From: an uncultured Candidatus Babeliaceae bacterium
GTDB taxonomy: Bacteria > Babelota > Babeliae > Babelales > Babelaceae
Reading direction: 5' to 3'
Length of the DNA stretch: 64,000 bases
Assembly: GCA_963704655.1 (NCBI GenBank)
Contig: OY969927.1
Coordinates: 1,216,001-1,280,000, forward strand
In this document: in pieces, positions 1 to 64,000 of the stretch
How positions within the stretch are numbered: the stretch's first letter is position 1
How the letters are laid out: the number at the start of each line of letters is the position of its first letter
Program-made: the position numbers and the translations under genes
The notes under the pieces: model-generated
The model's database searches: none
What the model saw: only the letters and a program-made list of their open reading frames with translations
Told to the model about the DNA's origin: nothing

Positions 1-2133
1 GGCGTATTCAGCATTAATAGGTCGCTGAGTAAGTGCAGAAAGAATCGAAGTCAGCATGGTTATACCAGCAGATGGGCCGTCTTTTGGAATAGCGCCTGCA
101 GGAACGTGAATATGTACGTCATAGTCGGTGAACATTTTTGGGTCGATACTAAATTCTTGGGCATGTGCGCATGCATAACTCATAGCAGCTTGTGCAGATT
201 CTTTCATGACATCACCAAGTTGGCCGGTGAGTAATAATCTCCCTTTACCCGGCATAGTGATCGCTTCAATTTTGAGTATTTCGCCACCAACAGAGGTCCA
301 GGCAAGGCCGTTGGTTATTCCAACTAATGCGCGATGGTCAAATTCATCGTCAACATATTTTCTTGGCCCCAGATATTGTTCAAGGTTTTCTTGAGTAATT
401 GTTTCAACCGTGTTTTTTTCAACAAAGATTCGGGCGATTTTTGAACATATTTTTTTCAATGTTCTATCAAGTTCACGAACCCCTGCTTCACGGGTGTAGC
501 TATTGATAATATCAAGCAGCGTTTCTTCTGCTAATTCAAATTGTGCATTAACTAATCCGCTTTCGTTAATTGCGCGGTTAACCAGATGTTTTTTTGCGAT
601 TTCTTTTTTCTCTTCGCTGGTGTAGCCGCTTAAATAGATGATTTCCATACGGTCACGTAACGGCTCAGAAAGATTTTCTAGGTTATTAGCAGTTGCGATA
701 AAAAGTACTTGTGAGAAATCAAATGGGATGCCCAAGTAGTTATCGTAAAACGTTTTGTTTTGTTGTGGATCTAAAATCTCAAGCATAGCCGCTGACGGGT
801 CGCCTCTAAAATCTGCGCCGATTTTATCAAGTTCGTCGATAATAATAACCGGGTTACATGAGCCAGCCTTGCGCATGCCCTGGATAAATCTTCCTGGCAT
901 TGCGCCGACATAGGTTCTTCTGTGGCCACGAATTTCTGCCTCGTCTTTGACGCCGCCCAGTGATACGCGGTAATATTCTCTGCCTAATGCGCGTGCAATA
1001 GATTTACCTAAGGAAGTTTTACCGGTACCTGGAGGGCCCGCAAAGCATAAAATTGGTGCATAGCCATCTTTTTTTAATTTTTTTATCGAGATAAAATCTA
1101 AAATTCTATCTTTAATCTCTTTAAGGCCATAGTGATCTTCATCTAAAACTTGTTGAGCATGTGCAAGATCAAGATTATCTTCTGTGGTGATGCCCCACGG
1201 TAGTGAAAGTGCAAGATCAAGATAGTTTCTTAAAACCGCAGCTTCCATAGAGTCTGGGGATGTTTTTTCAAGTCTATTCATTTGGCGTGAAATTTCTGTG
1301 CGCGCTTCTTCTGGCAATGGCAATGTATCCAGTTTTGCACGAATTTTATCAACCTCTTGGGTCTCTTCATCGCCGAGTTCTTTTTTAATTGCTTTAAGCT
1401 GTTCGCGTAAGTAAAACTCTTTCTGTGATTTGTTCATTGAATCGCGCGTGCTGTTTTTAATGCGTTCTTGTGCCTGGTTTACTTCTATTTCTTGTGAAAT
1501 AAGTAAATAAAGACCTTCAAGAAATTCTATAAAAGTTCCTGATTCTAAAAGCGCTTGAGCCGCTTCTACGTTAAGCGTTAAGTGTGACAAAATAAATTCG
1601 GCAATTTTTTCTGGGTCATGCATTTTTGATAATATTAAATGGAAATCTGGGCTCAATGACTGGCCCGCAAGTGACATAGTTTCAGATATTGCTTTAATAT
1701 TTTTGATAACTGCATTAATCTCTGGCGTATCAAGATTTTCCTGAGAACTTATGCGATGTACGGTAGCATTTAATAATTCTTGGTCCGCACTGATAGCGCT
1801 GACAAAACCTTTATCAATGCCTTGAACCAAGATTTTGATGCCGCCTTCTGGTATTTTAATAAGGCGCATAATTGAACCAATAGTGCCCACTTCGTAGAGG
1901 TCCTTGGTGCCGATGGCACCTTGGTGGTTATGTGATTGCTTACGTGAGGCGATAAGGAAAACTTTTTTAGTATCATCATCGATGCTTTTTTGAATGCCTT
2001 TTATAATTCGTTCATCAAGCACCAGTAGCGGTACAATCATGCGGGGAAAAACGACGATGTCCATTGTCGGAATCACCGGCAGAATTTCTGGCGCTATGTT
2101 GTCATGAACTGACGATTTGAGATTTTTTTTCAT
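1..2133 (-). CDS. lon: ATP-dependent Lon protease (3' end runs off the window; absent from the ORF track)
   Basis: Manual translation from ATG at 2133 (AGAGGGG-type RBS upstream): MKKNLKSS...ILPVIPTMDIVVFP (Lon N-domain), Walker A GPPGTGKTS, EAEIRGHRRTYVGAMPG, Walker B IIIDELDK, protease motif HIHVPAGAIPKDGPSAG. Confidence 0.97.
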   Translation of the reverse strand, partial: MKKNLKSSVHDNIAPEILPVIPTMDIVVFPRMIVPLLVLDERIIKGIQKSIDDDTKKVFLIASRKQSHNHQGAIGTKDLYEVGTIGSIMRLIKIPEGGIKILVQGIDKGFVSAISADQELLNATVHRISSQENLDTPEINAVIKNIKAISETMSLAGQSLSPDFHLILSKMHDPEKIAEFILSHLTLNVEAAQALLESGTFIEFLEGLYLLISQEIEVNQAQERIKNSTRDSMNKSQKEFYLREQLKAIKKELGDEETQEVDKIRAKLDTLPLPEEARTEISRQMNRLEKTSPDSMEAAVLRNYLDLALSLPWGITTEDNLDLAHAQQVLDEDHYGLKEIKDRILDFISIKKLKKDGYAPILCFAGPPGTGKTSLGKSIARALGREYYRVSLGGVKDEAEIRGHRRTYVGAMPGRFIQGMRKAGSCNPVIIIDELDKIGADFRGDPSAAMLEILDPQQNKTFYDNYLGIPFDFSQVLFIATANNLENLSEPLRDRMEIIYLSGYTSEEKKEIAKKHLVNRAINESGLVNAQFELAEETLLDIINSYTREAGVRELDRTLKKICSKIARIFVEKNTVETITQENLEQYLGPRKYVDDEFDHRALVGITNGLAWTSVGGEILKIEAITMPGKGRLLLTGQLGDVMKESAQAAMSYACAHAQEFSIDPKMFTDYDVHIHVPAGAIPKDGPSAGITMLTSILSALTQRPINAEYA

Positions 2134-2222
2134 TACAGTTTTCCCCTCTTACGTATTTGTCCCTTATTCCCAGTCTACGTGGGTAATATTTCCAAATACA
2201 AGACTTTGGGGTAAGAGGGTTG

Positions 2223-3107
2223 TTATTTTTTATTAATATTCTTAATTTCTTCCAATTTATTTTTGGCAAGTTCTTGTGTAACTGGATTTATATCCTTTTT
2301 AGGAATCTTTAGAATTTCTTTATAGAGTTTTTCTGGCGCAAGGTTGCCAGAATTTATGTTAAACTTCGATTGATATGTTTGGTTTTCTTCTAATAATTTT
2401 TTATCTATGAGTTCTTTAATTTCTTGGTGTAAGTTTGACCAGCTAAATTCAGTAAAAATAACTGCTAATGTTTTTAAATATTGGGCACGAGCATAATTTT
2501 TAAGATGATTTTCAAAAGGTCTGTGAGTCGGATACGCTTCTTGAATAAACTTTGAAATTATTTTCCATTTTTCATCCTCAGAAACGGCTGGTTCAATGAG
2601 TAATTTTACATTTTTGAGTATCTCTTTGTCGACCTTTTCCTGGGCATCTTTAATTTTTTTCAGTTCTATAAGGTTAGGATTTACACGTTGTAACACAAGG
2701 CCGATCTTTAAAGGTGTACTTTTTTCAAATGGCTCGGTTAAAGGCTTTTGTTTATTCAACATTTTCAGTGCGTTTTGAAATTTTTCTTTAAACGTCTGCC
2801 ATTTTTGGCGATCTGTACTTTGATAAGATTCTTGTACCGTTTCTTGCTGTTTGAGGTGCTCTTTAATATGCGATTTTAAAATTTCAAACTCAACATAGTC
2901 TTTTTGTTTTGCCGGATTTTTAACGGCTTCTACGAGTAAATCCTTTAATGCTTTTTCATCAAGGTTTTGTTTTATGATCTGTGGTTTTGTATTTAATGAT
3001 CGCATAAGCGCTTTATAATAGCCTTCATAGAGCGGTCTTGCTCGCATGCCATTAAGGTTAAAAGGCATAAGTAATAGACCAGATAAAATGAAATTTTTTA
3101 TGCGCAT
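2223..3107 (-). CDS. Hypothetical exported protein, lysine-rich and helical
   Basis: 294 aa ORF, signal peptide MRIKNFILSGLLLMPFNLNG-M, GGGGGCGGG upstream. Confidence 0.75.
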   Translation of the reverse strand: MRIKNFILSGLLLMPFNLNGMRARPLYEGYYKALMRSLNTKPQIIKQNLDEKALKDLLVEAVKNPAKQKDYVEFEILKSHIKEHLKQQETVQESYQSTDRQKWQTFKEKFQNALKMLNKQKPLTEPFEKSTPLKIGLVLQRVNPNLIELKKIKDAQEKVDKEILKNVKLLIEPAVSEDEKWKIISKFIQEAYPTHRPFENHLKNYARAQYLKTLAVIFTEFSWSNLHQEIKELIDKKLLEENQTYQSKFNINSGNLAPEKLYKEILKIPKKDINPVTQELAKNKLEEIKNINKK

Positions 3108-3182
3108 CCCCGCCCCCCTTTTACTGAGATATCTAAGTTACTTTAAAAATATCATAACTAATTTCAAATTGTCAATATTATT

Positions 3183-3755
3183 CTACTGTTGGGTACAGCC
3201 TTCTATAGAGCGGCCAAGATAGGCAAGATGTTCGTAAATAGAACCGATATCTTCCAATTGGTCTTCATGCAGTTTTTCAGCTAAATATGAAGAAAAGTCT
3301 TGTTCGGAATTTTTTGGTGAGGGTAAAGGCTCCCGGCTGGCTATTCTTTCAGCAAAGTGGTGCAATTCAATTAAGTGGCTCGCCGCTTCAAAAAATTTGA
3401 TTTTTATTTTTCTTGTGAGCTGCCCATGGTTTGCTGTGTTTGCGATCTGTTTTATTCTCTCGCTTGAGAAAAATATATTGAAATCGGTATCTTTAGGGTC
3501 AAAATGCTCAAGTAGTCTATTAAAGCCAAAGTAAATTTGATTGTTGATAATATGAGTAAGAATGGTTTTGCAATTATCGACTGGATTTAAAAATGGAACT
3601 ATAAATTCAGGGCTTTTAAGCGCATGCGTCGAGATGGTAAGTAATATTTTATGCCGTGTGTCTTTATCAAAAGTAGCAAATAACGCTTTTGAAGCATTCA
3701 TTGCGTCAAGGGAAAAAGTAATAAATATGAAAGCTGAGAAAATTTTTTTTATCAT
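3183..3755 (-). CDS. Exported protein, tandem family member 1, C-terminus CTQQ
   Basis: Likely start MIKKIFS at 3755; shares FD..DTDF..FFS..R..QIA...ASHLI.LH with the two neighbours. Confidence 0.8.
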   Translation of the reverse strand: MIKKIFSAFIFITFSLDAMNASKALFATFDKDTRHKILLTISTHALKSPEFIVPFLNPVDNCKTILTHIINNQIYFGFNRLLEHFDPKDTDFNIFFSSERIKQIANTANHGQLTRKIKIKFFEAASHLIELHHFAERIASREPLPSPKNSEQDFSSYLAEKLHEDQLEDIGSIYEHLAYLGRSIEGCTQQ

Positions 3756-3859
3756 AATAAAAAAATTGTTAAAAAATAACGTATTGCTTTTATTATTGTT
3801 TATTAAAAACAACAAAATCGCAATACGTTATTTTAAAAATTAAAGATGAGTCTTTTTTT

Positions 3860-4595
3860 TTATGATTGTCTGCAATCTTCAAGGGCTTGCTTTAAGTCGA
3901 TTACCTGAATGCCAGATTTAGGATAAGCACTTGGATGAGCATCTTCATAAAAGTTCATTTTTGTTTTCAGAGCATCTAACTTTTCGTTAAGATCTTTAAC
4001 GGTCTCAGAAGCTTTGTTAGTTGTATCAAGTATGCATGCTAGATTCATGGAGAAATCGTTTGGTTCGATATTTTTGCATGCTGCCAATTCCAATCTCTCG
4101 CGTACTGTTTTTGCTTCATGATGTAAAATCATCAAGTGGCCTGCAAGTTGAAAATACATTTTTTTATGTTCACCTAAATCACGAGAGCGACCATCTGCCG
4201 CCATCTTTTCAATGCGTTCATCAGTGAAGAATTTTGCAAAATTGGTATGGTTTTCATCTAAGCCTTCGGTGACTTTGATTAAAGCGGCTGCGCCTTTAAG
4301 TCTAGGCTGTTTTTCTTGTATTGCTTCTAAAAGAGATTTCCCAGTGTTTTTTTTAGTTATCTGGTTATCAAAAGCATACGTCAGGAACAGTGGTAATGAA
4401 CTTTTGTCTTTGATAACCGGAAATATTGCATCAAAGGTTTCACCTAAATTTTCTGCTGCTTCCGTTGCTAGCGCATATAAGATTTCTGCTTTTGTTCGTT
4501 GATTATCGATACTTGCGTATTCAAAAACATTAACTTCACTTGCTTGTGCAGTTGCGCAGAGTAACGTGAGTAAAAGATAGAATTTTTTTTATCAT
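3860..4595 (-). pseudogene. Exported protein, tandem family member 2, frameshifted in a 5' A8 tract (244 aa if one A is removed), C-terminus CRQS
   Basis: The 5' end is nearly identical to 4621..5262 but has A8 instead of A7 after ATGAT. Removing one A opens MIKKFYLLLTLLCATAQASEV... in frame with ORF 3860..4204. Confidence 0.8.
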
Positions 4596-4620
4596 AATAA
4601 AGTCTATAAAAGAAGTTGTT

Positions 4621-5262
4621 TTATTGTAGTGGGCAGCCAAGTTCATAAAATTGATTTTGTGAGAAGGGTATAAGTGCTGGGCCATTAATTCTCTTTTCTA
4701 ATGACTCACGCTTTTGTTTGAGCAAATCGCTTTCCTGTAACGGGTTATGCAATCTTTTTACTAAATATGAAGCGAGACTATCAACACTATGGGTTTCTTG
4801 TATACCTATGGCAATACCATCGGCAATTTCCAATGCGTGCCCATGTAACTGAATTAAATGACTGGCTTGTGAAATATACAATGCTTTTTTATCGAAAGGC
4901 CAATTTGAATTTGTGGCTTGTTGAGCTATTTGATCTAAACGAGCATCAGAAAAGAATGTTTTAAAGTCTGTGTCAGCTTTGTCAAAAGACGTAGCAACGT
5001 TTTCTATATTACCATGTATCTGGTGATCTAAAATTTTTTTAAGTGTTTTTTCGCATATATCCCTCGATTCCAGCTCCTGAGGGTTTTCTGTTAAAAAAGG
5101 CACTATAGCAGTTTCAGGGTTTTTTAATGGTAGTGTCGATAGCCCAAGTAATACATGTAATCTTGTTGTTTCATCAAGAGAAGCAAATTTTGTAAGACTA
5201 TTTTCATTGGCATGTGCAGATGCGCAGAGTAACGTGAGTAAAAGATAGAATTTTTTTATCAT
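4621..5262 (-). CDS. Exported protein, tandem family member 3, C-terminus CPLQ
   Basis: Signal peptide MIKKFYLLLTLLCASAHA; shared family motif. Confidence 0.85.
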   Translation of the reverse strand: MIKKFYLLLTLLCASAHANENSLTKFASLDETTRLHVLLGLSTLPLKNPETAIVPFLTENPQELESRDICEKTLKKILDHQIHGNIENVATSFDKADTDFKTFFSDARLDQIAQQATNSNWPFDKKALYISQASHLIQLHGHALEIADGIAIGIQETHSVDSLASYLVKRLHNPLQESDLLKQKRESLEKRINGPALIPFSQNQFYELGCPLQ

Positions 5263-5368
5263 ACGTAACCTTTAAAGATACGGTTTATGTGATTTTGTTT
5301 ATAACTCACATAAGTATACCTATACTGTCCCCAAATGAATAGATTCAGCGTGATAAACGTACAATTAA

Positions 5369-5442
5369 CCCTTTCCATACATTCACCTGTGGTGAACACT
5401 TCCGACTTCGCCAAGGCTTCGACGGACAGGCAGGGTGCACGG
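5369..5442. repeat. REP-like palindromic repeat carrying a nested 30-bp second palindromic element (5401-5430)
   Basis: With 5401-5430 removed, the sequence matches the reverse complement of 24842-24886. Confidence 0.75.
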
Positions 5443-5463
5443 GATTTGAGTATGATAAATGTT

Positions 5464-6828
5464 TTACTTATAATTTAAGTACAGGTCGTTAACAAATATC
5501 TCTTGCGGGTCATATTGTCTTTTAAGTTTAATAAATTCATCAAACTGTGGGTATGCCGCATGAACTTGTTCTTTGGTTGCAAAGCATTGGTATGGCAAGT
5601 AAAAGGTGCCATGGCACTCGAGGGCTGCGTTAATAAGCTCGCGTGTCCAAAGCTGTGCAACTTCAAATGCTGCTTTGCTGTTTTCTAGCGATATAAAAAG
5701 AACCAGTGCGCTGCATGTTTCAGGAGCATAGCTTAAAAAGCTTGTGGTATCTTTTTTTACTAAACGAAGCGTGCCATTTAAAAGGTTCACATTATTCTTT
5801 TGAAGAATAACTTTTGCTTTATCAACGAATTTCTTAAAATCTTTTAAGGGAATAAAATATTCTTGCAAGATATCTATATGTGTCGACCTGGTTTCTTGTA
5901 AATGATCGGTAGCAAAATGCATGAAGTTATTTCTTGATTTAGTTACTTCTAATTCTATCAGATGCTTTTCTACAAATAAGCGAACATTTTTTACAAAGGG
6001 AACATCTCTCAAAAAGCCAAATAACTTTTGTGAGATATACGTTTTTATTGATGAAAGTGGCTTTAATTTCTCTGTAGTTATCTTTTTAGTGTCATGATAC
6101 GTAAGCGTAAGCATGGTATCAAAAAAATTCTCTGAGCCGATCGTAAAACGCGCAGAAAAAAGTGCAATATTATTGTTGGCAAGAGTTTTCTGCGTTAATG
6201 AGTCAAGATGTCTTTTTGTGTTAACAACCTTAACTCTTTTTTTTAACATCGTGTTATCAATAAGTTGCAAAGTAACTTCTGTGATAATGCCAAAAAGACC
6301 ATACCCACCAATAACGGCATGGTAAAGTTCTGCATTTTTAGTAGGGCTTAAGGTCACTTTTTCGCCTTGGGCATTAATAATAACCATTGAAATAACGGTG
6401 CTTCCCACTGGAGCATATCTAAAATCTTGGCCGTGGGCATTTACGCCAATAGAGCCACCAACAGAGAAATCACAATAAGACTGCATAGCAGCAACCGCGA
6501 GCCCGAACGGGTTAATATATTCTTGAATCTCTTTCCAGCTTATTCCAGCCTGAACGGTGATAGTTTTTGAACTTATATCTAAGTTTAAAATTTTGTTAAG
6601 GCCCTGTAGATCGATAACTGTTGTATCGCACAGGGTATTTTTAACACTAACCCCTTTGCCAGCGCCTTTTATGGTAACATTGGTTTTGTTTGTAGCGGCA
6701 GTTTTTACGGCTTGCTCGATTGCATCAACATTTTTGGGTGCAATTAATGTTACACTATGCGCATGTGTGGTATAGGTCGATAAAATTGTCATTAAAGACA
6801 AGAAAGTTTTTTTCAGAAATAGTTTCAT
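5464..6828 (-). CDS. FAD-binding oxidoreductase (VAO/PCMH fold; aldonolactone oxidase/DprE1-like)
   Basis: ITVQAGISW, FSVGGSIGVNAHG, VIGGYGLFGIITEVTL, ILQEYFIP, GTFYLPY, KRQYDP; N-terminal signal-like segment. Confidence 0.9.
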   Translation of the reverse strand: MKLFLKKTFLSLMTILSTYTTHAHSVTLIAPKNVDAIEQAVKTAATNKTNVTIKGAGKGVSVKNTLCDTTVIDLQGLNKILNLDISSKTITVQAGISWKEIQEYINPFGLAVAAMQSYCDFSVGGSIGVNAHGQDFRYAPVGSTVISMVIINAQGEKVTLSPTKNAELYHAVIGGYGLFGIITEVTLQLIDNTMLKKRVKVVNTKRHLDSLTQKTLANNNIALFSARFTIGSENFFDTMLTLTYHDTKKITTEKLKPLSSIKTYISQKLFGFLRDVPFVKNVRLFVEKHLIELEVTKSRNNFMHFATDHLQETRSTHIDILQEYFIPLKDFKKFVDKAKVILQKNNVNLLNGTLRLVKKDTTSFLSYAPETCSALVLFISLENSKAAFEVAQLWTRELINAALECHGTFYLPYQCFATKEQVHAAYPQFDEFIKLKRQYDPQEIFVNDLYLNYK

Positions 6829-6890
6829 AAGTTAGGTCTCCAAAACGCTTAATTAATTCTATTATTAATATTGGCATTATGGGGAAAATT

Positions 6891-6969
6891 TGTCAAAGGG
6901 CCCTTAATTAAGGGCTCTGGATGCTCATATCTTCGTGCAAATTGACAAATAAGCAATATGCTATAAGCT
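6891..6969. promoter_or_regulatory. Divergent sigma70-like promoters with a 16-bp perfect palindrome between them
   Basis: TTGACA on the - strand (6891-6896) and + strand (6942-6947); GCCCTTAATTAAGGGC at 6900-6915. Confidence 0.5.
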
Positions 6970-6986
6970 TATTAGTATAAAGAAAT

Positions 6987-8702
6987 ATGAAAGAAAAAAT
7001 AATGAAGTTAATTAAACTAGTGGCCGTTGCTGTAATAATGGCATTCACCCTTCAAAATAGTGCACATGGCCCAGAAAGCCATTTACATAACGTTTTTTAT
7101 ACCCCTGCATTGCGCGAGCAATTTAGCCTGTTTATTGACAATGTTTTAAAACAGGTCCCTTCGACAGATTTTTTTGCGCATATAGATAAGATGCCGGGTA
7201 TTGGTTTTGTGCCTACTGATAGCGATGTTTATGAGCAATTATTGCCTGAAATTAACGCCTTAACGCCACGATTTTCACTTTATTATAAAATGGCATCATT
7301 GCAGAACCAGAAAAGTGTTCTTTCTGGGCAAATTCAAGAGCTTTTAGCTGATAAAAAAAGTATAGATGGCTGTGTTGAAATAGGTGGTCCTGGTACTTAT
7401 ACCAGCTGCATCAAAAAATTTATAACCGTTACTGGCGATATTTATGCAATAAATGATAAGCAAGAGGCAAGTGACCGTATTAAAGCATTTAGCTTTAACA
7501 TCAAAAACGGGTTTTTGCCGTATAATCATTTTGTGCCATTACAAGATTACGCGTCTATCGCCGAAGAAGTTATTCCAAGTAATAGTGTAGACTTGGTCAT
7601 CTGTGCTATTGGGTTGCACCATATTCCTGTAGAAAAATTATCTGATTTTGTTGCATCGATTCATAGAATCTTGCGCCCAGGTGGCACATTTATTGTGCGT
7701 GACCATGATGTTATTAATGATGATATTATGGACTTAACCCATGCTGCGCATAGCGTATATAATCTGCTTATGGTTAATGAGCCGTTAGAAAACGAGCGAG
7801 CAGAATTTAGAAACTTTAAAGCATTATCTTACTGGATTGAACTTTTACAACAACACGGTTTTGAAGTTGGCTCTGAGCGCCTTTTACAAAAGGGTGATCC
7901 AACACATAACACGATGTTAAAATTTACAAAAATTGCACAAACTGAGCCTGAAAAAGTTTTGCAAATTTCACATGATATAAGCAAAGAGCCTGGGTACCAA
8001 GCCAAGTTTATTGATACTTTTTTAAAGACCACCGAATGGTTTAATGTTGATATGACGCAAGAGTATGCAAAATTTATCGATTATAGGCCCTTTTATGAGT
8101 TTCCGTGGTTTGAAAGCGTTGGTCTTTATTGGGATCTATTTGCAAAATCGTGGAAAGTTGCTGCTAAAAAAACAAGCCATTGGGCTGTTTTGAGTTCAAC
8201 AGAGACAGGGATGAATCTTTTTATCGGTGTAACTATGACATTAGAATATGTCGCTAAAGGTATAATATCATGGCCTATTCGTATGGCTATTGCAGGTGTT
8301 GCTCCAGATAAAATTACCCTGTTTATTAATGATCGTGACAATAATGTTGAGTCATTTGATAGTCGCATCAAAATCGCTCAGCAGTATGCCAATAGCAGCC
8401 TTAAAGTTATTGATACTCCACGTTATAAAGAGTTTTTAGATATCTTGGTGGAGCTTAAAAAGTCGAATATAACTATTCTAGAAATTGCCGGTAATAAAGA
8501 GATTCAGATAAAAGTTCGCAAGAAAAATAGTATCCCTATGAATCTTACTATCCAAGGCACTGCAATCTTATACGATTGGCAGATCCCTACGCAGCAAGAT
8601 TATACCTATTATGCTTTATCTGTGCAGGTAGATAAACTTCTTGATGTCATGAGAGATTTTTCTGCTCACGGTATTGAAGTTTTATACGTTCATGATTTTT
8701 AA
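6987..8702 (+). CDS. Class I SAM-dependent methyltransferase-domain protein with an uncharacterised C-terminal domain
   Basis: VEIGGPG motif I, VDLVICAIGLHHI, RILRPGGTFIVRDHD; C-terminal TFLKTTEWF...EYA...IGVTMTLEY domain. Confidence 0.75.
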   Translation: MKEKIMKLIKLVAVAVIMAFTLQNSAHGPESHLHNVFYTPALREQFSLFIDNVLKQVPSTDFFAHIDKMPGIGFVPTDSDVYEQLLPEINALTPRFSLYYKMASLQNQKSVLSGQIQELLADKKSIDGCVEIGGPGTYTSCIKKFITVTGDIYAINDKQEASDRIKAFSFNIKNGFLPYNHFVPLQDYASIAEEVIPSNSVDLVICAIGLHHIPVEKLSDFVASIHRILRPGGTFIVRDHDVINDDIMDLTHAAHSVYNLLMVNEPLENERAEFRNFKALSYWIELLQQHGFEVGSERLLQKGDPTHNTMLKFTKIAQTEPEKVLQISHDISKEPGYQAKFIDTFLKTTEWFNVDMTQEYAKFIDYRPFYEFPWFESVGLYWDLFAKSWKVAAKKTSHWAVLSSTETGMNLFIGVTMTLEYVAKGIISWPIRMAIAGVAPDKITLFINDRDNNVESFDSRIKIAQQYANSSLKVIDTPRYKEFLDILVELKKSNITILEIAGNKEIQIKVRKKNSIPMNLTIQGTAILYDWQIPTQQDYTYYALSVQVDKLLDVMRDFSAHGIEVLYVHDF

Positions 8703-9049
8703 TAGTGAAGATACTGAGCATTTTTTGTGTCTTTAAGCGCTTGTAGCGCTTCAGGAGCATCCGCAAAAATTGCTGCCATGAGTTTCGTTTCTTTCGATAT
8801 TATTTCCGTAGCTTTTAAATTATTAACAAGCTGGAAAAAATATCGTAACTCTTTCTGGGTAGTTTTGAGTACCTCAGAAGGTTTTAATGTTTTTCCCCCG
8901 AGTGCTGAAACGATATTTGAGTTGTTTACAAAAAGTTCAAAACCATTATTTGTTAAACGGTCCCTGAGCATGTTTTCAGAAGGAATGGTAACTTCCATTG
9001 CTTGAGCTACACAAGGCAAAAGCAAGCTACATAAAAATATCTTTTTCAT
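8699..9049 (-). CDS. Small exported hypothetical protein
   Basis: MKKIFLCSLLLPCVAQA-MEV signal peptide. Confidence 0.75.
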   Translation of the reverse strand: MKKIFLCSLLLPCVAQAMEVTIPSENMLRDRLTNNGFELFVNNSNIVSALGGKTLKPSEVLKTTQKELRYFFQLVNNLKATEIISKETKLMAAIFADAPEALQALKDTKNAQYLHY

Positions 9050-9081
9050 AGACTCTTCCTATAAAAATGTCTGAGTTTATT

Positions 9082-9576
9082 TCAAAATTCATTATCATCT
9101 TCAAAAGATTTTATAATCTCGTTAAGGGCGCGTTGCTTAGGTGAACCTTCCCAGATTCTTCTTTGGAGTTCATTCACGCATTGTTCAGCATAGACAGCTT
9201 CCTTATAAGTTAATTTTTCGCGTGCTATAAGTATATATTTGGAGGAGTCTAGGATACTTTCTGCTTTATTAAAGATAGCGAGTATAGGCAATTCTCTTTC
9301 TAATAAGTGTATTATCACATTATCTTGTATAGGTGAGCAATGTACTGCGATATCGATTGCGGTTAATTCTGTTACTTCATAGCCCTTAAATAGTGATGAT
9401 AAAAGCAATATTCCTGAAAGTGTTTTTCGAGGGAAATATGTTTCTAATTCTGCTACACGATCTTCTAGATTTGGGAATTGTCCTAAAAGGTTTAAAGCCT
9501 CTTCAACATTACTTTTTTCCATAGCATTGCAGCTTAGAATGACAGATATTCCTATAAGAAGTATCTTTTTTACCAT
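9082..9576 (-). CDS. Exported hypothetical protein
   Basis: MVKKILLIGISVILSCNA-MEK signal peptide. Confidence 0.75.
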   Translation of the reverse strand: MVKKILLIGISVILSCNAMEKSNVEEALNLLGQFPNLEDRVAELETYFPRKTLSGILLLSSLFKGYEVTELTAIDIAVHCSPIQDNVIIHLLERELPILAIFNKAESILDSSKYILIAREKLTYKEAVYAEQCVNELQRRIWEGSPKQRALNEIIKSFEDDNEF

Positions 9577-9711
9577 TGAGAGCCCTTTTTAAACGAGACT
9601 ATATTCTTAAGGTATCCCTTTTTTCTACCTCTTGCCAATAAATTTTAAATAAAATAGTTTTTGTTATACTATTTAATGTTTTGTACAATTACTATTTTTT
9701 AGGGCAAACTT

Positions 9712-18901: not shown

Positions 18902-20086
18902 TTATTTTCTGACAATATTAAATCTTTTAACCAGGTGCCATTTTAAAATCGGGTCAAATTTGCTAAGGGTTCCATGGAAATCCCAAGTTTTAAACTGTGG
19001 GTTATATTTTTTGAAAAGATCAAAATCAATAGGCATAGGATTTTTATGTTTTTTATAATATGTCCTACCTTCTTTTTCTCGCCGTGCGTGATACCGTTCT
19101 TGTAGGGCATATTCAGCGCCAAATAAAAAATAGATCAGTGATCTTTGGTATTCTTTTAGATTTTCAAAACTCTTTTTTAAATAGTCTGGATTAACGGTAA
19201 TTTTTAGCTGACCAGATGCTCCGACGAAATTGTCCGGAACAATAAGATCATGGGCTTGTGAAACAATTTGTCTTACCAGCCGGTTTTGTGGTGACACATT
19301 AGTGAAGCCATCTACACGTTCTGAATTAATGTCATAAATTCTGCCAGCACAAGAATAGTTGATGCTAACTAATCGATTTCCGTCATGAGAAAATTTTAGG
19401 TACTTAAGGGGGATGTTGATTCCATATGTACGAAAAATAGTATCGGTAGCTAAATCTCTAACTTGAATTTGCCGGTGTAACTCTATTGCAAGCCATTTAT
19501 TGGCATGTGAGATGGCAATTTTAGAGACATCTGAAGGGCAATTTGCTACTAAACGCTCTTTTTTTGTTTCAAGGTTATACCCTCTTATTGACGCAAAGTT
19601 ATCGGCTGCGACTTTATATCTATGAACGTATAACAGCTCTTTTCCTGTTGCATCAAATACAAAGTCGTTTGAGCTAGAGACATTAATTCTTGTAGGTCGT
19701 TTGTTTGGCTGCAGAAGATCATAAAGTTTTATTTTGACATTTGGTTTTGCTAGTGCTAACAGCTGTTTGCTCGGGTTATAAGCATAGATGGTATCATATT
19801 CTCTATACTTATTTTTAAAAAAAGAACAATATGGCTTATAAGTTTCTAGCTCTGGGACCATCCATGATTCATTATAATCTAAAAACTCTCTCTTTTCATT
19901 ATAATGGTAAATTGTTTTTAGCACTTTCCATCGTAATTCAGCAGGTATTTTATACAAATCATAGCTCATATTTTTAGTAAAACCATGTGCAGTAGTATCG
20001 GCATGTTTACTTAGAATTTTAACTTGTTCCTGCGCAAAAAGATCAATGTGGCAAAGGAGTAAAAAAATGGTTATTTTAATATTCAT
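18902..20086 (-). CDS. Exported WD40-like protein with F-box-like motif (paralog A)
   Basis: LYKIPAELRWKVLKTI; propeller blades (FDATGKEL, ISHANKWLA, FSHDGNRL). Confidence 0.8.
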   Translation of the reverse strand: MNIKITIFLLLCHIDLFAQEQVKILSKHADTTAHGFTKNMSYDLYKIPAELRWKVLKTIYHYNEKREFLDYNESWMVPELETYKPYCSFFKNKYREYDTIYAYNPSKQLLALAKPNVKIKLYDLLQPNKRPTRINVSSSNDFVFDATGKELLYVHRYKVAADNFASIRGYNLETKKERLVANCPSDVSKIAISHANKWLAIELHRQIQVRDLATDTIFRTYGINIPLKYLKFSHDGNRLVSINYSCAGRIYDINSERVDGFTNVSPQNRLVRQIVSQAHDLIVPDNFVGASGQLKITVNPDYLKKSFENLKEYQRSLIYFLFGAEYALQERYHARREKEGRTYYKKHKNPMPIDFDLFKKYNPQFKTWDFHGTLSKFDPILKWHLVKRFNIVRK

Positions 20087-20107
20087 GGTAAGGGCTTAAC
20101 GTTCAAT

Positions 20108-21268
20108 CTATTTTCTGACAATATTAAATCTTTTAACCAGGTGCCATTTTAAAATTGGGTCAAATTTGCTAAGGGTTCCATGAAAATCCCATGTTTTAAA
20201 CTGTGGGTTATATTTTTTGAAAAGATCAAAATCAATAGGCATAGGTGTTTGATATTTTCCCGTATATGATTCACCCTCTTTTTCTTGTCGCTCTTTATGT
20301 CGTTCTTGTAATGATCGCTCAGCGCCAAATAGAAAAGCGATCAGTGATTTTTGGTATTCTTTTAGATTTTCAAAACTCTTTTTTAAATAGTCTGGGTTAA
20401 TAGTAATATCTATTTTTCCCGTTCTGCCTTTTAAACTCTCTGGCACCATAAGATCATGCGCTGGTGAAAAATGCTCTTTTAATTTAGGGTGCTCTGGGGT
20501 GATATCTGCAAAGCTGGCTGAAGTAAATCCTGTTTCTACATTATATAATCTGCACACTTTTTGAGTGTCAATTTTAACTAAACGGTCTCCGCTAGCATTA
20601 AATTTTAGATACGTAATGGGTCGATTAATTTCAAAGGACCTAAAAATATCTTTGGTATCTAAATTAATAACATCAATTCGGTTTTCAAGCGCGACTGCAA
20701 GCTGTTTATTGTCATTTGAAATGGCAATTTTATGGATATTTTCAATTTGAGCTGTTAATACCCGTTCTTTTTTTGTTTCAAGGTTATAGCTTCTTACTAT
20801 TGAAAAAAGCCCCATATCTTTATAGCAAAACAGCAATTCTTCTCCTGATGCATCAAATATAAAATCATTTGGGATAGTCATTTTTAATTTTTTAGGACGT
20901 TTGTTTGTTTGCAAAAGATCTATCAGATATATTGCATTTTTTGGGTTGGCTACTGCTAATAACTGTTTGACATGGTTATAAGCATACAGGATATTATTAT
21001 CTTCATTTTTAATTGTTAGGTATGGTTTATTTGTTAGTTGCCCTGGCGTAGATGATTCATGAGCACTTATTATTTTAAGCACCTCACATTGTAATTCACC
21101 AGGCATGTTAAAGAAGTTAGAATGCACATCGTCGCCATTAAAACCATGTATTGTTATTTGAGTATCATCTTTGGTAGCAACTTTTTGCATTTCAATATCC
21201 TGTGCATAAAGACAGGCGTGAGAAAATAGTATAATAATTGCTGTTTTTTTGTTCATTGATATATCCAA
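20108..21268 (-). CDS. Exported WD40-like protein with F-box-like motif (paralog B)
   Basis: FFNMPGELQCEVLKII; same blades; C-terminal ~45 aa identical to paralog A. Confidence 0.8.
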   Translation of the reverse strand: MDISMNKKTAIIILFSHACLYAQDIEMQKVATKDDTQITIHGFNGDDVHSNFFNMPGELQCEVLKIISAHESSTPGQLTNKPYLTIKNEDNNILYAYNHVKQLLAVANPKNAIYLIDLLQTNKRPKKLKMTIPNDFIFDASGEELLFCYKDMGLFSIVRSYNLETKKERVLTAQIENIHKIAISNDNKQLAVALENRIDVINLDTKDIFRSFEINRPITYLKFNASGDRLVKIDTQKVCRLYNVETGFTSASFADITPEHPKLKEHFSPAHDLMVPESLKGRTGKIDITINPDYLKKSFENLKEYQKSLIAFLFGAERSLQERHKERQEKEGESYTGKYQTPMPIDFDLFKKYNPQFKTWDFHGTLSKFDPILKWHLVKRFNIVRK

Positions 21269-21416
21269 ATTTGATCTTATAATTTAGTTTATTATTCTTT
21301 TTGCATTATATATTATATTATAATAGCAAATTTCCCTGTTTTTGACAAATGTATAGCAAAGACAGGTATGATCTGACTTATCCATGGATCGCAATGTGGA
21401 ATGTGACAGGATAGTT

Positions 21417-22067
21417 TTAATCTACCAATTCAAAGATATCAATGGCCCGTGTACTGGGATTTTGCTTTAATATTAAATTAAAGGTTTCGTAAATAATAGG
21501 GTCCTGGGTTGTTACAAATTGTCCCGAACCAATAGGATGATGTTGTTGAGTTTGAATAATGGCTGCTGTATCAGATGGTTGTATCGTTACCATTAATTCT
21601 GTACGAGCGTGAAATTCCAAGTTTACTGATGCAATTTCATTTGGTTTAACGGGTAATGTTCTATGGTGTTCCCACTTATTGTCATGCATAAGATGAATTT
21701 GTGCTAGTACAGAAAACGGGGAATTATTGGTGAACGTATTTAGCTTAAAATTTTTTTGTAAGAGTGCATGACACTGTTGTTCTGCTGCTAAGCGATTCGA
21801 TGCGTAAAGATTTTGAAACCGCGCGAGACGCGCTTGAGATTGTAATTGTGCGTTAATTAATCTTTGGGACAATTCATCACGGTGTTTAATTAATGACTCG
21901 TTAGCTGTTTCAAGTCGAGCAATTTCTCTTGCGATATAATCGTGTTGCAGGGCGCCTTCTATTACTAACCATGCGATTTTTCGATCTGAATAAAAATGGG
22001 GCTGTAATGTTTCATCAGCAGCCATAAGGCAAGAACCATAAGAAAGAATAAGAAATAATATTAACAT
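21417..22067 (-). CDS. Exported hypothetical protein with coiled coil
   Basis: Signal-like N-terminus, 216 aa ORF. Confidence 0.65.
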   Translation of the reverse strand: MLILFLILSYGSCLMAADETLQPHFYSDRKIAWLVIEGALQHDYIAREIARLETANESLIKHRDELSQRLINAQLQSQARLARFQNLYASNRLAAEQQCHALLQKNFKLNTFTNNSPFSVLAQIHLMHDNKWEHHRTLPVKPNEIASVNLEFHARTELMVTIQPSDTAAIIQTQQHHPIGSGQFVTTQDPIIYETFNLILKQNPSTRAIDIFELVD

Positions 22068-22119
22068 AGCAAAAGCTCAGGCAGTGTATCTTTAACCTTT
22101 TGAAAAATCTGATATTTTA

Positions 22120-22392
22120 TTAATCTTTCCAATTCCACCATTTTAAAAGTTCAGGGTCATGGTGCTGTGTCGATGCAAAATAAATTGCGCAGCGAAAGAC
22201 ATAGAGCATGCATCTATCAACTTGCTGGCCCTTGAGTATGCACAGCGTTTTATACAGTTTTTCAGCGTCTGCATCTTTAAGATCATCTAGTGACCGCAAC
22301 CCCATGTCCCAAAAATCTTGCGCAATAATGTTACCCACACCAGGAATTTCACGAAATACGGCTAATGTCTTTTTTTGATTATTATTAATCAT
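22120..22392 (-). CDS. Helix-hairpin-helix protein (Cdd1/'pathogenicity locus' type)
   Basis: IPGVG...DFWDMG...LY..LC...G...DRC.LYVFRCA.YFA......WWNW. Confidence 0.85.
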   Translation of the reverse strand: MINNNQKKTLAVFREIPGVGNIIAQDFWDMGLRSLDDLKDADAEKLYKTLCILKGQQVDRCMLYVFRCAIYFASTQHHDPELLKWWNWKD

Positions 22393-22415
22393 TTTGGGTA
22401 GAATGTTGTGCAGTT

Positions 22416-22823
22416 TTATTTAACGTATTTTTCGATTAATTCATGTGCTGTAAATATTTTTTTAACTTCATTTAAGGCATGGTTTTCATCGCCTTGCATA
22501 AGTTTTTCTATACTTTCTTTTGATTTATATTGTTGCAAAGTTTGAGCAGCTTGGAAAACGGTAAAAGTTTTTGGTAATTTATCTTTAACCGCTTCAGCAT
22601 TTTTAAAATTTTCTGGGCTTGGAAAGTTTCCGCAATTTATCAGTAAGGCTGCTATCCCAGCTTTTCCAAGATCTAATTCTTCCAAGGATTTATGAGCATC
22701 TGTTGGTATTAATGTTACCGCATTGAATGATTTTTCAGAGAGATCTTTGCCTGGAAATTCAGTGTTCATGCTTTTTAAGTGCATAGTATTAAGAATGAGA
22801 CAAAGTAATAATATTTTTTTCAT
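22416..22823 (-). CDS. Exported hypothetical protein
   Basis: MKKILLLCLILNTMHLKS-M signal; AAGGA RBS. Confidence 0.7.
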   Translation of the reverse strand: MKKILLLCLILNTMHLKSMNTEFPGKDLSEKSFNAVTLIPTDAHKSLEELDLGKAGIAALLINCGNFPSPENFKNAEAVKDKLPKTFTVFQAAQTLQQYKSKESIEKLMQGDENHALNEVKKIFTAHELIEKYVK

Positions 22824-22843
22824 ATATATTTTCCTTAAGAGTA

Positions 22844-24031
22844 TTAACTTACTTTATAAATTGCATGTTTGCCGACTTTAATAATCATACCAGATTTTGG
22901 TAACACGTTTGTGTTAATCTGGGTAACTTTTTCACCGTCAATGCTGATAGCGCCCGCTTCAATGCGGCGGCGGATTTCAGTTGAGGAAAGTTTTTCAGGC
23001 AACAGTTTTACCAACTCTATAATAGTGGTTTCTTGTGATGGCACCGTTATTTCAGTAGCATGCGAATAGTCTCGTTTTTGAAACAGCTCTTCAAAGTTTT
23101 TTAAAGAAGTTTCAGCTTCAGCTTTAGACCAGAAACGTTCAATAATTCTAAACGCCATCTGTTTTTTAAGTTCCATCGGATGCGCCGTGCCTGCAACAAC
23201 ATTGTTTTGCATTTTCACAATTTCGTCATAAGGCGTTAATAATAATAATGTATAGTAGCGCCACATTAAGGTGTCAGAAATCGACATAAGTTTACCAAAA
23301 GCATCTTGCGCAGGTTCTGCTAAACCGATCGTGTTGCCGTAAGATTTAGACATTTTTTGTACGCCATCAAGGCCTTCAAGTAATGGTAAGGTAATGCATA
23401 CTTGGCCTTCCATGCCATGTGCCTCTTGTAAATGGCGCCCCATTAACAGGTTAAACGTTTGGTCGGTGCCGCCAAGTTCGATATCAGCTTTAAGCGCAAC
23501 AGAATCATAGCCTTGTAAAAGTGGGTACATAAGTTCATGCATACCAACTGGGGTTTGTTCAGCAAGGCGCTTTGCAAAATCTTCACGTTCAATAACACGC
23601 GCAACGGTAACTTGGCCACAAATTTTAAGCCATTGGTCAAGCGTGATTGGGGAAAGCCACGTCGAATTATACGCAATGGTCGATTTGCTGGTATCAAGAA
23701 TTTTGCCCACTTGATCTAAATACGTTTTGCTGTTTTGCTCAATCTGTTCTGGCGTTAATGGCGGCCGTGTCTTTGAGCGGCCGGTAGGGTCGCCAATTCG
23801 CGCAGTAAAATCACCAATTAAAAAGATAATATGGTGGCCCATATCTTGTAGCTGGCGCAATTTAGAAAGCACAACAGCATGGCCCAAATGTAAATCAGGA
23901 GCCGTTGGATCTGCACCAAACTTAACTATAAGCTGTTTGCCCGATGATAATTTTTTTTCTAATGCCGGCACAGAAAGAATCTCTTGTGTGCCAATGGCAA
24001 TTTCATTAATAAGTTGTTCAACTGTTTTCAT
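22844..24031 (-). CDS. tyrS: Tyrosine--tRNA ligase
   Basis: GADPTAPDLHLGH, YPLLQGYD, GGTDQ, KMSKS, C-terminal S4 domain. Confidence 0.98.
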   Translation of the reverse strand: MKTVEQLINEIAIGTQEILSVPALEKKLSSGKQLIVKFGADPTAPDLHLGHAVVLSKLRQLQDMGHHIIFLIGDFTARIGDPTGRSKTRPPLTPEQIEQNSKTYLDQVGKILDTSKSTIAYNSTWLSPITLDQWLKICGQVTVARVIEREDFAKRLAEQTPVGMHELMYPLLQGYDSVALKADIELGGTDQTFNLLMGRHLQEAHGMEGQVCITLPLLEGLDGVQKMSKSYGNTIGLAEPAQDAFGKLMSISDTLMWRYYTLLLLTPYDEIVKMQNNVVAGTAHPMELKKQMAFRIIERFWSKAEAETSLKNFEELFQKRDYSHATEITVPSQETTIIELVKLLPEKLSSTEIRRRIEAGAISIDGEKVTQINTNVLPKSGMIIKVGKHAIYKVS

Positions 24032-24036
24032 AATTT

Positions 24037-24765
24037 TTAAGCACCTTTAAGTAATATGCTGAAAAGTTCTATAGCCCACACAATGCAGCTAAAAGTTATT
24101 GTTAAGAAGAATTGGTAAAAAAGTATACAAAAAGCTAATGGTATAGCAATCATAAAGAGCCATGAATATTGGCTCATCATAATCTGATATCTAAAAGGAT
24201 ATATCGCTGCTTGGAATGCGTTACGCACCATCGAAATGCATAATACCGACGCTTGAATAAAAACAATGCCTACAAAAAAAAGCGTTGCCGTTATTGCATA
24301 GGGCGAACAGTTTGAAAACCATGGCGCATTTTGTTGAAAGATATAGCGTGCATCGTCTGATGCTTGATACAGCATGGTTTTAGAAAACATTCCTAGTGAT
24401 GTATAAATACACTCTTTGCCGGTTAATAACACGCTTGGAATAATTGCACATATTGCAAGAAACAGACTCACCAGCGACTGAGCGGAATAGGCTAAAATAG
24501 TCCTAAATGCTTTGTTGCGGCCACTGATATATTCTTGGTCCACGGGTAGTATGGTTCCCCAGCCAAAGCTTAAAAAGATAAAACATAATGACCCGAACAT
24601 ATCAAAATAGTCAAAAAGGTTTTCTACTTGTTCGTCATGGGCATGCATTTTGTCATAGGCGCCATGGGTAATAAGTAGGGAGGTTAAATATCCGTTAAGG
24701 GGCACTGAAAGCACAAAGGCGATCAATTTGATGATAAGAATAATAATAAAGAGTGATGATATCAT
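24037..24765 (-). CDS. Integral membrane protein, degenerate site-2 protease (M50)-like
   Basis: FDMFG...FGWG...PVD and the following helix match the S2P scaffold; HExxH and NxxPxxxxDG are absent. Confidence 0.6.
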   Translation of the reverse strand: MISSLFIIILIIKLIAFVLSVPLNGYLTSLLITHGAYDKMHAHDEQVENLFDYFDMFGSLCFIFLSFGWGTILPVDQEYISGRNKAFRTILAYSAQSLVSLFLAICAIIPSVLLTGKECIYTSLGMFSKTMLYQASDDARYIFQQNAPWFSNCSPYAITATLFFVGIVFIQASVLCISMVRNAFQAAIYPFRYQIMMSQYSWLFMIAIPLAFCILFYQFFLTITFSCIVWAIELFSILLKGA

Positions 24766-24805
24766 AGTTTTAATGCGTTATGAAAATTAATTATTTATTC
24801 GCTAA

Positions 24806-24886
24806 CCCTTGCGTAGGCTCAGGATGAGCGACGGGGGAACACCGTGCACCCTGAGTGTTCTTCGCAAGAAGAATGTATCGAAGGGG
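24806..24886. repeat. REP-like inverted doublet (REPIN-like)
   Basis: CCCTTGCG..CTCAGGATGAGCG (24806-24830) faces CCGTGCACCCTGAG..TCGAAGGGG (24842-24886); internal hairpin TTCTTC-GCAA-GAAGAA. Confidence 0.7.
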
Positions 24887-25015
24887 CAGTATCCACCATA
24901 CACCAGATTAGTTCTCAGTATACCAAGAGGTGTATAAGTTGTCTTGCCAAAAAAGGAGTTGCGTATAAACTTCCAAGAAAGCAGTAGTGTTTAGAGATTT
25001 TTTAAAGGGTAGATC

Positions 25016-27220
25016 ATGAACAAAAAAGAGAGTTTAGTCTATTACGCAGTTCCGCCGTTTATTCTTATAATTTTGGCAATTATCGCTTATTTTTCATCGG
25101 TATCGTATGAATTTCAGTTTGATGATTTGGCAAATATTGTTAATAATTTTCAGGTGCGTGTGGGTGGTGTGTGGGAGCTTTTTTTTGCAAATACCCGTTG
25201 GATATCACAAACTCTTAATACCTTTTATTTTCAATTTGGTAAGTTTGACCCGTTTATATACCGGCTTGCTAACATTACGTCACATATTATAACGGGTGTT
25301 ATTGCATATTTTGTGGTCTATTTAATGCTGCGCAGGCTTAAGCATACGACGTTTTTGTATGCTCAACGCTTTACGGTAGCCTTTTTAACAGCAGGTTTTT
25401 TCTTATTGCACCCGGTTCAATCACAAACTGTTTCGTATATTATTCAGGGGCAGCTTGAAGGTTTGGCTGCACTGGTAACATTATCTATGATCATGTTTTT
25501 TTTAATGTATATGACATTCAAATCGGCGACTGCTCGTGCTTTGTCATTAGTCGGTATGTATATTTGTATGTTCTTGGCGCCCGGAACAAAAGAGATAGCA
25601 ATTATAAGTCCGTTACTGGTTCTTTTGGTTGACTGGTTTTTCGTTGCGCAGGGCAACTGGCATGCGTTATCGCGCCGCTGGTGGTTACATGCAAGTTTAT
25701 TTATCGGCATTTTTGGCATGTATATCTTTTTCTTAAAGCCAGAATATTTTACGACCATTTTGGGCCTTAAGATGGAACTGCATAATAATATGGGCAATAT
25801 GCTCACCGATAAAGTCGGTGAAAAAATTACGCCGCTGTGGTACTGCATGTCCCAATTTAAGGTAATTTTACACTATATTGGTATATTCTTTTGGCCATTT
25901 AATGTCAGTGTTGATTATGATTGGGTATTAGTCGACCACTTTTTTGCTCTTGATTGTATTTTCCCATTTTTGGCACTGTGCGCACTTGCCGTATACACAC
26001 TCTATCGTCTGTATAAAAATAAAACAGATTTAATAAGTTTTGGTATTATTTGGTATTTTCTTGCCGTGTTGCCACGCTCGAGCATAATCCCATCAACAGA
26101 GTTGGTTGCAGATTATAAAACCTATTTAGCATCACTGGGACTTTTCTTTTTGTGGGCATATGCTGCAGCGTATCTTGTTTATAGTATAGAAAAACATTTT
26201 CATATAACGCGCCAGTTACTGCACTGGGGAATACTGACTGTGCTGTTAATGCCCTTTGGGTATGCGCTGTATGAACGCAATAAAGTGTGGCGCACTGCAG
26301 AAGAGTTTTGGTTAAATATTTTACAAAATGCACCGGGCAAAGCGCGTGCGTATAATAATTATGGTGTTTCGTTATGCGCAAAACATAAAAATGAAGAAGC
26401 GATTCCCTATTTTCAAAAAGCTATGGATATGGATAAAGTATATTCAGATCCGCACAATAATATCGCTGTTGCGTATGGTTGTCTTGGCAGGCTCGATGAG
26501 GCTATTAAAGCGCTCGAACATAGTGTTAAAATCTGTCCTGTGCAGCCTGAAGCGTATAATAATATGGCAAGCTTCTATTTACAAAAAAATGAACTGCCAA
26601 AATCTGAAGAGCTTTTAAAGATTGCACTTCGTTTGCGTCCGCATTATGGCAAAGCGCATTTTAATCTTGGGCGCACCTTTTATGCAATGGGCAAAAAAGA
26701 TGAAGCGTGGAGCTGTTTTAAAACCGCTTGTTTAAAGGCAGATTTTGATACGATTGACTCATTTAATTTTTATGCTGGAATATCATTGGAATTGAAAAAG
26801 TTCGATGACGCACTTTTGGGATATAGAAAGATGCTTGAGCTGGCGCCTCAAAGCCGTGACGCAATAAGTGGCATGGTAAATACTTATTTAATGAAGGGTG
26901 AGCCAGAAAAAGCTCTGCCGTACTTTAGACAGCTGTTACAACTGTTTCCAAATCAGCCAGATTTACAGTTTAAATATGGCGAGGCGCTTATTGCTGCCCA
27001 GGATTATACCAATGCACTTGCAGTTTTTAGGAGCATTCTGGAAGCTAATCGTGGCTTTGTTCCTGGGTATGTTAAAGTCGCCGGATGCTTGTATAAATTG
27101 GGCAGAAAACAAGAAGCATTTAAAGCCCTTGAAGACTTCTTGGCACAAAATCCACCGCAAGAATTTGCAGAGCCGATTAAAAGTATGTTACAAGATATGA
27201 GAACTGGGAAATTTAAATAA
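25016..27220 (+). CDS. TMTC-like GT-C glycosyltransferase: membrane domain plus C-terminal TPR repeats
   Basis: FQFDD acidic motif, YRLANI..H, LHPVQSQTV, KE, WPFNVSVDY, ERNKVW, followed by about 8 TPRs. Confidence 0.82.
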   Translation: MNKKESLVYYAVPPFILIILAIIAYFSSVSYEFQFDDLANIVNNFQVRVGGVWELFFANTRWISQTLNTFYFQFGKFDPFIYRLANITSHIITGVIAYFVVYLMLRRLKHTTFLYAQRFTVAFLTAGFFLLHPVQSQTVSYIIQGQLEGLAALVTLSMIMFFLMYMTFKSATARALSLVGMYICMFLAPGTKEIAIISPLLVLLVDWFFVAQGNWHALSRRWWLHASLFIGIFGMYIFFLKPEYFTTILGLKMELHNNMGNMLTDKVGEKITPLWYCMSQFKVILHYIGIFFWPFNVSVDYDWVLVDHFFALDCIFPFLALCALAVYTLYRLYKNKTDLISFGIIWYFLAVLPRSSIIPSTELVADYKTYLASLGLFFLWAYAAAYLVYSIEKHFHITRQLLHWGILTVLLMPFGYALYERNKVWRTAEEFWLNILQNAPGKARAYNNYGVSLCAKHKNEEAIPYFQKAMDMDKVYSDPHNNIAVAYGCLGRLDEAIKALEHSVKICPVQPEAYNNMASFYLQKNELPKSEELLKIALRLRPHYGKAHFNLGRTFYAMGKKDEAWSCFKTACLKADFDTIDSFNFYAGISLELKKFDDALLGYRKMLELAPQSRDAISGMVNTYLMKGEPEKALPYFRQLLQLFPNQPDLQFKYGEALIAAQDYTNALAVFRSILEANRGFVPGYVKVAGCLYKLGRKQEAFKALEDFLAQNPPQEFAEPIKSMLQDMRTGKFK

Positions 27221-27229
27221 GAAAGTTTT

Positions 27230-27610
27230 ATGAAGAGTAAATTTCTTACCTTTTGTATAGTGTTGGGTATTGCTTCAATTGAAGCAATACCCACTGAACT
27301 TAATACACTTTATCAAAGTTTTGAAAAGGCGCAAAAAACGCAATCTATTGCTCAAGAACTTGATAGAGTGATTCCCTTAGATAGAGCTTATAAAAAAAAT
27401 GTTTTATTGTATGAAAAATACACACCTCTTATGACAGCAATTGATGCCTATATTAAAATGGCATATGCTTTGCAAGCTGAGGGGAAATCTAAAGTTCCAG
27501 ATTCTTCAAAAAAACGTTCAGAAGTTATCAAAGAATCCACCAAGAATATTATAAAATTTTCTCAGGCGCGAAGAAAAGTTGAAGAACAATTTGCTGCATT
27601 AAAAGATTAA
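27230..27610 (+). CDS. Exported hypothetical protein
   Basis: MKSKFLTFCIVLGIASIEA signal peptide. Confidence 0.7.
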   Translation: MKSKFLTFCIVLGIASIEAIPTELNTLYQSFEKAQKTQSIAQELDRVIPLDRAYKKNVLLYEKYTPLMTAIDAYIKMAYALQAEGKSKVPDSSKKRSEVIKESTKNIIKFSQARRKVEEQFAALKD

Positions 27611-27619
27611 TTTTTTTTT

Positions 27620-28417
27620 TTATCTTTTTGAACGTTTTGTTTTGGCATGCAATGGCACTGTTTCAATGCTTTTGCGCAGCTGATCTGAAAGCGTGGGCTT
27701 TTTGCGCGCAATTTTTTTAACTGGTGCAGTAGCTTTTGCTGTTTTCTTTTTACTTTTAGCTTTTAAAAGAGCTTTAATTTCTTGGGCAAACGTATCTTTA
27801 AATTTTGTTATATCAAATTTCTTTACTGATAACGTGTTGATAAGTTGCTCTGCTAGTTTTAATTCCTGCGCATTATATTTTGGCACGGGTGAAGCGGGGA
27901 CATCAAGAGCCTTTATTTCATAAGAATAGTGTAACGTGGTGAGCAGTAAATAATTTTCATGCGGGCGTATTGCGCAGGTGTATTCTTTGTCGTGCATAAT
28001 AAATCTGCCTATGGCAATTTTATCTAATTTTTCTAATGCCTTTAAAAATAATGCATAGCCATTATTACCGCTTCTTGCTGGCGCAATATAATAATGGTGG
28101 TTCATGTACAAGTCATTTAGCTGATCAGCTTCAATAAATTCTACAATGTTAAGTGTCTCTGTTGTTTCTGGACGCAATTTTTTGAGCATATCTTGACTCA
28201 GAATTAAAAAACCTTTTGATGTTTTAAACCCTTTGACGGTGTCATTCCAGACAACTTCTTTTTGGCACTTTGGGCACCAGCGATGATATTCTAATGGCGT
28301 TTGGCACGTTGCATGCAACATAGTAAACCCTAATGCATGTTCTTGTATTGCCGGGTAAAGTTTAATGGGAATCGAAACTAACCCGAAAGACAGTGAACCT
28401 TGCCAAATTATTTTCAT
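27620..28417 (-). CDS. ku: Non-homologous end-joining protein Ku
   Basis: IWQGSLSFGLVSIPIKLY, CPKC, VKGF, LLLTTLHY, ELKLAEQLI, FKDTF, basic tail. Confidence 0.95.
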   Translation of the reverse strand: MKIIWQGSLSFGLVSIPIKLYPAIQEHALGFTMLHATCQTPLEYHRWCPKCQKEVVWNDTVKGFKTSKGFLILSQDMLKKLRPETTETLNIVEFIEADQLNDLYMNHHYYIAPARSGNNGYALFLKALEKLDKIAIGRFIMHDKEYTCAIRPHENYLLLTTLHYSYEIKALDVPASPVPKYNAQELKLAEQLINTLSVKKFDITKFKDTFAQEIKALLKAKSKKKTAKATAPVKKIARKKPTLSDQLRKSIETVPLHAKTKRSKR

Positions 28418-28490
28418 GAAAATCCTCTTTTATATATTTCTAGCATACGGTACAATTCCTATGCTATAAAAAAATTAAAAATGGATTTTT

Positions 28491-28910
28491 ATGTCGAAAC
28501 CAATCTTTGTTATTCAAGAACATCACGCGAGTCATTTACATTACGATTTTCGTCTCGAAATGGACGGTGCATTACGTTCATGGGCGGTGCCAAAAACGCC
28601 CACCGCAGAGCCTGATATTAAAAGACTTGCCGTGCTCACAACGGACCATCCGCTTGAATATGCAACTTTCCAAGGTGTTATTGAAGAAGGTTACGGTGCC
28701 GGCACGGTCAAGATTTGGGACCACGGCACGTATGACAATATTACGCATCATGAGGGCAAACTTATTTCGATGGACCAAGCCTTTGAAGATGGGCGCATTA
28801 AAATTAATTTGCACGGCAAAAAATTAAAAGGCGCATTTGCCCTTATTCGATTTCACAATAACGACAAGAATTGGCTCTTGATGAAAATCGATGATAAATA
28901 TGCAGAGTAA
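28491..28910 (+). CDS. Stand-alone LigD 3'-phosphoesterase (PE) module
   Basis: FVIQEHHASHLHYDFRLE..G.LRSWAVPK, RLAV.T.DHPLEY..F.G.I..GYGAG.V.IWD.G. Confidence 0.93.
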   Translation: MSKPIFVIQEHHASHLHYDFRLEMDGALRSWAVPKTPTAEPDIKRLAVLTTDHPLEYATFQGVIEEGYGAGTVKIWDHGTYDNITHHEGKLISMDQAFEDGRIKINLHGKKLKGAFALIRFHNNDKNWLLMKIDDKYAE

Positions 28911-28924
28911 TAAAAAGCTTAACG

Positions 28925-30769
28925 TTACACAGCTTTTTTAAGAGCCACTTGTTTAATAGCCTCTTTTATTATCTCTTTGCTAGCTATCACCGTATATTCA
29001 GTTAATCCGCTTAACTGCATTACTTGGTCATCGGTATATTTAAAGTTATTGGTGCTGGTATAGTTTTTACTGTCTTTAGGGTCCAAGTACCAACCATTTT
29101 GATATCCTGGATTTGCGATAACCGGTACATAGATAATTGTTGGTGTTCCAGTTTTTGGATCGCCATAATGGACCGAGCAGTTATTTTTGGTAGCGTTATA
29201 ATCGATAGTCGGGAATTTGAGGTTATTTTTTTGAGCATATTTTTCTGCAAGTTTTAATTGCGCAGCAGGGTTTACTATGTTGCTTGCAGATGCATCAAGC
29301 ACAATAATAATATCAACAGCTCTTTCTGGACGTAATAATGGCGGCAGTGGAAGATTAAAATCAAGCCCAGCATCAATAAGTTCAAATTTTGGCAAATCAG
29401 AAAGCGGTGCGCCGTTAATGCCGAATGTCCAGTTAAAAATATCTGGTGCCGCTATCCGTTTTCCGGTAATAGCAGAGCCTTTTAAGGCGCTTAAAACTTC
29501 TTTTGGTGCAACTTTGCCAAACTTATCATTAATAAACTCTTCTACGTTTACCGCAATTGCCGATCCCCATATCCCCATGCAAAAGCTTAAAGGTTGCGCT
29601 GGCGGATATATAGAATAACTTTGTTTGCTTGATGCGCCTTTTTCAAATTTTCTACCAAACGCCCACACGGGAATAGATGCATTAAGGTACGTGCTACCAA
29701 CTTCATAGGGGGTAAATTCTACCCATGGTTTAGCATCTTGCATGCTTGGTGAGGTAATTACCGCAGTAAAAATTGGAAATGGGTTTCGTGACGGACTCAT
29801 TTTTTCGGTTAAATCTGCAATAGTAAATTTGCCTGAGTTTGGAAGAAGAACTTTTTGTGCTATTAAAGAACCCCAAATATCGATAGGTGAAATGGGAATA
29901 TTAAAAGAAAGGTTATTTAATAACGCGTTACTTATTTGTAAAACATCAACATCACTTTTTATATCTACTGATAATTTCCCATAAAGATCATGCAAAAAAG
30001 AATCTATGCTTTTACCCGACTGGAGCCAACCTGACATTGCCCATGTTGAGCCAGAAAGGCCCGCCTGATATGTGAGCGCATTAAGAAGCCCAATTTTATC
30101 TGCGCCATTTATAAAACCTGCTGTGGTTATCATGGCGCGATATCCGCCGCCACTGCAACAAATAGCAATGCGTGGCAGATCAGATGTTTTTATGGGGGTT
30201 TCTACTAATGTGTTTAAGGCTTTTTCAGTTATTGCCGCACGTTGTTGCACATACTGTAGCTCTTGTGGGGATAGACTGTTACCTTGGCGCACTTGTGCAT
30301 CTTTTGTTACATAGGGTGCTTTTACTAATGTGCCACGATTTATTTCATAGACAGAACTTTTAATTGCTTCAACTACCGGACGACTTAACCAGGTGACGGT
30401 ATTATATCCATCTAATTCTTTGCGTTCGTTTTCTGCAATATAAAAATCACTTCCGCGCGTGCTTCCCAAATTTACAAAATGGCGATCACCCTTATGTATC
30501 GTGTTAGGAAAATCTTGTGTATAGGCAAAATAAAGATCGCGGTCATAGGTGCCCCCAACATAAAGTTTCAAGTCTGGCCGTTCAATGCTTTTTGTTTGGC
30601 CGGCAGCTATTAAAAAGGGCTCACTATTTTGCATACGTTCGCTGGTTACACCTTTGGTATAATAAAAAGCAGCATAGACATCTTTGTCTGTTTTATTAGC
30701 GATATTTATTTTGTCTGCATTAAGAGTAAAAGATAAAGCTATAAACGATATACTTATAATTTTTTTCAT
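28925..30769 (-). CDS. Exported cPLA2/lysophospholipase B-type phospholipase
   Basis: SGGGYRAM, GLSGSTW (catalytic Ser), PFPIFTA, EFTPYEVG, MGIWGSA, LIDAGL.FNLP..PLL...R.VDIII (catalytic Asp). Confidence 0.92.
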   Translation of the reverse strand: MKKIISISFIALSFTLNADKINIANKTDKDVYAAFYYTKGVTSERMQNSEPFLIAAGQTKSIERPDLKLYVGGTYDRDLYFAYTQDFPNTIHKGDRHFVNLGSTRGSDFYIAENERKELDGYNTVTWLSRPVVEAIKSSVYEINRGTLVKAPYVTKDAQVRQGNSLSPQELQYVQQRAAITEKALNTLVETPIKTSDLPRIAICCSGGGYRAMITTAGFINGADKIGLLNALTYQAGLSGSTWAMSGWLQSGKSIDSFLHDLYGKLSVDIKSDVDVLQISNALLNNLSFNIPISPIDIWGSLIAQKVLLPNSGKFTIADLTEKMSPSRNPFPIFTAVITSPSMQDAKPWVEFTPYEVGSTYLNASIPVWAFGRKFEKGASSKQSYSIYPPAQPLSFCMGIWGSAIAVNVEEFINDKFGKVAPKEVLSALKGSAITGKRIAAPDIFNWTFGINGAPLSDLPKFELIDAGLDFNLPLPPLLRPERAVDIIIVLDASASNIVNPAAQLKLAEKYAQKNNLKFPTIDYNATKNNCSVHYGDPKTGTPTIIYVPVIANPGYQNGWYLDPKDSKNYTSTNNFKYTDDQVMQLSGLTEYTVIASKEIIKEAIKQVALKKAV

Positions 30770-30874
30770 AACATCCCCCTGTATTTATATATAATTGTAT
30801 ATTTGGAAATGTTTGAAATGCAAGAAAAGCGATAAAAAGAATAAGATATCTTATCAAAGTGGCATGAATTAATT

Positions 30875-31432
30875 CTAATTATGTATACTTTTTAAAAATT
30901 TTCTTATTGTTGCGGTGGCTTTCTTATAAGGAGCGACGGTATTAATGGTAACCCATTTACTTAATGGCCATTGTTTGCCCGATTTGAGGGTGCACCATGG
31001 CCAAACGCCAAGCTTATCCAGATTACCTATTTGATACTCAGATTCAACTATTTTAATGATTTCTGTTACAAGATTATGTAGCTCTTGTTCTTGCTGCGCA
31101 TTATGTGTGTAGCGGTACTTAGAATAAAAATGTTTTGCAAGTCCCGCGTAATCCCACGTTGAAAAACCTTCGCCGGGCATAACAGGCATGATATTTTCTT
31201 GTCCGGCATGGTACCAGTTCAGCAGTAATTTCCCCCAGCCAATTTGATAGGCAATAATATCATGAACACTTACAGGGCCACCAGTGCCTTCTATGGTTTT
31301 TACATCTCTTTTTAGTAACGGCACTTGCTCCAGCACCGTTACTAATTTATGGTATTCGGTGTTAATGCTTTGAGCTAAAGGGGACTTAAGAATAGAATTA
31401 TTTAAGCTTATTGCCATTTGGTACATCGCCAT
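30875..31432 (-). CDS. ClbS/DfsB family (DUF1706) four-helix bundle protein
   Basis: SVHDIIAYQIGW..LLL.W, P.EGF..W..AGL...FY, W...WV.INT.APY; start uncertain. Confidence 0.8.
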   Translation of the reverse strand: MAMYQMAISLNNSILKSPLAQSINTEYHKLVTVLEQVPLLKRDVKTIEGTGGPVSVHDIIAYQIGWGKLLLNWYHAGQENIMPVMPGEGFSTWDYAGLAKHFYSKYRYTHNAQQEQELHNLVTEIIKIVESEYQIGNLDKLGVWPWCTLKSGKQWPLSKWVTINTVAPYKKATATIRKFLKSIHN

Positions 31433-31736
31433 TAAAAGTTACAAGTTGTATGGCTCCAGAAGCGTCTTCTAGCCCAAGCAACAGGAATTCAGAAGTAAAG
31501 CCAGCAATGTTTTTTGTGCCGACATTAGTAAGTCCCAATACACGCATGTTCACAAGCGTTTCGGGTGTATAGTGGTGCGTTACTTGTGCAGATGTTTTTA
31601 ATATGCCAATCTCCGGGCCAAAGTCTACCCAGATTTTATAAGCAGGTTTTCGTGCTTGTGGGAAAAGCTCACTTTTAATAATTGTCCCCGCGCGAATATC
31701 TATTTTTTCAAAATCATGAAATGTTAGGTTTGTCAT
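31398..31736 (-). CDS. csaA: tRNA-binding/export chaperone CsaA
   Basis: DFEKIDIRAGTI...ARKPAYKIWVDFGPEIG...SAQ...IAGF.SE.L.LG...VPNG. Confidence 0.92.
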   Translation of the reverse strand: MTNLTFHDFEKIDIRAGTIIKSELFPQARKPAYKIWVDFGPEIGILKTSAQVTHHYTPETLVNMRVLGLTNVGTKNIAGFTSEFLLLGLEDASGAIQLVTFNGDVPNGNKLK

Positions 31737-31762
31737 AACTATACCTATATATAATTCGCGCT

Positions 31763-32227
31763 TTAAGAGATTAGTTTATGTCTTCTTAATAACTGGTAAG
31801 CCGCATGATTTGGATCTTTGATATGCTGCTCTACGTGCGTAAGTAATTTTTTATCGTATGGCTCGCACCCTTGGCAAACGTTTTTAACGCATATCAGTAT
31901 AGCCCTTTGACTGCCTAGCTTGTAGGCAAGATCAAAAAATTTTAATGCTGGGTCGCGGTAGTAAAAAATACTTTTTGGATCATCATAATGATTTTGGTAC
32001 TCTTTCATTAATCTGTCGTATTCTTCAAATAACTCATCAGGACCAAGTTTCTTTTCAGATTTCTCAGATATTGGTTGCTCCTGATCTTCAGGATATAAAT
32101 CTTGATAGGTGGGAAGTTGCTCCTCATTAAATTTTTTATGTGACAAATCCTGCATTTCTATTTCATGGTAGCAGGAAAAGATGGGTGTTCTAAGCAAAAA
32201 AAGAAAAGCAATAAAGACTTTATTCAT
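31763..32227 (-). CDS. Exported hypothetical protein (LPTY motif, one Sel1-like repeat)
   Basis: Signal peptide; EEQLPTYQDLY; ALKFFDLAYKLGSQRA. Confidence 0.7.
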   Translation of the reverse strand: MNKVFIAFLFLLRTPIFSCYHEIEMQDLSHKKFNEEQLPTYQDLYPEDQEQPISEKSEKKLGPDELFEEYDRLMKEYQNHYDDPKSIFYYRDPALKFFDLAYKLGSQRAILICVKNVCQGCEPYDKKLLTHVEQHIKDPNHAAYQLLRRHKLIS

Positions 32228-32298
32228 AGTATTTCCATGTTTGATTTCAATATGATTATACTTATGAAGAGCTGTTTTTGCAACATGTGCCTAAAAAA

Positions 32299-33696
32299 CT
32301 AAAAAGTAATCCCTGTGGTTATCCAAACGGTCCATTGGTCAAGCGCATTTTTGGTAGCAAATTCATACGCAGCGCCAAGACCCAAAAGTGCAGAGTAGCA
32401 ATCTCGTTTAACAGTGTACCCAAGATCAAAATACAATTTCTGGCTCTGTGCCCGTGGGTGCGCCGCAGAATTAAGATTAATATCAGCATCGGTAATATAG
32501 GTAAATGCTGCATCCGTTACGGTTGCGTTGCTGCCCGCTGCACCTTGGCAAATAGTTGCTGTGCTTGCGCTGGTAATTGGGTAACCGCATAATGCTAATG
32601 TTTGTATGCCATAGCCTGATGTGATAGGACATTTTTTACAGATCTTTTCTGCTTGGCGCCACCAGAAATCGTAACCGAATTCAAGATTAAAATTGCATAT
32701 TGGCAGATTGAGTGCCATCCACAGATCAACGGTATTTCCAGGGGTTACTTTTACCGGAACCGTTAATAAATTGATCCCTGGCTGTGAATTTAAAGGTTGG
32801 TCAGGAGTAACTACTAAAAGATAGCGTGACCATTGTCCGTTTTGACAAAGGTCGAATGAGCGCCGTTCTGTTGCGCCAAAGATATAGCGATATTTTAAAT
32901 CAAGCATAAACGAAAGTTCATAATCACTGATTTCACCAGCAACTGCATCAAGATCAAGGCCGACACCAACGCTGCCATTTTTTGAGCCAACCAATGGTTC
33001 AAAAAGATAGTCTGAGTTTGGCCGTTTACCCGTTGGCGCTGTTGCAACGGTATATAGTGTTGCGTGGCAGTCTTCGAGTCTAAAAAAATCGTAACCCAAC
33101 TTGAATTGAATATCATCAAGTCCGCCGACTTTAAGGTTGCCACATGATATTTTGCCGGCGCACCAAGCCTCGTTATTGAATGCATCAAATGCATTTGCAA
33201 AGCCGGGGATAGTTCCCGTTTGAGCGCGATATTCATGCAACCCTGCATTATTTGTTACCTGGATAGCGGCGCTGTTAATACCAAGCCAGATCGATTTGGT
33301 AAAATTAAAGTATGCGGTGAATAATACCCCAGCAACGGTTCTTTCAGGAGCGAGAAACATGGTTGATGTATAGTATGTTCCATCTGGTGAAATAAGATTA
33401 AACCAGAGTGAATCCAGATTTCCATTGCCACTTTCATCAAGTGCTGCGCATGCGTTATTGCCAGGTAAAAAGTAGCGCGCCATTTTTTTATGATTGGTCG
33501 ATTGCATAAACAGCGGTTTTGCATAAAAGCTAAACCAGTTATTTTCTAGACTGTGATATCGGTGATAATTTGTAAGCGAAAGTTCTAGCATTGAGTCGGT
33601 ACTGATATCACGTGGTCTAAAAAAGCTGTGACTTGAAGAATGTAGCTGTTTTGTAAATATAAGCATGAATAAAAAGAGTAGATTTTTTTTTGTCAT
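32299..33696 (-). CDS. Cys-rich outer-membrane beta-barrel protein
   Basis: Signal peptide, amphipathic strands, GGLDDIQFKLGY, terminal strand WTVWITTGITF ending in Phe. Confidence 0.75.
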   Translation of the reverse strand: MTKKNLLFLFMLIFTKQLHSSSHSFFRPRDISTDSMLELSLTNYHRYHSLENNWFSFYAKPLFMQSTNHKKMARYFLPGNNACAALDESGNGNLDSLWFNLISPDGTYYTSTMFLAPERTVAGVLFTAYFNFTKSIWLGINSAAIQVTNNAGLHEYRAQTGTIPGFANAFDAFNNEAWCAGKISCGNLKVGGLDDIQFKLGYDFFRLEDCHATLYTVATAPTGKRPNSDYLFEPLVGSKNGSVGVGLDLDAVAGEISDYELSFMLDLKYRYIFGATERRSFDLCQNGQWSRYLLVVTPDQPLNSQPGINLLTVPVKVTPGNTVDLWMALNLPICNFNLEFGYDFWWRQAEKICKKCPITSGYGIQTLALCGYPITSASTATICQGAAGSNATVTDAAFTYITDADINLNSAAHPRAQSQKLYFDLGYTVKRDCYSALLGLGAAYEFATKNALDQWTVWITTGITF

Positions 33697-33852
33697 AACT
33701 ATCTCGTGGGTTAATGGTGAAAATATATATAAAAGTACTCATTTTTTATGATAAAAAGCTAGTTTTTTAAAAAAAATTATAATTTTTATAGATTTTTTTG
33801 GCTCTTTCTATTAATGTTGTTGTTGTGCATATAACCAAGGAGTTTAATTATT

Positions 33853-34056
33853 ATGGCATTCAGCGTAAAATCCAAGAAAAGTGGTAAAACTTATTTCTTA
33901 CATTCAAAAGAAGTTAAGCTTGCCGGTGGCCGTTTACAAAATATCTTTTACTTTGCTGGCGAAGAGGCTAAAAATTCTCTTAATGCATTGCCTGCAGGAT
34001 ACGAAGTTATGGAAAATGAACGTACCGGTTTGCCAATGTTACGTAAGAAGAAATAG
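33853..34056 (+). CDS. Small basic conserved hypothetical protein
   Basis: AAGGAG RBS; KSGKTYFLH...IFYFA...LPAGYEV.EN.RTGLP.LRKK. Confidence 0.8.
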   Translation: MAFSVKSKKSGKTYFLHSKEVKLAGGRLQNIFYFAGEEAKNSLNALPAGYEVMENERTGLPMLRKKK

Positions 34057-34061
34057 ATTTT

Positions 34062-35570
34062 TTGCTTCATACGACAGTGCGTATTTATAAAAGCATACTT
34101 TTTGCTACGGTTTTTTTTGTAATACATAATTTACAAACAAAGCCGTTTGATGCGCATCTTGCAGGGTCGTGGTACCCTGCCCAACGTACCGATTTAAAAA
34201 AACTTTTACAATCTTTTGAAAATACTACAAAAGATACTTTTGATATGCGCACGGATAGTTCAAAGATTCGTGCGCTTATTGTCCCGCATGCTGGATATTA
34301 TTATTCTGGCCGTATAGCAGCAGCAGCGTATAGATTACTCAAAGATAGCGTTATTGATCGTGTTATTATTTTGGCACCGTCACATTACAAAGCTTTTAAC
34401 GGTGTTGCATTACCCGAATTTACGCAGTATAAAATACCTGCAGGTATTATGCGTTTAGATTCCCAAGCGCTTAATAAACTAGCTGTAACTAGATTATTTA
34501 CTGTCGATAATGGCGCATTCTATCCTGAGCATGCCATAGAGATACAACTTCCTTTAATTAATTATTTTTTACCCAAGGCTAAAATTGTTCCTTTAGTGGT
34601 CGGTGACCTTTCAGCTGCTGACTGTGTTTCTGTTGCTACGAGTTTAAAGGCGCTCATAACACCTAACACATTAGTAATTATAAGTTCAGATCTTACTCAT
34701 CATGGTGCTGCTTTTGGATATGCGCCATTTACTGACGCAATAACTGCTCGCGTTGCGCAGCTTGATTCACAGATTCTTTATGCTATTCAGCACCAAGATT
34801 TAAAAAAATTTAAAAATATTATCCATGATACTGGCGCAACCGTTTGTGGGCACATGCCATTGGAAGTTCTTTTAAAGATGGAAGAACTGAATGCATTTGG
34901 TTCTTGTGCAACACGTTTGGTCGCCTATGGCAATTCGGCAGAAACATCTGCTGGTGTTGAAAGATTAGTTTCGTATGCTGGTTTGATAGTCACGCAAGAA
35001 ACGAATAATCAAGAATATTCTATGCAGGAAAAAAATTCACTGTTGCGCTATGCGCGCAACACCATTGCAGAAACTTTTAAGAAAACTATTAATCCAGAAT
35101 TGTTAAAACCGGTTATGACCCCAATGCTTGAAAAGCCTTCTGGTGTATTTGTAACTCTTTATTCTAAAAATGGCAATGGAAAACAGCTTCGTGGTTGCAT
35201 CGGCACGGTGTTAGCGCGTGAGCCATTATATCAAGCAGTTTCTGCAATGGCATATCAAGCAGCGTTTAATGATAGTCGGTTTGCGCCATTACAACCTGAA
35301 GAACTTAGAAATATTTCGATAAGTATATCGATACTTACGCAGCCACATTCTGTAGCAAGTTATCATGATATTATTTTGAATAAACATGGCATTATACTTA
35401 CTGTTGGAAATTCTTCTGCATTGTTTCTGCCTAAAGTTCCTCAAGAATTCGGTTTCACACTTCAGCAGACATTAGCTGAGCTCAGTAAAAAAGCAGGGCT
35501 TTCTGCAGACGCTTGGAAATCGCCCGATGCGAAATTTCAGGTATTTGAATCTATAGATTTTAGTGAATAA
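34062..35570 (+). CDS. AmmeMemoRadiSam protein B (MEMO1-like) fused to protein A (AMMECR1)
   Basis: AGSWYP, VPHAGY.YSG, EHAIEIQLP, SSDLTH, TVCG; C-terminal GVFVTL...LRGCIG...D.RF.P...FLP.V. Confidence 0.93.
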   Translation: MLHTTVRIYKSILFATVFFVIHNLQTKPFDAHLAGSWYPAQRTDLKKLLQSFENTTKDTFDMRTDSSKIRALIVPHAGYYYSGRIAAAAYRLLKDSVIDRVIILAPSHYKAFNGVALPEFTQYKIPAGIMRLDSQALNKLAVTRLFTVDNGAFYPEHAIEIQLPLINYFLPKAKIVPLVVGDLSAADCVSVATSLKALITPNTLVIISSDLTHHGAAFGYAPFTDAITARVAQLDSQILYAIQHQDLKKFKNIIHDTGATVCGHMPLEVLLKMEELNAFGSCATRLVAYGNSAETSAGVERLVSYAGLIVTQETNNQEYSMQEKNSLLRYARNTIAETFKKTINPELLKPVMTPMLEKPSGVFVTLYSKNGNGKQLRGCIGTVLAREPLYQAVSAMAYQAAFNDSRFAPLQPEELRNISISISILTQPHSVASYHDIILNKHGIILTVGNSSALFLPKVPQEFGFTLQQTLAELSKKAGLSADAWKSPDAKFQVFESIDFSE

Positions 35571-35647
35571 ACTTTTTAAAAAAAAGATTATCTTGACTCT
35601 AACCTCTACTTATCTGTAATACTTATAAATAGAAAGTAGGGGAGGTC

Positions 35648-36541
35648 ATGAATAAAATAGTACATACTATTTTTTTGGCCCTGTCGTGTGGGGTACTTCA
35701 AGCATCAGAACATGCTCGCAAAGTTACTACCTTTATCTATTCTCATGGTTTTACTAGTTGTAAAGCAAAAGCTAACTCCTACATACAGGCAAGGATAATA
35801 CCTGAAACTACTAGAAAATTTAATTATTCAGATGCATATCTTAGTTGGGAACCATCGCATGGTTATGGGGTTGCGCTTGATTTTTGGAACTCTTGTATAG
35901 GTCAGAACTCTGATATTAAAAAACTTGCATGCGAAGTTGACCAGTATTCAGGCCCTATTGTTTTAGCGGGCGAATCGCGCGGAGCAAGTACTATCTTAAA
36001 TTATTTAGGCAGTGAGTATGCAAAGTCAGACCGTATAGCGGCAGCGATTCTTGACTCGCCCTTTGATATGGTTAAAAGTGTTCTTGCGCATAGATTAAAA
36101 TTATTAGGTTTGAAAGATGTATTATCTCCTGAGGCAGTTGAAAGAGCGGCGCCCTATTTTTGTTGGAATTACGATCCAAATGGTATACAGCCAATCAAAT
36201 CTGTTGCTCTTATAGATCATGAAATTCCTATATTCATGGTCTGTTCAGCTGAAGATGCTATAGTTCCCCATTCCAGTGGATTAGCTCTTTATAAAGAAAT
36301 GCTTAGGAGCGGCCATAAAAAAGCCTACCTTTTAATGCTTGAAAGAGGTAAACATGGCTGGATTATGCAGGGGCCACAAGGGGATCTTTATCGCAAAGTT
36401 GTTCATGCTTTTTATGAGAGTAATGGCATTGATTCGGGTCTAGAGAGTTCACCAGGGGGACACGATTTGCTGCAAGATTATTGCCAGCCAACTTTAGAGC
36501 AGCTTGAGCAACCAGATTTTATGAGTCTTTTAGCATCCTAA
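35648..36541 (+). CDS. Exported alpha/beta hydrolase
   Basis: YSHGF, GESRG nucleophile elbow, EDAIVP, GKHG. Confidence 0.85.
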   Translation: MNKIVHTIFLALSCGVLQASEHARKVTTFIYSHGFTSCKAKANSYIQARIIPETTRKFNYSDAYLSWEPSHGYGVALDFWNSCIGQNSDIKKLACEVDQYSGPIVLAGESRGASTILNYLGSEYAKSDRIAAAILDSPFDMVKSVLAHRLKLLGLKDVLSPEAVERAAPYFCWNYDPNGIQPIKSVALIDHEIPIFMVCSAEDAIVPHSSGLALYKEMLRSGHKKAYLLMLERGKHGWIMQGPQGDLYRKVVHAFYESNGIDSGLESSPGGHDLLQDYCQPTLEQLEQPDFMSLLAS

Positions 36542-36608
36542 CTAAAAAAATATTGTTAAAAATGTTTCTAGTGTTTACAGTATACTAAACATTAAACGAG
36601 AGTACGCT

Positions 36609-38798
36609 ATGAAAAAAATTATGAGTATTATGCTTGCTTGTGCAAGTAGTTGTGTGAATTTGAAAGCTTATATGGTTAAAAAATTAGAGGCTGCACCGCA
36701 GCAATTAGAGCTGTTTAAAGAGATTGCAACACAGCGTAATGAGCAGTTGCCAGAATTATGGAACACTCTTACACCACAAGAGCGTGTTTTAGCATACTTT
36801 CTGTATAGAGCAAGTAATGCTGGTAACCGTATTATAGCCGATCAAACGCATCGACATGCCGTTGAAATTATCGAAATTTTTGAAAAAATTGTTCAGAATA
36901 AAGCGGTTATTAAGCAAAAATGCGCTCAAACTTTTGATGTTGATGCTTTCTTGAAAGAAGCCGAAACTTTCTTAGTTTATCTCTATGCGCATCATGGCCA
37001 ATACTTTTTAAAAGAGTTTGAAAATCATAAACGCACGCCAGAAAAGATGCAGCTAAAAATGCTTGTTTTGGGTAATATTGTTGTTGCTCTTAATGCAATC
37101 GGTTTACATGAACCGCACCATTTAGTGAATCGCTTGCGTGAATCGATTTTTGATGCATCTTATGAGCCTACTGTTACGGTGGAAGGCAGTATCGAAGAAA
37201 GTGCGGGGAACTATTATAGCCCCGATTTTACTGAGCAAGATTTTGAATTACTTGATCCAGAAAGTAAAGTGGCATTAAATGTGTATTCCTATATCGCATC
37301 CGTTAATGGTGTGCCTGTGCCTATGGTTGAACGGTATAAAATTGGCGGAAAATATTCTGCAGAATTAGAAGTGGCCCATTATTGGCTCACAAAAGCGCAT
37401 GATCACGCGGTGAAGTATCCTGAGATTTTTGATAAACATATTCCTGCTAGTTTAAAGCATATGCTCAAATACCTTGAAACGGGTGATGAGCAGGAGTTTA
37501 GAAAGTTTTCTATTGAATGGCTCAAGACTAACAGCAGAATCGATTTTAATTTTGGTTTTGTCGAAGTCTATCAGGACCCGAAACAGTTTCGTGGAGAATT
37601 TGAAGCCGATGTTACGGTAAAAGTTGTTGATATGAAAAAACTTAATGCTCTCTTGCCAGCACTTGAAAAAGCATTGCCATTTCCTGATGAATTTAAAAGA
37701 CAGAACTTAGAAGATACTGCCGCTATACCAAATGCATCAGTGAATGCTAAAATTTTTGCCTCTGGCGGTGCTGGTCCGGTGAAGGTTGTTGCTGCGTATT
37801 GTTTGCCAAATTATACTGATATTCGTGCAGAACATGGCTCAAAACAGATCATCTATCAGTTTGGCAAAGGGCTTGGTGAATTGATGAACCCGACTTTAGC
37901 ATTGAGACTTTTTAATATAAAACAACACGCAGATTGGCTTGAAAAACATGACCCGCAAGGCAAACTGAATCATGACATTTGGGATGTGCATGTTGTGTTG
38001 CATGAAACACTTGGCCATGGCAGCGGCAGGGACGCTGAGCATGTTTTTGTCCCAGGTGACCCATTAACTATTAGCGGAAAATCATATGCTATCGGTGACG
38101 TTATTCAAGTAACCAGTGATAACAATACTGAATTTATAGGTGGATACTCGTCTGCATTAGAAGAGTTGCGCGCCGAGATTATCGCGCTTTATACGAGTAT
38201 TTATAATTATGACGAACTTGATGCAAGTGGTTTATATAAAGACTGGACCAAAAGAATCGGTAAAGAAAAACTCATCGAATGGTTTATCGTGCACATGGCG
38301 CAATCTGGTTTGAATAGATTACTCGTGCAAGCAGATGATGCAACAGAGATTGTTCAGGCGCATGCGCGTGCAGACACGACTATTATGAACTATTTACTTG
38401 ATCATGGCGGTTTAGAACTTGTAGAAGAGCAGTATCCTGTTAACGGCGTTTCACACACGGTTGTTGGTATTCGTTTAACAGATTTGAATTTAGCAATGCA
38501 GGCAGTTACTGACCTTGCATGTTTGGTGCAGCGTTGTAAATCTACTGCGGATGGCCAGGCTGTTGAAGAACTTATGAAGACATATGGCACCTGTGTTCGC
38601 CACCCAGAATATATTAAAATCCTTAAGGCAAATCGTCAGGCAGTGCAGGGTGATCTTAAAGAGATCGCAGAGATATTCCCGCGCTTGATACCAGAAACAG
38701 ATGCTTCTGGAGAAATTACTGACATTTCAGCCGAATGGCCAGCAAGTTTTCTTGAACAGCAGCTTGAACAGAGCAAACTTGCATTATCTAAAGAATAA
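36609..38798 (+). CDS. Dipeptidyl peptidase III (peptidase M49)
   Basis: GFVEVYQDP...GEFE, hexapeptide HETLGH(GSG), LEELRAE, QAHARA. Confidence 0.92.
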   Translation: MKKIMSIMLACASSCVNLKAYMVKKLEAAPQQLELFKEIATQRNEQLPELWNTLTPQERVLAYFLYRASNAGNRIIADQTHRHAVEIIEIFEKIVQNKAVIKQKCAQTFDVDAFLKEAETFLVYLYAHHGQYFLKEFENHKRTPEKMQLKMLVLGNIVVALNAIGLHEPHHLVNRLRESIFDASYEPTVTVEGSIEESAGNYYSPDFTEQDFELLDPESKVALNVYSYIASVNGVPVPMVERYKIGGKYSAELEVAHYWLTKAHDHAVKYPEIFDKHIPASLKHMLKYLETGDEQEFRKFSIEWLKTNSRIDFNFGFVEVYQDPKQFRGEFEADVTVKVVDMKKLNALLPALEKALPFPDEFKRQNLEDTAAIPNASVNAKIFASGGAGPVKVVAAYCLPNYTDIRAEHGSKQIIYQFGKGLGELMNPTLALRLFNIKQHADWLEKHDPQGKLNHDIWDVHVVLHETLGHGSGRDAEHVFVPGDPLTISGKSYAIGDVIQVTSDNNTEFIGGYSSALEELRAEIIALYTSIYNYDELDASGLYKDWTKRIGKEKLIEWFIVHMAQSGLNRLLVQADDATEIVQAHARADTTIMNYLLDHGGLELVEEQYPVNGVSHTVVGIRLTDLNLAMQAVTDLACLVQRCKSTADGQAVEELMKTYGTCVRHPEYIKILKANRQAVQGDLKEIAEIFPRLIPETDASGEITDISAEWPASFLEQQLEQSKLALSKE

Positions 38799-38831
38799 AA
38801 AAAGGGGCATAGAAATATGCCCCTTTTTTTT
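38797..38831. terminator. Bidirectional rho-independent terminator
   Basis: A-run + GGGGCATA-GAAA-TATGCCCC + T-run between convergent genes. Confidence 0.9.
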
Positions 38832-38846
38832 AAAAAGCTAATTATT

Positions 38847-39716
38847 TTAAAGTGAAACTTGTTTATGTGTTGGTTGGTTCTTATACGTATATTTGTGTGT
38901 TTCAAAAAGATTTGAAAGTTCTAATGCGCGTGCCAAGCGGGTTAAGCCGATTCCTGCGCCAAAACGTGGAATCATAGATAAAGAAAAATATTCTTCAAGC
39001 TCTTTAAGTACACGGTCTTTACCAAATTTGGTAAATAACAGCTGGGAGTATGCGCCGTCTTTAATGGTAAAAAATTGTTCGCGCATAAGTTCAGTATCAG
39101 TTTCGCGCTCTGCCGACCCAATTGTCTCCATGCCATGCAATAAAACATCGATTTTATTATACAGACCATTTTCACCGCGTTTCATGTTCCAGAATGGGTT
39201 TGTTACTGCAGGAAATTTTTCAAGGCTAATACAAGCGCCATATTTTTTTTCAAGTGCAGTTTCATGAACAGCCTCAATTGTCTCTGTTTCAAAACTTTGT
39301 GCTGTTGCTGTGTAATCGATACTTACGGGCATATCAAAGCCAAGATGTTCTAAAAGTTCAGCTTCTAGTTTTTTAAGGTCATTGAATGTTCCATGTGCCT
39401 CAAACTCAAACATAGGGAAAATTCTTTGATGGCGTCCTTCGATTGGGTTTGGTTCGTCTCGGTAACTCGTGGTTATACAAAAAACACCCGGCCACTGCGG
39501 GTGCTTTAATATTTCTGATTCAAGCCACATTTGCCCAGTCTGCGGAAGCGGGTAACGCGTGTTCCCAAGGGTATATTCAGTGATTGTTTCTGGGTCCTCA
39601 CAGGCTGCCAAAATCGAAGTGCGTGACTGCGCCGGAACCTCGATGAAGCCTTTTTTGTCTTGGAAAAAGCTGCGGAGCATTTTGACCATATCATTAAAAT
39701 GTAGCGTATTATTCAT
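38847..39716 (-). CDS. Class II aaRS catalytic-domain-only protein (AsnRS paralog; asparagine synthetase AS-AR-like)
   Basis: Motif 1 FF...GFIEV, motif 2 SYRDE...GRH...F.MFEFE, ETIGSAERE, motif 3 PRFGAGIGLTRL; no anticodon-binding OB domain. Confidence 0.75.
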   Translation of the reverse strand: MNNTLHFNDMVKMLRSFFQDKKGFIEVPAQSRTSILAACEDPETITEYTLGNTRYPLPQTGQMWLESEILKHPQWPGVFCITTSYRDEPNPIEGRHQRIFPMFEFEAHGTFNDLKKLEAELLEHLGFDMPVSIDYTATAQSFETETIEAVHETALEKKYGACISLEKFPAVTNPFWNMKRGENGLYNKIDVLLHGMETIGSAERETDTELMREQFFTIKDGAYSQLLFTKFGKDRVLKELEEYFSLSMIPRFGAGIGLTRLARALELSNLFETHKYTYKNQPTHKQVSL

Positions 39717-39792
39717 ACTATCTTCTCTTTTTTTTTAGGGTGTGTATAAATTGTTACTACTCTAATGAAAATGGTAAGTCGCTGTCAACTAT

Positions 39793-40311
39793 TTATAAAT
39801 CTTTTTCCATAGTAGTTACTTCGTGGTTAATAAGCCACTCTTTTGAAAGAACTTCCCAATTATGCTTTTCGTACCACGGGATAACGTTTACATCAGAAGT
39901 AAATAAATATATTTTTTTAAATCCCATAGAACGTGCTTTTTCACATATTGTTTCTTCTAAAAGTGTGCCAATTTTTTGATTTCTATAATCAGGTGTGACA
40001 TATAATGCTGCAAGCCATGGCGTGAGTCCCGGTAAAAGCCCACGCGTTTCAGCAAGAGAGCACATGCCAACGGGAATTTCACCATCAAATGCCAAAAGCG
40101 TAAAGGGGATATGCTCATTAAGATATTTTTCACGTGATGCAATAAACGTCTCTAATGTATCAGTTGGCTTATAATGTCCCCATTCATTAAATGCCCATTG
40201 CGCACAGAGTGTGACATATTTAGGATGATTTTTTAGATAATCGATTTTAATCACTGCTTGATCTCCATACACATTTAAAAAATAGAGTAGTGTGAAGATA
40301 ATTTTTTTCAT
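39793..40311 (-). CDS. GNAT N-acetyltransferase with signal-like N-terminus
   Basis: PWLAALYV.PDYRNQKIG..L, G.KKIYLFT, WYEKHNW. Confidence 0.9.
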   Translation of the reverse strand: MKKIIFTLLYFLNVYGDQAVIKIDYLKNHPKYVTLCAQWAFNEWGHYKPTDTLETFIASREKYLNEHIPFTLLAFDGEIPVGMCSLAETRGLLPGLTPWLAALYVTPDYRNQKIGTLLEETICEKARSMGFKKIYLFTSDVNVIPWYEKHNWEVLSKEWLINHEVTTMEKDL

Positions 40312-40320
40312 AGTATTTTC

Positions 40321-41229
40321 TTAAGATAATTTTCTTAAGTAGTTTGCCCGTGTTTTGCCGTCAGGGTGTCCAGACAAAATTACCCCGGGAATTTTTGCTA
40401 CCAGAGTTTGTTCTTTATGTGCATTAAGAATATCTTGGTGCACTTCAAAAAAATCTGCTGCGGCTGCTATTTCTTGGCGGGTGCTATGTGATGCGGCAAA
40501 GATGTCTGCTTTTTTTTCTTCATAGGCTTTGAAAAAGTAATTTGAAGAGTAGCTTAATAGTAAGTCTGTTATAGCAGCAGCAAGAAGTCCGGCAAGTATT
40601 GCAAAGCCATCTAAAATCATTAATAACGTAACACTTGTTGTAATTCCAACATAGGCTGAAATGGTACCAATAAGTGAAATAAGCACCATCTTTTTATAAG
40701 AGTAGTTATAATAAACATGGCCCAATTCATGCTTAAAGATAAAAAGCTGCGCATCGGGTGATAACGCCTGCCTGATAGCATTAATTCTCTGTTTTTGCGC
40801 TTGCGGTGTAGTTGGAAAAATCTGTATTTCAACAATATTTTTTACTTTAATTGCTTCTGGGTCATCCTCAAAAGCTGAACATACAAGTGGGTCGATAATT
40901 ATGGCATTATTAATGGCCATTGCTATGCTTTCATACGTATAACCATAGCGCAACTGTACCGTGTCAGTATGTATTCCACAAGATCGTATTACTTTTTCTA
41001 AAAGTTCTTTGTGCGCGCCTGTGGGAATAAAGGGCAATGCTTTAATTTGGTTTAATGCGTTTTTCCAGTTTAGATAAAACAGATAAAATCCAATAAAAAG
41101 TGAACAGATTATCGCGCCATAGGCACTTTGAATAAAGTCTGAATAAAAATATGCGATTGCAAGAATAGGTAAACTTAAATTTACTATCCCTAATGCCTGC
41201 TGGCGTAATAGCGCAAGTACTGATTTCAT
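40321..41229 (-). CDS. M48-family (HtpX-like) membrane zinc metalloprotease
   Basis: HELGH, EEKKADIFA, SGHPDGKTR; TM segments. Confidence 0.88.
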   Translation of the reverse strand: MKSVLALLRQQALGIVNLSLPILAIAYFYSDFIQSAYGAIICSLFIGFYLFYLNWKNALNQIKALPFIPTGAHKELLEKVIRSCGIHTDTVQLRYGYTYESIAMAINNAIIIDPLVCSAFEDDPEAIKVKNIVEIQIFPTTPQAQKQRINAIRQALSPDAQLFIFKHELGHVYYNYSYKKMVLISLIGTISAYVGITTSVTLLMILDGFAILAGLLAAAITDLLLSYSSNYFFKAYEEKKADIFAASHSTRQEIAAAADFFEVHQDILNAHKEQTLVAKIPGVILSGHPDGKTRANYLRKLS

Positions 41230-41260
41230 GTTGCTCTTTTCTGTTTTTTTCTATTAAAAT

Positions 41261-41992
41261 TTATTTATTATTTAAGAATTCTCGAACATGTCTGTTTTTT
41301 GTAAGGCCTAAAAATTTAGTGGCAAATGGGAGTGTTTCTTTCCAAATAGTTAAAATTTCTTCTGCCTCTTTTGGTGAGGATATAACGTTTTCTGTTATGT
41401 CAATTTGGTCGAACCCTTGGAATTGACGATTAAGTTGCAAAAAATTTGCAAGTGCATAAAGTTTACCAATTTTAAATGCTATTTCCTTAGGCAGATCACG
41501 ATCATCAAAATAGTATGCCTTCTCAAGCTCATAAATGAAGGTCTCAAATGTCTTTTTTTCTGTTATATCAAAAATAGTTATTTCTCCCACATCTTTATTA
41601 TAGGTGAAATCATAATCTCTACCATTGATTCTTCTTATTGTGTGATCTCTAATATCTCTGGTCGGATCAAAGCATTCAAAGGGTATTTTTTTAAAGGAGG
41701 TTTGGGTTTCAGTTAAGGGATGAAATCTAAACCGAAGGTCACGTGTTATTCCATTTGGGTTAAAAGTTAGCTCGCCCACCTGTCCTCTCAGTCCCCTCAT
41801 ACTACCTGCACATATTCCCTGGGGGAACTTTTCATTAATGTCGGTGAATGTTCTAATCGGTTGTGCTTGAGGTTTGTGTTGCTCAAAGAGCTCTATCGTT
41901 TGCTTATATAAGTCAAACTCGCATGATTGGATGTGCAACGCAAACAAGATATTTAAAAAGCCTCCAGCCGTAAGATATTTTACATATTTCAT
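41261..41992 (-). CDS. Exported hypothetical protein, tandem duplicate A
   Basis: Highly similar to 42042..42812. Confidence 0.8.
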   Translation of the reverse strand: MKYVKYLTAGGFLNILFALHIQSCEFDLYKQTIELFEQHKPQAQPIRTFTDINEKFPQGICAGSMRGLRGQVGELTFNPNGITRDLRFRFHPLTETQTSFKKIPFECFDPTRDIRDHTIRRINGRDYDFTYNKDVGEITIFDITEKKTFETFIYELEKAYYFDDRDLPKEIAFKIGKLYALANFLQLNRQFQGFDQIDITENVISSPKEAEEILTIWKETLPFATKFLGLTKNRHVREFLNNK

Positions 41993-42016
41993 AAGGAAAG
42001 TTCTCTTTGTTAAAGG

Positions 42017-42038
42017 AAAGGGGCATTTTAGCCCCTTT
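42017..42038. terminator. Hairpin between the duplicated genes
   Basis: AAAGGGGC-ATTTTA-GCCCCTTT. Confidence 0.55.
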
Positions 42039-42041
42039 GGG

Positions 42042-42812
42042 TTATTCAGTTTTTTCTAAGAATTCTTGTACATGCCTGTTTTGTGCAAGGCCTAAAAAAT
42101 TAGTGGCAAATTGGCGTGTTTCTTTCCAAATAGTTAAAATTTCTTCTGCTTCTTTTGGCGATGATATAACGTTTTCTGTTATATCAATTTGGTCGAACCC
42201 TTGGAATTGACGATTAAGTTGCAAAAAATTTGCAAGTGCATAAAGTTTACCAATTTTAAAACCTATTTCCCCAGGATAAAGAGAATCATCATAATCTTTA
42301 TCATCATCAGAATAGTATGCCTCCTCAAGCTCCTGGGTGAAGGTCTCAAATGTCTTTTTTTCTGTTATATCAATAATAGTTATTTCTCCTAAATCTTTAT
42401 TATAGGCGAATTCATAATTTCTACCATCGATTTTTCTTTTTGTATTATCTCTAACATAATCTCTGGACGGATCAAAGCATTCAAAGGGTATTTTTTTAAA
42501 GGAGGTTTGGGTTTCAGTTAGGGGATGAAATAAAAGGCAAAGGTGACCGCTTATTCCACTTGGTTTAAAAGTTAGCTCGCCCATCTGTCCCCCCATATTA
42601 CCTACATATATTCCCTGAGGGAACTTTTCATTAATGTCGGTGAATGTTCTAACCGGTTGTGGTTGAGGTTTGTATCGCTCAAAGATCTCTACCGTTTGCT
42701 CATATAAATCGAACTCGTACGACTCATCTAAATCGAACTCGCACGATTGGATATGCAGTATAAACATGATGTTGAAAAAAACTACTGCTGTAAGATATTT
42801 TACATATTTCAT
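42042..42812 (-). CDS. Exported hypothetical protein, tandem duplicate B
   Basis: Paralog of 41261..41992 with small acidic insertions. Confidence 0.8.
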   Translation of the reverse strand: MKYVKYLTAVVFFNIMFILHIQSCEFDLDESYEFDLYEQTVEIFERYKPQPQPVRTFTDINEKFPQGIYVGNMGGQMGELTFKPSGISGHLCLLFHPLTETQTSFKKIPFECFDPSRDYVRDNTKRKIDGRNYEFAYNKDLGEITIIDITEKKTFETFTQELEEAYYSDDDKDYDDSLYPGEIGFKIGKLYALANFLQLNRQFQGFDQIDITENVISSPKEAEEILTIWKETRQFATNFLGLAQNRHVQEFLEKTE

Positions 42813-42821
42813 ACTAGTTCT

Positions 42822-44438
42822 TTATATTAATGGGTTAATGTTTTGCTGATGATATGTTATCGCGCTTTGTACCAAATGGGTAAAAAGTGGATGTGGGGCA
42901 AATGGTTTGCTTTGTAGTTCTGGGTGAAATTGGCAGGCGATAAAATACGGGTGTTTCGGTATTTCGATAATTTCTGGCAAGTTACTTGTTTCATGTTTGC
43001 CCGAAATTATAAAACCGGCTTTTTCAAACTGTTCTGCATAGTGTGTATTAAATTCATACCGGTGTCTATGCCGTTCTGAAATAGTGTCTTTTTGGTAAAC
43101 TTTTTCTGCCAAACTGCCCGGTTTAATGACACAGATCTGTGCGCCCAGGCGCATGGTGCCGCCCTTATTAGTAACCTCTTTTTGCGCAGCCATAATATCG
43201 ATTACAGGATTTTTTGTTGCCGGTGTAAACTCTGTTGAATCTGCATCGGGGATTTTAAGCACGTTGCGCGCAAATTCAATAACGGCTATCTGCATGCCCA
43301 AGCAAATACCCAAATAGGGGATATTATGTTCGCGTGCATATTGTGCTGCAAGAATTTTCCCTTCAATGCCTCTGTCGCCAAAGCCGCCCGGAACAAGAAT
43401 GCCATCTATATTTTTTAATTTTTCTTTACAATTTTCTGGAGTAAGTTCTTCTGAATTTACCCAAACCATAGTGACTTTTGTCTTTGTGGCAATTTGTGCA
43501 TGTAATAAGGCTTCATATAAACTTTTGTAGGCGTCTTTGAGCCCCATATATTTTCCAACGATTGCTATAGTAACCGTGCCGTGCAAGTTTTGTAATGTAT
43601 CTGCAATTTTTTGCCAGGCAGTTAAGTCTGGCGCATAGTAGGTAATGTTTAAATGGCGCGCAATGGTTTGTGGTAAGCCCTGTTGTGCATAATGTAATGG
43701 TAACTGATAAATGCTTGCAAGGTCCGGGGCAGAGACAACCGATTCTTTTTCAACATTAGTAAATAGGGCGATTTTATCTTTAATGTCATTGGGTAACGGA
43801 ATTTCAGTTCTGCAGATTAAAATATCAGGTTGAACACCCAGCGAAGTTAATTGTTTAACGGCATGCTGAGTTGGTTTGGTTTTTAGCTCTTCTGTTATAT
43901 GCAAATAGGGGACATAGGTTAGATGTATATAGATACAGTCTTTGCGGCCCGCATATAAACCCATTTGTCTGATAGCCTCAATAAAGGGGAGCCCTTCGAT
44001 ATCACCGACAGTTCCGCCGATCTCTATGAGTGTGCAATCGACATCTTTGGCAGCATCTATAATAGTTTTTTTAATCTCATCAGTAAGATGGGGAACAATC
44101 TGGATGGTGCCGCCAAGAAAATCACCTTTACGCTCTTTTTCAATAAGGCGCGCATATAATTTGCCCGAGGTAACACTATTTTCTTTTTTTAATGTTGCAT
44201 GGGTAAAACGTTCATAATGGCCTATATCTAAATCTGTCTCTGCGCCATCTTCTGTTACAAAAACTTCGCCATGTTGATACGGGCTCATGGTGCCTGGGTC
44301 GACATTAAGGTAAGGATCAAGTTTTAAGAATGAGACACGGTAGCCCATGCTTTCTAAAAGTGCGCCTATTGCTGCTGCAGTAAGCCCTTTGCCCAATGAT
44401 GAAAGGACGCCACCGGTGATAAAGATATATTTTGGCAT
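42822..44438 (-). CDS. pyrG: CTP synthase
   Basis: KYIFITGGVLSSLGKG, KTKPTQ, GICLGMQ, RHRHRYE, QFHPE. Confidence 0.99.
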   Translation of the reverse strand: MPKYIFITGGVLSSLGKGLTAAAIGALLESMGYRVSFLKLDPYLNVDPGTMSPYQHGEVFVTEDGAETDLDIGHYERFTHATLKKENSVTSGKLYARLIEKERKGDFLGGTIQIVPHLTDEIKKTIIDAAKDVDCTLIEIGGTVGDIEGLPFIEAIRQMGLYAGRKDCIYIHLTYVPYLHITEELKTKPTQHAVKQLTSLGVQPDILICRTEIPLPNDIKDKIALFTNVEKESVVSAPDLASIYQLPLHYAQQGLPQTIARHLNITYYAPDLTAWQKIADTLQNLHGTVTIAIVGKYMGLKDAYKSLYEALLHAQIATKTKVTMVWVNSEELTPENCKEKLKNIDGILVPGGFGDRGIEGKILAAQYAREHNIPYLGICLGMQIAVIEFARNVLKIPDADSTEFTPATKNPVIDIMAAQKEVTNKGGTMRLGAQICVIKPGSLAEKVYQKDTISERHRHRYEFNTHYAEQFEKAGFIISGKHETSNLPEIIEIPKHPYFIACQFHPELQSKPFAPHPLFTHLVQSAITYHQQNINPLI

Positions 44439-44540
44439 AGTGAGTGCATTGTTATGAATTTAAAATCTTACAATGCACTATAGTATAGCATAATTTCTTG
44501 CACACTTGTTTTTTGTGCCAGTAATTTTTTAGATTTATAT

Positions 44541-44583
44541 AACGGCCGCTCGTGGTGAGCGTAGTCGAATCCATGCGGCCGTT
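44541..44583. repeat. GC-rich palindromic REP-like unit
   Basis: AACGGCCGC...GCGGCCGTT stem enclosing TCGTGGTGAGCGTAGTCGAA, resembling the CCG....TGAG....TCGAA core at 24842. Confidence 0.5.
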
Positions 44584-44619
44584 TTTAATATACTTTTTTT
44601 TTATATATATGGGGTTATT

Positions 44620-44940
44620 ATGATTTCAAGAAGATTTTTGGCGATTTTGATATGTGGCCTATGCGCTATTCCTGCATTGGATGCGCGACGTAAGAAATCA
44701 AAAGTTGAACAACCTGCTTGTAGCAAAGATGAAAAGGCCTGTAAAGATTTGAAGAACCCATGTAAATGCTATTGTGCATTTAAACCGGGCCCTCGCGATA
44801 AAGTTGCAGATGACAAGCCGATATGCATTAAAGATGATCCAGAAGGCAATTACTGTTATTGCAAAAAGCGCGATATCGATAAAGTGAATGCAGAGCGTAA
44901 AGCTCGAAATGAGCCTGAAATATCTTATGAGGCCGCCTGA
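44620..44940 (+). CDS. Small exported Cys-rich protein
   Basis: Signal peptide; CKCYC and CYC motifs. Confidence 0.75.
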   Translation: MISRRFLAILICGLCAIPALDARRKKSKVEQPACSKDEKACKDLKNPCKCYCAFKPGPRDKVADDKPICIKDDPEGNYCYCKKRDIDKVNAERKARNEPEISYEAA

Positions 44941-45254
44941 TTCATTTCTTCGTAGGAAGATTCTAATTGATTAAAAAAAACGTGAGGCTCTGGAAGAGCT
45001 ATTAAAGGCCCATTTGATTTAAAGAATGCAACGTACTTTTGATTTTTTCTTTTTGCTTTGACGATAATGTGTTTACCTTCAAGATCACCGATTGCTCGGT
45101 AATAAACAGTATTTTTGGTAGCGTTTTGAGTTTTGACTATAAAAGATGTAATTGAACCTTGATGGACATTAAGATTCACGAGAGTTTCAGCTGAATGTGC
45201 TTTAAATGTGGTTAATAAAAAAACTGCGATAAAGATTTTGTTAAGAGTATTCAT
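44925..45254 (-). CDS. Small exported hypothetical protein
   Basis: MNTLNKIFIAVFLLTTFKAHS signal peptide. Confidence 0.7.
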   Translation of the reverse strand: MNTLNKIFIAVFLLTTFKAHSAETLVNLNVHQGSITSFIVKTQNATKNTVYYRAIGDLEGKHIIVKAKRKNQKYVAFFKSNGPLIALPEPHVFFNQLESSYEEMNQAAS

Positions 45255-45340
45255 AGGGTTTTCTTAATTTAAAATTGGTTCTAATAATTGCTATAAGTAT
45301 AATATATTTTTGCACAAAGTTCAAAGCAAGCCTGAGTTTC

Positions 45341-45700
45341 TTATTTACTGTGATCGGTAATATAACACTTTATAATATCAAGCGCGGTTTCTTCTTCATG
45401 CGCAGCGCAATGAGCCTCATGAAAATAATGGAGCATGTTAATGCCATTATTAATTGCGAAAAGGCCGCAAAGTGCAGCAAACCAAGAATAATCTTGTTGA
45501 GTTTTGTGGTACATAATGCTGGTGAGTATACACCAATAGAGTGATGAATATGCGTGCTTTCGTAACTTGCGCGCATCGTGGTGAACTTTAGGGTTTTTGT
45601 TTTCTATTTCCGCTTGAGATTTTAAGGGTGTGGCTATAATTAAAGAGAAACAAAAAACTATTTGTATGAGTAGAGTTTTTAAAAAAAAATTTATTCCCAT
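45341..45700 (-). CDS. Small hypothetical membrane/exported protein
   Basis: Signal peptide plus hydrophobic hairpin. Confidence 0.55.
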   Translation of the reverse strand: MGINFFLKTLLIQIVFCFSLIIATPLKSQAEIENKNPKVHHDARKLRKHAYSSLYWCILTSIMYHKTQQDYSWFAALCGLFAINNGINMLHYFHEAHCAAHEEETALDIIKCYITDHSK

Positions 45701-45782
45701 AACTTTTTTTTCAGAGGTTAGTACCGTAGTTTTAATTACGGTACTAGCCTAATCTCTTTTTATTTAAATTGTATAGGCTTTA

Positions 45783-47708
45783 TTAGAGTTCTAATAAAAA
45801 GCGAGTACGTTTTGGTTCGTCATTAAACCACCAATTTGCTGCACCGGGTAGCAATTTAAATGTCCGTATAAAGCTTTGGCCAGCATCTTGAAGTTCCATT
45901 TGGTAATTTATATAATGTGCATTTTCTTGTGCCAAGAATGTCGGTCTTTCAAGATGGGTAGCAAGAACAGAGATACACTTATCATTTTGTGCAAGCTTGT
46001 TACACAGCTGAATAACAAATTGTTCCGCAACGCGTTCTATAGTGCCTCGACATGGTTCATCGATAATGAAAAAGTAAGCATCTGAGTTTTTAAGATTATC
46101 TATGGTGTTCATAATTGTATCAAGACGTTTCTTTTCTGCCATGAATGTCGACATGCCGTGTTCAAGATCTGCTTGTGGTGATAAATAAGTGCGTAAGCCT
46201 GTAAATACACGCATTGTTGCTTTTTCAGCAGGTGCGATACCCCAACCTTGAGCAAGAATAATTCCCCAGCTTATAGCGGCCATAGAAGTTGATTTACCGC
46301 CACCATTAGGACCGGTGATAATCATATTTCTTGGTTTACCCATACCCAAATGAACCGAGTTGGTAACAGTTTTTTTGCTGGTAAGTCCAGGGTGCCAGAA
46401 ATGTATACATTCAAGTGAAGGTGCGTCCTGAGTAAATTCTGGTAAGCAGAATGGTGCGTGTGTGCCATTGTGTTCATGGTAAAGTTTTACAATTGATAAG
46501 ATCGCATCGCATTCGCCTAATGCTTTCAAAAGAGGCACTAATTCATCTTTTGTTTGCATTAATAATTTGTGTGCTAAAAGAGCCGACCCTGTTAATATAC
46601 TTGTTGCAGAGCTATTTTTTAGTGATGCAAGAAGTTCAAAGAGGCTTTTTAACTCTGGTGAAACATCTTGGTCATGGATATATTTTTCAATAGTTTTAAA
46701 TGATGACAATTCTGCACATGCGGGGTTTTTTTGGCTGAAATCATAAAGTTGAACGCATCCGTCGTACCATTGCGCTATTTCATGAATAGCTGCGCTGAGT
46801 TGAGCTGTTGTTTTATAGGTATTCTTAATTTTTTTAATATGAGTATCAATATCTTTTGCTGCAAAATAATCATACGTAGCTATATATCCAATAACGCCAA
46901 GAGTTGCAATCAAAGGGGCAGAAGAAATTAAACTTTCCTGGGTGATAAGGCTGCTCTCAATAAGCGTTTTCCAATCGCCACCAGAAAGCTTAGGTGAATC
47001 TAAAAAAAACGAGAAATCACTTAACTTATTTTCACTAAAATATGATTGAAATGGGTTGTGAAGACGAATAGGATAGTAAAAACCATCTTTTATTGCATCG
47101 ATGTAATTTCCGGGTATTTTCTTATTAAGAGATATTATAAATTCTTTAATTATACTGCCAAGGCAATTTTTGGCTAAATATCCTGTTACAATTAAGGCAG
47201 AGTTGACATTACCCGCAAGATTTAAAGCTAATTTACTTGAGTTTAAGTAGTTACTTATTTTTGGAAAAATACCAAAGAAATCATAATAGAGCTCTTGTGT
47301 ATTTTGATGAAGTTGGTTTGCAGGTTGCCAATAGGCTAAGAGTGCAGGTTTATTAATTTTTTGTATGATACCCTGATATTCATCAAAAACTATTGAATCA
47401 GAGATAAGAATTTTAAGGGCGTTTTGGCGTACATTAAGGGCATCTAGAGTCGTTAAAGGGTGGGTTAGCATCTTATGTAAACCCCAAAGGCCAAATGGTG
47501 TTTCCGATCGATTTAAGGTGGCTATTATGGCATCATAATTGAGCTCTTTATAGCCTTCTTGATTGATAAATGTCGATACTGTGCTTGGATTGGCAGCGGC
47601 TATGGTTGAGAATGCTTGACTGGAAGCGTGAAGCGCATTGATTGGCTTGCCGGTAAGAAGGCCGGCTAAAATAAGCGAAAACAGGGTAATTTTTTTAAAT
47701 AACGTCAT
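45783..47708 (-). CDS. MutS-related ATPase (domains III/V only) with signal peptide
   Basis: T.FG...L..ML..P, LGECDA..SI, ITGPNGGGKST, STFMAE, IIDEPCRGT, LATH; no mismatch-binding domain. Confidence 0.88.
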   Translation of the reverse strand: MTLFKKITLFSLILAGLLTGKPINALHASSQAFSTIAAANPSTVSTFINQEGYKELNYDAIIATLNRSETPFGLWGLHKMLTHPLTTLDALNVRQNALKILISDSIVFDEYQGIIQKINKPALLAYWQPANQLHQNTQELYYDFFGIFPKISNYLNSSKLALNLAGNVNSALIVTGYLAKNCLGSIIKEFIISLNKKIPGNYIDAIKDGFYYPIRLHNPFQSYFSENKLSDFSFFLDSPKLSGGDWKTLIESSLITQESLISSAPLIATLGVIGYIATYDYFAAKDIDTHIKKIKNTYKTTAQLSAAIHEIAQWYDGCVQLYDFSQKNPACAELSSFKTIEKYIHDQDVSPELKSLFELLASLKNSSATSILTGSALLAHKLLMQTKDELVPLLKALGECDAILSIVKLYHEHNGTHAPFCLPEFTQDAPSLECIHFWHPGLTSKKTVTNSVHLGMGKPRNMIITGPNGGGKSTSMAAISWGIILAQGWGIAPAEKATMRVFTGLRTYLSPQADLEHGMSTFMAEKKRLDTIMNTIDNLKNSDAYFFIIDEPCRGTIERVAEQFVIQLCNKLAQNDKCISVLATHLERPTFLAQENAHYINYQMELQDAGQSFIRTFKLLPGAANWWFNDEPKRTRFLLEL

Positions 47709-47830
47709 TTTTTGTCCCTTTTTAAGGTCTAAATTATTTATTTTACTATCTTTGATTATAGTTAAAATATTCTTTTTGTCAATAAATCGACCTTTTTTTA
47801 AAGGGGATCTTGTGACGTTATTTTTAAAAA

Positions 47831-49042
47831 TTATTCAATAAATGTTATAGCTTGGCCAACTTTACCAGCGCGGCCAGTTCTGCCGATTCTGTGTATGTAA
47901 TCTTCATGCGTCTGCGGTAAATCATAGTTAATAACATGTGAGACATCGTCTATATCTATTCCGCGAGCAACAACATCGGTAGCTAAAAGAATGTTAGTTT
48001 TATTTTCTTTAAATGAAGCTAACGCTTTGGTACGTTGATTTTGTTCTTTATCGCCATGGATCGTAGCTATTTTGAATCCGCGTGATATAAGGTCGCGTGA
48101 TAATCTGTCTGCAATATATTTTGTTCTTAAAAATATAATACTTTTTGTTACTTCTGGTTTAATCAGAAGATCATGTAATAATTCTATTTTAACCTGATGC
48201 CCTATCTTTATGACATCTTGATTTACGTTTTCTGCCGATTGTCTGGTTTTAACAGATATCGAAACAGGGTTTTGTAAAAAGCCGTCCATAACTTTTTTGA
48301 TATTTTTTGGCATGGTTGCTGAGAAAAACAGAGAATGGCGTTTTGGCGGTAACTTACTAATGATATATTTTATATCATTAATAAAGCCCATATCAAGCAT
48401 GGTATCGACTTCGTCTAACACGATAGCATCAAAATTATAGAAATTAATGAGTCGGTTTTGTTCTAAATCAATTAACCTGCCCGGTGTCCCTATAACAAAT
48501 TCTGGATTTTTGCTCAGTTGGCTTATTTGCTTGTGCATAGCCAATCCACCAATACAGACAGCAGATTTTATGCCTGTTTTGTTTTTAAAAAGAAATAGTT
48601 CAGCATCAATTTGTCCTGCGAGTTCTCGCGTAGGCGTAATAATCAATGCACGTGTTGTCTTTTTAGTTACAATATTGTTCACGAGTGGAATTAAAAAAGC
48701 AGCTGTTTTTCCGGTTCCTGTATTGGCTGTAGCGATAATATCGCGCCCTTGTAATAATAAGGGAATAGCCTCATCTTGAATAGGTGTAGGGTTTATATAT
48801 CCTTTAGCTGCAATATTGTCTTTAATTTGTTGTTCTAATAAAAAATCGGGAAACGTATGTTTAGGAACATAGGTTGCTGAAACGACTTGTTCTTCAACTT
48901 TTTTCATGAAAAGTGAAGGGTCAAATTTTTTAATCTCTCTTTTTGGTGAGCGACTTTGTCCAGAGCGCTGTGCGCCTGGCTTATTTGAATAATGTTTGTT
49001 TGAACTGTTGTGTGATCTATTGTTATTGCTATAGTGTGCCAT
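47831..49042 (-). CDS. DEAD-box RNA helicase (DEVD)
   Basis: PTPIQ, ANTGTGKT, PTRELA, TPGR, DEVD, SAT, ARGID, HRIGRTGRAG. Confidence 0.96.
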   Translation of the reverse strand: MAHYSNNNRSHNSSNKHYSNKPGAQRSGQSRSPKREIKKFDPSLFMKKVEEQVVSATYVPKHTFPDFLLEQQIKDNIAAKGYINPTPIQDEAIPLLLQGRDIIATANTGTGKTAAFLIPLVNNIVTKKTTRALIITPTRELAGQIDAELFLFKNKTGIKSAVCIGGLAMHKQISQLSKNPEFVIGTPGRLIDLEQNRLINFYNFDAIVLDEVDTMLDMGFINDIKYIISKLPPKRHSLFFSATMPKNIKKVMDGFLQNPVSISVKTRQSAENVNQDVIKIGHQVKIELLHDLLIKPEVTKSIIFLRTKYIADRLSRDLISRGFKIATIHGDKEQNQRTKALASFKENKTNILLATDVVARGIDIDDVSHVINYDLPQTHEDYIHRIGRTGRAGKVGQAITFIE

Positions 49043-49211
49043 AGGTATGCTACTTTCGTTATATAATTTATTACTTTTTCATAGTATAACTATAAAATTC
49101 TATTTGTAAAGTTTTTCAATGGGGTTACGTATAAGAGACTCTTGTGGATTTTATCTTGCTTGTGTTACCTTAACATCAAAGTTTAATGTGTTAAAAAGGG
49201 GTGAAAAAACT

Positions 49212-49577
49212 ATGAATATGCGTGTATCATTTAGAAACATGGAGTATAATGCTGCCATTGAAGAGTATGCCCTTAAAGAGTTGCCTAAATTAGATAAATT
49301 TTTTCAGCCTCATGATCCAACTGTTTCTATCGAGTTGGTTATGGATGTCGAAGGCGTCGACCATCGCTTATATCGAGCAGAACTTCGTGTGCATGACAAG
49401 CATGGGGATGTCGTTGCGCATGAGTTTGACCGCGATCTTTATGGCGTTATTTTGCAAGTAATTAAAAAGATGTACCAAGAGCTTTCTAAATCAAAAGGCA
49501 GGCGTTTAGACTTGCGCGATAAGCCAAATGATGATTATGCGCCTGTGCGTAAAGATAAAGCTGATTTTGAAAAATAA
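49212..49577 (+). CDS. hpf: Ribosome hibernation promoting factor (HPF/RaiA)
   Basis: M....FRNME...AIEEY...L.KL.KF...DLY..I.....K...L; start MNMRV after AAGGGG. Confidence 0.8.
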   Translation: MNMRVSFRNMEYNAAIEEYALKELPKLDKFFQPHDPTVSIELVMDVEGVDHRLYRAELRVHDKHGDVVAHEFDRDLYGVILQVIKKMYQELSKSKGRRLDLRDKPNDDYAPVRKDKADFEK

Positions 49578-49578
49578 C

Positions 49579-50181
49579 TCACGGGTATCTAAAAAAATCT
49601 TCATGCTTTTTTGCAATTGCTGTGTATATGCTCGTAAATTGATCATCAACAGTACGGGAAACTTCCGCTTCCTTTCTATCTGTGAAGCATTCATATATAT
49701 ATGAAGGAACAATAATAGAGGATAACACCATTGCCGTAAAGCACTCAGGTGATGCACCCAGCAGGCAAGCGCAGATGCCGGCGCAGCAACAATTTGTACA
49801 CGTAGCAACACCGTACACTTTGCATATATGTTTTAAGCGGAGATTTTCGATATTAAATTGCGCTCTCTTTTTTTGTGAAATCCACTTTTGTAAAATCTCA
49901 AATTTTTGAGGTGCAAATTGATAATCTTTCGGTGAATTTATAGTGTTGAGTCTATGGGCCTTGAGTAATAAGCGCATGCCAACGGCATCATGGGGTTCTA
50001 TGATTGAAAAGCGTGTTAAATCGATTTGTGTATCTTGTACTTTTTGTTCAAAATCAGAAAAGTCACGTATAATTTCTTCTTGCAAAAGAATCTTTCGCGC
50101 ATCATGCAAAAGTTGCATTGGTGATTCAGAGCAGTGGATAGCCAAACTAACAAAATGGAGAAAGCCTAATATTTTTTTCAT
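49579..50181 (-). CDS. Exported protein with Cys-rich hydrophobic hairpin (paralog 1)
   Basis: Signal peptide; DAVGMRLLLKAHR; CTNCCCAGICACLL. Confidence 0.7.
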   Translation of the reverse strand: MKKILGFLHFVSLAIHCSESPMQLLHDARKILLQEEIIRDFSDFEQKVQDTQIDLTRFSIIEPHDAVGMRLLLKAHRLNTINSPKDYQFAPQKFEILQKWISQKKRAQFNIENLRLKHICKVYGVATCTNCCCAGICACLLGASPECFTAMVLSSIIVPSYIYECFTDRKEAEVSRTVDDQFTSIYTAIAKKHEDFFRYP

Positions 50182-50248
50182 AAAGGCACCTTTTTTTGAT
50201 TGTTAGTCTCAAGGCTACAAAATGCGTATTAAAAAAAGAAGAATTTTG

Positions 50249-50935
50249 TTAGTAGCTTTCGCCAAATAATTGATGCATAACTTCTTGAGCCTCTTTGTTA
50301 CCCGCTTTTCCAGCACGTTCCATAGTATTTATGTCTTTAAAAAAATCTGGCTCGGCTTCGAGTATCTGTGAAAATGCTTCTTTAAAATCATGATGCAAAA
50401 AACCGATTTTGTTAGAATATCTGCCTTGTGATGTACACAATGGTATACATAAAGTATAAGCGGCTGCCATTGTGGCACTGGTAATACCGTAGGTTACTGT
50501 TGGGCCTAAAGCGCAGAGGCAAACCAATGAGGTGCTAGCTGTTGCAGCAAGGCAGTTTAATGTCGCTTCTTGAAAATATTCACTTTCATTATCAAGCTTT
50601 CTTTTAAATTCTCTTTCTTTCATTTCAATCCAGCTGTTCAAAATCTTATATTTTGGCAAAGTTAGTTGATGTAACATTTCGACTTTGTCGGTGGTGTGTA
50701 TAGTGCGATGGGCTTGTATGAGTAGTTTTAAGCCTAATATGTCATCGCTTTTTAGGTTTTGCGATAAATTGCCTTTAAAAATTATATCTTGAACATGCAT
50801 TTCTAAATTATTTTTAATGGGATAAGAATCTCGCATGGAAATTTTTTGCAAAAGCACCTGTTCTGCGCCCTCTAATAAACTAATTGCGTGAATAGATAAA
50901 CTTGCAAAAGTGAGTACTGCTATTATTTTTTTCAT
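50249..50935 (-). CDS. Exported protein with Cys-containing hydrophobic hairpin (paralog 2)
   Basis: Likely start MKKII at 50935; DILGLKLLIQAHR; bilobed hydrophobic stretch. Confidence 0.7.
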   Translation of the reverse strand: MKKIIAVLTFASLSIHAISLLEGAEQVLLQKISMRDSYPIKNNLEMHVQDIIFKGNLSQNLKSDDILGLKLLIQAHRTIHTTDKVEMLHQLTLPKYKILNSWIEMKEREFKRKLDNESEYFQEATLNCLAATASTSLVCLCALGPTVTYGITSATMAAAYTLCIPLCTSQGRYSNKIGFLHHDFKEAFSQILEAEPDFFKDINTMERAGKAGNKEAQEVMHQLFGESY

Positions 50936-51015
50936 AAGATATACATGCCCTGGTTTTGATTGTGCGGTCAAAGGATAGTATATTTCATGAAGATTTGCAA
51001 AAAAATTACTTTATC

Positions 51016-52281
51016 TTACCCAAGCAGTAAGAAATATATCAACAATAAGTTTACCAACACTATAACCGTTGCGATAAGATATGCAGATATTTTAAGTGCA
51101 AAAGAGTTTGCGAGATTGCCCATAATAGATCGATTATTGGTAAATTGAATAAGCGGAAAGACCGCAAAGGGCAGTTGTAGGCTTAAAATAATTTGGCTGA
51201 AAATCATCATATGCGCAAGGCAGCATTCACCAAACATAATAATGCCAATCAGCGCAGGGATAATAGTAATAAAGCGTCCAATGAGCCTTCGTGCCCATGC
51301 AGGAATTTTTATATTAATAAATCCTTCCATAATAATTTGGCCCGCAAGTGTTCCGGTGAGCGTTGAATTTTGTCCAGAAATTAATAATGCTATGGCAAAG
51401 ACAAAGCTTGCAATCTGTGTATTTAAAAGTGGCGTAAGTAAGTAATAAGCATCCTGAATCTCGGTAACATTATGAAAGCCCTTTTTATAAAAAACTGCTG
51501 CAGAAACAATTAAAATCGCAGCGTTTATGAAAAATGCAAACGTAAGCGCGATAGACGAGTCTAGCCCAGAATAAAAGATGGTTGTTCTTTTTGTAGCATC
51601 ACTTTCTGAAGGGTCCTTTTTTAGCAGTGCAGAGTGTAAGTATAAATTATGGGGCATCACGGTAGCGCCTAATATGCCAATTGCAAGATAGAGCATATTT
51701 GGATCTTGTAAAATCACAGGCGCTGGAACAAAGCCCTTAAAGATATCGAGCCACACAGGGTCTGCTATATAAATAATAATACCAAAGCAGACGGTTATTG
51801 CACCAATAAGCGTAGCTACCAAAATCTCTACGGTCTTCATGTGGTTATGTGCAAGCAGCAGTAATAATAGAACGTCAGCGCCGGTAATACAAACGCCCCA
51901 CATAAGCGGAATGCCAAACAATAGTTGCAAGCCAATAGCAGAACCGATAACTTCAGCAAGGTCAGTTGCTATAACGGCACATTCAGCTAAAATCCATAAA
52001 AATCGAGAAAGCATCGGACTATAATAATCTCTGCAGGCTCGTGCAAGGTCCTTGCCTGTTACGATGCCCAATTTTAAAGCACAAAACTGCAAGAGCATGG
52101 CCATGAAATTGGATATTAAGATAACAGACAATAAGGTGTATCCATAGGCAGAACCGCCAGAAAGATCTGTTGCCCAGTTTCCTGGGTCCATGTAGCCAAC
52201 GGCAATTAAATATCCCGGGCCAGTGTACGCTAAAAATCGCCTAAAATGTAGTATGGTTTTTTTTAAAAGTGATAGTGCCAT
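51016..52281 (-). CDS. mntH: Nramp-family divalent metal transporter MntH
   Basis: GYMDPGNW, GATVMPHNLYLHS, GTLAGQIIMEGF. Confidence 0.97.
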   Translation of the reverse strand: MALSLLKKTILHFRRFLAYTGPGYLIAVGYMDPGNWATDLSGGSAYGYTLLSVILISNFMAMLLQFCALKLGIVTGKDLARACRDYYSPMLSRFLWILAECAVIATDLAEVIGSAIGLQLLFGIPLMWGVCITGADVLLLLLLAHNHMKTVEILVATLIGAITVCFGIIIYIADPVWLDIFKGFVPAPVILQDPNMLYLAIGILGATVMPHNLYLHSALLKKDPSESDATKRTTIFYSGLDSSIALTFAFFINAAILIVSAAVFYKKGFHNVTEIQDAYYLLTPLLNTQIASFVFAIALLISGQNSTLTGTLAGQIIMEGFINIKIPAWARRLIGRFITIIPALIGIIMFGECCLAHMMIFSQIILSLQLPFAVFPLIQFTNNRSIMGNLANSFALKISAYLIATVIVLVNLLLIYFLLLG

Positions 52282-52332
52282 ACTTAAAAGTATAACGTTT
52301 TTTTAAATTTTTATACTTTTTGTACGGGTATT

Positions 52333-54303
52333 TTATTCTTCTTTTTTAGTATGAAAAAAACGATGGTACACATGTGGATTTTTTGAATCTTCATAACCAT
52401 AATGGAAAGCGCCATCAAACACTTTACCCGTTCTTCCCGTTATAAGCGTTCCTGGAATTACATAGGTAAGTCGCATCTCGCCTTGATATTCTTCAGCTTT
52501 TTTAAACCCATACAGTTGGCACACAACATCGACCATTTCAGGAAACGCATGGCGTATTGCGCTGTGATATTCACCTATCGAGAGTTTTTCAGGAGTTTTA
52601 AGCTGGTCAAAATATATCTCTATGCGTTCAGTGCTATATAATAAGGTTTTGACATTGCGTAATCGTCTTTTTTTCTTTTCATTATTGATCTGCAATAGCG
52701 CCACCGTACCATCAGATGCTCTTTCTATGGTAATAGTATTATCACGAGAATTTACTGCAGCAACACGGCTATTATCCCGTGTTGAAAATTTCTCATTAAG
52801 TTTATTTTTAAAATCTGCTTCTTGTGATTTTATCTTTGCAAGAGCAACTTGTTCGGCCGTTGGCCTATGGATTTTTTTCTGGTGTTTTCTAGCTGCTGTT
52901 TGTTGAGTTGGTTCCTGTTCTGTTTCTTCTTGGGATATATGGGGAAATTCAATGGTATCGGCAGCTTTTTGTGCAGCTGGTTCTTGAGCTTCCTCTACAA
53001 TTTTTGCTTGTATATCATCAAGATATTTTTGAAACCGGATATTGCCATCGGCAATGGTAAGCTCATAATACTTTTTTGCGAGCATCAGATTTTGTTCAGT
53101 ACCGACGCCATAGTGGTACATAAGCGCTTTATGAGCAAAGTTTTTGTTGTCCTGTGACTCTAGGATCGATTTGTATAACGCATCTGCTTTTTCGTAGTCG
53201 ACGTTGCCTTCAAAACCGGTTTCATAAAAAAAAGCAAGGTTATAATTTGCACTGATATCAGTTACAGATGCTTGTTTGAAAAGCTCAAAGGCTTTATGGA
53301 GATCGGGCTCGCCCTGAACGCCCTGGTCATCTATTCCGATTTGTGCAAGTTCCCCTAGTGTTGTAAGCGCGAAAGGGTTGCCATGCTGTGCTGCCTTTTT
53401 GAAATAGGAGATCGCTATTGCTACGTCATGCACCCCATCAACATACCCTTCAAGATAGAAAACCCCTACATTAAAGAGCGCATTGGGAAAGTTTTGTTCG
53501 GCGGCTTTTTCGAATAATTCAAATGCTCTATTCAAATCTTGATCGGTACCTTTACCTTTTAAAAATAATAAAGCCGCAACTGTTTGCGCTCTCGGGTCAC
53601 CTTGATTAGCGGCTTTCATGTAATATTTAAGTGCGCGTGGTAAATTTTGTTGTACAAAATTCCCTTTTTGATAACATTCACCAAGTTCAAGTTGCGCCTC
53701 TACATAGTTGTAGGTTGTAGCAAGTGTTTCAAGAATATTAATTCCACGTCTTGTATCTTTAAGCGCAATCTCTATTGCTGTTTTAAAAAGTAATTGGTGG
53801 TTGTTTTCATAGATAGGTTTCAAACTATCGAGTATTTTGGCACTTAGATCTACGGGGATCCCTCTGCATTCGCCCAAACGGTAGAGTAATGAAAAGGCAT
53901 CTTGATTACCCGCTTGTGCTAAATTTAAAAGCTCTTGAAAGTTTTCTTCTATATATTCACTAAAGCATTGATTTTCATTCACGCACATTTTTACCGCTGC
54001 ATTGCGTCCTTCAACAAGAGATTTTCCTGCAATAAGAAACTGTTTAAATGCGGACTTTGGGTTCTTTGCGGGCAAACCTAGACCATCGAGCAATTTTTTA
54101 CCAATTTGCAAGTGTGCTTGGCCGGGAGCTTTGGCAAATTTTTTTTGTATTTCTGGAATAGTAAGATGCTCTAAATCGTGTGTTATTGGTGCCTGCAAGG
54201 CCTCAAGAATAGCTGTGCATACTAATGGTAGAAAAATTATACATAAAAAGGGTAAACTTTTTTTACATGGTATTTTACATGGTATCATGGTATACGCCCC
54301 CAA
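52333..54303 (-). CDS. Exported Sel1-repeat protein with an unknown C-terminal domain
   Basis: About 6-7 Sel1 repeats (AQLELG..Y..G...QN...A..YY.KAA.QG), low-complexity linker, C-terminal RHAF...VD...YHRFF. Confidence 0.88.
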   Translation of the reverse strand: MGAYTMIPCKIPCKKSLPFLCIIFLPLVCTAILEALQAPITHDLEHLTIPEIQKKFAKAPGQAHLQIGKKLLDGLGLPAKNPKSAFKQFLIAGKSLVEGRNAAVKMCVNENQCFSEYIEENFQELLNLAQAGNQDAFSLLYRLGECRGIPVDLSAKILDSLKPIYENNHQLLFKTAIEIALKDTRRGINILETLATTYNYVEAQLELGECYQKGNFVQQNLPRALKYYMKAANQGDPRAQTVAALLFLKGKGTDQDLNRAFELFEKAAEQNFPNALFNVGVFYLEGYVDGVHDVAIAISYFKKAAQHGNPFALTTLGELAQIGIDDQGVQGEPDLHKAFELFKQASVTDISANYNLAFFYETGFEGNVDYEKADALYKSILESQDNKNFAHKALMYHYGVGTEQNLMLAKKYYELTIADGNIRFQKYLDDIQAKIVEEAQEPAAQKAADTIEFPHISQEETEQEPTQQTAARKHQKKIHRPTAEQVALAKIKSQEADFKNKLNEKFSTRDNSRVAAVNSRDNTITIERASDGTVALLQINNEKKKRRLRNVKTLLYSTERIEIYFDQLKTPEKLSIGEYHSAIRHAFPEMVDVVCQLYGFKKAEEYQGEMRLTYVIPGTLITGRTGKVFDGAFHYGYEDSKNPHVYHRFFHTKKEE

Positions 54304-54396
54304 AACTTTTGATACATTTGTTTACTAGGTAATGTAACAGATTTTGGGATAAAAAATATATAAAAAGTTTAGTTTTTTTGTTATAAAGGCTTTTCT

Positions 54397-54828
54397 GTGG
54401 AAGATGATCTGCGTGTTAAAGAGAATATAATAATTCCAGGCAATGAGCTTGAGGTTGCTGCAAGTAGGTCTGGCGGTCCTGGTGGCCAGCATGTGAATAA
54501 ATCGAGCACGCGTATAAGTTTGCGTTGGAACGTGCAAAACAGCAGTGCATTAACCGAAGAACAGAAAGTTCGTGTTCTAGAAAAACTTCACAATAAATTA
54601 ACTACAGAGGGCGATTTAATTATCCACAGCAGTGAATCACGAAGTCAGCAACATAATAAGCAGCAGGCCCGTGATCGACTTGTAGATGAAATTCGACGCG
54701 CATTATATGTGCCCAAAAAAAGAATGGCAACACGTGCAACAAAATCTGCTGTTGAAAAACGGTTACACAAAAAATCGATTCGTGGCACCATCAAAAAAAT
54801 GCGCAGCAAAAGGATAGTCGAAGATTAA
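54397..54828 (+). CDS. arfB: Alternative ribosome rescue peptidyl-tRNA hydrolase ArfB (YaeJ)
   Basis: SRSGGPGGQHVNK, RSQ..N, basic C-terminal tail. Confidence 0.95.
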   Translation: MEDDLRVKENIIIPGNELEVAASRSGGPGGQHVNKSSTRISLRWNVQNSSALTEEQKVRVLEKLHNKLTTEGDLIIHSSESRSQQHNKQQARDRLVDEIRRALYVPKKRMATRATKSAVEKRLHKKSIRGTIKKMRSKRIVED

Positions 54829-55382
54829 TAGCTGAAGCCTAAACCTGCTCTTAGGCCATATCCGCCGAAATTATATCGTTCTTTGTTGATAGTTGTTTTG
54901 GGAAATAGATAGCGAAAGGCCCCGGTTATATAAAAATGTTTACACGGTAAGTAATTTATACCAACTTCAGCTTCGCCAATCCCAACAGTATCTTTTGCTT
55001 TTCCAAGGTAACTTTTTTCAGTAACAAAAATTGCTCCACCCCCAAGCGATGCATAGGCTTGTAGATGGTTTCCGGTTTTAGCTCTTACATAAAAGATAAG
55101 CGGGACCTCTTGCAGATGTGTTTTTTTCTTTAAATACGTTGTTTTGCCCGTTGCGTGCCAATAACTTGTTTTTATCCCAAAGCCCCAATGGTGCCATGGG
55201 TAATAGCACGCATCGGCGGTTATAATATCGGGAATTCCACTGCCATAAACTTTTTTGAAATAGGGGTCATTTTTCCAAATGTATCCTGATGAAAGTGCAA
55301 AATCAAAATTATTATGGGAGCATGATTCTTCACCCCAAGCTGATGATATAAAAAAAGTTAATAAAAAAAGATATTTTTTCAT
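54825..55382 (-). CDS. Small outer-membrane beta-barrel, copy 2
   Basis: Paralog of 16433..17014 (IIT.DACYY, LQEVPL.FY.R, SLGGGAIF..EKSY, AFRYLFP, LRAG.GF.Y). Confidence 0.85.
   Translation of the reverse strand: MKKYLFLLTFFISSAWGEESCSHNNFDFALSSGYIWKNDPYFKKVYGSGIPDIITADACYYPWHHWGFGIKTSYWHATGKTTYLKKKTHLQEVPLIFYVRAKTGNHLQAYASLGGGAIFVTEKSYLGKAKDTVGIGEAEVGINYLPCKHFYITGAFRYLFPKTTINKERYNFGGYGLRAGLGFSY

Positions 55383-64000: not shown

Follow-up and report, generated by a model that had tools for sequence, protein, structure and literature searches.

Candidate CaaX boxes on a tandem family of signal-peptide proteins from an uncultured Babeliaceae bacterium

Dependentiae are widespread parasites of protists that are almost uncultured, and we know of no member with a demonstrated route from its periplasm into the host cytosol. 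The Legionella F-box protein AnkB carries ankyrin repeats and a CaaX box together, while SifA of Salmonella ends in a CaaX-type motif that is modified by host prenyltransferases. To our knowledge, Legionella effectors are devoid of Sec signal peptides. Host prenylation of CaaX effectors is described as established for the Legionella Pel/AnkB proteins (PMC13081727), in which the box cysteine is reported to be required for anchoring at host membranes (PMC13081727; PMC2916131). Likewise, the account of Salmonella GtgE describes a C-terminal CaaX-type motif that is used by host prenyltransferases (PMC13423502). Eukaryotic boxes with a polar residue at a2 and X = Q or S, such as the shunted or non-canonical boxes of Ydj1 (CASQ) and LKB1 (CKQQ), are scored as farnesylated in a yeast screen (PMC10320760). 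A C-terminal cysteine also marks bacterial MYXO-CTERM-type tags; their proteins are described as having a Sec signal peptide and relying on type II secretion, and the cysteine, which is invariant, is presumed to be lipidated (PMC11980579). For the cultured Dependentiae C. destructans, which sits in the host cytoplasm, signal peptides are reported on 44% of CDS, and Sec is proposed for effector export (PMC6561590).

The 64,000-nt stretch analyzed here (the window) comes from a 1.3-Mb genome of a Dependentiae/Babeliaceae bacterium (96% complete) and contains three tandem paralogs, A, B, and C, all on the minus strand and all with a cysteine at position -4 from the C-terminus, Cys(-4). As with the Legionella Pel/CaaX effectors including AnkB, these are proteins of a protist parasite that end in a CaaX box, which in our case is predicted. 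In contrast to the Dot/Icm type IV injection of the Legionella effectors, we find classical signal peptides and type II secretion genes; moreover, neither sequence nor fold kinship to those effectors nor an F-box was detected, and the phylum is a different one. Salmonella SifA and GtgE are type III-delivered, unrelated proteins of animal pathogens, and the likeness is confined to their being secreted proteins with a CaaX-type motif at the C-terminus. The boxes CTQQ and CRQS resemble those of Ydj1 and LKB1, which are host cytosolic proteins, whereas here the box resides on an exported bacterial protein. Finally, MYXO-CTERM tags are described as needing a CPBP protease and, downstream of the cysteine, a transmembrane helix plus an Arg-rich tail (PMC11980579), none of which accompanies the family described here.

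The tandem paralogs and their family

Paralog A (4621..5262, minus strand) was defined from its open reading frame and translation and comprises 213 aa, with a signal peptide, an all-alpha core, and a flexible tail ending in GCPLQ, so that the CaaX-like box CPLQ lies at 4624..4635 (minus strand). Its Sec-type signal peptide (5209..5262, minus strand; MIKKFYLLLTLLCASAHA, with the predicted cut before NEN) displays a KK n-region, a hydrophobic core, and an A-H-A motif. Paralog C (3183..3755, minus strand), 190 aa from its MIKKIF start, has a similarly classical signal peptide (MIKKIFSAFIFITFSLDA, cut before MNA), the same core, and a short tail ending in GCTQQ, with the box CTQQ at 3186..3197 (minus strand). 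Paralog B is an open frame of 242 codons (3860..4588, minus strand) that ends in DCRQS, with the box CRQS at 3863..3874 (minus strand), and encodes in frame the signal-peptide residues KKFYLLLTLLCATAQA without a start codon. Signal peptides were called from sequence features by eye and with a crude script rather than a dedicated predictor; the script, which calls a signal peptide in 659 of 1207 ORFs, is probably too lenient. All 12 aligned family members, the frame of B included, show the n-, h-, and c-regions of a signal peptide together with a small-x-small cleavage site. A scan of the region 3000-5500 gave 11 promoter-like sites, compared to 9.3 expected, and no terminators.

B and C share 29% and 37% identity with A, respectively. 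Invariant columns of the A/B/C alignment are D94, T98, F100, F103, F104, R108, A113, A133, H135, L136, L139, and H140, in agreement with the shared core quoted in the first-pass annotation. A fourth paralog (G000:C1:897814-898668) ends in CSIM, and the CPLQ box of A recurs at the end of the distant homolog P0012. In our searches, A, B, and C form a small orphan family sighted within one genus-level clade. A homolog search with P0003 as query matched P0003 itself and nothing else, and the family HMM run on 80 lon-bearing loci matched just the two known neighbours of lon. No Pfam domain was found in the family, and the ESM Atlas gave no usable match.

The AlphaFold2 model of A (alignment A4) reaches a mean pLDDT of 83.9 and a pTM of 0.79; residues 201-213 fall below a pLDDT of 50, and the tail is unpacked from the core. 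Foldseek against the PDB returned nothing for this model at E<=0.001. The top matches were Bcl-2-family chains with E values of about 0.7-2 and TM scores of 0.17-0.27, on which we base no fold claim, and the best hit of a wide VIA-align search (Z 5.0) lies at the noise level for helical models. The suggestion that N-terminal segments of these proteins are weakly F-box-like, giving an AnkB-like layout, has to be given up: the segment forms part of the helical core in the AlphaFold model, and no F-box family of Pfam matched the three paralogs (E<=1) or the 12 family members (E<=10), in searches where the HMMER filters discard most very weak matches.

Cysteines at the fourth position from the end

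Cys(-4) is found in seven of the 11 homologs with complete-looking C-termini, in the boxes CPLQ, CRQS, CTQQ, CSIM, CRVQ, CNMQ, and again CPLQ, with X being Q, S, or M in every case. These seven members are only 20-36% identical to paralog A, and their tails extend 10, 25, 28, 34, 35, 36, or 47 residues beyond the invariant leucine. Among these seven, the spacing from the cysteine to the end stays constant, while the tails vary in length and the cysteine is followed by different residues at all three positions. The other four homologs comprise P0004, which ends in CEQGQM (Cys at -6), P0008, which ends in CPYLERITQQ (Cys at -10), and P0011 and P0014, whose tails contain no cysteine. In P0004 and P0008, the codon past the fourth residue (CAG and GAA, respectively) is one base from a stop, and it is weakly suggested that lost stops lie behind the -6 and -10 endings of these homologs.

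Boxes were scored against the yeast FTase data set of PMC10320760 (File S4), using the cut-off given there by the authors (Ydj1_HM 3). All six distinct family boxes exceed it (Ydj1_HM 3.76-5.74), with 4.82 for CPLQ of A, 4.84 for CRQS of B, and 4.99 for CTQQ of C. Since the cut-off is also passed by 11 of the 23 remaining -4 boxes in the genome, this score is a weak test with low specificity. CTQQ and CRQS, two of the three boxes of the tandem paralogs, are non-canonical in having Q at a2. The kept spacing, the X residues, and the passing boxes speak for a CaaX cysteine, and the four of 11 homologs without Cys(-4) speak against it. That the C-terminal cysteine of the family behaves like a CaaX cysteine is supported at the level of sequence comparison.

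Among the 1207 ORFs of the genome that encode 100 aa or more, 31 have Cys(-4), whereas the mean for all other positions between -1 and -30 is 15.4 (sd 3.9, maximum 23). Eight of these 31 ORFs belong to two families, four to that of the window and four to one other; without these eight genes, the count is 23 vs 15.4 and not clearly above background. The pattern C-x-[VILMF]-[LMIFQSAC] at the very end occurs in 10 ORFs, while 59 shifted registers gave a mean of 2.19 and a maximum of 6. Cys(-4) was found in 19 of 659 predicted exported proteins and in 12 of the remaining 548 (Fisher P 0.47), export being taken from the permissive, crude signal-peptide call. The genome-wide count called for in the first-pass annotation is thus positive (31 vs 15.4), with an excess that stems mostly from the two families, and the crude signal-peptide call shows no difference between exported proteins and the rest.

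The second of these is a tandem signal-peptide family whose members end in CVIL, CVLL, and CQIL and carry PPxY-like motifs; its homolog in G002 also ends in CVIL. A distant paralog lies within the window at 11222..12145 (plus strand; E 1.6e-8 to G000:C1:121586-122344). This 307-aa signal-peptide protein is unrelated to A, B, and C, matches no Pfam family, and ends in CGASCGCAVL, thus with the box CAVL. Two other endings were rejected as CaaX candidates. The box of a CILF protein is not conserved, its orthologs ending in TSLLF and YLKF, and the cysteine of a CFFI protein belongs to a domain and lies at varying distances from the C-terminus. Ends of the CPIF, CTVW, CVGK, and CHGK type belong to proteins common to this genome and to that of a sister genus (G008), and were regarded as background. 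For a protein ending in CSVI, a contig edge falls at the end of the ortholog.

In G008, which belongs to the same taxonomic family, 28 of the 875 ORFs have Cys(-4), compared to a mean of 9.1 and a maximum of 15 elsewhere, and 14 show the canonical CaaX pattern, compared to 1.53 expected. All 18 Cys(-4) ORFs scanned there encode ankyrin-repeat proteins, so that these CaaX carriers resemble AnkB. Over the 126 ankyrin-like ORFs, cysteine counts from -1 to -15 are 2, 1, 3, 18, 2, 1, 3, 0, 1, 1, 0, 0, 0, 1, and 0, whereas the other 749 ORFs include 10 with Cys(-4), inside the range seen elsewhere. The -4 peak is much sharper than in the genome of the window and limited to ankyrin-repeat proteins; its boxes (CLLS, CILS, CLVS, CALS, and CISM) fit the eukaryotic aliphatic rule. 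In the first 400 kb of the 1.23-Mb genome G054 from another family, no -4 peak was found (7 of 335 vs 4.9).

Proposed host farnesylation and competing roles of the cysteine

No match to Prenyltrans (PF00432) or PPTA (PF01239) was found in the 96% complete genome; thus, any prenylation must be the host's. Host farnesylation of the family is well supported but unproven. In its favor, Cys(-4) is kept in seven of 11 homologs, X is Q, S, or M in these seven, their boxes pass the yeast cut-off, a second family has CaaX-like ends, and the sister genus shows the ankyrin peak. We think it rather probable that A, B, and C are secreted effectors, members of one small family in a Dependentiae bacterium with an obligate intracellular life, and that they would be farnesylated by the host at Cys(-4) and tethered to membranes.

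Among the alternatives, a structural cysteine fares best, although we judge it unlikely. Here, in the periplasm or extracellularly, Cys(-4) would either pair with an internal cysteine in a disulfide or bind a metal or cofactor, and would pin the tail to the core, the likeness to CaaX being incidental. Exactly two mature cysteines are indeed present in four of the seven Cys(-4) members (P0003, P0001, P0006, and P0012), but the count is odd in P0002 and the G001 homolog (three each) and in L006:1498-2127 (five). An internal cysteine is conserved in the short subfamily (DICEK, DNCKT, QECTT, NRCPE, and ENCET), whereas the position of the partner is not conserved in the long subfamily. The two homologs with a tail cysteine at -6 or -10 rather than -4 would suit such a role as well, yet a disulfide needs no fixed three residues after the cysteine, and -4 is the position in seven of the nine members with a tail cysteine. 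The low pLDDT of the tail (<50) further argues against a pinned C-terminus. While the Sec-type signal peptides of all members are compatible with a disulfide, the 96% complete genome yielded no match to DsbA (PF01323), Thioredoxin_4 (PF13462), DsbB (PF02600), or VKOR (PF07884), and its predicted exported proteins show no bias toward even cysteine numbers (247 even vs 329 odd).

By analogy to MYXO-CTERM, Cys-x-x-x could also be a bacterial sorting or lipidation signal, with an enzyme of the bacterium's own holding the protein on the bacterial surface, which we consider very unlikely. [quoted passage not shown] The near-invariant C-terminal cysteine does coincide with a signal peptide and with type II secretion genes, which cluster at G000:C1:1066-1077 kb and comprise a GspC/T2SSC-like gene, two GspD-like secretins (GspD N0 domain), and a PilM_2-like gene. 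However, no Rce1-like/CPBP protease (PF02517) was matched in the genome, and the sister-genus peak is limited to ankyrin-repeat proteins, a eukaryote-facing module, with eukaryotic-aliphatic boxes. More improbable still is that Cys(-4) has no function and is an ancestral leftover that has not yet drifted, the genome-wide peak being a by-product of a few expanded families: the excess does come mostly from two families (8 of 31 ORFs) and Cys(-4) is lost in four of 11 homologs, but the members are only 20-36% identical to A with unalignable tails that differ by up to 37 residues, the residues after the cysteine change while its spacing stays, and the same positional rule holds in three unrelated families from two genera.

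For the farnesylated effectors that we favor, the route would begin with the Sec signal peptide, a feature of the sequence, which would carry the protein over the inner membrane. Release from the cell could follow via the type II secretion apparatus, for which genes are present, or via vesicles, and host protein farnesyltransferase would then alkylate Cys(-4) in the host cytoplasm. For X = Q, S, or M, the predicted lipid is farnesyl and not geranylgeranyl. The boxes with Q at a2, CTQQ and CRQS, are perhaps farnesylated without later cleavage and methylation, in analogy to the Ydj1-type boxes described in PMC10320760. The lipid together with the variable, flexible tail would tether the all-alpha domain of ~170 residues to a host membrane, where it may act on its target. 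The first-pass annotation would place this anchor at the vacuole; the cultured C. destructans is described in the host cytoplasm (PMC6561590).

As a CaaX tag is usable solely in the eukaryotic cytosol, the conserved spacing is an indirect sign that Sec-exported proteins reach the host cytoplasm. On the wider proposition our judgement is evenly balanced: Babeliaceae proteins exported by Sec and type II secretion, with no injection machine, would reach the host cytosol and be lipidated by host prenyltransferases, the tag residing on different families in each genus. Its carriers in this genome would then be the orphan helical and the PPxY-bearing families, and in the sister genus roughly every seventh ankyrin-repeat protein. 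If true, the tag marks which signal-peptide proteins act inside the host cytoplasm, offering a simple sequence rule for choosing true host-acting effectors and a first handle on effector delivery in the phylum Dependentiae. Mimicry of host lipidation, known from the injection-system effectors of Legionella and Salmonella, would extend to another phylum and another export route. A search of openly accessible literature found no report that connects Dependentiae or TM6 to CaaX motifs or prenylation.

The start region of gene B

The first-pass annotation had listed three exported paralogs with Cys at -4. Paralogy and the cysteine are confirmed for all three, but gene B is not an intact exported gene as assembled. 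Its start region (4583..4595, minus strand) consists of an ATG (4595-4593), an ATA, and a homopolymer of eight A (4590-4583), where the equivalent run in A has seven. Because of this one additional A, the start ATG of B is out of frame, and the frame of the signal peptide is consequently entered only past a TGA and a TAA stop. The A8 run may reflect slippage, the decay of B into a pseudogene, or a mistake in assembling the homopolymer. Public contigs from four runs are identical to each other where they overlap, with 4332-4620 lying outside their coverage. In this strain, B is perhaps an inactive copy; its longest ATG-started ORF (3860-4204) encodes 114 aa that do not include the signal peptide.

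Tandem paralogs and their terminal cysteine

Paralogs A (4621-5262, minus strand, 213 aa), B (3860-4588, minus strand, open frame of 242 codons), and C (3183-3755, minus strand, 190 aa) end in GCPLQ, DCRQS, and GCTQQ, respectively, placing a cysteine at the fourth residue from the C-terminus (-4). B and C share 29% and 37% identity with A, and the core quoted in the first-pass annotation corresponds to the invariant columns of the three-way alignment. Textbook Sec signal peptides form the N-termini of A and C. In B as assembled, ATA and eight consecutive A (4590-4583) come after the ATG (4595-4593). Paralog A has seven A at this position, so the signal-peptide frame of B (KKFYLLLTLLCATAQA...) is preceded by TGA and TAA and lacks a start codon upstream of Met at 4204. 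Apart from the extra A, the 5' DNA of A and B is near-identical; the difference is therefore a one-base insertion, which could be a homopolymer assembly error, a pseudogene, or a slippage site. Thus, the earlier description of three tandem exported paralogs holds for their relationship, shared core, and CPLQ/CRQS/CTQQ ends, but B starts out of frame as assembled. Two studies labelled as marine and soil metagenomes supply short public contigs that agree with parts of 3639-5400 at every base, at low depth; the A8 run lies outside the covered parts.

Among 11 family members with complete-looking ends, seven carry Cys exactly at -4 (CPLQ, CRQS, CTQQ, CSIM, CRVQ, CNMQ, and a second CPLQ, whose protein shares 25% identity with A). 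The other four deviate, with Cys at -6 (CEQGQM) in one, at -10 (CPYLERITQQ) in another, and no Cys in the tails of two. From the invariant Leu to the end, the seven -4 members span 10, 25, 28, 34, 35, 36, or 47 residues; the tail has thus changed over and over while the three-residue spacing after Cys is kept. Such retention fits the expectation for a CaaX box, not for a disulfide partner. At the would-be stop after a four-residue box, the -6 and -10 homologs have CAG and GAA, each one change from a stop codon, which would fit lost stops without proving them.

All seven -4 members have Q, S, or M as X, residues of the farnesyltransferase type among CaaX prenyltransferases. In place of a prenylation predictor, we took scores from File S4 of PMC10320760, a complete screen of CXXX boxes with yeast FTase, and applied its authors' cut-off of 3. 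All six distinct family boxes score above it (3.76-5.74), support that is tempered by the control, in which 11 of 23 other -4 boxes of the source genome also pass (one-sided Fisher P about 0.03).

The family was found in a narrow range. Searching 5.8 billion proteins by word matching returned the query itself only, while a profile run against 1.84 billion representatives yielded 14 proteins at E<=0.001, including one spurious repeat protein and three fragments. Genome searches located a fourth copy in the source genome (G000:C1:897814-898668), ending in ACSIM, and copies in three of five other genomes of the genus, while 31 genomes from other genera in its taxonomic family and 24 from other families had none. 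The gene adjoins lon in two genomes of the genus, as in the window. AlphaFold2, run with a 12-sequence alignment, confidently predicts an all-alpha domain (mean pLDDT 83.9, pTM 0.79) with pLDDT <50 over the last 13 residues. Foldseek returned zero matches to this model at E<=0.001, and VIA-align found no relative among 48,161 chains (top Z 5.0). The proposed F-box layout is not supported, as a scan of the paralogs and family members matched no Pfam family.

Flanking the CSIM paralog are an ankyrin-repeat ORF (L011, 2354-2944, minus strand) and a small ORF (2930-3340, plus strand) in which a C2H2 zinc finger of eukaryotic type scores E 3.8e-5, narrowly missing the Pfam cut-off. In G004, another genome with relatives, an ORF whose product has a signal peptide and a DnaJ J-domain (E 4.5e-14; L006, 2278-3396, plus strand) lies between the paralogs and lon; in the same place, the window encodes a 294-aa protein (2223-3107, minus strand) that resembles the C-terminal half of this product by eye and has no J-domain match.

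Cysteine at -4 across genomes

The source genome is a single contig of 1,298,077 bases (38% G+C, 96% complete). Crude ORF calling (longest ORF, greedy overlap removal, >=100 aa) gave 1207 ORFs, 31 of which have Cys at -4, against a mean of 15.4 (sd 3.9, max 23) at the remaining positions between -1 and -30 (Poisson P 3e-4). The pattern C-x-[VILMF]-[LMIFQSAC], drawn up after viewing the list and thus partly post hoc, ends 10 ORFs, whereas 59 shifted registers average 2.19 (max 6). The genome-wide excess is uneven: four ORFs belong to the paralog family and four to a second family (CVIL, CVLL, CQIL, CAVL), the remaining 23 barely exceed background, and a crude signal-peptide call did not separate Cys(-4) ORFs from others. 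Housekeeping proteins with a -4 Cys common to another genus (CVGK, CTVW, CPIF, and a CHGK/CLLK pair) contribute to this background. Two further candidates with boxes of canonical appearance were rejected for lack of conservation: orthologs of a CILF protein end in TSLLF and YLKF, and in the CFFI of a NAGPA-family enzyme the Cys is a domain residue at varying distance from the end.

Outside the window, members of the second family ending in CVIL, CVLL, and CQIL lie in tandem at L102 (G000:C1:119000-126000). A fourth paralog there ends in SIFE, and a frameshift away from any homopolymer splits the CVIL copy into two ORFs. PPxY is a eukaryotic WW-domain ligand, and PPxY-like motifs (NPPPY, PPPAY, APPDY) directly follow the signal peptides; a homolog in genome G002 likewise combines a signal peptide, PPAY, and a CVIL terminus. 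Within the window, a 307-aa signal-peptide orphan ending in HTCGASCGCAVL (11222-12145, plus strand) is a distant paralog of the CVLL family. Extra cysteines immediately upstream of its geranylgeranyl-type box recall H-Ras-type proteins, in which palmitoylation sites adjoin the CaaX box.

Genome G008 (1.118 Mb, 27% G+C) represents another genus in the taxonomic family of the source genome and was scanned whole, in pieces. Of its 875 ORFs, 28 have Cys at -4, versus a mean of 9.1 (max 15) at other positions (P 4e-7), and the CaaX-like pattern occurs 14 times versus 1.53 expected. A single BLAST cluster contains 17 of the 28, and these plus one singleton are all ankyrin-repeat proteins (18/18). 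Across 126 ankyrin-like ORFs, Cys counts from -1 to -15 are 2, 1, 3, 18, 2, 1, 3, 0, 1, 1, 0, 0, 0, 1, and 0; the other 749 ORFs show no peak at -4. The boxes (CLLS, CILS, CLVS, CALS, CTIS, CISM, CISS, CLIF, and similar) follow unrelated sequence. Nearly all 126 ORFs (L103-L158) have signal-peptide-like N-termini, and 18 end in a CaaX box. Together with the second family, these data indicate that unrelated signal-peptide families in two genera follow one positional rule with eukaryotic-type boxes. The first 400 kb of G054, from a different family, show no -4 peak (7/335 versus 4.9); hence, the feature is neither universal in the order nor created by the ORF-calling method.

Proposed export and host modification

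On balance, the A/B/C family is best explained as candidate host-farnesylated secreted proteins, as first proposed. This reading draws on the -4 spacing and on the parallels in two other families, but sits less easily with the four non-conforming homologs. The 96% complete genome has no match to protein prenyltransferase beta (PF00432) or alpha (PF01239) subunits, and GspC-like, PilM_2-like, and two GspD-like secretin genes cluster in it.

A periplasmic disulfide as the role of the terminal Cys is less favored than host modification, given that DsbA, Thioredoxin_4, DsbB, and VKOR have no match in the same genome and that even cysteine numbers are not favored among predicted exported proteins (247 even versus 329 odd), a criterion taken from studies of bacterial disulfide capacity. 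A bacterial sorting tag is also less favored, as Rce1-like/CPBP proteases have no match in this genome and the window paralogs lack the transmembrane helix and basic tail that follow the Cys of MYXO-CTERM tags and are described as necessary in PMC11980579.

Together, the missing prenyltransferase, Rce1, and Dsb matches, the lack of even-Cys bias, and the Gsp-like cluster favor modification by the host after export. The proteins would pass through Sec and then a type II-type system before the host modifies the terminal Cys. Legionella Pel/AnkB and Salmonella effectors are alike in this proposed working but not relatives: they belong to a different phylum and protein family and use an injection system, whereas the A/B/C family has a Sec signal peptide. 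For a cultured relative described in the host cytoplasm, PMC6561590 gives signal peptides on 44% of CDS and proposes Sec-based effector export; the word "prenyl" is absent from that paper.

Other features of the window

Most window ORFs have signal-peptide-like N-termini, among them WD40, Sel1, TPR, PLA2_B lipase, M49 peptidase, and ribonucleotide reductase proteins. Hydrophobic N-termini of this kind also occur on normally cytoplasmic families, namely the ribonucleotide reductase large subunit (61095-62942, minus strand), a MutS-like protein (45783-47708, minus), a Memo/AMMECR1 fusion (34062-35570, plus), and an M49 dipeptidyl peptidase (36609-38798, plus). Either these proteins are exported, or a hydrophobic N-terminus has some other meaning in this organism. 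Ku (27620-28417, minus strand) adjoins a LigD 3'-phosphoesterase domain protein (28491-28910, plus strand); both are components of non-homologous end joining, here in a reduced 1.3-Mb genome. Two adjacent WD40-like beta-propeller signal-peptide paralogs (18902-20086 and 20108-21268, both minus strand) share the same final eight residues, KRFNIVRK.
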